Assembly: GCF_006345805.1 (NCBI RefSeq)
Contig: NC_043017.1
Coordinates: 29,140,001-29,204,000, forward strand
Direction of reading: 5' to 3'
Origin: Octopus sinensis
Lineage: Eukaryota
Length of the DNA: 64,000 nt
Within the stretch, counting starts at the first letter, position 1. Each line of letters opens with the position of its first letter. The notes under the pieces are model-generated. The model searched no databases, was not told the DNA's origin, and was given only the letters and a program-made list of their open reading frames with translations. A program made the position numbers and the translations under genes. Positions 1 to 64,000 of the stretch are shown piece by piece.

Positions 1-1009
1 CAATAATGGGCGCTTTATATATTCCGTTTCTTTTATTTTTTTACATCATTTGTACCTTAACCTCATCTTCAGTCGAAGACATGCGACCCAATCTCATGGT
101 ATTGACCATAATTAAAAAATGCTGCCCATGATTCATCCTCTCACGTCGCGATTACCTGACTGTTATATGAGTGACAGACGACACAGGATGTTTCAGACAA
201 GCTACCGTAAACTGTAGTCTGCTATTGTAGAAGAAGTTAAGTCACGTGTTCAAGGACAGATTTAATGTCTTTAAGCCCAAATCATATCAAGCGAACTAGG
301 GATCTTTCTATGTGGTCAATTGGCATAGAAACTTCGAGCAAATCATCTCCCACACATCATATAATTTCATCTGAAAAAAATGTGCAAGCTACATTAGATG
401 CTTCTGAAATTGATATCGAAATAGAAAAGAAAACACTATCGTTGACCTTTTAAGGTCTTAGATCAATGTGACCTACTCCATGATGGCTGATCTGAGTATA
501 ACCTCCGGAAGCGAAAAAGTAAAGCATTCTATAACCAAGACATGATTCGTAAATATTCCTCTTTATCAAATTTCACTGATTTTTCTAATTTATTAACAGT
601 TCTACTGAAATCGTGGCGAAACACAATTATAAACGAAGTGACCTAACTTCTAAAGGAAAAATGCAAAATGAAAATGCAAATTTCATTTTTGCAAATGCAA
701 CTCCATTTATAGATGACGTGCTGTTTCTCTTCATTTGAGATCTTTAGAAATGTGTAGAGCTTGTAACAAGAGGAGAACATTAGATGCATTTTATCTGTAG
801 AAGCAAACAACAACTGAGTATTTGATACGTTTTATCTGTACAAATGCAGACGTGTGAGAGATGTGAGGTTTGGGGGTTGAGAGGGAGTTAGTGAGCTGTT
901 CGATGAATACATCAATTAAATGATTTTCATCGAGCTTCCGTACAGAATGTATCGAAAGTAAAAATATTTTGCAGAATTCGCAAACATTAGGTTGTTATAC
1001 ATGTAAATA

Positions 1010-4000
1010 TTCTCCCGTATAGAGAAAATATCAGGAATATTATTATATCAGTAAATATCAGAAATATTATTATATCAGTAAATATCAGAAATATAGAGAA
1101 ATATTATTATATCAGAAAATATCAGAAGTATAGAGAAAATATCAGAAATATTATTATATCAGCAATTATCAGAAATATAGAGAAATATTATTATATCAGA
1201 AAATATCAGAAATATAGAGAAATATTATTATATCAGAAAATATCAGAAATATAGAGAAATATTATTATATCAGTAAATATCAGAAATATAGAGAAATATA
1301 TATAATAAAATATCAGAAATATTATTACATCAGTAAATATCAGAAATGTAGAGAAATATTATATCAGAAAATACCAGAAATATTATTATATCAGTAAATA
1401 TCAGAAATATAGAGAAATATTATTATATCTGAAAATATCAGAAATATTATTACATCAGTAAATATCAGAAATGTAGAGAAATATTATATCAGAAAATACC
1501 AGAAATATTATTATATCAGTAAATATCAGAAATATAGAGAAATATTATTATATCTGAAAATATCAGAAATATTATTATATCAGTAAATATCAGAAATATA
1601 GAGAAATATTATTATATCAGAAAATATCAGAAATATAGAGAAATATTATTATATCTAAAAATATCAGAAATGTAGAGAAATATTATTATATCTGAAAATA
1701 TCAGAAATATTATAATATCAGTAAATATCAGAAATATAGAGAAATATTATTATATCAGAAAATATCAGAAATATAGAGAAATATTATTATATCTGAAAAT
1801 ATCAGAAATATTATAATTTTAGTAAATATCAGAAATATAGAGAAATATTATTATATCAGAAAATATCAGAAATATAGAGAAATATTATTATATCTGAAAA
1901 TATCAGAAATATTATAATATCAGTAAATATCAGAAATATAGAGAAATATTATTATATCAGAAAATATCAGAAATATAGAGAAATATTATTATATCAGAAA
2001 ATATCAGAAATATAGAGAAATATTATTATATCTAAAAATATCAGAAATGTAGAGAAATATTATTATATCTGAAAATATCAGAAATATTATAATATCAGTA
2101 AATATCAGAAATATAGAGAAATATTATTATATCAGAAAATATCAGAAATATAGAGAAATATTATTATATCTGAAAATATCAGAAATATTATAATTTTAGT
2201 AAATATCAGAAATATAGAGAAATAATATCAGATATTATAATATCAGTAAATATATATATTATAATATTACTGATATTTTCAGATATAATAATATTTCTCT
2301 ATATTTCTGATAATTTCTGATATAATAATATTTCTCTATATTTCTGATATTTACTGATATTATAATATTTCTGATATTTTCAGATATAATAATATTTCTC
2401 TATATTTCTGATATTTACTGATATTATAATATTTCTGATATTTTCTGATATAATAATATTTCTCTATATTTCTGATAATTTCTGATATAATAATATTTCT
2501 CTATATTCTGATATTTACTGATATTATAATATTTCTGATATTTTCAGATATAATATATTTCTCTATATTTCTGATATTTTCTGATATAATAATATTTCTC
2601 TATATTTCTGATATTTACTGATATTATAATTTTAGTAAATATCAGAAATATAGAGAAATAATATCAGATATAATATCAGTAAATATCAGAATATAGAGAA
2701 ATATTATTATATCAGAAAATATCAGAAATATAGAGAAATATTATTATATCAGAAAATATCAGAAATATTATAATATCAGTAAATATCAGAAATATAGAGA
2801 AATATTATTATATCTGAAAATATCAGAATATTATAATATCAGTAAATATCAGAAATATAGAGAAATATTATATATCAGAAAATATCAGAAATATAGAGAA
2901 ATATTATTATATCTGAAAATATCAGAAATATTATAATATCAGTAAATATCAGAAATATAGAGAAATATTATTATATCAGAAAATATCAGAAATATAGAGA
3001 AATATTATTATATCAGAAAATATCAGAAATATTATAATATCAGTAAATATCAGAAATATAGAGAAATATTATTATATCTGAAAATATCAGAAATATTATA
3101 ATATCAGTAAATATCAGAAATATAGAGAAATATTATTATATCAGAAAATATCAGAAATATAGAGAAATATTATTATATCTGAAAATATCAGAAATATTAT
3201 AATATCAGTAAATATCAGAAATATAGAGAAATATTATTATATCAGAAAATATCAGAAATATAGAGAAATATTATTATATCTGAAAATATCAGAAATATTA
3301 TAATATTAGTAAATATCAGAAATATAGAGAAATATTATTATATCAGAAAATATCAGAAATATAGAGAAATATTATTATATCTGAAAATATCAGAAATATT
3401 ATAATATCAGTAAATATCAGAAATATAGAGAAATATTATTATATCAGAAAATATCAGAAATATAGAGAAATATTATATCTGAAAATATCAGAAATATTAT
3501 AATATCAGTAAATATCAGAAATATAGAGAAATATTATTATATCAGAAAATATCAGAAATATAGAGAAATATCATTATATCTGAAAATATCAGAAATATTA
3601 TAATATCAGTAAATATCAGAAATATAGAGAAATATTATTATATCAGAAAATATCAGAAATATTATAATATCAGTAAATATCAGAAATATAGAGAAATATT
3701 ATTATATCAGAAATATCAGAAATATAGAGAAATATTATTATATCAGAATTATCAGAAATATATAGAAATATTATTATATCTGAAAATATCAGAAATATTA
3801 TAATATCAGTAAATATCAGAAATATAGAGAAATATTATTATATCAGAAAATATCAGGAATATAGAGAAATATTATTATATCAGTAAATATCAGAAATATA
3901 GAGAAATATTATTATATCAGTAAATATCAGAAATATAGAGAAATATTATATCATAAAATATCAGAAATATTATTACATCAGTAAATATCAGAAATGTAGA

Positions 4001-4169
4001 GAAATATTATATCAGAAAATATCAGAAATATTATTATATCAGTAAATATCAGAAATATAGAGAAAATATTGAGAAATATTATTATATCAGAAAATATCAG
4101 ATATATAGAGAAAATATCAGAAATATTATTATATCTGAAAATATCAGAAGTATAGAGAAAATATCAGAA
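1010..4169 (+). repeat. AT-rich satellite array (37-bp and 27-bp units, 101-bp higher-order period) with an internal inverted block
   Basis: Units AAAATATCAGAAATATAGAGAAATATTATTATATCAG (37 bp) and AAAATATCAGAAATATTATAATATCAG (27 bp); the TCTG variant recurs at 3077, 3178 and 3279; about 2266-2626 is reverse-complement. Confidence 0.97.
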
Positions 4170-4340
4170 ATATTCTGTTGTGTCAGGGGAGAGTCATTTT
4201 CTTTTTGTGCCTAATAAAAATAAGAAATAAGTGGAAATCTTACCGGTGAGTATGTTAAATTATAAGGCACAAAAAGAAAATGACTCTCCCTAGACACAAC
4301 AGAATATGCTTCGACAAACACTCCTATGAACATTTGACAT
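4170..4340. mobile_element. Palindromic repeat family E (MITE-like or Penelope inverted tail)
   Basis: About 44-bp inverted arms ATATTCTGTTGTGTC..GAGAGTCATTTTCTTTTTGTGCCT / AGGCACAAAAAGAAAATGACTCTCCCTAGACACAACAGAATAT; homologous copy at 46676-46965. Confidence 0.7.
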
Positions 4341-4391
4341 CATAAAACGTTAGGCCCAAAAGTATAAGTACGGCCATTCTGAGACGTGGGG

Positions 4392-4601
4392 CTAAAAGCT
4401 AAGTAGTTTTCCTTCAAGATTCATCCTCATAGAAGGACATCCTTCATTGGTCTTTAACCAGTCGGTATTCCCAGCGTCCTCCTCCCAAGAGGTTTCTTTA
4501 TCAATCACAAAAACGACATTGGTCTCTTTAGTATCTGTCTGTATTTCTTCAGCTTCTTCAGAAGTACAAATTCTGAAAAACTCATGACACTCCATTTTCA
4601 T
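4392..4601 (-). pseudogene. Possible decayed C-terminus of a Penelope GIY-YIG endonuclease
   Basis: VIDKETSW...PSM...EGKLLS loosely resembles the ILDKE.NW..R...P.LNR..G..LS end of PLE ORFs; it adjoins family E. Weak, by-eye similarity. Confidence 0.3.
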
Positions 4602-4919
4602 TTCAAGAATGTATCTGATACCTTAAGCAAATACCCATCACATTAGCTTATTATTTTATTTGATTCTTTTTGCATAATTTACATTCTATATCTAATGTAG
4701 AAATAACTTGCTACAATAATTGATTCTAACAGGACAACTGATAGTCAGAGTTCTTGTAGGTTCATACAATTATTTATGTAAAGTTCAAACACTGGGGAAT
4801 ATATTGGGACGGGTTCAAATGCAAAGTATCAGTTTTCTATGAATTAATGACGAAAGACCCAGACCCTTCTTCATTGTGATTTATGAATTTTTTCAACACC
4901 AACACAAATGAACAAACGC

Positions 4920-5161
4920 TCATACATATACATATACATATGTACATACGTAGATACATATATATATGCATATATGTATATATATATATATGTGTGTGTC
5001 TGTGTGTTACAGTATGAATACACACACACATTCGTACATATATTATTATTATTATTATTATTATTATTGTTGTTGTTGTTGTTGTTGTTGTTGTTATTAC
5101 GTACATATATCTCTATAAATACATATATATATATATATATATATATTTGCATACATACCTT

Positions 5162-5200
<39 letters not shown>

Positions 5201-5278
5201 TTATATGTACATATACGTAACTATGTATACATATGCGTATGTAGATATACATTCATAAGAATATTTGTACTATATACG

Positions 5279-5310
<32 letters not shown>

Positions 5311-5362
5311 GCACACGTGTACATATGCATACATAAATATACAGATTTATAAGAAGTATGTA

Positions 5363-5411
<49 letters not shown>

Positions 5412-5471
5412 AATACGTTTACATGTGTACATATGCATATATAAATATACACATTCATAAGAATCTATGTA

Positions 5472-5500
<29 letters not shown>
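4920..5500. repeat. Compound microsatellite (TA)n/(TTA)n/(TTG)n
   Basis: Direct reading; explains the I/Y/N-rich ORFs. Confidence 0.95.
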
Positions 5501-5505
<5 letters not shown>

Positions 5506-5597
5506 AAATATTATTTGAGACAAAACCACTATTTTGCAAAACAAACAAGGAAAGACTTAATCAATACATAAAATTTAATAAATAGTCAAAAAAACCG

Positions 5598-5640
5598 CCA
5601 CTACAATCGTTTCTTGTCTTGATCGACAATCTTCAGGTGG
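5598..5640 (-). ncRNA. Minimal type-I hammerhead ribozyme (Penelope-associated type)
   Basis: Minus strand CCAC-CTGAAGA-TTGTC(GATCAA)GACAA-GAAAC-GATT-GTA-GTGG: canonical core, 5-bp stem II, 4-bp stem I, GUA cleavage triplet, self-complementary stem III ACGAUUGU. Confidence 0.78.
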
Positions 5641-7014
5641 ACTTCCAATAATTCAGTTACGAATATATATATATATATATATACGTTTATATAAAATGAA
5701 TTATGTAATTTTTTTTCTTTTTATGAATATTAGCATCGTTTTTTTTTTTTTTGCTTTTCTTACTACAGATTTCGTCTGTAACAGTAACACTTCAAGAACT
5801 CTTTTCCAATATATCATTAAAGATAGTTGTTGACTAGTTGTTGACATGATGTATGTGCTTTAATGTCTACGCCCGTTCTAGACACAAGGAGTATTTTAGT
5901 TCATGAGAATATACTTTTCGAACGTTTTATTTCTTTGTTTATCTTCACACATGTTGTGTTTAATCTACTTCTGTATCGTTCTGTATTCTCTCTTCTATTC
6001 TACTATTCAATCTCTATCAGCGTTTCCATACATCTACTATCGACTCGTGTTGTTCATTAGTATCTTATGAATAACACTGAAATTAAAAATCTCATCAGCT
6101 ACAAAATACGAACCGCTGAACACACTTCGAATGATTAAAGTAATTTTGAAATGTGAACGCAAGCATGAATCTTGTAAACCTCGTAGCTGTAGCTGTTTCT
6201 GTAGCCACGCAACTATAACATTTTCTTGTCGGCTGACTATGCATTTACAACACAGAACCAATGAAATATATTACATTTCTCAACTCAAATCATTCCAGTA
6301 TAGAGAAATACGTTTAAATTTCATTTTTTCATTTCTTTTTTTTCCTTTGGTATCAGTCATTGAACAGCTTTCCTGCTGAGTTACCGCTTTCAATGCTTTC
6401 AACAACATCGACAGATAGCGTCTCTGGTAGTCGTCGCAAAATCGAAAATATAATACCTGTAAAATATAGGCACCTTGCCGTCTTTCTACTTACGGGTATA
6501 AGCATCAACGGAAATAATTTTTTAAGGGGATATATTAGTCAATTATATTACCTGGAGCACTCTGCAGGTATTCTATTTTATTTTCCTCGAAAATCCAAAA
6601 TAAAAAACAAAATCTCAGTGCCGTACCAGATTCCTATACATTTTCTTAGATGTTCTAGAATGACAAAACCTCGACATCAATAAGAAACACTTCACCCGTC
6701 TACTATTCATTAGTCGGAAGCATATCACTCTATTTAAATACAACTTAACACGCGAACTTATAGAACATGCATATTAGTACAACACAAACATATTTCCATG
6801 AGTACCAAAACAAAATATAGTCGACTTTGTAAATGCCTTCCACGATATTCCCGTTTCTATAAATACGAAGAAATTACTGAAAACCCGCTGAAAATCTAAT
6901 ACACAACATAGACTAGTACATTCCATGTAAGATTACAGAGGTCGTGCAGTCTAGAGGAACAACCTATCCGAAATTTTCAATCCCAAGGAGGTGGTACGAC
7001 TGGAATCCTTTCTT

Positions 7015-7287
7015 TTTTTCAGATATTTTCTGATATAATAATATTTTCCTATATTTCTAATTATGTTCTGATATGCTCTTTTACTTGTTTCAGTCATTTA
7101 ACTGCGGCCATGCTGGAGCACCGCCTTTAATAGAGCAACTCGACCCCCGGGACTTATTCTTTTTTAAGCTCAGTACTTATTCTATCGGTCTCTTTTGCCG
7201 AACCGCTAAGCTACGGGGACATAAACACACCAGCATCGGTTGTGAAGCAATGCTAGGGGGACAAATACAGACACGAAAATATACACG

Positions 7288-7355
<68 letters not shown>

Positions 7356-7652
7356 CGACGGGCTTCTTTCAGTTTCCGTCTACCAAATCCACTCACAAGG
7401 TTTTGGTCGGCCCGAGGCTATAGTAGAAGACACTTGCCCGAGATGCCATGCAGTGGGACTGAACTCGGAACCATGTAGTTGGTAAGTAATCTACTTACCA
7501 CACAGCCACTCCTGCTCCCATATGATATAATAATATTTTTCTATATTTTTGATATTTTCTGATATAATAATAGTTCTGATATTTTCTCTATATTTCTGAT
7601 ATTTTCTGCTGATATTTTCTGATATTTTCAGTTATTTTCTGATATAATATTT
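7015..7652 (-). repeat. Relic of the 1-4 kb satellite in reverse orientation, interrupted by a SINE
   Basis: TTTTCTGATATAATAATATTTTCCTATATTTCT-type units at 7015-7075 and 7520-7652. Confidence 0.85.
7076..7518 (-). mobile_element. SINE family A (tRNA head, CORE-like segment, internal (TA)n/(TG)n)
   Basis: Head GGAGTGGCTGTGTGGTAAG..GGTTCCGAGTTCAGTCCC, GGGCAAGTGTCTTCTACTATAG segment, tail GACTGAAACAAGTAAAAGAG; many copies in the window. Confidence 0.9.
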
Positions 7653-7920
7653 TCGACCTCTCTATCTCTGACTTACTCCACGCATACACAAAGAGGGAAA
7701 CACGGTCTCATACGATGCTGACGTGGCATTCATTGTTTTCGCCGTTGTCTTGACTTCATTGCGCAATTACTGCAACTTTACAAGAATCATCTTTGAGATG
7801 TAACTCCACATCAGTGCACTAAAAATTAGCTGGTAACAAATATATTGCTGAGATTCTTCTTAATTAATATAATTCTTAGAAACTATTATCCATTTCGTTC
7901 ATCTTGCACACGTACGTGCG

Positions 7921-8378
7921 TATTCATAATTTTTTAATGAATTTTTTTTCAATTTTAGAGACATGTATTTGACAATTCCGCAGCGGATTGAATTTATTTT
8001 CTGCGTGATTTTTGGCAAACCTTGTATATGCCATATATTGTTACTTCACTAAATGACGTGTACTAAACAATGATTCAGCTAAACTGCTCACTGTCATTTG
8101 CATAGAAGGTCACGAGCTATTAACAAGCCATCCCTTTTGTTCATCTTATGCATTCATAATTTTTTATGTATTTTTTCGATTTAAGAAAAATTGAAGCATG
8201 TATTTAACAATTTCGGAGCGTACTGCATCTATTTTGTACATAATTTTTGGCCCACCCTATATATACCAAAGGAAGAGCACGTATTACTGTTACCTCTCGA
8301 AATCACGTGTACTAAACAATGAATCATCTAAAATTGTTCACTGTCATTTGCATAGAAAGACACGAGCTATTAACATGT
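7921..8378 (+). repeat. Old diverged tandem duplication (~230 bp x2)
   Basis: ACGTGTACTAAACAATGA..CACTGTCATTTGCATAGAA..CACGAGCTATTAACA occurs near 8058-8126 and 8297-8375. Confidence 0.8.
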
Positions 8379-8828
8379 ATTAAACAATTCCTTTCAGCAT
8401 TGCACAGCATATGTGATAATTTAAAATGTTAGCATACATATATTCATAAAACATGTAAGTTTAGAGTAGCATGGAAAATTAAACGACACACAGCTTCAAG
8501 AAAAAAAAATATGATTGATGCGACCAGATACTAAACATTAAATGTCGATTAGTATATATGAAAGGATATTTTTTGTGATAACCTGCTAGCAAAACTAAAA
8601 AATAAGATACATGCCTCAACTCGCTTTTATCTCTGAATAAAATAATCTGAAATTCAACAATTTTGTTTACTTTTCACATCGAAGCTAAAATCAAATATTT
8701 ATTAAAGTTATCTATAATTTATTTCGATTTTTTCAAAAAATTTTCGGGATGCATTATGTATTATGTCAACGTTTGAAGTGAATTCATTATGCAAAATTGA
8801 GTGTTCAAGGCTCAAGTGAATCTTTTAG

Positions 8829-8982
8829 AATTACTTATAAATTACCAGTCTCTCCGTGGACAGAAGATATTTATTTAATGAGGAAACTCTCGTCAGAAAC
8901 CTGTTGTGATCGAAACCAAATTTTCTGTCCATGTCCCGAAAAATATAGTCGTGTAGTCACTTCATATAATTTTGAACGCCAG
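8829..8982 (+). CDS. Candidate internal coding exon of an unidentified host gene
   Basis: TCTTTTAG acceptor, CAG|GTTTGT donor, one open frame ITYKLPVSPWTEDIYLMRKLSSETCCDRNQIFCPCPEKYSRVVTSYNFERQ; product not recognised. Confidence 0.3.
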
Positions 8983-9913
8983 GTTTGTATCCTAAAAGAC
9001 ATACAGTAAAATTCAGAATATACATACAGGTAGGTCTTTGGGTGGGTGGATTGGCTACAGAGAGTGAATGAGAGAAGGGAGAAGAGAGAGACGGAAGAAA
9101 GAAAGGTATGCGACTGCTGTAACATACTTGGTTTTCGCATTATTGAAACTCGCTGAAATATATCTGAATTTATTCACTCTGACAAATGACAGCATTCGAA
9201 AAAACGACCATAGCGTTTATATTAGTGTAGAAGAGAAATCCTTGAGGATTCATTCATGAGGAATAAATTGACAACGCAGCAAAAATTATGAAATATATTC
9301 AGGCATGGATCCTTTATATAGCAAGTGCCATATGTCGTTTTCATGAGCACATATCAAATCTTATATTTGTAAACTTGGTTTATAATTATAATTTACAATA
9401 AGTTATTTTTTTTGCTCTTTATTTTGGGCCAACTGCATTTTCCAGTGAAAACCGACCATTATATTCCAAGGACATTAAGTGTCAATTGTCAGGTACAGGA
9501 CGCAAAATGTGATTTATGGAACATTCATCTCAACACACGAATATATCATATTTGGAATTATTCATTCAGATTGTTTATAATGATAGGTCTTACACACAAA
9601 CACATCCGCTGACATACACTCATTTCTATATTTCTATGTATTAGCATGTTCATACTTGCGTGGTTTCAGATTCAATATTTCAAATATAATGTGTTGTGGA
9701 CGTTTAGTGACAGGGATTTCGGGATTATATTATCCAATGACAGGGATTTCAAAAGACATTTGGCTACTGTATAGGATTTTGTTTCTTAGTTTGCCTTGTT
9801 TTGTTAAGATAATATTTTAGCATTTTTTGCTCCAGGCCAGTAAACCGTCATGTTGTAGGATTTGAATGAAACTTTTTCTAGCTAAAATAGATTATACTGA
9901 GTAGATAATATGT

Positions 9914-10176
9914 GGAGGCGCAATGACCCAGTGGTTAGGGCAGCGGACTCGCGGTCGTAGGATCGCGGTTCCGGTTCCCAGACCGGGCGTTGTGTTTGTT
10001 TATTGAGCGAAAACACCTAAAAGCTCCACGATGCTCCGGCAGGGAGAGGGGTGATCCCTGCTGTTCTCTTTCACTACTCTTTCTCTCTTTCTTCTGTTGG
10101 CCTGCTCACTTAGCCAGCGGGGTGGCGTCGTTCGAAGGCTAAAACAATGCGAACGCATTGTGACCAGCGATTGTGT
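9914..10176 (+). mobile_element. SINE family B, body type B1 (3'-incomplete)
   Basis: tRNA-like head GGAGGCGCAATGACCCAGTGGTTAGGGCAGCGGACTCGCGG.. with A/B boxes; homologous to 10753-11054. Confidence 0.9.
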
Positions 10177-10222
10177 ACTGTTGGTGACCTCCTGCAACCA
10201 TATATATATATATATATTATAT

Positions 10223-10266
<44 letters not shown>

Positions 10267-10559
10267 ATATATATATATTGTGTGTGGTGTGTGTGTGTGT
10301 GTGTTATAATTACGTTTTAGTGTTATTTGTTTACCGCTGCACGTGCTTGATTTGCTAATCGGTGTTACAATATTACAAATGTAAGAAAAATACGTAAGAT
10401 ATCATCGATGAGAAATTCTTCAAACAGATTGGATTATTTTCCTCTCGACATTGTGTGTGTGTGTGTTTGTGTGTGTGCGCGCACGTGCCTGTGTGTGTAT
10501 GTCTGTGTGTGTTTGAGTGTGCGTGTGTTTTGAATTCTTGGATGTGTTGTATTTTTTAG

Positions 10560-10711
10560 CAAAACAACTCATTTTGCGTTGCTCCAGTTCATTTGGTAGG
10601 GCGAAACTAAGTAATCCTGAATCCTATGATGGCTCGGCCTGGCGTCCAGATGTGCAGCGAAATTATACAGCATGGAATCAGAGAAACCCGTCTTATGAGC
10701 CTACGGCATGA
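10560..10711 (+). CDS. Weak candidate exon
   Basis: TTTTTTAG acceptor, GC-elevated open frame KQLILRCSSSFGRAKLSNPESYDGSAWRPDVQRNYTAWNQRNPSYEPTA*; loose resemblance to the discoidin SS..ARL..AW.P motif only. Confidence 0.18.
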
Positions 10712-10752
10712 GAAGGACCCTTGTTGCGTTTGACGTATGTATATAAGAATAT

Positions 10753-11054
10753 GTGGAGGCGCAGTGGTTAGGGCAGCGGACTCGCGGTCATAGGATCACG
10801 GTTTCGATTCCTAGACTAGGCATTGTGAGTGTTTATTGAGCGAAAACACCTAAATCTCCACAAGGCTCCGGTAGGGGGTGTGGCAATCCCAGCTGTACTC
10901 TTTCGTCGCAATTTTCTCTCACTCTTTCTTCTGTTGGCCTGCTCGCTTAGCCAGCGGGGTGGCGTCATTTAAAGGCTAAAACAATGCGAAACGCATTGTG
11001 ACCAGCGATGTGTAGCAACATCTGATAGCCTGGTCGGTCACGGTGATCACGGTG
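10753..11054 (+). mobile_element. SINE family B, type B1, full length
   Basis: Same head; ends GGTCACGGTGATCACGGTG; 12-bp TSD ATATAAGAATAT (10741-10752 / 11055-11066). Confidence 0.93.
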
Positions 11055-12195
11055 ATATAAGAATATATATATATATACGTCCGTGATTTTTTGTGTTTCT
11101 GTGAACACATACGTACCTACATACATACATGCATACGTACGACGCACTTCCCCACATTAACTGTTTACCAAATTCTCAGAAAAACACCATTAGGTCTTCG
11201 TTTATTATATGCGCAGACATTTACGTAACGTTGATACTGAAACGTTAAGTATGTGATAACAAAGCAAGCTTCTTAAAAAAATACGTAAGCGTACGTCTAT
11301 GCACAGCAGTGTATTCTCCCCCACAAAGGTGTTGGTGGCCGTGTGCATACATTTGTCAATATGTTCGTATGTGCATATGCGTATGTATTTATAAACATAC
11401 TTGTGAATGTATGTATGTATTTTTGTGCATCGGAGCATTTGTGTTACAACAATATACCAATTTCTGTTCATTGTTGGATCAACCGTAAATCATGGAGCCT
11501 CGCTTAAACAACTTACATTAAAAAGCACACTTACGTGACGAACGACGCTCATCTAGCAGAAATCTAGGAAATCCTACGTCTCGAGCTACTGGTTCTTTTC
11601 AGCAGTGCGCACCCGGAATGTAAACAACGAGAGATAGGAAAGATTTGGCTGATTAGATATGTGTATTGACGAAGAGTTTAGCTATAGAAATGTTAGCCAT
11701 TTCATTCAATATAATTTTCCTATTAAAACTAGATTAACAAGTTGTACAGATTACATTACCTTACAAACCGCCTGACATTTCCATCTCGAATTCGATATTA
11801 CAATAGAGTGCCGTCAAAGTAGCATAAACAAATTATAGAATCGAATGTGAGAGCTTAAAATCTCTAATACCATCAACGTCACAAATCTCAGCCATTAATT
11901 AATGATCTGATTAAATGTTTTCGACAATTAATACCAACTAAGACCATGGAACAGAAGTGCTCTACTTACAGATACAACAAAATACATTCATGTTAGTTTT
12001 AACATGTTTAGAAAACGCTTAGCGATTGCGTTAAGTTCGTCCATGTTTCTTTTATGTAAAGGACAAAAAACATTCAGCTATTCAACATATAATTGAGAGG
12101 AATTGGCAAAAACTTTCACCACAAAATATAAACCAGGTGTGAGCTTTTGTGCTTAATGAAAGTTCAATCTTAGTATTACTAATTAAATGCGGTAT

Positions 12196-12345
12196 GATGG
12201 CAGACTCATTAGCACATCAGCCAAAATACATCGTAGTACTTATGCTCTATTTTCGAATTCCGCCGAGATTGACTTTGCATTTTGGGTTTGATAAAATTAA
12301 GTACCAATTGAGTACTAGGGTCTATATAATCGACTTGACCTCTTT
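12196..12345 (+). mobile_element. SINE family C, degenerate
   Basis: TGGCAGA..TTAGCAC..AATTCCGCCGAGATTGACTTTGC..TAAGTACCA..TAATCGACTT. Confidence 0.7.
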
Positions 12346-12393
12346 GCCAGCATCTCACGTCTTGTTCGTATAGTAGATAGAATTGTTAATTAG

Positions 12394-12779
12394 GAGGCGC
12401 AATGGCCCATTGGTTAGGGCAGCGGACTCACGGTCGTAGGATCGCGGTTTCGATTCCCAGACCGGGCGTTGTGAGTGTTTATTGAGCGAAAACACCTAAA
12501 GCTCCACGAGGCCCCAGCAGGGATGGTGGTGATCCCTGCTGTACTCTTTCACCACAACTTTCTCTCACTCTTACTTCCTGTTTCTGTTGTACCTGTATTT
12601 CAAAGGGCCGGCCTTGTCACTCTCTGTGTCACGCTGAATATCCCCGAGAACTACGTTAAGGATACACGTGTCTGTGGTGTGCTCAGCCACTTACACGTTA
12701 ATTTCACGAGCAGGATGTTCCGTTGATCGTTGATCGGATCAACTGGAACCCTCGTCGTCGTAACCGACGGAGTGCTTCC
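12394..12779 (+). mobile_element. SINE family B, type B2, full length
   Basis: B head plus tail ..GTAACCGACGGAGTGCTTCC; 15-bp TSD AGAATTGTTAATTAG (12379-12393 / 12780-12794). Confidence 0.95.
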
Positions 12780-12992
12780 AGAATTGTTAATTAGAGCGAC
12801 GAACTGGCTGAAACTTTATTGTGCCGGACTAAATGTGCCACTGCATTTATTCCAGCACTCACGAACTAAGTTCAAATTCTGAACTTAGACTTTTATCCTT
12901 TCGATGTAGTTAAAATACTTACGGGTTGAGCTCCGCTATGGTCGATGTAAGCAGCTTCTTCTTCCCTCAAAGTTAATGGAACTGAGCCGGTT

Positions 12993-13205
12993 GTGAGCTG
13001 GCAGAATCGTTAGCACACCAGGCTAAAAGCTTAGAGGCATTTAGTATGTCTTAACGTTCTGAGTTCAAATTCCGCCGCAGTCGACTTTGCTTTTCACCCT
13101 TTCGGTGTCGATAAAATAAGTACAAGTTAAGTACTGAGGACGATGTAATCGATCATCCCCCTCCCCCAAATATTCAGGTGCTGTGCTTATAGTGGAGAGG
13201 ATTAA
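12993..13205 (+). mobile_element. SINE family C (tail type 1)
   Basis: GAGCTGGCAGAATCGTTAGCAC..GAGTTCAAATTCCGCC..GTCGATAAAATAAGTAC..GTGCTTATAGTGGAGAGGATTA. Confidence 0.88.
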
Positions 13206-14139
13206 TTAATTTAACTGGTGATAGACACTCGACTGCTAGACATAGCAGCGGCACATCTCTCTACCATGGATATGACAGTGCCTGAACAGGCACTAATGCC
13301 GCGATTAGCCAGTGAGCTTGTTAAAAAAGTATAAATCAGATTCTGTATTGATACCGAGATGTAATGTTCGTTCACATTTAAACGTGGACTCTGGTGCAAT
13401 AAATACCATGGGATAAACATATAGGCTTTTGTTGCAATATGCGCGCTTGTTCACATCGATAGTGGGGAGATAACTCCCCACCAACACCCACGCAGAGTTA
13501 ACCTGGTCACGTTATTTCGACCTTCCTTGGTTTCATCGGTGATGGACACTCGACACAAAGATGTGCTGATGAAATGACTAAGTGTCGCATATTTCTGCTT
13601 TTTCAAATATTTTACCTTTGTATTGCAGCAATGTGAAACCATTAATGCCAACATTTCGAATACACTGTTGGGATATATTAATGTAATTTATGCAAAACAA
13701 TCTATTTAAGGAAATATCTATACATTCTATTTTTATAATTGCTCATATTCTTGTTACTAAGATTATTATTTTTTATATTCCACAAAAGGTTTCGTTTGAT
13801 TATATTTGTTTAATTACATAGCGAACCAATTAGCTTCGAAGAGATATCGAGTGCGTATTTGGTACAGATGTCCTTTTCCAATGTTACAGCTAGCATTCGA
13901 ACCCTGACCGCCTAGCCTTCTTTTCTACCTTACTTTAATTTCGTGCGTTCGATAATTGTTCTAATTTTACAGTCGACCACGCAGAGATTTCTTCTTTGGC
14001 TTAATTAATATAAGGAGGCTTTGCGTACGATATCCTCTAAGTGTTTCCTGTTTCCATTAACTGTAATTATGAAGATAGATCAATATGTTGGGGTGGGTGC
14101 ACGAATTTCTAGAATTCAGATACATATATACATGTGTAG

Positions 14140-14800
<661 letters not shown>

Positions 14801-14957
14801 ATGTGAATGTATGTTTCAAAGTTTCGTTAGAGCAGACAATGAACCTGTTTCAGACTAGAAAATAATCGACGTTTTATTTAGAATCAATACAATAGTTATG
14901 TATGTATGTATGTATGTATGTATGTATGTATGTATGTATGTATGTATGTATGTATGT

Positions 14958-15274
14958 ATCTTCGTAGTCATAAAGAGAGACAGATGAGTGAAAAACTTGC
15001 CAATGGTGGTGGTGTTACTCACCATGCTAATTATATCTGTCTGGAATGTAGAAGAGAGTGTAATTCGGCAGGAGGACCTAAACGACTTGCAAAGGTACAT
15101 GAAGCCCAGTTACAACTACAGTCGGCTATTACCGGTAAAGGTTTTAGTTGCCAATTCTGTACAAGACATTGTAGATCTTTGGCTGGGCTAAAATGTCACA
15201 TTCGATCACAGCACCAGTAACAGTTAAGCTTTGTGCAATGGCCATACTCGATAACGAGGGGCAGCCTTAAATGA

Positions 15275-15307
<33 letters not shown>

Positions 15308-15330
15308 TGTATGTATATATGTATGTATGT
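14958..15330 (+). mobile_element. 3' end of an RTE-type LINE (C-terminal zinc-finger motifs, short 3' UTR, (TATG)n tail)
   Basis: CLECRRECNSAGG..H and CQFCTRHCRSLAGLKCHIRSQH* match the C..C.R.C.S..GL..H.R end of RTE ORFs; no start context; (TATG)n on both sides. Confidence 0.65.
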
Positions 15331-15660
15331 AGAATGTATATGTATGTATATGAGAGTGTTTTAACGGGTCTATGCGCGTGTATATGTATGATTCCATCCA
15401 TATATATGCATGAATTAAGGGTGTACCTATATTTCCTTTCGCACTTGAGTAATTTATCTGGAGTTTCATGTAATTCCATTTTTTTACCTGTAAGATGTAA
15501 TCTATGCCCGTGTACATGTGCGTATATTTCAATACTTGCCTAATGTTTTACATAACTTTTTCTGTCTTTAGTCCAGAACTGTTTCACCTGATCTCTGAGT
15601 TCATTGAGTGCTTTTGACCGCCGCAGGGATTCTGGCACGCCTACGATTTCAGGATATTCT

Positions 15661-16026
15661 TTTCTATTCTAGACAAAAGGCCCGAAATTTTAGGTGACGG
15701 GACTTGTCGATTAGGTCGACTCCAGTACACAACTGGTACTTAATTTATCGACCCAGAAAGGATGAAAGGCAAATTCGACCTCGGTGGAATTTGAACTCTG
15801 AACGTAAAGACTAACAAAATACATATTTCTTTACTACCCACAAGGAGCTAAACACAGAGAGGACAAACAAGGATAGACAAACGGATTAAGTCGATTATAT
15901 CGAACCCAGTGCGTAACTACTACTTATTTAATCGACCCCGGAGGAATTTGAACTCAGAACTTAGCGGCAGACGAAATACCACTAAGTATTTCGCCCGGCG
16001 TGTAACGATTCTGCCCACTCGCCACC
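15661..16026 (-). mobile_element. SINE C tandem: headed copy with Tx1-like tail (15822-16026) joined to a headless tail-1 copy (15661-15821)
   Basis: Two GAATTTGAACTC B-box segments; tail TTTCTTTACTACCCACAAGGAGCTAAACAC at ~15825. Confidence 0.88.
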
Positions 16027-16176
16027 ATTTTTGTCTCAACAAACCCCGAGACACTGTGATTGATCTTAAGATTACACGCTAAAAATATAGGATTAATACT
16101 TCTCTCAGCTTTCTAGAAATAACAGCACATTGTCCTTCAAACATATTATTTCTTCCAATGTCGTTATTTAATGTAA

Positions 16177-16400
16177 GGCAGTGAACTGGTAGAATGTTTA
16201 GCGCGCCGGACAAAATGCTTAGCGGCATTTCGTTCGTCTGTACGTTCTGAATTTTATTTCCGGAGAGGTCCACTTTGCCTTTCATCCACTCAGATTCGAA
16301 AAAATAAATACCAGTCGAGTAGTGGCGTCGATTAAATCGTCTAAAACCCTCCCTACCACCGAAATTGCGACCTTCGTGCAAAAATATAAAACATATTATC
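16177..16400 (+). mobile_element. SINE family C, diverged
   Basis: TGAACTGGTAGAATGTTTAGCGCGCCGG..ACTTTGCCTTTCATCC. Confidence 0.8.
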
Positions 16401-17484
16401 CTTATAGAATGTAGTCGCATTACTCTTGTAGATACAAGATATTCATTGCTGAAACACTATGGATGGATATGTAGCCAAGATGCTTTCTTTTCCTGTGTTT
16501 TTAACATCACTGCAAGACAAATTACTTTTACTACGGCACCTACCTCATATTTTGTCCAGCTTGATAAAGGTTATATCTAACAGTTATTGACTGTGCCCGC
16601 TAACATCACCATAAGTCTGCATATATTTCTCTTCAGTTCTGTTCTGCCTACGCATTATTTTGTGGGGTTTTTAGTTTCTTTATATTATATCTCTTGTGTC
16701 AATATTTTCGACCAGCTATTTTCAATGCCTGTCATATCTTCTATGTTTAAATCCATAGATCCTTCCTCCGCTATCTTATTTAGATATTTTCTCACAAATA
16801 TTTTGGCCCATAGGTATTTGCTTTTTAATTTGTGTTCAGAAGCATCTTCAAAGCGAGAACAAATTGAATAGCGGTTGCTGCCAAAACAGCCGATAACGAT
16901 TGTACTTGTTGCAGTCACTGCGAAGCTCTTTCATAACACAGCCATGCGTAGACTTCTACTGAGGAAGAGAAATACTGATAAAGAGAAATGTTGCTTTGTT
17001 GTGATGAATCTTGAGAATACCGTTCTGCTTATACCTGGTCATCAATCAGGGAATAATCTGTTATGTTGTCCTTTCCTACTCTCACGATGAAATTCTTTTT
17101 ATCAGGAGTATTAGACACGTCAGTACTAGAAACGTAACGTGAGAAGACTTACCCTCGTTTTATAATAAGTTATTATGCTTTATCCTTGTCACAATTCACG
17201 CCTATAGAACTTATGAACATCGTAACAAGGTCATATGTTTGTGTGTGCGTATGCATGTATATATTCGTTTTCATATATGCATATGTGTGTATAGGTATTT
17301 CCTTCAGGAGACTCAAAAAGGCATTTTCTTTAATAGGAGTCATTCAGATTCTGAAAGCTCTTTAAATATTTGTATAAATTTTAATTAATAAATATCAAAT
17401 CCCTGACGAAAATGTGATGAATTATAAGTTAGAAGTTCAGATTAAAGTTGTACTACTGTTATTTACTGTTACACTCACGTTCTT

Positions 17485-17578
<94 letters not shown>

Positions 17579-17889
17579 TATCTACCAAACTTTCTGTCTC
17601 CTATCTTTGGCTCTCTCATTCTCTCTCGCCTTATCAAATTCTTATTTCCTTTTCACTCGTTCGTTCGGTCTAAAACTTCATTTCCGAATAAACCAATCCC
17701 CAATCGACAAAAGATATTGTTGATAATTATCTTGAGAAAGTAATAAAATTATATAGAGAAACATACACAATTATAAGTTTGGAAAGTTTTGGACAATATT
17801 ATCAGAGATTGTTTCGAAAATAACTAGCAGCTAGAGAGACAGACATGGCGAGAAAGACAGAGATTGACAAAGAGAGGCGGATAAAACGG

Positions 17890-17908
17890 GTGTATATATA
17901 TATATGTA

Positions 17909-17940
<32 letters not shown>

Positions 17941-18031
17941 GTCACAGTTAGTCACACCAACACATAAACACACATCTTTAAATGTAGCAGCGTACATCTC
18001 TCTCTCTATCTATCTATCTATGTATATATAT

Positions 18032-18063
<32 letters not shown>

Positions 18064-18082
18064 ATATATATATATACATATT

Positions 18083-18123
<41 letters not shown>

Positions 18124-18340
18124 GTGTATATATATATATATATATATTAATACCTATTCATATATATGTATATTTGTATGTATGCATGTATATATTTACA
18201 CATGTATATACATATGTGTATGTATGTATGTATCTATCTATCTATCAATATATATATATGTGTGTGTGTGTGTATGCATATATGTATGTGCGTATGTATA
18301 TATGTATGTTTGCATATATTTACATACACACACAAATATA

Positions 18341-18392
<52 letters not shown>

Positions 18393-18500
18393 TGCATGTG
18401 TGTGCATGTATATATCTATATGTGTGTCTATATATATGTGCGTATGTATTTATATATATATATATTCATGTATATATGTATGTGTGTATATACATATGTG

Positions 18501-18557
<57 letters not shown>

Positions 18558-18690
18558 ACTTATGTATGAATTCATGTAGGTATGTGTGTGTGTGTGTGTA
18601 CTTATGTATGAATTCATGTAAGTATGCATGTGTGTGTGTGCGTATGTATACACAGGCAGACGTGTGTGTGCCCATGTGTGTGAGTGTGTA
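17890..18690. repeat. (TA)n/(TG)n compound microsatellite
   Basis: Direct reading; source of the Y/I/V/C ORFs. Confidence 0.95.
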
Positions 18691-19199
18691 TACAAATATG
18701 GCTTCGTTATTTAATAGATTGAAAAGTATAAAAGAAGCGATACTTCAGGGAGAAATATTTCTTTTAGGCTTCTGCAAATGAAATACGAGCAGTAAATAAA
18801 GCGGCCGTTCCCATATGATTGTCTCAAAAACACTATTTTGCCATTAACAACAGTTAAAAGCTTACGTTATTTAGTACAAAAGATTTTTTTAAAAGAAATA
18901 CTAATCAAATCTGCGCCTTAAAAGGTGTCAGAATGCGGCTCCAGAAATATATTTTCTTTATATACATTTGAATGCTTCTTGTTTTCCCTCATTCGCAATA
19001 ACTATTAATTTCTTCATATGTGTCTAAAAGCAATGAACTAAATTCAACAACGGTCCATATTTATTTATTTTGTGTTTTTCGTTTTATTTATTTATTTTTT
19101 TTTTTGTAAAACCCTTACTGCTAATCTACTACTCTCACTACTACTCCTTCACCTCCTGCTTGACATTCTTCACAAATACATACAAATAAAATTTAAATG

Positions 19200-19593
19200 T
19201 CACTGTGTCTCTCATCGCGACGTCCACCACCACCACCACCACCACCAGCATCATCACCACCACCACCAGCAGCAGCATCATCAACATCATCGTCATTATC
19301 GTGATTATCGCTATCATCATGATCGGCATCCTCAAAATTACCATCACCATCATTGTCATCATTACAATGATCACGACTGACGCCGTCGTCGTCATCGTCT
19401 TCATCATCCACATCATCATCATCAGCAGCAGCAGTAGCAGTGTCACTACTATGATCATTAATATGGTCGTCTTCATCTTCTTCTTCAACACCATCATCAT
19501 CATCATCGCTCTCGTAGTCATCGTCATCGTCAGGATCAACATCATCATCATCATCATCACCATCATCATCATCAGCATCACCACCACCACCGC

Positions 19594-19626
<33 letters not shown>

Positions 19627-20177
19627 TATCATAGTCGTCGTCGTCAGGATCACCATCATCATCATCATCATGATCACAATCATCATCATCATCATCATCA
19701 TCATCGTCATCGTCATCATCATCATCATCATCATCATCGTTCTCATAGTCGTGGTCGTCGTGGTCGTCAGGATCACCATCATCATCGTCATCATGATTAC
19801 AATCATCATCATCATCATCATATCCATCATCGTCATCATCATAATCATCGTTCTCGTAGTCGTCGTTGTCAGCATCACCACCACCACCACCATCATCATC
19901 ATCATCGTCATCATCATCATCGTCATCTTCATCATCACCGTCACCTTTCCCATCCCTAATCATCAACCTCGATAGTCATAATAAACTTCACTACCACCAA
20001 GAACAACCACCCCGCCAACTGACTACCACCACCCGCAACGACTCCATCAGTCTCAGCATGAACACTCTCATCATCATCATCATCATCAACATCATCATAA
20101 TCAGCTTTATTACCATTGCCAACATTATCATCATCATCATCATCATCATCATAATTTTCATTATTGTCTGCGTCATC

Positions 20178-20209
<32 letters not shown>

Positions 20210-20385
20210 CAGTAGCAGTAGCAACAACAGTTACAACAACAACAACAACTGCATGAAAAACTACCGCCATCATTCATACCATAAGTGTCGTCGCTGCCTG
20301 CACCATCATCACCACCACCACCACCACCACAACCCCGTAACCATCGTAACCATTATCATTGTCACCATCACTCATAATAGTGAAT
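19200..20385. repeat. (CAT)n/(CAC)n trinucleotide array with higher-order subunits
   Basis: Recurring GTCAGGATCACCATCATC and ATCACCACCACCACC blocks. Confidence 0.95.
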
Positions 20386-20740
20386 AGTAACTGTACTTTA
20401 ATAATAATGGCGAATAATATTATTGATTGCTTTTAATAGCATTTCTACAAGCAGAATTGAAAATATATAAAACTATATGGGCCAATAAAAAAAGGACAAT
20501 TTAAAATCTGATTTTGTACATATTGAATGCCTTCCGCTTTTACAATATAAGACAAGGTTGTGCTTTAACAGAGGTCTTCTATGAAAGGGGTTTTATCCAG
20601 GAATATAAAGGCGAAAAATACATATGAAATATAGTCAATAAACCCAGAATAACACAATGGTTTCCATTTATTAGCACAGAGCCAGAAGTTTTTTGAGGGG
20701 AGGGGGAAAACGATCGCATGGAGTCCGGTATTTTCCTGGT

Positions 20741-20942
20741 CTCTTTTACTTGTTTCAGTCATTTGACTGTGGCCATGTTGGTGCACCACTTTTCAGTCGA
20801 GCAAATCGACCCCGGGACTTATTTTTTGTAAGCCTAGAACTTATTCGATCGGGCTCTTTTGCCGAACCGCTAAGTTTACGGGGACGTAAACACACCAGCA
20901 TCGGTTGTCAAGCGATGTTGGGGGGACAAACACAGACACACA

Positions 20943-20999
<57 letters not shown>

Positions 21000-21108
21000 T
21001 TATATATACACATATTTACGACGGGCTTCTTTCAGTTTCAGTCTACCGAATCCACTCACAAGGTTTGGTCGACCTGAGGCTATAGTAGAAGACACTTGAC
21101 CAAGGTGC
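20741..21108 (-). mobile_element. SINE family A, head missing
   Basis: CTCTTTTACTTGTTTCAGTCATTTGAC..CTATAGTAGAAGACACTTG. Confidence 0.9.
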
Positions 21109-21392
21109 TGTTTTTACTACAAAAATATTGCTTTCACATTTTGGCGTGGAGCTAGTAATTTTTGAGTGAAAGAAGACGTCGGTTATATTGACCACAGTAC
21201 ATGACTGGTACTTATGTTATCAACTCCGAGAGGATGAAAATTGATGTCGGTGCAATGTGAGGGCAGAATGTAAAGACAAATGAAATACTGCGAAGTATTT
21301 TGTTCGATATGTTAAAGATTCTGGCAGCTTGTCGCATTTAGTGCTTCCCTAATTGTTTCAAACTTTGTCACTGAGCCGACGTGTACCGTTAA

Positions 21393-21783
21393 TGTGAGGC
21401 GCAATGGCCCAGTGGTTACGGCAGTGGACTCGCTGTCATAGGATCGTGGTTTCGATTCTCAGACCGGGCGTTGTGAGTGTTTATTGAACGAAAACACCTA
21501 AAGATCCACGAGCCTCCGGCAGGGGATGGTGGTGATCCCTGTTGTACTCTTTCACCACAACTTTCTCTCACTCTTACTTCCTGTTTCTGTTGTACCTGTA
21601 TTTTCAAAGGGTCGGCCTTGTCACTCTCTGTGTCACGCTGAATATTTCCCCGAGAACTACGTTAGGAGTACACGTGTCTGTGGAGTGCTCAGCCACTTAC
21701 ACGTTAATTTCACGAGCAAGCTGTTCCGTTGATTCGGATCAACCGGAACCATCGTCGTCGTAACCGACGGAGTGCTTCCATCC
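21393..21783 (+). mobile_element. SINE B2 inserted into an older antisense B2
   Basis: 8-bp TSD ACCGTTAA (21385-21392 / 21784-21791). Confidence 0.92.
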
Positions 21784-21791
21784 ACCGTTAA

Positions 21792-22025
21792 CGTAGTCGA
21801 TGGGGAGATTCAGCGTGACACAGAGTGTGACATACAGGTACCTTTGAAATACAGGTACAACAGAAAAGAGGAATAAAGTATAAGAGAAAGTTGTGGTGAA
21901 AGAGTACAGCATGGTTCGCCAGCGACCCTGTCTGAGAGTCGTGGAGCTTTAGGTGTTTTCGCTCAATAAAGACTCATAACGCCCATTCTGAGTCCACTGC
22001 CCTAACCAATGAGCCATAGCTCCTC
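21792..22025 (-). mobile_element. Older SINE B2 (interrupted; remainder at ~21371-21392)
   Basis: Reverse complement of the B head and body through ..ACTACGTTAA. Confidence 0.88.
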
Positions 22026-22112
22026 GACTGTAGCTATATATGTCTATATGTAAGGGTGTTTGCTTATCGGAGATGTGTGTTTATGTGCGTGTTCCCACTT
22101 AAGAGATGTACA

Positions 22113-22544
22113 TCTTCTCTATATATAAACGGCAGTTTGTCTGTCTGTGTGTCTGTGTGTCTGTCAGGTTGTACCCTCACCCTGACCACAGCTTTCAACC
22201 GATTCTGATGAAACTTGACACACACATAGCCCCAATGTCATAATTCAAAACTAACGCAGCGAAAATTTTGAAAAGTTCCCCCAGTTCTGAAAAAAATCGA
22301 TAAATTCGACATGGGGTCGAGAATCTAAGCTTTTTATATGCAACACATTTTCTGTTGTAGTTTTTGCAACTTGCAATCGGGAGACAGCTAGGAACATCGT
22401 ATACACAGAAGTATTCGAGTGAAGAGAAGACATTGCAACCTACACATGCGCCTTCGTTCCCTAGAGGGAAAGAACTAGATTGGGATTAGTTGTTGCCTAC
22501 TAGGGGCTCTTACATACCTGGGCAACGCCGGGCTATGCTGCTAG
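22113..22544 (+). mobile_element. Non-autonomous Helitron
   Basis: A|TC..CTATATATAAA start, internal (GTCT)n, 3' hairpin CCTGGGCAACGCCGGG (22517-22532), CTAG|T end, no TSD. Confidence 0.85.
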
Positions 22545-23166
22545 TTCATAATAATTAGAGTTCATTTAAAGTTCACTTTTACATCAGTTTCTTTGCATGG
22601 AATTTGCGTTGTTTTAGTCATTAGAGCGATTTGTCACGTGTCATGATTAAACGCAGTCGCCATATTGGATGTACAAACGCAATAAGTGTAAAACCCAAAA
22701 TTTTAAAGACATTTTTCTATTGTTTACCCCCAGTTTTAAAAATGTAGCGATGCCTTTGAATATTATGGTCCTTTTTAAAATTACACCAATTTATGTTCAT
22801 TTGCTCATGCTCCAAATAAATCGTGCTTTGAAGGGAGAGACAAAAAGAGGTTTTCCTACTGCAAAAAACCATTTATAGTATTCAACATAATCTTATTTTC
22901 GTACTCATAGACTCACAAGAGCGACAGTTATTCGCATCCTCATTGGTGCTTTGCAACAGCCAAAGTAAACACAAAGCCTTGTCGTGGAAGGTCGAAGGAA
23001 CCTGATATCATTGAAAATACATGGTTGGCGACCTTTTTCTTATCAGTGCGCGCATTAAAGCAAGTGTTGCTTGTCTAAGATATAGGAAGATGTTGAGAGA
23101 GATATGGTACAACCCAGAACACAAAAATTGGATAGAATTTCCCCACCAACATCCTCATCATCATTA

Positions 23167-23229
<63 letters not shown>

Positions 23230-23256
23230 CATCATCATTATTATTATTAATTAGCA

Positions 23257-23715
23257 GAGGCGGCTAGCTGGCAGAATCGTTAGCGCACTGGACGAAATGA
23301 TTAGCAGTATTTCACCCGTCGTTACGTTCTGAGTTCAAATTTTGTTGAGGTCGGATTTGCCTCTCACCCTTTCGGGGTCGATAAAATAAGTACCAGCTGG
23401 GTACTGAGGTAGATTTAATCGACTCCACACCATCCCAGAATTTGCTGGCCTCGTGTAAAAATTTTAAATCATTATTATTAATATTAATACTATCTATTAT
23501 TATTTTCATTATTATTATTCTCACAGGCGGCGAGCTGGCAGAAACGTTAGCACGCCGGGTGAAATACGGAGCCGTATTACGTTTGCCGTTACGTTCTGAG
23601 TTCAAATTCCGCCGAGGTCGACTTTGCCTTTCATCCTTTCGGGATCGATAAATTAAGTACCAGTTACACACTGGTACAATGTAATCGACTACAATGTAAT
23701 CGACTTCATCCATTA
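23257..23715 (+). mobile_element. Two adjacent SINE C copies (about 23257-23480 and 23525-23715), each after an (ATT)n-like run
   Basis: Both carry GGCGG..GCTGGCAGAA.CGTTAGC heads and GAGTTCAAAT B boxes. Confidence 0.9.
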
Positions 23716-23917
23716 CCTCAATGGACGTCATTGATTGGTTGAAATTGCAGAAATTGAAGAAAAAAAAACAACAAATATCTTACAAACTATAGAATTTTCT
23801 CAATAAAGCCAAGAGAAAAAGATGTTTTATAAACACATTCAACCAGTATACGAAGTTTAAAACTTTTTAGTTACCTAGAAATTATGTTAAAAACTGCCGT
23901 TCAAACCGAAAAGATCC
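23716..23917 (-). mobile_element. Half copy of the GGATCTTTT MITE
   Basis: Ends AAAAACTGCCGTTCAAACCGAAAAGATCC; matches the 39.6-41.5 kb copies. Confidence 0.9.
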
Positions 23918-24435
23918 GTCAAAAGAGTTGAAAATAAACAACACCATGGACTATAACCAAAAAAAAAAAAAAAAATTAATCAAGAGGCAAATAAACATGG
24001 AATAAATAGACAGTTCTTTAGAGGTTTTTAGAGAGTTCTTTCATTTACGTCCGAAAATGTATAATCATCTTTTGGTGAACTCTTCTTTTATTCACCAGTC
24101 TCATGATTAACTTTCTTTTATATCTTTTTCGACTGCACTGTTATTATTTCCGAATTCACCGTAGCGTTCCTTATTCTTTGCGTTACCAAGTTCAGAGCGA
24201 CTATTCACACAGCAAGTTCGAACCGTCCACTACTAACCGCCGAATGTAAATTCACGCTCGACACCAAATATTGTTTTGACTGTTCCACACGAATACCCAC
24301 CCGTACCATCTGACATTCCACTGCCTCACATTGACTAAAATGGCACCGATTACTACATAAGACAGTTCAAATCTGCTTCCAGCACGTCAATGTCACATAT
24401 CGTCTTCTAGCAGATTCGAACCAGCGTCACCGCTT

Positions 24436-26800
24436 GTTTTATTATTACCCACAAGGGGCGAACATAGATGGGACAATACAATCTGATGATGGGGTCAGAC
24501 ACACGAATGGGTTTTTACAATAAATCGAATTTAAAAATTTTCATGAATTACAATAAATGGACAGAAATCGAATGATGGGACAGACCGGAAGACATTACGG
24601 GTGGAGTGGGTGCGGGTTTAGCTCGGACCCCACGAGCCCCGCCTCCCCACTGATACTTTTGGTTGCGCTTGGTATTACATTTATGTTGTATCTTTCACTC
24701 GCAACTTTCGTGCTACATCCTTCCATCGTTCTTCATACACTCTCCTAGTCAGGCATATTCTCTCCAGCCCTATCTTCCTTTTCAGGTGAAAGACGAAATA
24801 CTTCATCAAACCAGGGCCGGAGATGAACTTGCCTGACTGTACACCTTTCATTCTCGTCTTCCATATCACCTCTTTCGCAATTACTACTACAACGAGAAAA
24901 CGAAACTTACCTTCATTCACGAGGAAATCCGGTGGGTCAATTTTTGTAATCGACTCAGTCGACAGCTGTACTCTTCGTGTACCTGACAACAGCTGTTCGG
25001 CATAAACCCACACCTCAGACACGTCCGGACAATGAACAATAGCGTGCGGGACGGTTTCCCTATCCCGCCCGCATCTTGGACATATCGGACTGTCTTGGCC
25101 ACCGTGCCTTGCGAGTTTATCCCGAACAGGTAGAGCTCCTCTGTAGCATTGCCATGCCAGAGACTTCTGGAAGTTGTCCAGTGTCCTCGGCTCGAACGTA
25201 CGTCGGAACAGACTGGCCAGCTGATTATCGTCGAGACCTAGGGTTTCCCCCAAGGTATCTTCACATTCCGCCTCTACCAACCCTCTATAGAAGAATGTGG
25301 TGGAACCCCCACCGCAGGCGTTGCCCGAGCGACGGAATAGCAGGAGAGCCTTGCGACACTCCGTGTACCAAGTACCAAGTTTCGATCTACGATTCAGCCA
25401 GGTTTCCCATCCACCGAAACTAGTGAACTTGGGAAACATCAGTTTTGCTAGCGAAGACCACACCCGTTCACCATCCAGGTAGAGCCACAGATGTCTTAAC
25501 CTCAGCGCATGTCTGCGCATCATCAGCCAAGGCATCCCTAGCCCACCCTTTAACGGTTGTTGACAGCAAGTAGAGCGTTTCACAAGTGGTTTCCCGCCCT
25601 TCCACAAGAAGTAGAAGAGCTGTCTTTCCAACTTGATCAACCACGAATCAGGGCAAGGAACGACGGAAAGGCGGTAGGTGATAACCGATGCGATAAACAC
25701 ATTGCCCACCTCCGCCCTCCCTTTCAGGGATAGCCACCGCCAAGACCAGGTCTTGGCTACTGCAGCCACCTTGCTCGTTACCCCACCTCGCCCCAATTCT
25801 TCTCTATTTGGAGGTCTGGACCGAACCAGACCCCTAGCAGTTTAATCGGACCCTCCGTCCAACGTCCCACGATGCTGTCAGGAGGCATCGACTTGCCTCT
25901 CCAGGTGCCGAGTTGCAAGCCGACTGACTTTTCACGATTAACTTTTGCTCCTGTCACCGTCTCGTAAACCTCTATGGCCTTGCCTACTTTACATAGGTGG
26001 TCCATTTCGGTTACGATGATGGTGATGTCATCCGCGTACGCTGACACTGATTTTCCATTACCTGGCTGTCTCGGGATGCCGCTCAGTTTTCGCAGTAATG
26101 GCTCAAGAGCCATCACGTACAAAAGCGGGGAGAGAGGACACCCTTGACGAACCGAGCGTTTGATTTTGAACGGCTTCGACAAGAAGCCGTTCACCCGAAC
26201 TACCGAGTCGATGTTATCATAAATTTGGATAATCCACCTGAGGAAGCCAAGGCTCAGCCCGAACTGTGCCAGGGCAGATACCAGGTAACGATGGTCGACC
26301 CTATCAAAAGCTTTAGATTGGTCTAAATGGACCAGTGCCCTACCCTTGCCAGAATCACTATTAAACCCCTCTATAGTGTACCGCATTAGATGGAGATTAT
26401 CCTGAATGGATCTGCCCGGAACGGCACATGTCTGTGCCTCTCCGATCAGACCATCCGCGACACGCGCCAATCTTTTCGATAACACTTTGGCCAAAATCTT
26501 CAACTCTGTGTTTAGCAGAGTGATGGGCCTGAAATTATCAATGCACTCCCCCTTGCTCGGGTCCTTTCTGACGAGAGTCACTACTCCCCGGCGCACAGAT
26601 CTGGGTATAAGCCCGTTCTGCTGCCAGTTCGCATAGACCTCCGCCAGTAGGTGCCCGAACAAGTCTGGCATACTCTTATATAACTCATAGGGTAGACCAT
26701 CCAGACCCGGCGCCTTGCCCGCGCCGCAGTCCGCCATTGCCTCAACCACCTCCTCAGGCGTGATTGGCCCTTCACAGCCCTCCGCATCTCGCCCCGATAA
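24436..26800 (-). mobile_element. 5'-truncated L1/Tx1-clade LINE (RT, C-terminal zinc knuckle, 3' UTR)
   Basis: GKAPGLDG, FRPITLLN, LDQSKAFDRVDH, SVRQGCPLSP, YADD and CPRCG..ETVPHAIVHC motifs; 3' end GCCCCTTGTGGGTAATAATAAAA. Confidence 0.95.
24681..26800 (-). pseudogene. Tx1 ORF2 remnant with one frameshift near 25790
   Basis: ORFs 25778-26839 and 24681-25796 join at NWGEV/TSKV; endonuclease domain absent. Confidence 0.9.
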
Positions 26801-28067
26801 GTAAAAAACAGTAAAAAAAAAAAAAGACGCCGAAATCATACCGCCTACGCTTCAAACAGTCACGTGACTACAAATGATTTTTTTTTTCGTCTTCGCTTGC
26901 AAAACAAGAGAGCGGTGTTCGTATTCGAGCGGTACGAACGAGAAATTATCCACTGAATAAAATTCTTCGTTCGTAACAATATCTTAACAGTGTTGCCTGA
27001 ATTTAAGCATATAAAATTTATTAAATACTGCTATATTCAGTACTTTCTTCTCATTTATATCCATATATGTTCACGTTCATGGGAGCAGGGCTCTTATGAG
27101 TGTTTCTGCGCGTATGCATATATACGCGCGGGTGCATGGACTATTATTAGAGTTCATTTATATAAACTATATTTGATACTTAAGCTCAAAATATATAAAC
27201 GTGAGTCATGAAAATTACTATTTAACCATCAGTGTTACTACAGACTGATATATTACAAGACTGACCTCAAAAAACTTGAAGTCAAAATATCGAGTTTTAA
27301 TTTATTCTATATTTTAATACTTAAATCGCAAAATTTATTGGAATTTTCAAAAGCGAAACTTATAAAAATTTCATGTTTGGTGCCAGATAAGGTCCAAGAT
27401 AATATATCAGAGCAAGCACAAATAAGTTTATAAATAATAACTATAATTAATACAAAAAGAAAAAAAACTAATAAAGAAAAATATATTGGCAATATACACT
27501 TCATGATTGCTTTTGGGACGATGCGCTTCCGTTGGCAAGATTAATTTGAACTATTTCATTTCACTTACGCTAAAGATAATTTAAGTTTGTTTGATTACAA
27601 TCAATGACGTAAATATCCATAAATAACAACTACAAAAGATGGTAGCGATAGCATCACATCATCACAAACAGAAAACTCCACCATCATCACCATTCAACGA
27701 CATTAACAGCCGTCACTAACATCAATCGGCATAAAAACATCAGAATCAGTAGAAGAAAGTATCATGATAACAACAACAACAACAGCCATATTCTTACTAT
27801 CAATTTTTCTCCCCCTGAATATTGGAACAAGGCCAAAAACTTAAAGGGTAGGGTAAGTAGATAAAATCAATTGCAGTACATACTTTACATCAAGTAGATG
27901 CTTTATATCAAGAAGTCCGGAACGATGAGTCAAAACTGATCTTGATGAGATTTGAACTCAGAACGTAGAGGGAGGGAGAGGTCATTTGATTAAAAACGAC
28001 TCAAATGCAAGTCTGTGAATTTAATATATATTCCCGGAAGCATAGTATAAGCGTCAAAGTTTATCTG

Positions 28068-28297
28068 TTTCTTTATTACCCACGAGGGGCTCAACATAGA
28101 GGGGACAAATAAGGACAGATAAACAGATTAAGTCGATTACATCGACCCCAGTGCGTAAATGGTACTTAATTTATCGATCCCGAAAGATGAAAGGCAAGGT
28201 CGACCTCGGCGGAATTTGAACTCAGAACGTATCGGCAGACGAAATACGGCTACGTATTTCGCCCGGCGTGCTAACGGTTCTGCCAGCTCACCGCCTT
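28068..28297 (-). mobile_element. SINE C with Tx1-like tail, full length
   Basis: TTTCTTTATTACCCACGAGGGGCTCAACATAGAGGGGACAAA..CTGCCAGCTCACCGCC. Confidence 0.92.
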
Positions 28298-28394
28298 TAT
28301 AAGTATCAACGTTTATCACCGAATTGAGTGAAAACAGAATGTAGATTGAGGCAGTTACCTACTGTAAGACATTAAATCCAACGCTTTATTAAAT

Positions 28395-28657
28395 CTTTCT
28401 TTACTACCCACAAAGGGCTACACAGAAGAGGACTTACAACACGTTGGGGGCACATAACACATAGAAAAACATTTAAAAAACATATGATATGATGAAAGGA
28501 ACGAAATGAAATATGAAAGTGTTGCTACCTGCCCCATCAGGCAACGCTACTTGATTCCCTTATCCCGTTCTCCGTTAAGTTTTACATGATATTTAAGTAT
28601 GTATGACTCGAAAGTCTTCATTTTCCAAGTCTCTGTACCTCATATTACGCGGCACCC
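28395..28657 (-). mobile_element. 263-bp retro-insertion ending in the Tx1-type terminus
   Basis: 18-bp TSD TCCAACGCTTTA(T/C)TAAAT (28377-28394 / 28658-28675); 3' end GCCCTTTGTGGGTAGTAAAGAAAG. Confidence 0.8.
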
Positions 28658-28984
28658 TCCAACGCTTTACTAAATTTATTAATTAAATGCTATAATAATA
28701 TTTATCGAAGTCTAATATTGGGGTATAACTAATTTATGGATATACTTCTCTAATAATGATCTTCAAATTTTGGCAGGGTGTCAGCAGTTAAGGGGCGAGT
28801 CTTTTACATAGACACATTAAGTGAATGGTACTTTGTTTTGTTGATACGGGAAAGATGTGAAGGCAAAGTTGACCTCGAAATTATAGGAAATCAGATTAAA
28901 CAAGAGGAAGAATTCCTGCTGAGTAATTTGTTCGATGTGCTTATGATCCCTGCATTTTGCCGCTTACACCGCACACGTATTTAT

Positions 28985-29275
28985 GTTTGTTCCTTTTCGA
29001 GCAACGCCTGGCTCATTAGGGCCGGTTTCCCTGTTTCCTTGGAGTATCGGTTCCCCACCTGGAGGGGACGCCGGTCCGTCGCAGGTGAGCTGCAAGATGC
29101 AGGAGGAAAGAGTGAGAGAAAGTTGTGGCGAAAGAGTCAGCACAAGTTCACCATTACCCTCTGCCGGAGCCGCGTGGAGCTTAGGTGTTTCGCTCATAAA
29201 CACACACATCGCCCGGTCTGAGATTCGAACCCGCGAACACTCGACCGCTGTCCTAACCACTAAGCTATGTGCCTA
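28985..29275 (-). mobile_element. SINE family B, body type B3
   Basis: B head followed by CTGCGACGGACCGGCGTCCCCTCCAGG..GAAACCGGCCC. Confidence 0.8.
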
Positions 29276-29543
29276 CACACAAGTATTTAGAGTAGGCATT
29301 TACTAAAAATATGAACGAACCCTAATGATACATTGTGCAAGTTATTTGATTGAATCGATTCAAAGACATGATCGCACATTTATTTTATCAACCCCGTTAG
29401 AATGGATGACATTTTTCATTAAGATATTTCTGCAGGTCAATTCCGTTGTAATTTCTTTATTATGATTATATAATCTTACACATAGAATTACAATTACAAA
29501 ACACACATGTAAAACAAATAATTAAGAGGTTCGCTTTTTAAAT

Positions 29544-31515
29544 TTTTTTTTTTTTTTATAACATTTATATTAAAAAATTCGTCTCTAAATTGTCCTTTGT
29601 ATAGCCAGTCGCATCTTATCACAGTTCAAACCCGGCAATTTACAAGCCCGCAGCTTTTATTTCCTCTCCTCCCTCCATAGTTAAGCTGGGTTTCTAACAA
29701 CCCACCTTTCTTCCACTTCTTCCATCTTTCTCATACACTCCCCGTGGTAAGCTCCTCTTCTCCAGCCCCATTTTGCTCCTCAGATGATATCTGAAGTAAG
29801 TGAGCAAGCCGGGGCGGAGACAAAGGTTCCTATCGCAACTCCTTCCATTCTTGTTCTCCACATGCATTCTTTTACTACTGCCAACGTACAGTGAAAACAT
29901 GCTCACCTTTTCGAGAGTCCAGTTGGCGGTATCATCTTAATCATAGACTCAGCCGACAGCTGTACTCGTCCTAGATGCGATAACACGTGTTCTGCGTAAC
30001 TTATCAAGTCTGACAACTTCCGACAGTGTACAAAGGCGTGCTGGACGGTTTCGTCGTCCAACTCGCACCTTGGACACGTCGGGGCACTGGAATTCCGTGC
30101 CGCGATAACTTCTCGCGAACAGGTAGAGCGTTCCTATAGCACTGCCAGGCCAGGGATCTTTGGAATTATCCAAGTACCCCGTCCTGAAAGTCTTTTTAAA
30201 CAGGTTGGTAAGCTGGTCTTCGTCCAAACCCCAGAGCCCCTCCTAGGACGTCGTCGTTTTTTGCCTCTACCAGCCTTCTATAAAATACCGAGGTGGTATT
30301 TCTGCAGCCGGCTTGCCCGCCTTGTGGATCAACGTGAGTGCCTGCGGCACTCCCTTTGCCACAAAGTCAGTTTCCATCTTTTGATGCGACCGGGTTTAAA
30401 ATCCGTTAAGGAGGCCAGTCTCGGGAAAAATTTCCCTGCCAGCGGACTCCACACCTTATCACCCTCCAGGTGGTGCCAGAGATGCTTCAGCCTCACGCAT
30501 GTCTGCGCATCATCAGCCAAGGCATTCCTAACCCACCCTTAACGGTTCCTGGCAGCAAACGGAGCGCCTCACAAGTGGCTTTCCTCCCTTCCACAAAAAG
30601 CGGAAAAGGATTCGCTCCAACTTGCTAAGCCATGAACCGGGGCAGGGGACAACGGTCAGGCGGTAAGTGATTACCGATGCAATGAACATCTGCACCACCT
30701 CCGCCTTCCTTTCAAGGACAGAGACCTTCCGGACCAGGTCCGTACTATGGCCTCCACCTTGCTCGTCACTCACTCCAGTTCCTCTCTGTTGGAGTCTGGC
30801 CCAAACCAGACTCCTAGCAACTTAACAGGGCCATCCGTCCAGTGTCCCACGACGCTGGACGATATCGACTTGTCCTCCAGGTGCCGAGGCGCAAGCCGAC
30901 CGACTTGTCCTTGTTAACCTTTGCTCCTGCCACCGCCTCGTATCCTCTGATAGCCTCTTCCACACAAGGTAGCTGGGCCTCATTGGATACGATGAGGGTG
31001 ACGTCATCGCGTAAGCAGTAACCGACCTCCCACCTCCGATCTCATCCGAGTTGCTTCCCAGCCTCTCCAACTTTCGCAGCAATGGCTCAAGAGCAACACG
31101 TACAAAAGTGGTGACAAGGGGCACCCTTGACGAACTGAACATTCAATCGAAAACGGTTCCGTTAGGTAACCGTTTATCTGGACGGTGGACTTGATGCGCT
31201 ATACATAGCGGAGATCCACCCGCGAAATTCAGGGCCCAGTCCAGCCGCTTCGAGGACCGTCGCCAGGTACTCATGGTCTACCCTATCGAAGGCTTTACTT
31301 TGGTCTAAATGGACCATTACCCCTCCCTTGCCGGTTATTTACCCACCCTGTCTAAGGTGTAGCGTATAAGGTGAAGATTGTCCTGGATCGACCTGCCTGG
31401 AATTGCACATGTCTGTGCTCTCCCTACAAGTTTCTCCACGACAACCGTCAACCTTTTTGCCAACACCTTGGCCAAAATCTTTAACTCTACATTAAGTAGA
31501 GTTATGGGCCTGTAG
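29544..31515 (-). mobile_element. Second, decayed 5'-truncated Tx1-clade LINE with an A-rich tail
   Basis: Same motifs as 24.4-26.8 kb (KILAKVLAKRL, LDQSKAFDR, LEPLLRKL, FLWKGGKPLVRRS) broken by several frameshifts; different 3' UTR. Confidence 0.92.
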
Positions 31516-31854
31516 TTACTAATGTTATTTAGTCCGGCACTCTAACGGTTTACCTAATTTTGCCACAAGATGAACAGTTTTCGAGGATGTATTTTACTCG
31601 ATTACTTCGTCCCCAGTACTTGATTGGTAATTTATCTTATCGATTCTGAAAGGCTAAAAGGGCCAAGTTTAACTCGAAGAAAATTTTAATTCAGAATGCA
31701 AAGGGCCGGAAGAAATGTTATTAATCCATTTTTCTACGAAATGAGTGAGGCAAACTGTAGCGTTATAGACACAGAGCTATTGCTATTCATCTCACTCATC
31801 GGCTGGATGCTGGAAACTGTTCGCCCAGCTCTCCGTCTAATGCACAGTTTTAAT

Positions 31855-32070
31855 ACTGGTTTCAAATTTTGACACAACGCCAACAATTTCGGGAAGGGTG
31901 TAAATCGATTATATCGATCTCAGTGCACAACTGGTACTTATTATATCGAACCCGAAAGGATAAACGGTAAAGTCGACTTCTGCTGCATTTGATCTCAGTA
32001 AGAAAGAAGGATGGAATGCCACTAAGCATTTCGCCCGGTGCTGTAAAGATTCTCCCAGCTCACCACCATA
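31855..32070 (-). mobile_element. SINE family C, diverged
   Basis: ATCGATCTCAGTGCACAACTGGTACTTA..AAAGTCGAC..CCCAGCTCACCACC. Confidence 0.8.
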
Positions 32071-32108
32071 TCCACAGCTTTAATGTTATAAGCTTTATAA
32101 TATTTTAA

Positions 32109-32172
32109 GCAGTCCAGTGGTAGAATGCTCGCCTGCCACGCGGGAGACCCGGGTTCGATTCCCGCCGATGAA
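32109..32172 (+). pseudogene. tRNA-Gly-GCC: tRNA-Gly(GCC) pseudogene
   Basis: CAGTGGTAGAATGCTCGCCTGCCACGCGGGAGACCCGGGTTCGATTCCCG matches metazoan tRNA-Gly-GCC; the 5' acceptor strand is partly deleted. Confidence 0.88.
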
Positions 32173-32704
32173 ACTTTGTTATTTTTTTTCGGGCCTTATG
32201 CCTAGAGTAGAAAAGAATATTATAGCCGGAATTCAGGGAAGGTTTTGTTTCTTTATTTTGTTCTTTTCAGGAAATCGAACATAACGCTTGACTGATATTT
32301 TATTTTGTAGACCCAAGAACAATACAAAAGTTTATCTCTGCAACTCATTTCCAGAATATATTTAAACGGACACTCAGAGAATTCATCAAATCATCGCTCA
32401 AATATTAATTATAGCTATTTCCAAAAGCAAAACCACACATTAAATTTAGATGAAGGTGTCAGTTGATTAAGTCGACTCGAATACCAGACTGATAATATAT
32501 TTAATGTACCCGGAAGTATGAGCAGTAAAGTTTATCGCCGCACCGTTCGAAAGCAAAATGTAAATAGAAACAACTAATCTAAGCCATTAAGACTAACACT
32601 TTAATAAAGTTGTTAATTAATGCCCAAATATTATTTATAATGATTTCTAATATTGACTCATGAATGAAAATTCAAGAACATGTAGATCTCAATTATAAGA
32701 ACGA

Positions 32705-33012
32705 TAAACATCGCCCTTTTCAAGCCTAACCAGGTGCATGGGCCCGGTTTCCCGGTTTCTGTGGCGTATGTGTTCCTTCTAGCTGTTCGGAACGCCAGTC
32801 CATCGCAGCGATACTCAAGAAACAGGAAAAGGGAGTGAGAGAAAGTTGGAGCGAAAGAGTACAACAGGGGTCGCCACCACCGTCTGCCGGAGCCTCGTGG
32901 AGCTTTCAGGTGTTTTCGCTCAATAAACGCAAACAACGTCCGGTCTGGGAATCGAAACCGCGATCCTCCGACCGTGAGTCCGCTGCCCTAACTACCGGGC
33001 CATTGCGCCTCC
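32705..33012 (-). mobile_element. SINE family B, body type B3
   Basis: B head GGAGGCGCAATGGCCCGG..; body CTGCGATGGACTGGCGTTCC..CAGAAACCGGGAAACCGGGCCC. Confidence 0.85.
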
Positions 33013-33440
33013 ACGATATTAATTATAGTGACGCCATTATGTTACAATATATTTTATTGACCATTGATGTTAGAAGGCCGAAGTTGTCTACTGAAGAATG
33101 TGAACTTAAACTGTAAGATGCAGTGACTAATTACCACAAGGCATTAGTCTGACACAGCAAGCAAAATGTCGCTTCACCGTCCTATTTGCAAAATCCGTTA
33201 CTAACGTAAGCAAAATTCCCCAACCTTTTTCTTTTAGCGGTTGATAAAACTGACACTATTATTTGACTATTATAGAAATGAGAGGAAAACTAACTTTGAC
33301 GGAATTTGAACCGTAATGTAAGACTTGGGACTAAATACCATAAACAGTCTATCAAATCACCACACAAATAATTTATAATACGGGAAAAATAAAAAATGGT
33401 CATCCTCGTTGAAACTCACTGTATTATTTGATTACTCCGT

Positions 33441-33835
33441 ACTCTTTTACTTGTTTCAGTCATTTGACTGCGGCCATGCTGGAGCACCGCCTTTTAGTTG
33501 AGAAAATCGACCCCAGGACTTATTCTTTATAAGCCCAGTACTTATTCTATCAGTCTCTGTTGCTGAACCGCTAAGTAACGGGGACGTAAACACTCCACCA
33601 TCGGTTCTCAAGCAATGGTGGGGGGACAAACACAGACACACAAACATATACACACACACATATTCATACATATATACGACGGGCTTCTTCCAGTTTCCGT
33701 CTACCAAATCCACTCACGAGGCTTTGGTCGGCCCGAGGCTATAGTAGAAGACACTTGCCCAAGGTGCCACGCAGTGGGACTGAACCCGGAACCATATGGT
33801 TGGTAAGCAAGCTACTTACCACACAGCCACTCCTG
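33441..33835 (-). mobile_element. SINE family A, full length
   Basis: All A modules present. Confidence 0.92.
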
Positions 33836-35341
33836 ATTTGGGGTATATATATTTTACATGCCCTTGAAAAAAAATGAACGAAAAGTCTGACCTGGGAAAG
33901 ATTTGATCTCGGCAGTTAAAGGGTAGTTACTAAATACCATTTTGTAAATTGTCCAACAATCTAATAAATTTGTTGCCCCATCGCCTTCGTACTAATAATA
34001 ATAATAATAAACACGAAGCCAATATAGAGATAACCATCAACTGAAATAAATTGGAATAACCGAAGAAAAAAATCGTTAAAGTTATTAACACTGAATTGAT
34101 TATCAATTTTATCACAGTTTAACCAGATTCATCTATTTTGTATTGCCTATTTATATATTTACTTTATAATGTTTATGAATACATAACGTATACTGGAACC
34201 ATTGTTTGTCTGTTGTTTTGCATTTTGTTGTTTTGAAATCAAAGGTCATGTTTGTTAGTTTTTTTTTATAATTATATATAAATGTTTTTATTTTGCTATT
34301 TTTATTTTTCAGTGTTTGGTTTTATCTTATGGAAACTGAATTGCAGTATTTGAATTTTATTTCAAACATAAAAAAAAAAACAACTTTTGACTCATATAAT
34401 GAATATAAATGAAGTCATTTAATAGATAGTCAAAACAACAACATTTGGTTTGATTATATATATTTTAGATGTATGGACAGCATTTTTAAATAGTTAAATG
34501 CCATTTGAAATGGGAAAATAATCAAATCAACAAAGTTATACTTAAGTAAATCAAGGGTGAAAAGAAACAAAAATATTTTAATCAGAATTAGAAATTTACA
34601 CAATGATGTGAAATGAAGTAGGAAGACTCAGTTGATTTATTGAATTGAAGCGATAACCCTCGCTTAATGATTAAATTGTTCGTACAACACCAACAAATAC
34701 AACAAACTCATAGCTTTATTACTATTGACAGACAGTAATGTCAGTGGTGACAGAATCGGAAAATAAAATAAATAACCAAAAAAAGCCACAGGAATACTGA
34801 ATACTATGTAGTGTAGAAATGAGGTAGGTGAATTAAAGTAAACTAAAGATTGATTTTCTTCTAATAGGCTAAACGTTCTTTCGTATAATATAAACGACAT
34901 GTGTTCAATAACTAGTGGCCAATTTAGAATTATTACTTCATATTGCTTTATAGTATTTAGCGTTTCCCAGTAGAGTTGTAATGTGTTGAAGAAGCAACTC
35001 TCTGTTTTTCTAGCATTCAAGTGATTAAAATGCGTTTATCGACTTGGACGTAGTATAAAATTCTCGAAGGATGTAGCTTCAAGTGTATATAAGAAATGCG
35101 AAATGAGTTAGGCAAACTATAGCGTTATAGACACAGATCTATTGTTATTCATCTCACAACATACATATTTGCATTTTACGTGCGTGAGTAAACAGTTTAT
35201 TAGTATTTGTTTATGGTGCAGCCAAAGACACGTTTTTAATTAAGCGTGTGCTACACTGGGTGTGTCATATTTGCCCATTATTAATTTTATCTTGAACTAA
35301 AAATTTTCCGAATTTGGTTCATAATATTTAGGAGTTGTTTG

Positions 35342-38300
35342 GGATCTTTTCCTTTTGAACGGTAGTTTTCAACACAATTTATAGTTAACTTTTAGGATCT
35401 TTTCCTTTTGAACGGCATATGTCAACACAATTTCTAGTTAACTAAACACTTTTAAACTTCGTATACTGGTAGAATGTGTCAAAATAAAATATTTTTTTGG
35501 ATCTTTTCCTTTTGAACGGCACTTTTCAACACAATTTCTGATTAACTAAACACATTTAAACTTCGTATACTGGTAGAATATGTCAAAATAAAACATTTTT
35601 TGGGATCTTTTCCTTTTGGACGGCACTTTTCCACACAATTTCTAGTCAACAAAAAACTTTAAAACTTCGTATTCTAGTAGAATGTGTCAAAATAAAACAT
35701 TTTTTGGATCTTTTCCTTTTGAACGACACTTTTCAACACAATTTCTAGTTAACTAAACACTTTTAAACTTCGTATACATAGTAGAATGTGTCAAAATAAA
35801 ACATTTTTTCTCTTGGCTTTCTTGAGAAAATTGTAATTTGTTTGTTTAACGTAGTTTAAATTTTCGAATTTGTGCGACAACTAATTCATTCGGTTGTACA
35901 AATTGTTTACACGGGAACTCTTGCCCTTGTGGAAGTTTTCCCGTTTTTATAAATTTGTTTCTGGGCTTTTTTAGCCATTTTCTGTTTTGGCGACTTGAAG
36001 CCAAGAAGTCGTCGTTGGAAAGAACGGTGGTCTCCTTGACAACGCTTACGACGTTGATTTCCTTACACTGCCTTCCCCACAGCTTCACGAGGGAGGGGGG
36101 AAAAGGGGAGGAGCTACACAGGTGCAGGTGTGAGTATGGTCGCCAACGCCGCCACCATCATAACCACCACTACCACCACCACCACCACCACTGCCACTAC
36201 CACCTACGCCGTCGCTATTTCATATACCACCACCACCATACTATTACCTCTGCTCTCTCCTTTTCGCTACTAAATCTATTACCATATTTCACAAGTACCA
36301 TCGCCATACAATATTGCCTTCAAAAGTTTGTGTTTGGATAACATTTTTTATGTAAAAGTTGTGCAACAACTAAAACATTCGGTTGTGCAAATTCTTTGCA
36401 CGGGAAACCTTCCCTGTGTGGCGGTTTTTCCCGATTTTGTAGAATTTGCTTTCGAGCTTTTTAGCCATTTTCTGTTTTGGGCATGGTGTCTTCAAGCCAT
36501 GACGTCGTCGTTGAAAAGAACGTTGGTCTCCTTGACAACGCTTTACGACGTTGATTTCCTTACACTGCCTTCCCCACAGCTTCACGAAGGAGGGAGGAAG
36601 GGGAGGGAAGCAACACAGGTGCAGGTGCAAGCATCGACGCCAACTCCGCCGCCACCGACATACGAAAATATTGGAAGAATCCAGACGACAGCTTCACAGT
36701 CAAATACTACTACGCACACACACACACACACATACACACGCACACACGCACACACACACACACACACGCACACACACACGCACACGCGCGCACACACGCA
36801 CACATACGCACACACGCACACACACACATACAAGCACACACGCACACACACGCACACTCATAAAAAGTTATAGAGCACCATTTAATGACAAAAATTCAAT
36901 GAATAGAAGTTATGGAATATCACAGCTCGAGACTTCTAAGCATTTCTTTGAAGGTGCATGGCTCAGTGGTTAGACTGTTGAGCCTACCATCCTGGGACCT
37001 TTTCCTTTTGAACGGCACATGTCAACACAAGTTATAGTTAACTAAACACTTTTAAACTTCGTATACTGGTAGAATGTGTTTATAAAACATCATTTTTTCT
37101 TGGCTTTATTGAGAAAATTCTATAGGTTGTAACATATTTCCACTTTAAAATCGAGCATTTCGGCAATTTTAACCAATCAAATACGTCCATTTGGGGTGAA
37201 AACATACCGTGCTGTATGAATATATCCCTCGTGTAAGAAACAGATTGGGTTTGTTTACATTTGCGAAGAAATAAAGAGACCCTTCCCCCACTCCTAACCC
37301 TAATCATAACCATAACTCTAAACCTATCCCTAAAACAGATTGAAATGCAATAGATCGATACTAGGGTTATAATTATGGGTGACAATTTCATACGACACCG
37401 CTGCGGTGTCAAATGAAAATGTCACACATAATTATAACCCTAGTATCGATCTATTGCATTTCAATCTATTTTAGTATTAGGTTTAGTTAGAGTTAGGGTT
37501 TGGGGGACGGTGATGTTAGGGTTAGGGGTGGCGGAAGGGTATCTTTTTTTCTTCACAAATGTAAACAAACCCAATCTGTTTCTTTAACGAGGGGCATATT
37601 CATACAGAACGGAATGTTTTCACTCCAAATTGACGTATTTGATTCGTTGAAATTGCCGAAATGCTCGATTTTAAAGTGGAAATAACTTACAACCTATAGA
37701 ATTTTCTCAAGAAAGCCAAGAAAAAATGATGTTTTATTTTGACTCATTCTACCAGTATACGAAGTTTAAAAGTGTTTAGTTAACTATAACTTGTGCTGAA
37801 AAGTGCCGTTCAAAAGGAAAAGGTCCCAGGATGTTAGGCTCAACGCTCTAACCACTGAGCCATGCACCTTCAAGGAAATGGTTAGAAGTCTCTAGCTGCG
37901 ATGTTCCATAACTTCTATTCATTGAATTTTTTTCATTAAATGATGCTCTATGACTTTTTATGAGTGTGCGTGTGTGTGCGTGTGTGTGTGTGTGCATGTG
38001 TGTGTGTGTGTGTGCGAGTGTGTGCGTGCGTGTGTGCGTGTGTGTGTGAGTATGTGTGTGTGTGTGCGTGTGTGTGTGCATGTGTGTGTGCGTGTGTGCG
38101 TGTCTGCGTGTGTCCGTGTGTGTGTGTGTGTGCGTGTGTGCGTATGTGTGCGTGTGTGTGTGTGTGTCCGTAGTAGTCGTTGACTTGTGAAGCGGTCGTC
38201 TGGGTTCTTCCAATTTTTTCGTGTGTTTGGCGTCGATGCTAACACCTGCACCTGTGTTGCTTCCCTCCCCTTCCTCTCTCCCTCGTGAAGCTTGTGGTGG

Positions 38301-39290
38301 AGGGAGTGTAAGGAAATCAACGTCCTATAGCGTTGTTAAGGAGACCAGCCTTCTTTTCAACGACGACTTCAAGGCTTCAAGTCGCCATCGTCAAAACAGA
38401 AATGGCTAAAAAAGCCAAAACCAGAGACACAAACTCGGGAAACACGCCACACAGGGCAGGTTTCCCGTGCAAGCAATTTGCACAACCGAATGAATTAGTT
38501 GCTGCACAACTTTTACATAAAAATTATTATCCGAACACAAACTTTTGAAGGCAATATTGTATGGCGATGGTACTTGTGAAATATGGTAATAGATTTAGTA
38601 GCCAAAAGGAGAGAGCAGAGGTAATAGTATGGTAGTGGTGGTAGTGTTAGTGGCGGCGGTGGCAGTGGAAATAGCGACGGCGTAGGTGGTAGTGGCAGCG
38701 GCGGTGGTCGTGGTCGTGGTGGTGGTGTTGCTGGCGTAGTTGGCGTCCATGTTTACACGTGCACCTGTGTAGCTTCTCCCCCTTCTTCCCTCCATCGTGA
38801 AGCTGTGGTGAAGGGTGTGTAAGGAAATCAACGTCGTAAACGTTGTCAAGGAGACCACCGTTCTTTCCAACGACGACTTCATGTCTTCAAGACGCCATGC
38901 CCAAGACAGAAATGGCTAAAAAAAGCCGAAAAACAGATCCACAAAAACGGGGAAAACCGCCAAACAGGGCAAGGTTCCCGTGCAAACAATTTGCATGACC
39001 GAATGAATTAGTTGTTGCACAAATTCGAAAAATTAAACTACGTTAAACAAACAAATTACAATTTTCTCAAGAAAGCCAAGAGAAAAAAATGTTATATTTT
39101 GACACATTCTACCAGTATACGAAGTTTAAATGTGTTTAGTTAATCAGAAATTGTGTTAAAAAGTGCCGATCAAAAGGAAAAGATAAAAAAAAATGTTTTA
39201 TTTTGACACATTCTACCAGTATACGAAGTTTAAAAGTGTTTAGTTAATCAGAAATTGTGTTGAAAAGTGCCGTTCAAAAGGAAAATATCC
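35342..39290. mobile_element. Foldback-like 3,949-bp palindromic DNA transposon derivative
   Basis: Termini GGATCTTTTCCTTTTGAACGG / CCGTTCAAAAGGAAAATATCC; exact TSD GTTGTTTG (35334-35341 / 39291-39298); symmetry axis GACACCGC-T-GCGGTGTC at 37402. Confidence 0.9.
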
Positions 39291-39327
39291 GTTGTTTGTT
39301 ATATTTTTTGATTACTAACTACTGATA

Positions 39328-39369
39328 ACCACTGACGAGGTTACAGGATTGTGGCGAAAGAACTCTGGT
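39328..39369 (+). ncRNA. Minimal type-I hammerhead-like fold
   Basis: ACCA-CTGACGA-G-GTTACA(GGAT)TGTGGC-GAAA-GAAC-TC-TGGT: canonical core, one extra G, stem II with two G-U pairs, CUC triplet. Confidence 0.55.
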
Positions 39370-39636
39370 CGAAATAAGATTAAGTTTAATGTAAAAAAAA
39401 TCAAATAACACTGAAGCAAAATAACACCAAATATATAGTGCGTGTGTTTTTATTGACTAAACTGGTAAAATGACCATTCCTAAATACAACAGTATATGTT
39501 TCAACACACGATTTCACATTAAGAATCTTGCAAAACAAATATATAATTTTTTTGATAATATTTTACTTATATTTACAATTCAAAATCGGAATCCATTGCT
39601 TTTACAATAGACTCTCATATTTTCTGAACTAAACTG

Positions 39637-40066
39637 GGATCTTTCCGGTTTGAACGGCAGTTTTTTCTAGCGGTGTCATATGAAATTGTCACTCATAATT
39701 ATGACCCTAGTATCGATCTATTGCATTTCAATCAATTTTAAGGTTAGGGTTAGTTAGTTTTGAGGTTAGGGGTGGGGGGAGGGTACCTTTTTTTCTTCAC
39801 AAATTTAAATAAACCCAATCTGTTTCTTAAACGAGCGACATATTCATACCTCATAGTATGTTGTTTACCTCAATGGACGTCAGTGATTGGTTGAAACTGC
39901 AGAAATTGAAGAAAAAACAAACAAATATCTTACAAACTATAGAATTTTCTCAATAAAGCCAAGAGAAAAAATGTTTTATAAACACATTCTACCAGTATAC
40001 GAAGTTTAGCATTTTTTAGTGAACTAGAATTTACGTTAAAAACTGCCGTTCAAACCGAAAAGATCC
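39637..40066 (-). mobile_element. GGATCTTTT MITE, full length
   Basis: ~29-bp TIRs; 8-bp TSD CTAAACTG (39629-39636 / 40067-40074). Confidence 0.95.
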
Positions 40067-40343
40067 CTAAACTGAATGTTTAAATAATGGGTGAAATCAT
40101 GAACCTATTCGGTATATTGTGGTGATTCCAATCAGCAGTGGTCTACTTCTTCAGTAGTTGGTTTGTTTCCAAACATAGATTAAATAAATGGCTTGCTAGA
40201 ATTGCAAAACAAAGATATATATCGCAACAGATACATAGGTTTTACAGAGCGGAGGAATATCAGCAATTCCTATCAAGCAGCCTCCCAATCAACCGAGATA
40301 TACTGTTTGTCTATACAAATGGATAATTGCAATGTATACCTAA

Positions 40344-40769
40344 GGATCTTTTCGGTTTGAACGGCAGTTTTTAACATAATTTCTAGGTAACTAAAAAATT
40401 TTAAACTTCGTATACTGGTAGAATGTGTTTATAAAACATCTTTTTGTCTTGGCTTTATTGAGAAAATTCTATAGTTTGTAAGATATTTGTTGTTGTTTTT
40501 CTTCAATTTCTGCAATTTCAACCAATCAGTGACGTCTATTGAGTTAAAATGCATTCTGTGCCGTATGAATATGTCGCTCGTTTAAGAAACAGATTGGGTT
40601 TATTTACATTTGTGAAGAAAAAAAGATACCCTTCCACCACCTCTAACCCTTACTAACCCTAACCCTAAAACAGATTGAAATGCAATAGATCGATTCTAGG
40701 GTCATAATTATGGGTGGAATTTCATATGACACCGTCAGAAAAAAACTGCCGTTCAAACCGAAAAGATCC
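40344..40769 (+). mobile_element. GGATCTTTT MITE, full length
   Basis: TIR GGATCTTTTCGGTTTGAACGGCAGTTTTT at both ends; internal (CCCTAA)-like run; TSD not evident. Confidence 0.93.
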
Positions 40770-41054
40770 GGTATATTTTATGAAGATCTTGCATATGTAT
40801 TTGCTTTTACGTGTTAAACTAATTGTTCTGTATGTACTGTCTCCACAAGCAGGGGTCGCACGTTGACACAGCGGAACAAAGGCAGAATAAATCTTTTATC
40901 AAATGACTATCAAACATTTTACCAACCGTTACAAAAACAGAAACACCACTAACGTACCCATGGTTTTCACATAGTTTCAAGAACAGGGAAATATCTCTCC
41001 AGTAGTGTTCCATGGGTGAAGAATACTTCAAATTGCCAATAGAAAAATTTTCTC

Positions 41055-41489
41055 GGACCTTTTCGGTTTGAACGGCAGTTTTTTCTAGCGGTGTCATATG
41101 AAATTGTCACCCATAATTATGACCCTAGTATCGATCTATTGCATTTCAATCTGTTTTAGGGTTAGTGTTAGTTAGGGTTAGAGTTAGGGGTGGGGGAAGG
41201 GTATCTGTTTTTCTTCAGAAATGTAAATAAACCTAATCTGTTTCTTAAGCGAGGGACATATTCATACGGCACAGAATGTTGTTTACCTCAATGGACGTAG
41301 TTGATTGGTTGAAATTGCAGAAATTGAAAAAAAAAAAAACAACAAATATCTTACAGACTATAGCATTTTCTCAATAAAGCCAAGAGAAAAAAGGTGTTTT
41401 ATAAGCACATTCTACCAGTATACGACGTTTAACATTTTTTAGTTACCTAGAAATTATGTTAAAAACTGCCGTTCAAACCGAAAAGATCC
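41055..41489 (-). mobile_element. GGATCTTTT MITE, full length
   Basis: Same TIRs and body in reverse orientation; TSD not evident. Confidence 0.93.
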
Positions 41490-41779
41490 AATTAATAAAT
41501 ATATCACCAATTCTAGGTCACTTTTCTATAATGATTTAACTTTTGGAAAACATTTCTCATTTCAAGTTAGGCTTATATATTTCTTCAATTTGGTATTATT
41601 GAATGACAGAGGATAAATTCAACTTCTTTGACATTTTTGAAATAAAGGCGGTGGAATACTGCTGAGTATTTTTCTTGGTGTGCTAACGATATTTATTCTT
41701 TATTACCCACAAGATGCGAAATACAGGGAGGTAGACTGAAAAATGAAAGAAGACCGTCGTATATATATATATATATTTT

Positions 41780-41937
41780 TTTTGCTCGTCTTGTTCCTTG
41801 GTTTGTGTCTATGTGTTTCGTCTCTCTATGTGTTCGACGTCTTTTTGGTGTCCTGTACACATATATGCGTGTATATGTACATGTAGAGGTAGGTACGTAC
41901 ATATATGTTTATATATATGCATATATTCTATTTTATT

Positions 41938-41940
<3 letters not shown>
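41780..41940 (-). repeat. Unclassified interspersed repeat family D, copy 1
   Basis: Reverse complement of 50113-50255 (GTACGTACCTAC..GTACAGGACACCAAAAA.ACGTCGAACACA). Confidence 0.8.
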
Positions 41941-41978
<38 letters not shown>

Positions 41979-42074
41979 CGGGAAGGTTTACGAAAATAAG
42001 CAAAAGACGAAGGCAGGTGGAGTACAAACAAACAAATGTATTAGTATGGCGCTCAGGAATAGAAATTGAACAAG

Positions 42075-42112
42075 TCTTTTACGTTTCGAGCCTACGCTCT
42101 TCGACAGAAAGA
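42075..42112 (-). ncRNA. Minimal hammerhead-like fold with variant core (CUGUCGA)
   Basis: TCTTT-CTGTCGA-A-GAGC(GTAG)GCTC-GAAAC-GTA-AAAGA; palindromic ACGT stem III; lies in a ~200-bp module between (TA)n runs. Confidence 0.6.
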
Positions 42113-42224
42113 TACACAGTAAAGAAACAAAGAGAGAAAAAATGCGTGTACGAGCTAACGGTCTATCATGGCGTTCTATCATATATATGTATATATATAT
42201 ATGCGTGTATGTCTTTGTGTGTGT

Positions 42225-42364
42225 GTGTTTATCCTCATTCCATCGCTTGACAACTAATTTTAGTGTGTCTATATCCCGGTAACTTAGCGGTTCGGCAAAA
42301 GAGGCCGTTAGAATAGATACTAGGCTTACACGGAATAAGTCCTCGGAGCAATTTCTTCAACTAA
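42225..42364 (+). mobile_element. SINE family A internal fragment
   Basis: CATCGCTTGACAAC..GTAACTTAGCGGTTCGGCAAAAGAG..ACTAGGCTTAC. Confidence 0.8.
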
Positions 42365-42828
42365 CACCTGCAATGAAATATCTAAAACATGTTAAAGAAT
42401 AAAATAATTACACAAGGCTTCAAGATTCAGAATATTCACCCACATACGATAGCACGAAAGATAGACGTTAATATAAATCATAGGCCATGTACTATCACCC
42501 GTTACTCTATGCTGGCAATTAATCAAATCTGTTAAACACATTTCTCATTTCTCAAAGACAATGAAACCTAAAGAAAAATTACATTAACTTTTATCATCCT
42601 AATATTGGATGCTACACATCCAGATATGTGACGAAAGATTTCCACATAATGGACATGAGTTAAAATAGAAAAAAAAAGTGCAGTAATAAACGAATGAGGA
42701 ACAAATACACAGTGCGTGTATTCATTTGGCAAAAAAATTGACCGTCCCAAAATACAATAATACACTAATATAATCAGAAATATTAAATTTCTAAATGTCT
42801 GAAAGAGACGTGAGCGGTGGTGGAGCGA

Positions 42829-43162
42829 TAGAGTGGTTGTATACTGTCAACTTAAAGTGACAGTCCCGTATGGGAATTACACCACCGCCGTTTAGCCCTA
42901 GGAAGCATCGAATGCTTCCTGTCGGCTTTGACACAGCCAAGATTCACACCTGAGGACTTGACGGGTTAAGACCCAGAAACATGCGTGTCCTCAGGTGTGA
43001 ATCTTGGGTGGTGCGGGTGCTTGCCTCCCCTTCACAAACGTAAGGACACAGGAAATGTGTCAAAGCCGACAGGAATCGTTCGATGCTTCCTAGGGCTAAA
43101 CAGCGGTGGGATAATTCCCATACGGGACTGTCACGTTAAGTTGACAGTATACAACCACCCTA
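42829..43162. mobile_element. MITE with ~105-bp inverted arms and a nested inner hairpin
   Basis: GTGGTTGTATACTGTCAAC..GGCTTTGACACA / TGTGTCAAAGCC..GTTGACAGTATACAACCAC; inner CCAAGATTCACACCTGAGGAC / GTCCTCAGGTGTGAATCTTGG; TA at both outer ends. Confidence 0.85.
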
Positions 43163-43739
43163 ATATAATCCTTTGTGTAAAATTCGTACCAGTATTTACA
43201 GATATAACGTACTGTCGTCATACAAGTTGTGTCTTCAAGAAAGTGATTTTAGAGAGCGTAATTCGTACAAAACAAATTCTACAGTTTATGTATTGACAAT
43301 TCAGGTGAAGTTACGATGAAGATCAAGAAGCAACCACAGCCTATTCCTTCACCAAGAGTTAACCTTAAGAGCCAAAGATCATTAGAGCGATTCTTAAGTA
43401 CGGAAATTTCTTATCTAGTAGATTAATGAAACGGCAAGTAAGTGAATCAAATATTCTCTGAGAATATATCCATGTATGTTTGTGTGTGATTGTGTATGGC
43501 GTGGAGAGTGAGTTGAGATTTACTGAATGTGAAACTACACAGTAGAGCACTCTATCTTTGCTTTCTGACAATTTAATTATCGCCGTTTATTCATAGGTAG
43601 ATATAAGACGTTTCAGTTCTGAGAATATGTTTATTAACTGTTCAGTGTGGCACATACGTGTGTATGTCTGTGTGTGTGTGTATGCGTGCGTGTGCGTGTA
43701 ATTGTGTGTGTGTTCTTAGATATGCATATATATACAAAG

Positions 43740-43828
43740 AGATATACAGAGAAACAGATAGATAGACAGATAGAGAGAGAGAGAGAGAGAGAAAGAAAAC
43801 AGATAGATAAATAGATCGATAGATATGC

Positions 43829-43864
<36 letters not shown>

Positions 43865-43929
43865 CGTTAGATAGATAGATAGGTAGATAGATAGATCGTT
43901 AGATAGATAGATAGATAGATAGATAGATC

Positions 43930-43968
<39 letters not shown>

Positions 43969-44053
43969 GATAGGTAGATATATAGTTTGTTAGATAGATA
44001 GACAAATAGATAGATCGTTAGATAGATACATATGTAGACATATAGATAGATAT

Positions 44054-44120
<67 letters not shown>

Positions 44121-45098
44121 CATAGATGGATAGATAGAATAGTATGTAGGTAGATTGATAGATGGATTGATGGATGGAAAGATAGGTAGGTAGGTAGGTA
44201 GGTAGGTAGGTAGGTAGGTAGATAGATAGATAGATAGATAGATCTATCCATCAAGTCTGTTTTATTCTGATGAATATAAATTATATTTTTGTTGATTATG
44301 CTTGTTGTAGGTGAGGATTCCGAGATATTAGTGTTGGGTTTGTATTGTATAAATTTATTGTCGCCATGATATTTCTCAAGGGTGGAGATACGTGTGAAAC
44401 GTAATCTATGAGTCAATACTTTAAGTCATGATACAAATTTATTGCATTTCGAATGTATGTGGGTGTGCATGTGTGTGTGTGGTTGTGGGGTGGTGCATAG
44501 AACGTGAGATATATAAACAGAAGCCTTCACGCACCCCATAAACACGCGCGTACTAATATAAATTTATGTGCATAAATGTATATATATTCAAATTTACAAA
44601 CATCTGCATTCTCACATACGCACACACAAACACACACATACACTCATACATATATATATATATATGCACATATATATGCATGTATGTATATATATATATA
44701 TATGTATATGTATATGTGTATATATATATATGTATATATATATATGTATATATGTATATGTATATATATGTATATATGTATATATATGTGTGTATATATA
44801 TATATATATATGTATGTATACGTATATATATGTATATATGTGTATGATATATATATATATATATGTATATAATATATATATATATATATATATATTGTAT
44901 ATATTATATATATATATATTGTATATATATATATGTATATATGTATATATATCTATATATATGTATATATGTATATATATATTATAATATATATATATAT
45001 GTGTATATATATATATATGTGTATATATATTATATATATATATATGTATAATATATATATATATATATATATTTGTATATATATATAATATATATTTG

Positions 45099-45131
<33 letters not shown>

Positions 45132-45179
45132 TGTATATATATATATATATATTTGTATATATATAGATATATATATATT

Positions 45180-45247
<68 letters not shown>

Positions 45248-45317
45248 ATATTATATTATATATATAATATTTGTATATATATATATATATGTATATTATA
45301 TATATATATATATATAT

Positions 45318-45357
<40 letters not shown>

Positions 45358-45428
45358 TTATATATATTTGTATATATATATATATATATATATAATATAT
45401 TATATATATATATATCTATATATATTTG

Positions 45429-45470
<42 letters not shown>
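43740..45470. repeat. (GATA)n/(GGTA)n array (43740-44245) and long degenerate (TA)n array (44560-45470)
   Basis: Direct reading. Confidence 0.96.
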
Positions 45471-45910
45471 ATGTACGTGCGTGAATATATTGATGTACAT
45501 ATGTAAATATAATTCAGCTAATATAACCAAGTCAGTTTCTAGACACAAAACAACTCAAACAGAACATTTGCCATGAAACCGACTCAGTTCTTCAACTGAA
45601 CAAAAAAAAAATAATAATAAAAAATAATAATGGAGATGTTGTCATTTATGTATAAACGGATTTTGTTAAGATTTTTTCTCTTGATACCTACGGAGATCAG
45701 AGAAATCAGACGTAATTAACATATGGCAGAAAAACTATCGACGTAACAGAACGAAATGAAAACAGTAAATAGCAGAACATTCTATGAAATCTTTTTGTTT
45801 CACATAATAATTTTGAATAATGAATAATAAAATAATAAAATCAGACAACGTATTTATTTATATACACTGTACAGAAGTTCTAGAACTAGCACAGGAGAGA
45901 TTTGCATACA

Positions 45911-46013
<103 letters not shown>

Positions 46014-46272
46014 AGTAGTTGAATGAATTATCTTATTAAGGATAATTCGAATTAACCGATACCTGGGTAGCAAATTCACATCAGAAAAATGTACTCCTTA
46101 TTCTTTCGCAATTAGGAATATACAGCCTTCGAAACATATGTCGAAAATAAAGGAATTTTGTTAAGTTGTCGTTCAGCTCCATTCTTTCATATATTTTATA
46201 TTTTAATATATATATATATATATAATATATCTTATATATATATATATATATATATATTATTATATATATATT

Positions 46273-46670
46273 CTAGCTGTATCGCTCGGCGTTGCTCGGG
46301 TTTGTTTCGACCCCTTAGAATTGGAATTTTTGAAAAGTAAAATTGTTGCATTATGTAGCTTGTTATTCTCTTTAAGTGAACATTTCTCTGTTTGAAATAC
46401 ACCGAAAAATGGTGACACAACAGACAAAAAATCGTAAAAAATAGGGATTTTCATAGAAAAAAAAGCACCATATTGATGTAAATAAATTTTGGTCTTAACA
46501 TGGTCCGATTAGAATATTTTCTTCTACCGAAGGAAGAGCAAGCTTTCTTCTATCGTACTCTCAATTTTGGTCACGTTGCGCCACAGGGTCTCCTAGGAGA
46601 TAGTGTTAGTTGAAGGCTACCAAACCTGCCACACACACACATAGACAACTTCAGCTTTATATATATATAT
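46273..46670 (-). mobile_element. Non-autonomous Helitron
   Basis: Minus strand starts TATATATAAAGCTG, ends with hairpin CCCGAGCAACGCCGAGC then CAGCTAG. Confidence 0.78.
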
Positions 46671-46675
46671 ATATA

Positions 46676-46965
46676 TACTCTTGTGTCTGAGGAGAGTCAT
46701 TCTCTTATAGTGTCTAATTATTTAACACACACACCAGTAAAATTTCCACTTATTTCTTATAGTCTTTTCAAGATTCAAGACTATTGAAAATATTGCAAGA
46801 CGCAAATTTTAGAAAACAAAAATAAGGGATAAGTGGAAATTTTACCGGTGAGTGTGTTAAATACTAAGGCACTAAAAGAGAATGACTCTCCCCAGACATA
46901 ACAGAATATGCTTCAAAACACGAACTCATATAAAGAATCTTGCAAACCAAATCCTAAAACGAAAT
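46676..46965. mobile_element. Palindromic repeat family E, longer copy
   Basis: Arms TGTCTG.GGAGAGTCATTCTCTT..CC.GTAAAATTTCCACTTAT and its complement; one-sided extension AGAATATGCTTCAAAACACGAACTC. Confidence 0.8.
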
Positions 46966-46995
46966 ATATATATATATTATATATATATATATATA

Positions 46996-47418
46996 GGCGC
47001 AGGAGTGGCTGTGTGGTAAGTAGCTTGCTAATCAACCACATGGTTCCGGGTTCAGTCCCACTGCGTGGCACCTTGGGCAAGTGTCTTCTACTATAGCGTC
47101 GGGCCGACCAATGCCTTGTGAGTGGATTTGGTAAACGGAAACTGAAAGAAGCCTGTCGTATATATGTATGTATATGTGTATATATGTATATATATGTATG
47201 TATGTGTATATGTTTGTGTGTCTGTGTTTGTCCCCCTAGCATTGCTTGACAACCGATGCTGGTGTGTTTATGTCCCCGTCACCTAGCGGTTCGGCAAAAG
47301 AGACCGATAGAATAAGTACTGGGCTTACAAAGAATAAGTCCCCGGGTTCGATTTGCTCGACTGAAAGCGGTGCTCCAGCATGGCCGCAGTCAACTGACTG
47401 GAAACAAGTAAAAGAGTA
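46996..47418 (+). mobile_element. SINE family A, full length
   Basis: GGCGCAGGAGTGGCTGTGTGG..GGCACCTTGGGCAAGTGTCTTC..GAAACAAGTAAAAGAG. Confidence 0.93.
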
Positions 47419-47760
47419 TATTATAATATAATATATATATATATATATATAATATATATAATTATATTATATATATATTATATATATATTAAATATATAT
47501 TATATATATATACACCATACAATCCGGAGAGCGAGTGGAGAGAGAGAGAGATCACATACTCGATACATATACTGGTTTTCACCTGCATTCTTCTCGGTTG
47601 CTTTTCACTGTGTGATGTCTTTGATAGAACTGCCTTTGTTTAATTGATGCTACATTCATTTCTTATAGAATCTGCAAGCCAGAAACTATGCAGTATCTCG
47701 TGAAATTATTCTGTTTGATTTCAAGATTTCTTGCCAATAGAGAAAGAGATGGTTTCTTAC

Positions 47761-47801
47761 CTGGAACCAAGGCTCATTCATTGGAATTTTAATAACATCA
47801 A
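47761..47801 (-). CDS. Candidate 41-nt exon
   Basis: CCCAG acceptor, consensus CAG|GTAAG donor, frame (V)DVIKIPMNEPWFQ; too short to identify. Confidence 0.2.
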
Positions 47802-47824
47802 CTGGGTATAATTACGTGTATGTT

Positions 47825-49290
47825 TTTTTCTTTTTTCTCTTTCCTTTTTTTCTTTTTTTTTCTTCTTTCCCTCTTACGATCCCTTGATCGAAATCGAAAA
47901 ACCCCCCCTTTTTTTTCCAAAAAAAAAAGGAAAGCTCTACTTTGTAATCTGTCCCGTCTGTGTGCAGCCCTGTGTGGCTAATAAAGAAACATAATGTGTA
48001 TGTTTGAATGGTGCAGTTCTGGGAGTTATTGCAAAGAGCAGATATGTATGTATCGTGTATTCTCATGTACATACTTGCATGTCTACACATGCGCATATCT
48101 ACCGAAATGGTAAACTTCTGGAAAGGTTGACAAGGATTTAAACTTCCAGTGATGGGATTGAATCTTGTTCGTTCTGTAAATCAACTTTCTCCATTGTGGT
48201 TGTGATAAGCCTAATTTCTCAAGTTGTATGTACGTATATGTGCTGTTGTGAGTATATATGTATGTATGTATGTATGTGTATGTACGTGGTCTTTTTCGTA
48301 GGCTTTTCTTCCCACGGATAAACCTTACTTGCTTTCCCCTTTACATCATACATCATGACACTGTGATACACGATCCCTATTGATCGTTTTTTTCCTCTTC
48401 CCCTTCTTTCCTCTTTTTTCTTCTTTTTTCCTTTTTCTTTTCTTGTTCCTTTTCCCTTTTTTCGTTTATTTTCTTTTCCTTTGTTTCCTTTTTTTCTTTT
48501 TTCTTTTTTTTTCTTCTTCCCTCTTACGATCCCTTTTGATCGAAAATCTACCCCCCCTTTTTTTTCCAAAAAAAAAAGGAAAGCTCTACTTTGTAATCTG
48601 TCCCGTCTGTGTGCAGCCCTGTGTGGCTAATAAAGAAACATATTATGTGTATGTTTGAATGTGTGCAGTTTCTGGAGTTATTGCAAGAGCAGATATGTAT
48701 GTATCTGTGTATTCTCATGTACATACTTGCATGTCTACACATGCGCATATCTACCGAAATGGTAAACTTCTGGAAAGGTTGACAAGGATTTAAACTTCCA
48801 GTGATGGGATTGAATCTTTGTTCGTTCTGTAAATCAACTTTCTCCATTGTGGTTGTGATAAGCCTAATTTCTCAAGTTTGTATGTACGTATATGTGCTTG
48901 TTGTGAGTATATATGTATGTATGTATGTATGTATGTACGTGGTCTTTTTCGTAGGCTTTTCTTCCCACGGATAAACCTTACTTGCTTTCCCCTTTACATC
49001 ATACATCATGACACTGTGATACACGATCCCTATTGATCGTTTTTTTCCTCTTCCCCTTCTTTCCTCTTTTTTCTTCTTTTTTCCTTTTTCTTTTCTTTTG
49101 TTCCTTTTCCCTTTTTTCGTTTATTTTCTTTTCCTTTGTTTCCTTTTTTTCTTTTTTCTTTTTTTTGTTCTTTTTTCCCTTTTACGATCCCTTTTGATCG
49201 AAAACCTACGCCACTTTTTTTTTTTTCTCCCCCAAAAGAAAAGCTCTTGTCTCATCTGTGTGCAGCCCTGTGTGGCCAATAAAGAAACTT
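47825..49290 (+). repeat. Near-identical tandem duplication, ~660-bp unit x ~2.2
   Basis: CTTACGATCCC..GAAAGCTCTACTTTGTAATCTGTCCCG recurs near 47873, 48523 and (partial) 49180. Confidence 0.93.
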
Positions 49291-49842
49291 ATCTATGTGT
49301 TTGCTTAAATATAATCTGAGCGCGTGAATATTTCATGCCTATGAGTTTGCCATAGTTCTCCTGTCGGAGGAGGGTGTCCAACCACTTCCAAACGAATTCA
49401 ACAGAGCAAATCCAATGAAACAGGCACTACGCTACAGTACATCTGTGGACATTCTTGTTTCCAAGCTAAGCATTGCTGTTAAACAGTCATGCTCTGTTTT
49501 TTAACAACTGTTGATTAAGTAAACGGACACGTTGTACAATTGGGACAAAAAGAGCAATTTTCCGATAATAAATATTAAGATTTTCTCAACAAGCTCTATT
49601 ATGTGCAAGACAGTGATTTATTTTCTCCTCATTACTTACATATTAATGTCTAGCATGAATTAATATGAAACATTCTATAAATTTATCTACCAAATATATT
49701 GTGGTAGATTTCAGCATCCCCCGGCTTATAGAATTTGCTAAATTTAGTTGCGTTAAAAGTACATCAACCAATCTCGCATACACATAAACGAAATGAACGT
49801 AAGCGCTTGCACAATGCATCACACGTACACATAGGCACGCAC

Positions 49843-49886
<44 letters not shown>

Positions 49887-49942
49887 ATATTATATATATA
49901 TATATATATCTATATATATATATATATATGTATATGTATATG

Positions 49943-50012
<70 letters not shown>

Positions 50013-50112
50013 TATATGATTGATTGATTGATTCTAGTTTCAGCTCATGAACTGTGGCCATGCTGGGGCACCGCTATATATAATATATATACATATATAC
50101 TTATATATAACA

Positions 50113-50335
50113 AATTAATAAATGAAACATATGCATATATACGTACATATATGTACGTACCTACATCTACATATACACGCATATATGGGTACAGGACACC
50201 AAAAAAACGTCGAACACAATGAGAAACGAAAACATAAGCACAAAACCAAGGAAATGGATATTTTTCTTAAACAACGAACAAATAGAGTACAGGACATACA
50301 AAACAAGGAACATTCCCCTTCTTCAGCCGCCTCTG
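50113..50335 (+). repeat. Unclassified interspersed repeat family D, copy 2
   Basis: Homologous to 41780-41940; lies between (TA)n-rich runs. Confidence 0.8.
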
Positions 50336-50346
50336 TATATATATAT

Positions 50347-50450
<104 letters not shown>

Positions 50451-51420
50451 ATTTATACATAAATATACACAGTGTGTTGTGCGTGTACTTTCACACACAC
50501 ATTCAGACATGCATAAAAAAACAGACACATGTATGTGTGCGTGTTGTGTGTGTCTTTACACTGTTTATATAAAAAAAAATGGCGGCGATGTTGACTTAAA
50601 CTTCGTTCTGTATTAACTATAATACAAATTCGGAGGAGTTCTCGTCTGCAAATGTATAACTTGTACTTATGATATAGCACTTGGCTTTGCAGGATTTATT
50701 TATTTACTTTATTTTGAAGATATCTATTCTTTTACTTTTTTATTCTTTATTTGTTTCAGTCATTTGACTGCTTCCATGATCTAGCGCTGCCTTTAGTCGA
50801 CCAAATCGACCCCAAGGATATATTTGGGTTGAGCTTATGTCTCGAGGTTGCTTAAAGAAACCTTCACCATTGTCAGATGGTAGTGACTGTCTGGCGATTT
50901 GGACAGTCATATCAATGAGTTCTCTTAGTTCTTTAGTTGTTCTAAAGTTATCACCTCAGTAATTTGGTTGGTTATGGCCATCATGTAGTATAGACACGGT
51001 TCCCTGATGGCAGTTCAATATTTCATGAAGATTCAAACGGCTAATGCTCTTTAAAATTATCACAGACAACATAAAGGTGAAATAACTCACTTTAATAAGC
51101 CCCCAACAGTTAATGGAACTCATTTTTTATCCAACATTTATGATATACTTGGGAGCAGCAAATAAGGAGACGTTTCTCTTCTCAATCGTTACTGAAAAAT
51201 CGAAAACAGGTTTTACTTGAGGAATGGCACAAAATTCGTCTAGCAATCAATCAAAACCTATTACGAGGCAATTCCTCGGCGTATTAAAAATGTAATTAAA
51301 GGCTAAGTGGGAACAACTTCATGTTCAATTGTAAAACTGCGATTTAATATGGCATTTCCATTATTTTATCCATCCCTTGTGTGTGCATACATTTACACAC
51401 ACACACACACAAATATATAT

Positions 51421-51470
<50 letters not shown>

Positions 51471-51969
51471 TATATATGGATATATACACATAGATATGTG
51501 TGTGTATGTGTGTGTGCGTCTGTTGTTTTTTTTTTCGTATATGTATGTGCATGTACGTGTGTGTGTGTATTAATATACATACTTGAAACAGACGTTAAAA
51601 TAATCTGTTTATAACATATATAATGCGTATACAATGTAGTTCACAACGTGACTTTGGTCTCAAAACACAGTGCTTTGCTTAAAACGTCAATGCAGCGCAA
51701 TACACAATGCTCCGACCTGATTGAATCTCGTCAGACGCAAATATCTGGGACAGACTGAATTTAGCCGATAAGTGTTTCTTCTGATGCAGAAATCGTTAAA
51801 CAAATCAGTTAGTGTACTGTACAAAAACTAGCTATACTAGAAGTTTATTGCTAGAATTTGCATCACGATCCTTCAGTGAGTGAGCAAAACGTGTTAAAAC
51901 AGAAAACACTCATTGGCAAAATTCTATGAGACAAAAAAGATGAAAACAAAACGAGAGACGTTCTATGTT

Positions 51970-52004
51970 TCAATATACTTTATAAATCTTATACACACAA
52001 GCAT

Positions 52005-52040
<36 letters not shown>

Positions 52041-52314
52041 TATATATATATATATATATATGCATACATACACGTTTGTGTAGGTATATGTAAATATATA
52101 TATATCTTATATATATATGCATACCTACACGTTTGTGTATATATGTATATATATATATATGTGTGTGTATATATATATATGTATACGTATATGAATGTAT
52201 ATGTAGATTTATGTATCTATGTATGTATAGGAATATATATGTATATATATATATATGTATACATATATACATGTATATATATAAATGTATGTTCTATGAA
52301 TGTATAGGCATATA

Positions 52315-52373
<59 letters not shown>

Positions 52374-52849
52374 TGTATACGTATATGCATGTATATATAT
52401 AAATGTATGTATCTAATGTATTTATACGCATATACGCGTATATATTGGTGCAATAATATGATATATAACGGAATACCAAAAAGCATTCTAATTCATATTC
52501 ATTGAAGTGTGGCTCACAAATGGTTTAAACAAACATTTAAAAACGATTATCAGTTGGTGTTTTGATTGAATTCTCTTGTGAGTAAATATTTATTTACTGT
52601 CTCATAGCTTTACAAATAGTTCTAGCGAAAATTCGTCTTTCGTGGTTTATTCCCTGCTAAAAAAATACTCACCTACTTCCTTGCATACATACATACATAC
52701 ATACATACACACATACATACATACATACATACATACTTACATATATACATGCATACTTACGTACTTGTATACGCACATACACACACACATACACATACAT
52801 ATAAACACATACAGACGGACAGAATGACATGCGGACACACATACATATG

Positions 52850-52882
<33 letters not shown>

Positions 52883-53020
52883 GTGTGTATGTGTGTGTGT
52901 GTCTGAGTGTGTGACTGCATATATGTTGCATTGATGTATTTATATACTCACACACACGCGTGCATACACACACATATATGTATATACATATATAGATAGA
53001 TAGAGAAGAGAGAGAGAGAG
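51970..53020. repeat. (TA)n/(CA)n/(CATA)n compound microsatellites
   Basis: Direct reading. Confidence 0.92.
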
Positions 53021-53084
53021 AGAAGCGGAATACCCCTTCCTATTCACTTCATTTATTTATTTAGTCGTTTACCATTGATGTACC

Positions 53085-53260
53085 AGTTACGCACTGGGAT
53101 CGATATAATCAACTTAATCCGTTTGTCTGTCCTTTTTTGTCCTCTCTGTGTTTCGCCCCTTGTGGGTAGGAAAGAAATAGAAATAGGTATTTCGTCTGCC
53201 GTTACGTCCTGAGTTCAAATTCCGCCTCTATGTTTAGCCCCTTGTAGGCAATAAAGAAAT
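53085..53260 (+). mobile_element. SINE C 3' part with Tx1-like tail, partially duplicated
   Basis: GTTTCGCCCCTTGTGGGTAGGAAAGAAATAG then GTATTTCGTCTGCCG..GAGTTCAAATTCC..GCCCCTTGTAGGCAATAAAGAAAT. Confidence 0.85.
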
Positions 53261-53829
53261 AAGAAATGACAAGCTAGTGTTCGGGAAACCAAAACGAAAG
53301 GAAGGACAATGAGATGAAGGAAGAATACGACAAGTACTTCATTAACATGGCTTTCTCTCAAACCCAGAAACTTTTCTGCTTCACAATGTTCGTGATATCT
53401 ACAAGAGAGTGTGTTTGCCACGAGATATCATACGACGGATAGCAATCCGAGAATTTACTATATGATGGCATTAAAAACTGAAGAGATAACCATCTCTTGT
53501 AAAGACGAGCAAACTGCCTAGTATAAATATACATATGAGTGGTTCCGTGTGTATGTCTGTTTGCGTGTCAGTGTGTGTGTGTGTGTGTTTGTGCGTGTGT
53601 GCGTTCGTGCACGTTGTCTGTATATATAATTATATTCATACAAACATTCAAATCCTTATTCGTGTGGCCGAGTATGCATGGATGTATATATTTATATTTA
53701 TATATGCACGCATGTTAATACAGAACATACAAAAATGCGTACGTATATACATACATTTACGTGTGAGTGTGTATATATATATATATATATATAATATACG
53801 TTATTAAGAACATTTGTAATCCTCAGTTA

Positions 53830-54174
53830 AGTCAATTCATTCCCGTTTTCAGGCAAAGAAACGTGGTATGTATACATATGTATGTATATGAATATATATA
53901 CATACACATTTATATATTTGAATAAATAAATAAATAAGAATTGATGTATATGTATATGTTTGTATATATATAAATATAGATATATATATATATATATATA
54001 TATGAGTGCATGTGTTTTGTGTATATGTATATATATGTATATATATGTGTGTGTGTGGTGGTGTGCGTGTGTGTGTGTGTGTGTGTGTGGTGTGTTGTGT
54101 GTGTGCGTGCGTCTGTTTTTTGTGTACATTCGTAAACACACCTCAGAAACACTTACACACGCATATATATGTGT

Positions 54175-54212
<38 letters not shown>

Positions 54213-54295
54213 AAAGAGAGCGAGAGAGAGAGAAAAAAAGAAAGTGACAGAGATAAGCCGAAAGGGAGATAGAGCTTATAGTTAGATAGATAGAC

Positions 54296-54374
<79 letters not shown>

Positions 54375-54380
54375 AACGTA
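53830..54380. repeat. (TA)n/(TG)n/(GATA)n microsatellites
   Basis: Direct reading. Confidence 0.92.
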
Positions 54381-55734
54381 CGTACATAAAGACACTTATG
54401 TACCATACGAGTTAATCCTATTTAACTATTTAAGGAACGGACGTAAGTGCGTCATGAAATCTCATTAAAGCGCGTATCTCATTTAGTTGTAACATATCGA
54501 CGGTAGTAAATATATGTATAATTCTATTTATATAATTATCTAATTCGAAATTTGATTTCCCTTGACTAGTCGAAGGACAATTATTGCATGTGAAGGTATA
54601 ATCAGTTTAATTGATCTCTCTGCATTATTTGTACTTACTTTATGAACCGCAGATTGATGAAAGGCAGCGTTGGCTCCGGTGGCGTTTGAAATCAGAAGTT
54701 GGAGGGACCAAACTCTATACTACATAATATTTAATCCTATACATACTTCTTATTCTGTCATCTGACTATAATACAAATTCGTTTTATTGAAGCATTCTCC
54801 ACCGTCATTGTATCACTGTAATTCTGATTTCAATGTATCTTTGAAGTTGTATGATATATCCATTAATGGTTTCTTAACATGTGTTATCTAACCTAATGTA
54901 TTCCCATATAAGCTTCCACTAGCGCTTGTCCATTACTAAATTCATTTAGCGTTAATATTCACTATTTTGTCGAATCTACAATAATATTTCTGTGTTGGAA
55001 AATATCACCCGAATGTGTTTTACGTAATAAGCTATTGTGTAATATGGAATATTTACTTTCACTACCCACCAGAGCGTTAGAATGGAATGATGATTGTTAC
55101 ATATACAACTGGATCGAGCACCAACTGTTGAAATTGAATATTTGCAATTCATTCCAAACATCTCGGCAATTGTATTATGCTTCCGCTGCTTACTGTTTGT
55201 TAACAATATCATACATGATACAAAAAGGTGTGAAACATTTGCAATAACAAAATTCCCTTGACGCTTAAATGAAACTAACGTAGGTGGCTGAGAAAGTCAA
55301 TGATATTTAGTATATTAGTACAGATTACTATTGAATGATCTCATGCATAAAGAAAGAATCGCTGGAATAGCAACAATATAACAACCAGGACAACACAAAC
55401 CATAAAAAAAAATCCCTGGTAATAATATAATGAATACTATATTCTCTATTGGTCCTCTGCAGTTCTTATATTTAGCAATATGCTGAGATAAAATGCAACC
55501 AAAAAAAAAATATATATATACTATGGTTTGCAGTCATTCGCTTTGAGAGATTGGTCAGCATCTGTGTGTTTTATATCTTCACTGAGAGGTTCGAATCATC
55601 GTCCAGCGTCACTGTCTCGAGAAATTGTAATTATATCTATTTGAAAATTACGATAAAATCTATTTTAATTGACTGGTATGGAGCAGAAAGCACCTTGAAA
55701 GCTTGGTTATTGCAGCTTTTACTTCTACTCCTGT

Positions 55735-55745
55735 TACTATTGCTG

Positions 55746-55793
<48 letters not shown>

Positions 55794-56077
55794 ATGCTGC
55801 TGCCACTGCTGCTGCCACTCCTGCCTCCGCAACTGCCGCTACTACTGCCGCTGCTATCATTATTAAGAACCGTTAGCACGACTGGTAAAATGCTTAGCAT
55901 CGTTTCGTCTGTCTTTATGTTCCGAGTTCAAATTCCACCGAGGTCGACACTCTGCCTTTCATCCTTTAGAGGTCGAAGTACCAGTTGCGCACTGGGATCG
56001 ATGTAATCGACTCATCACCACCTCCCCCAAGCCGCCCTTGTGACAAAAATTTAAAATAACAATGATAATAATAATAC

Positions 56078-56108
<31 letters not shown>

Positions 56109-56150
56109 CATTATTATTATTATTATTACTACTACTACTACTACTACTAC

Positions 56151-56191
<41 letters not shown>

Positions 56192-56215
56192 ACAGTAGCA
56201 GCAGTAGAAGTAGTT
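55735..56215 (+). repeat. (CTA)n/(ATT)n/(AGT)n arrays enclosing a SINE C copy (about 55860-56050)
   Basis: Direct reading; CGTTAGCAC..GAGTTCAAATTCCACCGAGGTCGAC. Confidence 0.88.
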
Positions 56216-56609
56216 TTGTTAGAGATTTCTTTAAGTTGGTAGAGGAAGTACGTACATTAAAATTGTTACCAAATTTACGAAAAACTACACTACCAGAAAT
56301 GAAGGGATCGGTACCCTTCGAAAATAATGACCACCAAAATAAAGGGGGGTGACGCCCAGCAAATAAAAAAAAAAGCATAAATAGGCACGCGAGGAATATA
56401 TTTCAATCCTACACTCTTATTTTACAGCAATGCTATAGCCACAGAGCGAAAAGGCAACAACATATACATATAAAATCTGGAAGAAAAATAACTTAGATAA
56501 TGATTTGGATAGAGCAATGAACTCTAGTAGACTAGCTAACATATGGAGATATATTTTCAAAACAAAAATACATCAGAAATAGTAAGTAAACACTTAAAAG
56601 GAAAAATAC

Positions 56610-57440
56610 ATTAGAAATTACCAAAACAACGTAATGAAAAGAAACATAACAAGTAACTGCAGATTATGTGGAGATAGAGATGAAACAATAAATCGTATTG
56701 TTTCTGGCTGCCCAGTCCTGACTGAGAAAGAATATATTCACAGACACGACAGAGTTGGGACCTATATACACAAGGTGCTATGCCAACACTATGGAATAAC
56801 AACAGAAAAAAGATGGTGTAGGTATAGGCCAGAAAAAGTCACAGAAAATGAGAAAGCAACCATACTCTGGTATATGCCAATACACAGAGATAGAGGTGTC
56901 AAAGATTACAAAGAAAAAATGCCTTCTAATCGATGTAGCAATACCAACAGATGACAATGTTTATCTAAAAGAAACGGAGAAACTTTCAAAATACAAAGAT
57001 CTGAAAATAGACGTAACTCGAATGTTGAGTCTACAAACAGAAACAATTTCTATTTATACTGATCAATAAAGCTATAACTGAAGACAACCGCAGAAAGAGG
57101 AAGGGTCTAAGTATGGCCTGGACCGATTACCGAAAGGCTTTTGATAGTATTCCCCACACATGTATCTTAGAAACACTAGCCATGAACAAGGTAGCACCAA
57201 TAATTATAAAATATATAAAATATTAGGCGCATTAAGAATGATAAAAATATATTCAAACAAATACATAATAAAACACCAGGACTAACAAGTAAATGTAACA
57301 TGCAGAAAATAGCACTACTAGGCACTGCACACATCCTACGTAAAATACTTTCAATACAGAGAAAATAAAAGTATCACAGCAAACCGCAGCACATGCCTAA
57401 GAAATACAGAGCTGCGTGATAAAAGCACGTGATAAAATAG
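56610..57440 (+). mobile_element. 3' part of an R4/Dong-clade LINE (CCHC knuckle and restriction-like endonuclease), decayed
   Basis: CRLCGDRDETINRIVSGCPVL..RHDRVG, LIDVAIP.D.N...KE.EKLSKYKDL, KIALLGTAHILRK; (TAA)n tail. Confidence 0.93.
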
Positions 57441-57450
57441 ACTCTAAATA

Positions 57451-57500
<50 letters not shown>

Positions 57501-57517
57501 TAATAATAATAATAATA

Positions 57518-57712
57518 AACAAAACACCAGGACTTACAACACATATAACATACAGAAAATTGCACTACTATAGGCACTGCACACATCCTACGCAAGCACT
57601 TTCCATACAATAACCATCAGAGCATCACAACAAATCACAGCACATACCCAAGGCACACAGAGCTGCGCTCGGTAGTGAAGTGGAAAGCACGCTATAAAAT
57701 AAAACTACTGAA
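57518..57712 (+). mobile_element. Second short R4/Dong 3' end, in tandem
   Basis: AAAACACCAGGACT..CAGAAAATTGCACTACTA.GGCACTGCACACATCCTACG repeated; own (TAA)n tail. Confidence 0.9.
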
Positions 57713-57756
57713 TAAAATAATAATATAATATAATAATAAATAATAATAATAATAAT

Positions 57757-57788
<32 letters not shown>

Positions 57789-58079
57789 ATTAACAATCAT
57801 GACAGACGTGTACAAGCGAGTTCAATGCGAAGTTGGATTAGATCTGTGATGATCGGCAAACAGGATTTAAGAAACAGCAAGAATATGAAAGAAAATTGTT
57901 CCTTAATGCAAATCCTTCCAGGACGCCGTAATACTTTCAACATACATGAAATATAATTGCTGTCAGGCACGTTGTCAAAGAAAGGCAAGTGTGTGAAAAT
58001 GTAAAAAAAAATAAAAAAATACTATAAGTATAAATAATACTCGTATACGCCGTATCATTTCTACATACATTTAATGTTT

Positions 58080-58225
58080 GGCTGTGTGGTAGTAAGCTTG
58101 CTTACCAACCACAGGTTCTGGGTTCGTCCCACAGCATGGCATTTCGGCAGTGTCTTCTACTATACTCAGCCGACCAAACCCTTGTGAGTGGATTTGGTAG
58201 ACGGAAACGAAAGAAGCCTGTCGTA

Positions 58226-58268
<43 letters not shown>

Positions 58269-58468
58269 GTGTTTTATGTCCTGTTTTGTCCTCCCACATA
58301 ACTCGACAACCGATGCTGGTGCGTTCACGTCCCCGTAACTTAGCGTTTTCAAGAAAAAGAGACCGATAGAATAAGTACTAGGCTTACAAGTCCTGGGATC
58401 GATTTGCTCGACTAAATGCGATGCTCCAGCTTGGCCGCAGACAAATGACTGAAACAAATAAAAGAGTA
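58080..58468 (+). mobile_element. SINE family A
   Basis: GGCTGTGTGGTAG..GGATTTGGTAGACGGAAAC..GACTGAAACAAATAAAAGAG. Confidence 0.9.
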
Positions 58469-58698
58469 AAATGTATGCGCCCGTACATTTCTTACATGAA
58501 CTAGACAACGCAGAACACAGAGAGTTTTAAACACATTAAAATAGACACAGAATAATAAATTTGGGGAACGGCTATAGTCGAATACATTGCCACCGGTACT
58601 CACCTCGTACTTATTTTATCAACCCCTAAAGCATGGAAGGCAAAGCTGTATTTGAACTTAAAACAGTGAAGGCAAGTACTAGGTATAGTAAAAATGTG

Positions 58699-59122
58699 GG
58701 ATCTTTTCGGTTTGAACGGCACTTTTTAACATAATTTCTGGGTAACGAAAAAATTTTAAACTTCGTATACTGGTAGAATGTGTTTATAAAACATCTTTTT
58801 CTCTTGGCTTTATTGAGGAAATTCTGTAGTTTGTAAGATAATTTCTGTAATTTCTTGCATTTCGACAATTTCAACCAATCAATGACCGTCTATTGAGGTG
58901 AAAACCTTCTGTGCCGTATGAATATGTCCCTCGTTTAAGAAACAGATTGGGTTTATTTACATTTGTGAAGAAAAAAGATGCCCTTCCTCTCACCCTAACC
59001 CTAACTAATCCTAAACCTAAAACAGATTGAAATGAAATAGATCGATACTAGGGTCATAATTATGGGTGACAATTTCATATGACACCGCTAGAAAAAAACT
59101 GCCGTTCAAACCGAAAACATCC
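58699..59122 (+). mobile_element. GGATCTTTT MITE, full length
   Basis: TIRs; 8-bp TSD AAAATGTG (58691-58698 / 59123-59130). Confidence 0.95.
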
Positions 59123-59730
59123 AAAATGTGTGTCTTAATTTGGACATTATTTCATCATTTCGTATTGGGCCCGAAACAGTGAAAGGTAAAATGTCTGCGA
59201 CAGAAGTAATAGAGACAAGTTGCAGAGCAGCAGTTTTGCAGATGTTCTAAAGTTGGTGCCAGCCAATAGTCTTCGACGCAACAGAAGATGTATAATAAGT
59301 CAACAGTGATTATTAAACATTGTGTGGTCTAAATTAATTATTAATATTATTGACAAGATGACGCAGTTTCGTTGGAGTATGTACTGAGTTGTGTCAAACC
59401 ACCAAAATACTGATTATTTGTTCTATGCCTTTAGACATATGAAGCACTTAGAAAATATTTGCATTCACATCATTTTTTTCTTTTCATTATTATTATATTT
59501 TTTTTGTTTTGTTAAAAAGCACTTTATTTGCTGTCTTTTTCCATGTGTTCTAGAAAATTACGTACGGGAAACTGATAACCTACATAAGAGACTGGTGAAG
59601 GATTTTATATCTTGTATCAGACAATTTCTACCTTAATATACATTTACGTTTTCGTTTATAATTATACGAACATAATAACATAATTCATGCATACATACAT
59701 AGGATACATGAATACACTCACCAACTCATA

Positions 59731-59761
<31 letters not shown>

Positions 59762-59824
59762 CACATAATAAATTTTTTAAACTGTACGTTATACTACAAC
59801 TATATATATATCCATATATATATA

Positions 59825-59855
<31 letters not shown>

Positions 59856-61890
59856 CCATATATATAAATATACATATATATGCACACACACATATAATAT
59901 ATATGTATATATACTTATATATACATATAATATTATATATATGTATGTATAACGTAACATTTAGAAAATTATATATTATATATATATATATATATTTGTA
60001 TGTACAACGTAACAGTTTAGAAAATTATATATGTGTGTGTGTGTGTGTATATATATATATAGCACTGTGCTAATTAATTATCAGCTTACAAATCATGAAA
60101 TCGGGAACATACAATTACGGTTTTATAAAAGAAGATCAAATTATTGATTAGTAGATTGATCTACCGTTTGATAATTTCTATTCAGACTGCAGACGGAAAG
60201 TCTACGGAAATTCATAGAGAAGTGCAGAGATTATTTGGTTACTTGGTGCTTTCTTGAGTAGCTGCTCTCAGAATTACACAGTAACCGTTCTTTCATTAAT
60301 TACACAATGATCCTTGTTCTTATATTGAATTCTGGCATCTATGGTAGTAGAGCTGTTATGAAAAGGCATCATACGATTTAATGAATAGTTTGAAACCTTT
60401 AAACATCGCATCATTGTTCAATAGTTTATTATCGACAGGCTTGCCTGTTGGAATATTATATCTCCCTTCTGTTAGCGAACGACCGGAAATGCTAGGCATC
60501 AATAATTAATTTAAGGGATACCTATTAACTCGGAATCAAATATCCATTGTGATCTAACCTCGCTTAGATTTTACCACAGTGTTATCTCAATAATATGAAA
60601 CATGCCTTCTATCCTTCTTCATTTTTTTTGGTTTTTCTTTTTTTGTTTTTGTTTTCTTTTGAGGAATAAATCTGGAACAACATTGAGCAAATTAAATCTA
60701 ATGAACAAGCATCCAAGCATCATTCCCCCGTGTACATTGCAAAAGGGCCACACCACACATCGTGCAGACATAGGGTTACCTCAGATGACCCATCGTCCAA
60801 ACGTTTATATTTTCGGCTTTATATTATAGGGATCGAAAGTAATCCCTTCTGAGATAAAATGTAATGGAGAAAATCATGTTTCCAATATGTTGATTCTTCC
60901 TAGACGGCATTTGAAGACAAAACTGTAAACTACCTGTCGACCACAATGCATTACAATTTCAAACAGAGGCTGTTATTGTAATTTATACTACTATTATCTT
61001 TAACACAAATCTCCTTTCGCTTTTGCATAGCTAGCATGTGCTGTGCGTTTAATCCCGCTATGCAGTACCTTCAGCAAGCGTTTTCTCCGTGACACAGCGA
61101 TTCTTGGGCAGATCCAGTGGGCAGATATAGCTGTCTAAACAATAAAAGTCTTAGCGTCGATTTGTTTGACTAAATCATTCAAGGAATTGCCCCTCCTCAT
61201 TTGCAGTCCAATAACTGAGATAACAAAACATAATAAATGAAGGACCTCTTCGATCGCGCAAAAATTAGTATTTTCCTTGTTTTTTTCTTTTCTTTTTTTT
61301 AATCTTCAAGTAGTGGGTCATACAGGAAAATAACAGCTAATCTACACATGTTTCCAAAAATTGCCAGAAAGACTTTAAGTTTCTTTGCGAACACTAATTT
61401 TATTTGGAAATACACAAATGTTGCAAAATCAAATTGATATTTCATTACAGTATCATCTAACATAAATTAATATATTCATATTTAAAATTAATACTTGTCG
61501 ACTGATTAATCATTAAATATGTAACATACTTCAATAGCAGAAAGCGTTGGCTCGGTAAAAATCGCATTAATAAAATCCAGAATGCAAAAAAAAAATCGAT
61601 TTTTGACATATTTGATTTTTTAGTTAATTAGAAGACTCTGCAATATGATCTCGATGATATAATTAAAGACATCCGACAGATGATCATTGTATTTTTACTT
61701 GAGTTGAAATATATTTTATATTATCCAAGAAACTGTTTCGCTTTTATACATTCGAGCAGTACGTTATATGGCTGGGTATTTCTAAGTCAACAGAAGACGT
61801 TAAGGCAATCTATTGGCTTATCTCCAAGTTCTTGCAGTGCATAAGAGAGTCAATTGTAGTTCATGAGTTCAGAAACTGTATACTCTTTTT

Positions 61891-62310
61891 TCTCTTTTAC
61901 TCTTTTACTTGTTTCAGTCATTTGACTGCGGCCATGCAGGAGCACCGCCTTTAATCGAGCAACTCGACCCCGGGACTTATTCTTTTTTTTTTTTTTTGTA
62001 AGCCCAGTACTTATTCTATCGGACTCTTTTTGCCGAACCGCTACGTAACGGGGACATAAACACACCAGCATCGGTTGTCAAACAATGCTAGGGGGACAAA
62101 CACAGACACACAAACACACACACGCATATATATATATATATACATATATACGACGGGCTTCTTTCAGTTTCGTCTACCAAATCCACTCACAAGGCTTTGG
62201 TCGGCCCGAGGCTATAGTAGAAGACACTTGCCCAAGGTGCCACGCAGTGGGACTGAACCCAGAACCATGTGGTTGCTAAACAAGCAACTTACCACACAGC
62301 CACTCCTGCG
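61891..62310 (-). mobile_element. SINE family A, full length
   Basis: All A modules present. Confidence 0.93.
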
Positions 62311-62589
62311 TATGTTTACCATACCTGAAGACAGTGAATACTGTGTGGGTCAAATTTATTCTGCGAAGATCCTGTGTTGTGATTCGTTCTTAGTTTAAAG
62401 AAGCAATCATTTACATAAACATAAATTAAACGCACACACACACACACACACAAGGATGGATATTTATGCATATATATGTGTGTGTATGTGTGTGTGTATA
62501 CATATATTTATATATGAGAGAGTTTGTGAATAGTCATAGATGTAAGCACACTTTTATATTTATTTTTCCATCAATCTATAAATTTATCT

Positions 62590-62731
62590 ATATAATCATA
62601 GATAGATAGAGCGAGAGAGAGAGAGACAGACAGACAAACAGATAGATAGATATATAGTTAGATAAATAGATAGATAGATTCAGAGATAGATAGATAGATA
62701 GATAGATAGACAGACAGATATATATATATAT

Positions 62732-62773
<42 letters not shown>

Positions 62774-62895
62774 CGATAGATTAGATAGATAGATAGATAT
62801 ATCGATAGATTAGATAGATAGATAGATATATCGATAGATTAGATAGATAGATAGATGGATTAGATAGATCGATAGATTAGATAGATTAGATAGAT

Positions 62896-62928
<33 letters not shown>

Positions 62929-63049
62929 CGATAGATTAGATAGATAGATAGATATATCGATAGATTAGATAGATAGATAGATAGATAGATATATCGATAG
63001 ATTAGATAGATAGATAGATGGATTAGATAGATCGATAGATTAGATAGAT

Positions 63050-63086
<37 letters not shown>

Positions 63087-63480
63087 GATAGATAGATAGA
63101 TAATAGATAGATAGATCGATAGATTAGATAGATAGATAGATAGATCGATAGATTAGATAATAGATATATATCGAGAGATAGATAGATAGATAGATGGATT
63201 AGATAGATCGATAGATTAGATAGATTAGATAGATTAGATAGATAGATAGATAGATAGAATAGATAGATAGATAGATAGATAGATAGTATGATAGATAGAT
63301 AGATCGATAGATAAACAGGTGAATGTGTTTTTGCGTGCTGATTCACTAGGTATGTATGCATTCGTCCACGTTTGCATCGATGGGCATATGTGTGTATGTG
63401 TGTGAGAGAGAGAGAGAGAGAAAGATAGACCGACAGATAGACAGACAGACACACAGACAGACATACAATCAGACACACAA
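62590..63480. repeat. (GATA)n/(GACA)n array with GATC and GATT variants
   Basis: Direct reading. Confidence 0.96.
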
Positions 63481-64000
63481 GCACAGAGTGAGAAATAGGT
63501 AACGATAGAAAGAGAAAGATTGCTAGATCATGCATTTATAGTTTTGATACGGGTGTACATGTGCATGTATGTCACCATATATCCACTTATCCAGAATATT
63601 AATTAGAATTTATTGATTTTATATCTGCCCTGCATTTACGATGATAAAGGGAATACCATAACGACAAACTCAGAAATTAACTTGATAAATTACTTTGAAA
63701 TACATAGTGACAGATGTAATTTCAGAATACATTCTCTTATGATTCCTGCTTTTCACCATTTTATACAATCTTACCATCTTTGTTTGGTTTACCATTCATA
63801 TCTGCAAGTCCAACCGATTTTCATTCTTTCTTCGCTTATTTTTCTTTTCCATCTTAATTTATTTCTTTTGTGTTCTTGTTATTTTCTTTCATTGCGTCTT
63901 TGTTTATATTCTTTCTTTTATATATTTACGTCTCTCTTTTGTTTACTTGTATACACGTTTTATTTTTCTGTTTTCTGCGTTTATCTGCTTCTTCCCTTCC

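Follow-up and report, generated by a model that had tools for sequence, protein, structure and literature searches.

Positions 35342-39290 of the window, the whole 64-kb stretch of Octopus sinensis DNA analysed here, read as an imperfect palindrome of 3,949 bp, which raises the question of what kind of element this is and by which route it was formed. A repeat search recovered long inverted pairs that span the entire interval around a centre at T37402, and a global alignment of the left arm with the reverse-complemented right arm paired 1,773 positions at 90.9% identity, with 75 transitions, 86 transversions and 31 gaps (K2P 0.097). Both results agree with an earlier note on this DNA, which had described one imperfect inverted repeat about an axis at 37402. 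The arms measure 2,060 and 1,888 nt and are separated by a centre of 1 nt. They are colinear and show a uniform identity of 89-93% in each module, indicating that they go back to one duplication event.

Both ends of the palindrome carry the TIR of a MITE family, and the two terminal TIRs agree at 22 of 25 positions. Directly outside them lies an exact 8-bp TSD, which occurs only twice on the + strand of the 64 kb, each time adjoining a terminus of the palindrome; at fixed positions, an 8/8 match would arise by chance with a probability of ~3e-5. MITE-type termini and an exact 8-bp TSD had both been claimed before, and both are present. The flanks of the palindrome are unique within the window, the junctions resemble those of a simple insertion, and no paralogous empty site was found in the 64 kb.

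35334-35341, + strand: left TSD copy, 8 bp, GTTGTTTG
35342-35366, + strand: left TIR GGATCTTTTCCTTTTGAACGGTAGT, a subfamily-2 variant (22/25 match to the right terminus)
37394-37410, no strand: axis, GACACCGC-T-GCGGTGTC, centre T37402
39291-39298, + strand: right TSD copy, 8 bp, GTTGTTTG

Modular arms and the parent MITE family

Each arm consists of the same series of modules, running from the terminus towards the axis.

35342-35880, + strand: left outer MITE 5' fragment, reaching MITE model position ~180
35881-36345, + strand: M1 left, a non-MITE module, GC-rich (43-48%)
36346-36714, + strand: M2 left, a second, older copy of the M core (core at 36356-36654)
36715-36857, + strand: left (CA)n microsatellite, 143 bp
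36858-36994, + strand: left spacer, with a tRNA A-box-like motif at 36956-36984
36995-37402, + strand: left inner MITE, model positions 1-401 of 434, cut after GACACCGC(T)
37403-37828, - strand: right inner MITE, model positions 1-400, mirroring 36995-37402 at 91.9% identity
37829-37963, - strand: right spacer, with a tRNA A-box-like motif at 37837-37865
37964-38167, - strand: (GT)n, the right-arm copy of (CA)n, 204 bp
38168-38540, - strand: M2 right, 86% identity to M2 left
38541-39006, - strand: M1 right, 88% identity to M1 left
39007-39290, - strand: right outer MITE 5' fragment, two 104-bp units, continuing to model position ~184

The terminal units of the left arm comprise a 53-bp partial and four tandem 104-bp units (starts at 35342, 35395, 35499, 35603 and 35706), and those of the right arm comprise two units at 39083-39290, with the terminal TIR at 39266-39290. 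Unit length, starts and number are all as the earlier note had given them. Every 104-bp unit begins with a copy of the TIR, and the tandem part is restricted to the outer portion of the arm. The outer MITE fragment runs beyond the 104-bp unit, to model position ~180.

The two M copies of each arm are of different size, ~465-490 bp for M1 and ~370 bp for M2, with a common core of ~290-300 bp at 83% identity; in M1 left this core lies at ~35867-36157 and is followed by a CCA-rich tail. Thus, of the two copies of ~450 bp proposed earlier, the number stands and the sizes require correction. M1 and M2 are ~74% alike, which is below the identity of M1 left to M1 right (88%) and of M2 left to M2 right (86%), indicating that the internal architecture of the arms is older than the palindrome.

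In alignments, neither M nor the (CA)n run nor the spacer is related to the MITE. When M was considered as a diverged MITE body, its alignment scores fell inside the shuffle range, and as a captured coding fragment it gave no Pfam match in any of the six frames tried; the open frames of M are attributed to a GC content of 47-50%. The sole meaningful match of an exhaustive search with M (P0121) is an independent, non-coding copy of the M core, found in a different context on an external contig (L004). The tRNA-like stretch of the spacer received no ARAGORN or Rfam call as a tRNA or SINE head and remains an A-box-like motif. Overall, ~42% of the element is MITE-derived and ~58% is not, with ~1.1 kb of unrelated repeat-rich DNA per arm. 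The earlier description of the palindrome as assembled from a MITE was thus overstated, since unrelated DNA, including the independently dispersed repeat M, accounts for the greater part of each arm. Annotating only 36995-37828, or only the terminal units, as a MITE would overlook this composite.

Apart from the palindrome, the window harbors four complete copies and one partial copy of the parent MITE. The canonical element is ~434 bp long (solo copies ~425-434 bp), in line with the ~430 bp estimated earlier, and has a perfect 25-bp TIR, GGATCTTTTCGGTTTGAACGGCAGT, that opens with GGATCTTTTC and starts with GG, and an 8-bp TSD.

39637-40067, - strand: solo MITE copy D, 8-bp TSD CTAAACTG, 346 bp to the right of the palindrome
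40344-40769, + strand: solo MITE copy E, without an intact TSD
41055-41489, - strand: solo MITE copy F, without an intact TSD
58698-59122, + strand: solo MITE copy C, subfamily 1, the family reference, 8-bp TSD AAAATGTG

Copies E and F were also considered as one composite with a common TSD, and their outer flanks do not match. Pairwise divergence among the solo copies is 7-10%, similar to that between the arms. Throughout its MITE-derived parts, the palindrome carries common diagnostic bases that are absent from the five solo copies, and no other MITE of this subfamily 2 was found in the 64-kb window. The common diagnostic bases indicate that the outer and inner MITE copies were close relatives when the palindrome formed, in the active period of the family. 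The cut falls at one identical nucleotide in the two inner copies, both of which lack the 3' TIR. The canonical sequence at this point is CTAG, and GACACCG-CTAG-AAAAAA is found at the axis-equivalent point in three of the four complete solo copies; the axis itself corresponds to a perfect CTAG-centred palindrome minus one base.

Classification of the family and of the palindrome

The TSD is 8 bp long in all three readable cases (the palindrome and copies C and D), and 9-bp readings fail. Merlin elements have terminal 5'-GG, a TIR of 24-462 bp and a TSD of 8-9 bp (PMC8101967), and the family agrees with them in its terminal GG, its TIR length and its 8-bp TSD. hAT elements combine an 8-bp TSD with the termini YARNG (PMC3014272); the family has this TSD length, whereas its termini read GGATC in all copies, with G at both positions 1 and 2. 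Mutator foldbacks typically have a TSD of 9 bp, and the three TSDs of exactly 8 bp lie at the edge of the 8-10 bp range of Tetris. Judged by its TIR and TSD features alone, the family therefore fits better as Merlin-like than as hAT. Merlin families have been annotated in Octopus vulgaris (PMC13282606). The autonomous partners of non-autonomous Merlin elements encode a DDE_Tnp_IS1595 transposase; no transposase-like ORF of at least 110 aa was found in the window, and the family is Merlin-like on two structural criteria.

The solo copies have the features of MITEs, in contrast to the palindrome with its size of 3,949 bp and its 58% of non-MITE DNA. Instead, its structure is that of a foldback element: long inverted arms make up about the whole element with a minimal middle domain, the arms are internally repetitive (4.5 units of 104 bp on the left and two on the right), and an exact TSD, GTTGTTTG, flanks them. 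The palindrome thus belongs to an already known kind, the foldback-like elements, while the example itself is new. The earlier note had spoken of a foldback lineage; the structure agrees with the definition of a foldback, but a second copy, as a lineage would imply, was not found in the 64-kb window, where neither the axis nor the block of M1, M2, (CA)n and spacer occurs again.

Searches of external collections gave the following picture. The axis junction and the most conserved 25-mer of the MITE had zero exact matches among metagenome, prokaryote and viral contigs, which are collections without host DNA and hence uninformative on copies. The M1 plus frame and the MITE/axis frame had no match when used as probes, not even to the window's own ORFs, a result silent on copy number, and exact look-ups of the reverse transcriptase (RT) ORF and the axis-spanning ORF returned nothing on record. 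The window also contains a LINE reverse transcriptase whose best named relative is in the cuttlefish Acanthosepion pharaonis (~50% identity); the MITE is absent from the three loci that carry relatives of this RT (L001-L003), and their GC content differs from that of the window. A literature search for the printed repeat sequences gave no match, and none of the literature found concerned foldback elements in cephalopods. The palindrome might be the first derivative of the foldback type on record from a cephalopod and from a Merlin-like family.

Several known systems share parts of this architecture. Galileo has long, internally repetitive TIRs with arm-specific tandem-repeat numbers and recruited internal sequence, and long TIRs are explicitly stated to arise in unrelated superfamilies (PMC3573991). 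Its 2-TIR copies (P superfamily, Drosophila) resemble the palindrome in being non-autonomous and flanked by short TSDs, with two long arms that make up about the whole element; in both, the number of tandem repeats differs between the arms and internal, non-terminal sequence has been recruited into them. In contrast, Galileo has a 7-bp TSD, P-type ends, a known THAP/P transposase and many copies per genome, whereas the palindrome has an 8-bp TSD, a GG TIR start, one known copy, a 1-nt centre and ~58% of apparently foreign DNA.

In the Drosophila virilis group, the foldback Tetris and the MITE DAIBAM have common termini, and Tetris has a TSD of 8-10 bp and no transposase was found for it (PMC4079207). 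This pairing of a foldback with a MITE through common terminal sequences, and the derivation of the tandem repeats of the arms from part of the terminal domain, are found again in the palindrome. Unlike the palindrome, Tetris possesses a distinct middle domain, is represented by several copies of complete structure and was tentatively assigned to Mutator by its authors; the palindrome differs in its second, nearly complete MITE at the axis and in the unrelated repeats of its arms. Drosophila FB and sea-urchin TU are the type foldbacks, and most foldbacks have been placed in Mutator (PMC4079207). The palindrome shares with FB and TU the long, internally repetitive inverted arms that fold back, but FB arms consist almost wholly of short tandem repeats, whereas the tandem part of the palindrome is limited to the outer 0.3-0.5 kb of each arm. 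FB also makes a 9-bp TSD, compared with 8 bp in all three readable cases here.

The maize loci Mu killer and Ac killer are inverted duplications of 5'-terminal and adjacent sequence, with 1.8-3.9 kb per repeat, that arose from aberrant transposition and repair (doi 10.1101/2020.01.07.897926). Similarly, both arms of the palindrome start with the 5' end of the family. The maize loci are transcribed and give rise to siRNAs that silence the family; unlike the palindrome, they are accompanied by large flanking rearrangements.

Origin of the palindrome

Our preferred reading, which we hold tentatively, derives the palindrome from a cut-and-paste DNA transposon family, as a non-autonomous foldback-like ("two-TIR") element that was formed at a donor site before it moved here. 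The data show that the ancestral linear segment contained a truncated MITE 5' end with amplified 104-bp units, M1, M2, (CA)n, the spacer and another MITE, which belonged to the same subfamily. In a single event, the whole sequence beyond a point 33 bp short of the 3' end of this second MITE was replaced by an inverted copy of the left part, yielding a palindrome with the same functional TIR at both ends. The fusion may have taken place at the self-complementary CTAG, where two same-strand copies could have been joined by microhomology, with one base lost later. The preformed palindrome would then have been cut and pasted as a unit, comparable to the 2-TIR copies of Galileo. Its position exactly between 8-bp target copies is the integration signature of the family's transposase. 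Since then, the arms have diverged by ~9.7% (K2P) through ordinary germline mutation. The microhomology reading of CTAG requires the later loss of 1 nt, and palindromes of 4 bp are not infrequent near breakpoints that fall at random.

Integration by the family's transposase is supported by the TSD of the palindrome, which has the same length as those of the solo copies C and D. The 64-kb window contains just a single copy, which speaks against a donor-site origin. Moreover, an identical TSD would result if the palindrome had formed in place or in the course of insertion, so that a single copy cannot separate the three origins. The earlier statement that the palindrome transposed as one unit thus describes one of these three origins and goes further than the TSD allows.

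Alternatively, and in our view somewhat unlikely, the palindrome could have formed in place by aberrant double-strand-gap repair of an ordinary long non-autonomous element that already resided at GTTGTTTG and carried 5' TIR units, M1, M2, (CA)n, spacer, a nested MITE, further sequence and a 3' TIR. After excision, with a sister copy as template, the right broken end would have invaded the left TIR by virtue of the identical 25-bp TIRs; both ends would have copied the left half and the nascent strands would have been joined at CTAG, so that the TSD was inherited and the palindrome itself never transposed. One local event of this type would account for the TSD, for termini of the same type, for the symmetric truncation of the inner copies at a single nucleotide and for CTAG as the breakpoint sequence; it agrees with the one copy known in the 64-kb window, and the age of the palindrome matches the activity period of the family. 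Abortive gap repair, a term that recurs in the transposon literature, is well established as a route to rearranged non-autonomous elements. However, mis-invasion and an extension of ~1.9 kb from both ends before joining would be needed, a non-palindromic precursor at the site has to be presupposed, and this exact product is without demonstrated precedent in the MITE family or the phylum.

It is unlikely that the palindrome was born during insertion, by an alternative transposition of the sister-chromatid type. In such an event, the transposase would have paired the two sister-chromatid copies of one 5' end, that of a fractured MITE, and inserted both ends into GTTGTTTG, and the trailing sister segments (the fractured MITE with ~1.5 kb of adjoining host DNA, in which a neighbouring MITE lay) would have broken or stopped re-replicating and fused. 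The composite insertions of the maize killer loci match the palindrome in size and architecture, and a single event of this kind would suffice to explain why the outer MITE is a 5' fragment only and why host repeat DNA (M, the microsatellite and the A-box-like fragment) lies between two MITE pieces. The maize cases, however, pair one 5' and one 3' end and show large flanking duplications or deletions, whereas here both flanks are unique and the junctions are like those of a simple insertion; in the literature searched, the mechanism is undocumented for the MITE family or for animals.

An assembly or read-foldback artefact, in which a chimeric long read or a mis-join made a false inverted duplication, is extremely improbable: palindromic chimeras are a known artefact and do occur among long reads, but 9% of the sites differ between the arms, with a 2.3-fold CpG excess (19.3% vs 8.4%, Fisher p = 1e-4), which is a signature of germline mutation, the microsatellites are of unequal length with indels of up to 22 bp, the terminal units number 4.5 on the left and two on the right, the outer ends match the family TIRs and the exact TSD to the nucleotide, and the window contains no N. 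The palindrome is a real, old element and not an assembly artefact. Arm divergence had already been put forward against a read-foldback artefact, and the CpG bias, the microsatellite lengths and the unit numbers are in line with that argument.

With regard to the preferred donor-site reading, the element codes for nothing and would need a transposase in trans, and given its age the palindrome is probably immobile now.

Hairpin potential and significance

The predicted RNA fold of the palindrome has an MFE of -2760 kcal/mol, compared to about -1150 kcal/mol for two flanking controls of the same length, and contains 1,655 cross-arm base pairs with a longest perfect helix of 76 bp. This agrees with the long hairpin potential that had been noted before. 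Weak Rfam matches to SSRC8_2 at the axis and to mir-297-like families at ~41.86 kb are far below the gathering scores and reflect no more than hairpin or microsatellite shape.

Compatible with any of the origins discussed above, a hairpin RNA of ~1.7-1.9 kb might serve as a substrate for ADAR hyper-editing or act, like a killer locus, as a trans-silencer of the autonomous partner, although we consider such a function rather improbable. The predicted fold points in this direction, with its low MFE, its cross-arm pairs and its long perfect helix, as do the inverted duplications of transposon 5' ends that trigger silencing in maize, and the editing of repeat-derived dsRNA is described as widespread in Metazoa in two papers (PMC5625713, PMC9989829). 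In contrast, the surroundings of the element gave no recognisable gene or exon, so that read-through transcription is not indicated. In molluscs there is no evidence of a dedicated endo-siRNA pathway (PMC12479628), which argues against the mechanism of the killer loci and would make ADAR a more plausible fate of dsRNA than Dicer. That the palindrome is in fact transcribed, from a long intron or a neighbouring promoter, and that its ~1.7-kb duplex is handled by ADAR in a mollusc or cephalopod lacking such a pathway, would be a highly improbable combination. If it were true, endogenous long-dsRNA editing substrates would include TE-derived foldbacks of this family as a significant class; alternatively, these foldbacks would correspond functionally to the plant killer loci, with editing or piRNAs in place of siRNAs.

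As a single old copy within a 64-kb window, the palindrome is of modest importance. For annotation, it shows that Merlin is a better comparison than hAT for this family with its GG termini and 8-bp TSD. Its main interest is as a datable example of how a small cut-and-paste element may turn into a foldback-type element in one step, with a precursor architecture that is still legible: MITE pieces of the same subfamily bracket captured repeat-rich DNA, and the fusion lies at a self-complementary CTAG. Palindromes of this type promote inversions and breakage, as seen for Galileo and Tetris/DAIBAM, and can nucleate long dsRNA, as in the maize killer loci.

Architecture of the palindrome

Repeat searches showed that long inverted pairs tile the whole of 35342–39290, an imperfect palindrome of 3,949 bp. 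Global alignment of the left arm (35342–37401) with the reverse complement of the right arm (37403–39290) is colinear over 1,773 positions with 90.9% identity (75 transitions, 86 transversions, 31 gaps), and the arms meet at the axis GACACCGC-T-GCGGTGTC (37394–37410, centre T37402). The two copies of GTTGTTTG at 35334–35341 and 39291–39298 directly adjoin the element ends; they are its only plus-strand occurrences in the 64-kb window, and an 8/8 match at fixed positions would arise by chance with a probability of ~3e-5. Tandem Repeats Finder resolved the left terminus into a 53-bp partial unit and four 104-bp units, and the right terminus into two units. Thus, the palindrome around T37402, the exact 8-bp TSD and the tandem ~104-bp terminal units, two of them on the right, are confirmed as described in an earlier note.

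That note had also taken the divergence of the arms as an argument against a read-foldback artefact, and this holds. Arm differences affect 19.3% of CpG-context sites versus 8.4% of sites elsewhere (odds ratio 2.6, Fisher p = 1e-4), an excess that reflects germline CpG decay and not sequencing or assembly error. The arms are further distinguished by microsatellite-length indels of 12–22 bp and by unequal numbers of terminal units, and the window contains no N. Moreover, the element ends match the family termini to the nucleotide and are flanked by the TSD, which strongly disfavours an artefact. Elsewhere, a ~3-kb AT-rich minisatellite at 1036–4170 (periods 10, 37, 64 and 101; unit ~AAATATCAGA...), unrelated to the MITE family, has a nearly self-complementary unit and a short segment in opposite orientation (2338–2578), leading to many 150–250-nt inverted matches with 93–99% identity.

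The left arm is composed as follows:

35342–35880, outer MITE 5′ fragment, to model position ~180; first 104 bp including the TIR tandemly amplified
35881–36345, module M1
36346–36714, module M2
36715–36857, (CA)n
137-bp spacer between (CA)n and inner MITE, with a tRNA A-box-like motif at 36956–36984
36995–37402, inner MITE, model positions 1–401 of 434, without the 3′ TIR

The GC-rich modules M1 and M2 have a common core of ~290–300 bp (83% identity) and a GC content of 47–50%, compared with 35% for the window. No relatedness of M, the spacer or the microsatellite to the MITE was detectable, and the non-MITE share of the element is ~58%, so that its earlier description as assembled from a MITE is overstated. 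In both arms, the DNA not derived from the MITE resembles the ordinary repeat-rich DNA of the host. Within the window, the A-box-like motif GCATGGCTCAGTGGTTAGAGCGTTGAGCC is found only at 36956–36984 and at the mirror position 37837–37865, directly upstream of the inner MITEs; neither ARAGORN nor Rfam called a tRNA there, and the motif may be the head of a SINE that the inner MITE inserted into.

The M1 minus frame, used as the query in an exhaustive protein search, led to P0121, a chance ORF of 81 aa. It lies on L004, a contig of 1,066 bp in an ENA metagenome from Italy (ERZ22666216). Positions 679–893 of L004 are 84–87% identical to all four M cores and lie in other surroundings, with no adjoining MITE unit, M tail or (CA)n. 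Several other short repeats are common to L004 and the window, indicating that both derive from one genome or from related ones; among the repeats of L004, 354–457 matches a SINE-like repeat at window 28194–28297, 12995–13090, 23589–23627 and elsewhere. The M core on L004 separates two short repeat units that are found directly adjacent at ~1–91 and ~101–235, and by interrupting otherwise adjacent units it behaves there like an insertion. Judged from these comparisons, M is an independent dispersed repeat, and probably itself a small mobile element. A Pfam match was found for none of the M frames.

The parent MITE family

Outside the palindrome, the ~434-bp parent element is present five times in the window, in four complete solo copies and one partial copy:

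58698–59122, plus strand, complete solo copy C
39637–40067, minus strand, complete solo copy D
40344–40769, plus strand, complete solo copy E
41055–41489, minus strand, complete solo copy F
23713–23917, minus strand, partial copy

The solo TIRs are perfect over 25 bp (GGATCTTTTCGGTTTGAACGGCAGT...ACTGCCGTTCAAACCGAAAAGATCC), and two solo copies retain exact 8-bp TSDs (AAAATGTG and CTAAACTG), so that, with the palindrome, the TSD is exactly 8 bp in three of three readable cases. Merlin elements are characterized by a conserved terminal 5′-GG-3′, TIRs of 24–462 bp and TSDs of 8–9 bp (PMC8101967), and annotated Merlin families are present in Octopus vulgaris (PMC13282606). By its TIR and TSD structure, the MITE family is likely Merlin-like, with P and Mutator staying among the candidate superfamilies. 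The 8-bp TSD also fits hAT, but the GGATC termini mismatch YARNG (PMC3014272), one defining feature of hAT.

The palindrome and copies D, E and F lie within 6.2 kb (35342–41489), and the remaining two copies at 23.7 and 58.7 kb, a clustering consistent with local hopping. Copies E and F face each other tail to tail as an inverted pair (arms 40493–40668 and 41162–41337, 86%) with no common TSD. The partial copy stops at model position ~205 and abuts a SINE-like repeat (...GACCTCGGCGGAATTTGAACTCAGAAC...) that is also on L004, a junction suggestive of a later insertion or deletion. A degenerate telomere-like tract, (CCCTAA/CCTAA)n with 5–8 units, is conserved inside the MITE body of all solo copies (e.g., 58698–59122) and lies in the palindrome at ~37293–37335 and ~37471–37530, with a 12-bp indel between the arms. 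The window also carries a LINE-type element (24681–26839, minus strand) with ORFs of 353 aa (RVT_1) and, downstream, 371 aa, which overlap at 25778–25796, corresponding to one frameshift; the best relatives of its reverse transcriptase, one of them from the cuttlefish Acanthosepion pharaonis, are just ~50% identical, a weak pointer to the host lineage and the sole one in the window.

Order of events and origin at this site

The M copies are closest to their mirror partners (88% between left and right M1, 86% between left and right M2, only ~74% between M1 and M2), which indicates that the M duplication and the whole arm architecture are older than the palindrome. Arm identity is uniform across modules (89–93%), pointing to one inverted duplication. 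All MITE parts of the palindrome have diagnostic bases that are absent from the five solo copies (TTTTCCTTTTG replacing TTTTCGGTTTG, as well as CAACACAA and TAAACAC), and on these bases they constitute a second subfamily. Outer and inner copies are today 88–91% alike over the unit and, with post-palindrome divergence subtracted, were close relatives when the palindrome formed. The arm distance (K2P 0.097, ~4.9% per arm) is similar to the pairwise divergence of the solo copies (7–10%), arguing for an old palindrome born during activity of the family. At MITE positions ~88–100, the left inner copy (~37053–37068) reads GTGTT--TATAAAAC, as in the solo copies, and the right inner copy (~37755–37772) reads GAGTCAAAATAAAAC, as in the outer 104-bp units; this difference may stem from gene conversion over a short patch, involving the outer and inner MITE parts within a single arm.

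Both inner MITEs end at one and the same nucleotide, 33 bp short of the canonical 3′ end. In three of the four complete solo copies this breakpoint reads GACACCG-CTAG-AAAAAA, and the axis GACACCG-CTG-CGGTGTC is one base off a perfect CTAG-centred palindrome. Two copies of the same strand could have annealed at the self-complementary CTAG and fused, with one base lost later; the match is only suggestive, since a breakpoint placed at random is not unlikely to fall close to some 4-bp palindrome.

Three origin scenarios all leave an identical TSD. We tentatively favor the one proposed in the earlier note, in which the palindrome would have been made at a donor site and then cut-and-pasted here whole, as for Galileo 2-TIR copies. 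It alone predicts more copies that have this axis but differ in TSD; the 64-kb window holds no second palindrome copy or paralogous empty site, and the most conserved 25-mer of the family is absent from metagenome, prokaryote-genome and viral collections, which is uninformative on palindrome copies. Probes based on ORFs, as well as exact look-ups, likewise gave no match. In a second scenario, which appears less likely, an ordinary long element at this site would have been converted when gap repair went wrong and each of its two broken ends copied the left half. Least probable of the three is birth during insertion: one 5′ end would have undergone alternative transposition of the sister-chromatid type, after which the broken ends trailing behind it fused. 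In maize, alternative transposition gives composite insertions in which the Ac 5′ end forms inverted repeats of 1.8–3.9 kb (doi 10.1101/2020.01.07.897926).

Hairpin potential and relation to foldback elements

The predicted RNA fold of the element has an MFE of −2760 kcal/mol, compared with ~−1150 for two same-length flanking controls, and contains 1,655 cross-arm pairs with a longest perfect helix of 76 bp, in computational agreement with the large hairpin proposed earlier. No recognisable exon was found near the element. Animals widely edit repeat-derived dsRNA (PMC5625713, PMC9989829), so that ADAR editing of a putative transcript of the element is a plausible but unspecific hypothesis. In maize killer loci, transposon 5′ ends likewise lie in inverted duplication (doi 10.1101/2020.01.07.897926); no evidence points to a dedicated endo-siRNA pathway in molluscs (PMC12479628), which argues against a killer-locus mechanism of the maize type. 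ADAR or piRNAs would be a more plausible fate of any transcript than the killer-locus route. Rfam matches resembling mir-297, mir-466 and mir-1277 at 41854–41934 (25–32 bits versus gathering thresholds of 81–100) coincide with a hairpin of a TA/TG microsatellite and almost certainly arose by chance.

The element, known from a single copy where multiple dispersed ones would define a family, is foldback-like in all structural features checked, as the earlier note had described it. In Galileo 2-TIR copies, tandem-repeat number is also arm-specific and internal sequence is recruited into TIRs, and long TIRs evolve in unrelated superfamilies according to the same authors (PMC3573991). The foldback element Tetris and the MITE DAIBAM have common ends (PMC4079207). 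Our literature search found no link between foldback elements and cephalopods. Elements of this kind are already well known; the contribution of this one lies in a precursor architecture that can still be read unusually well, in a likely Merlin-type affiliation and in three alternative origins that lend themselves to testing.
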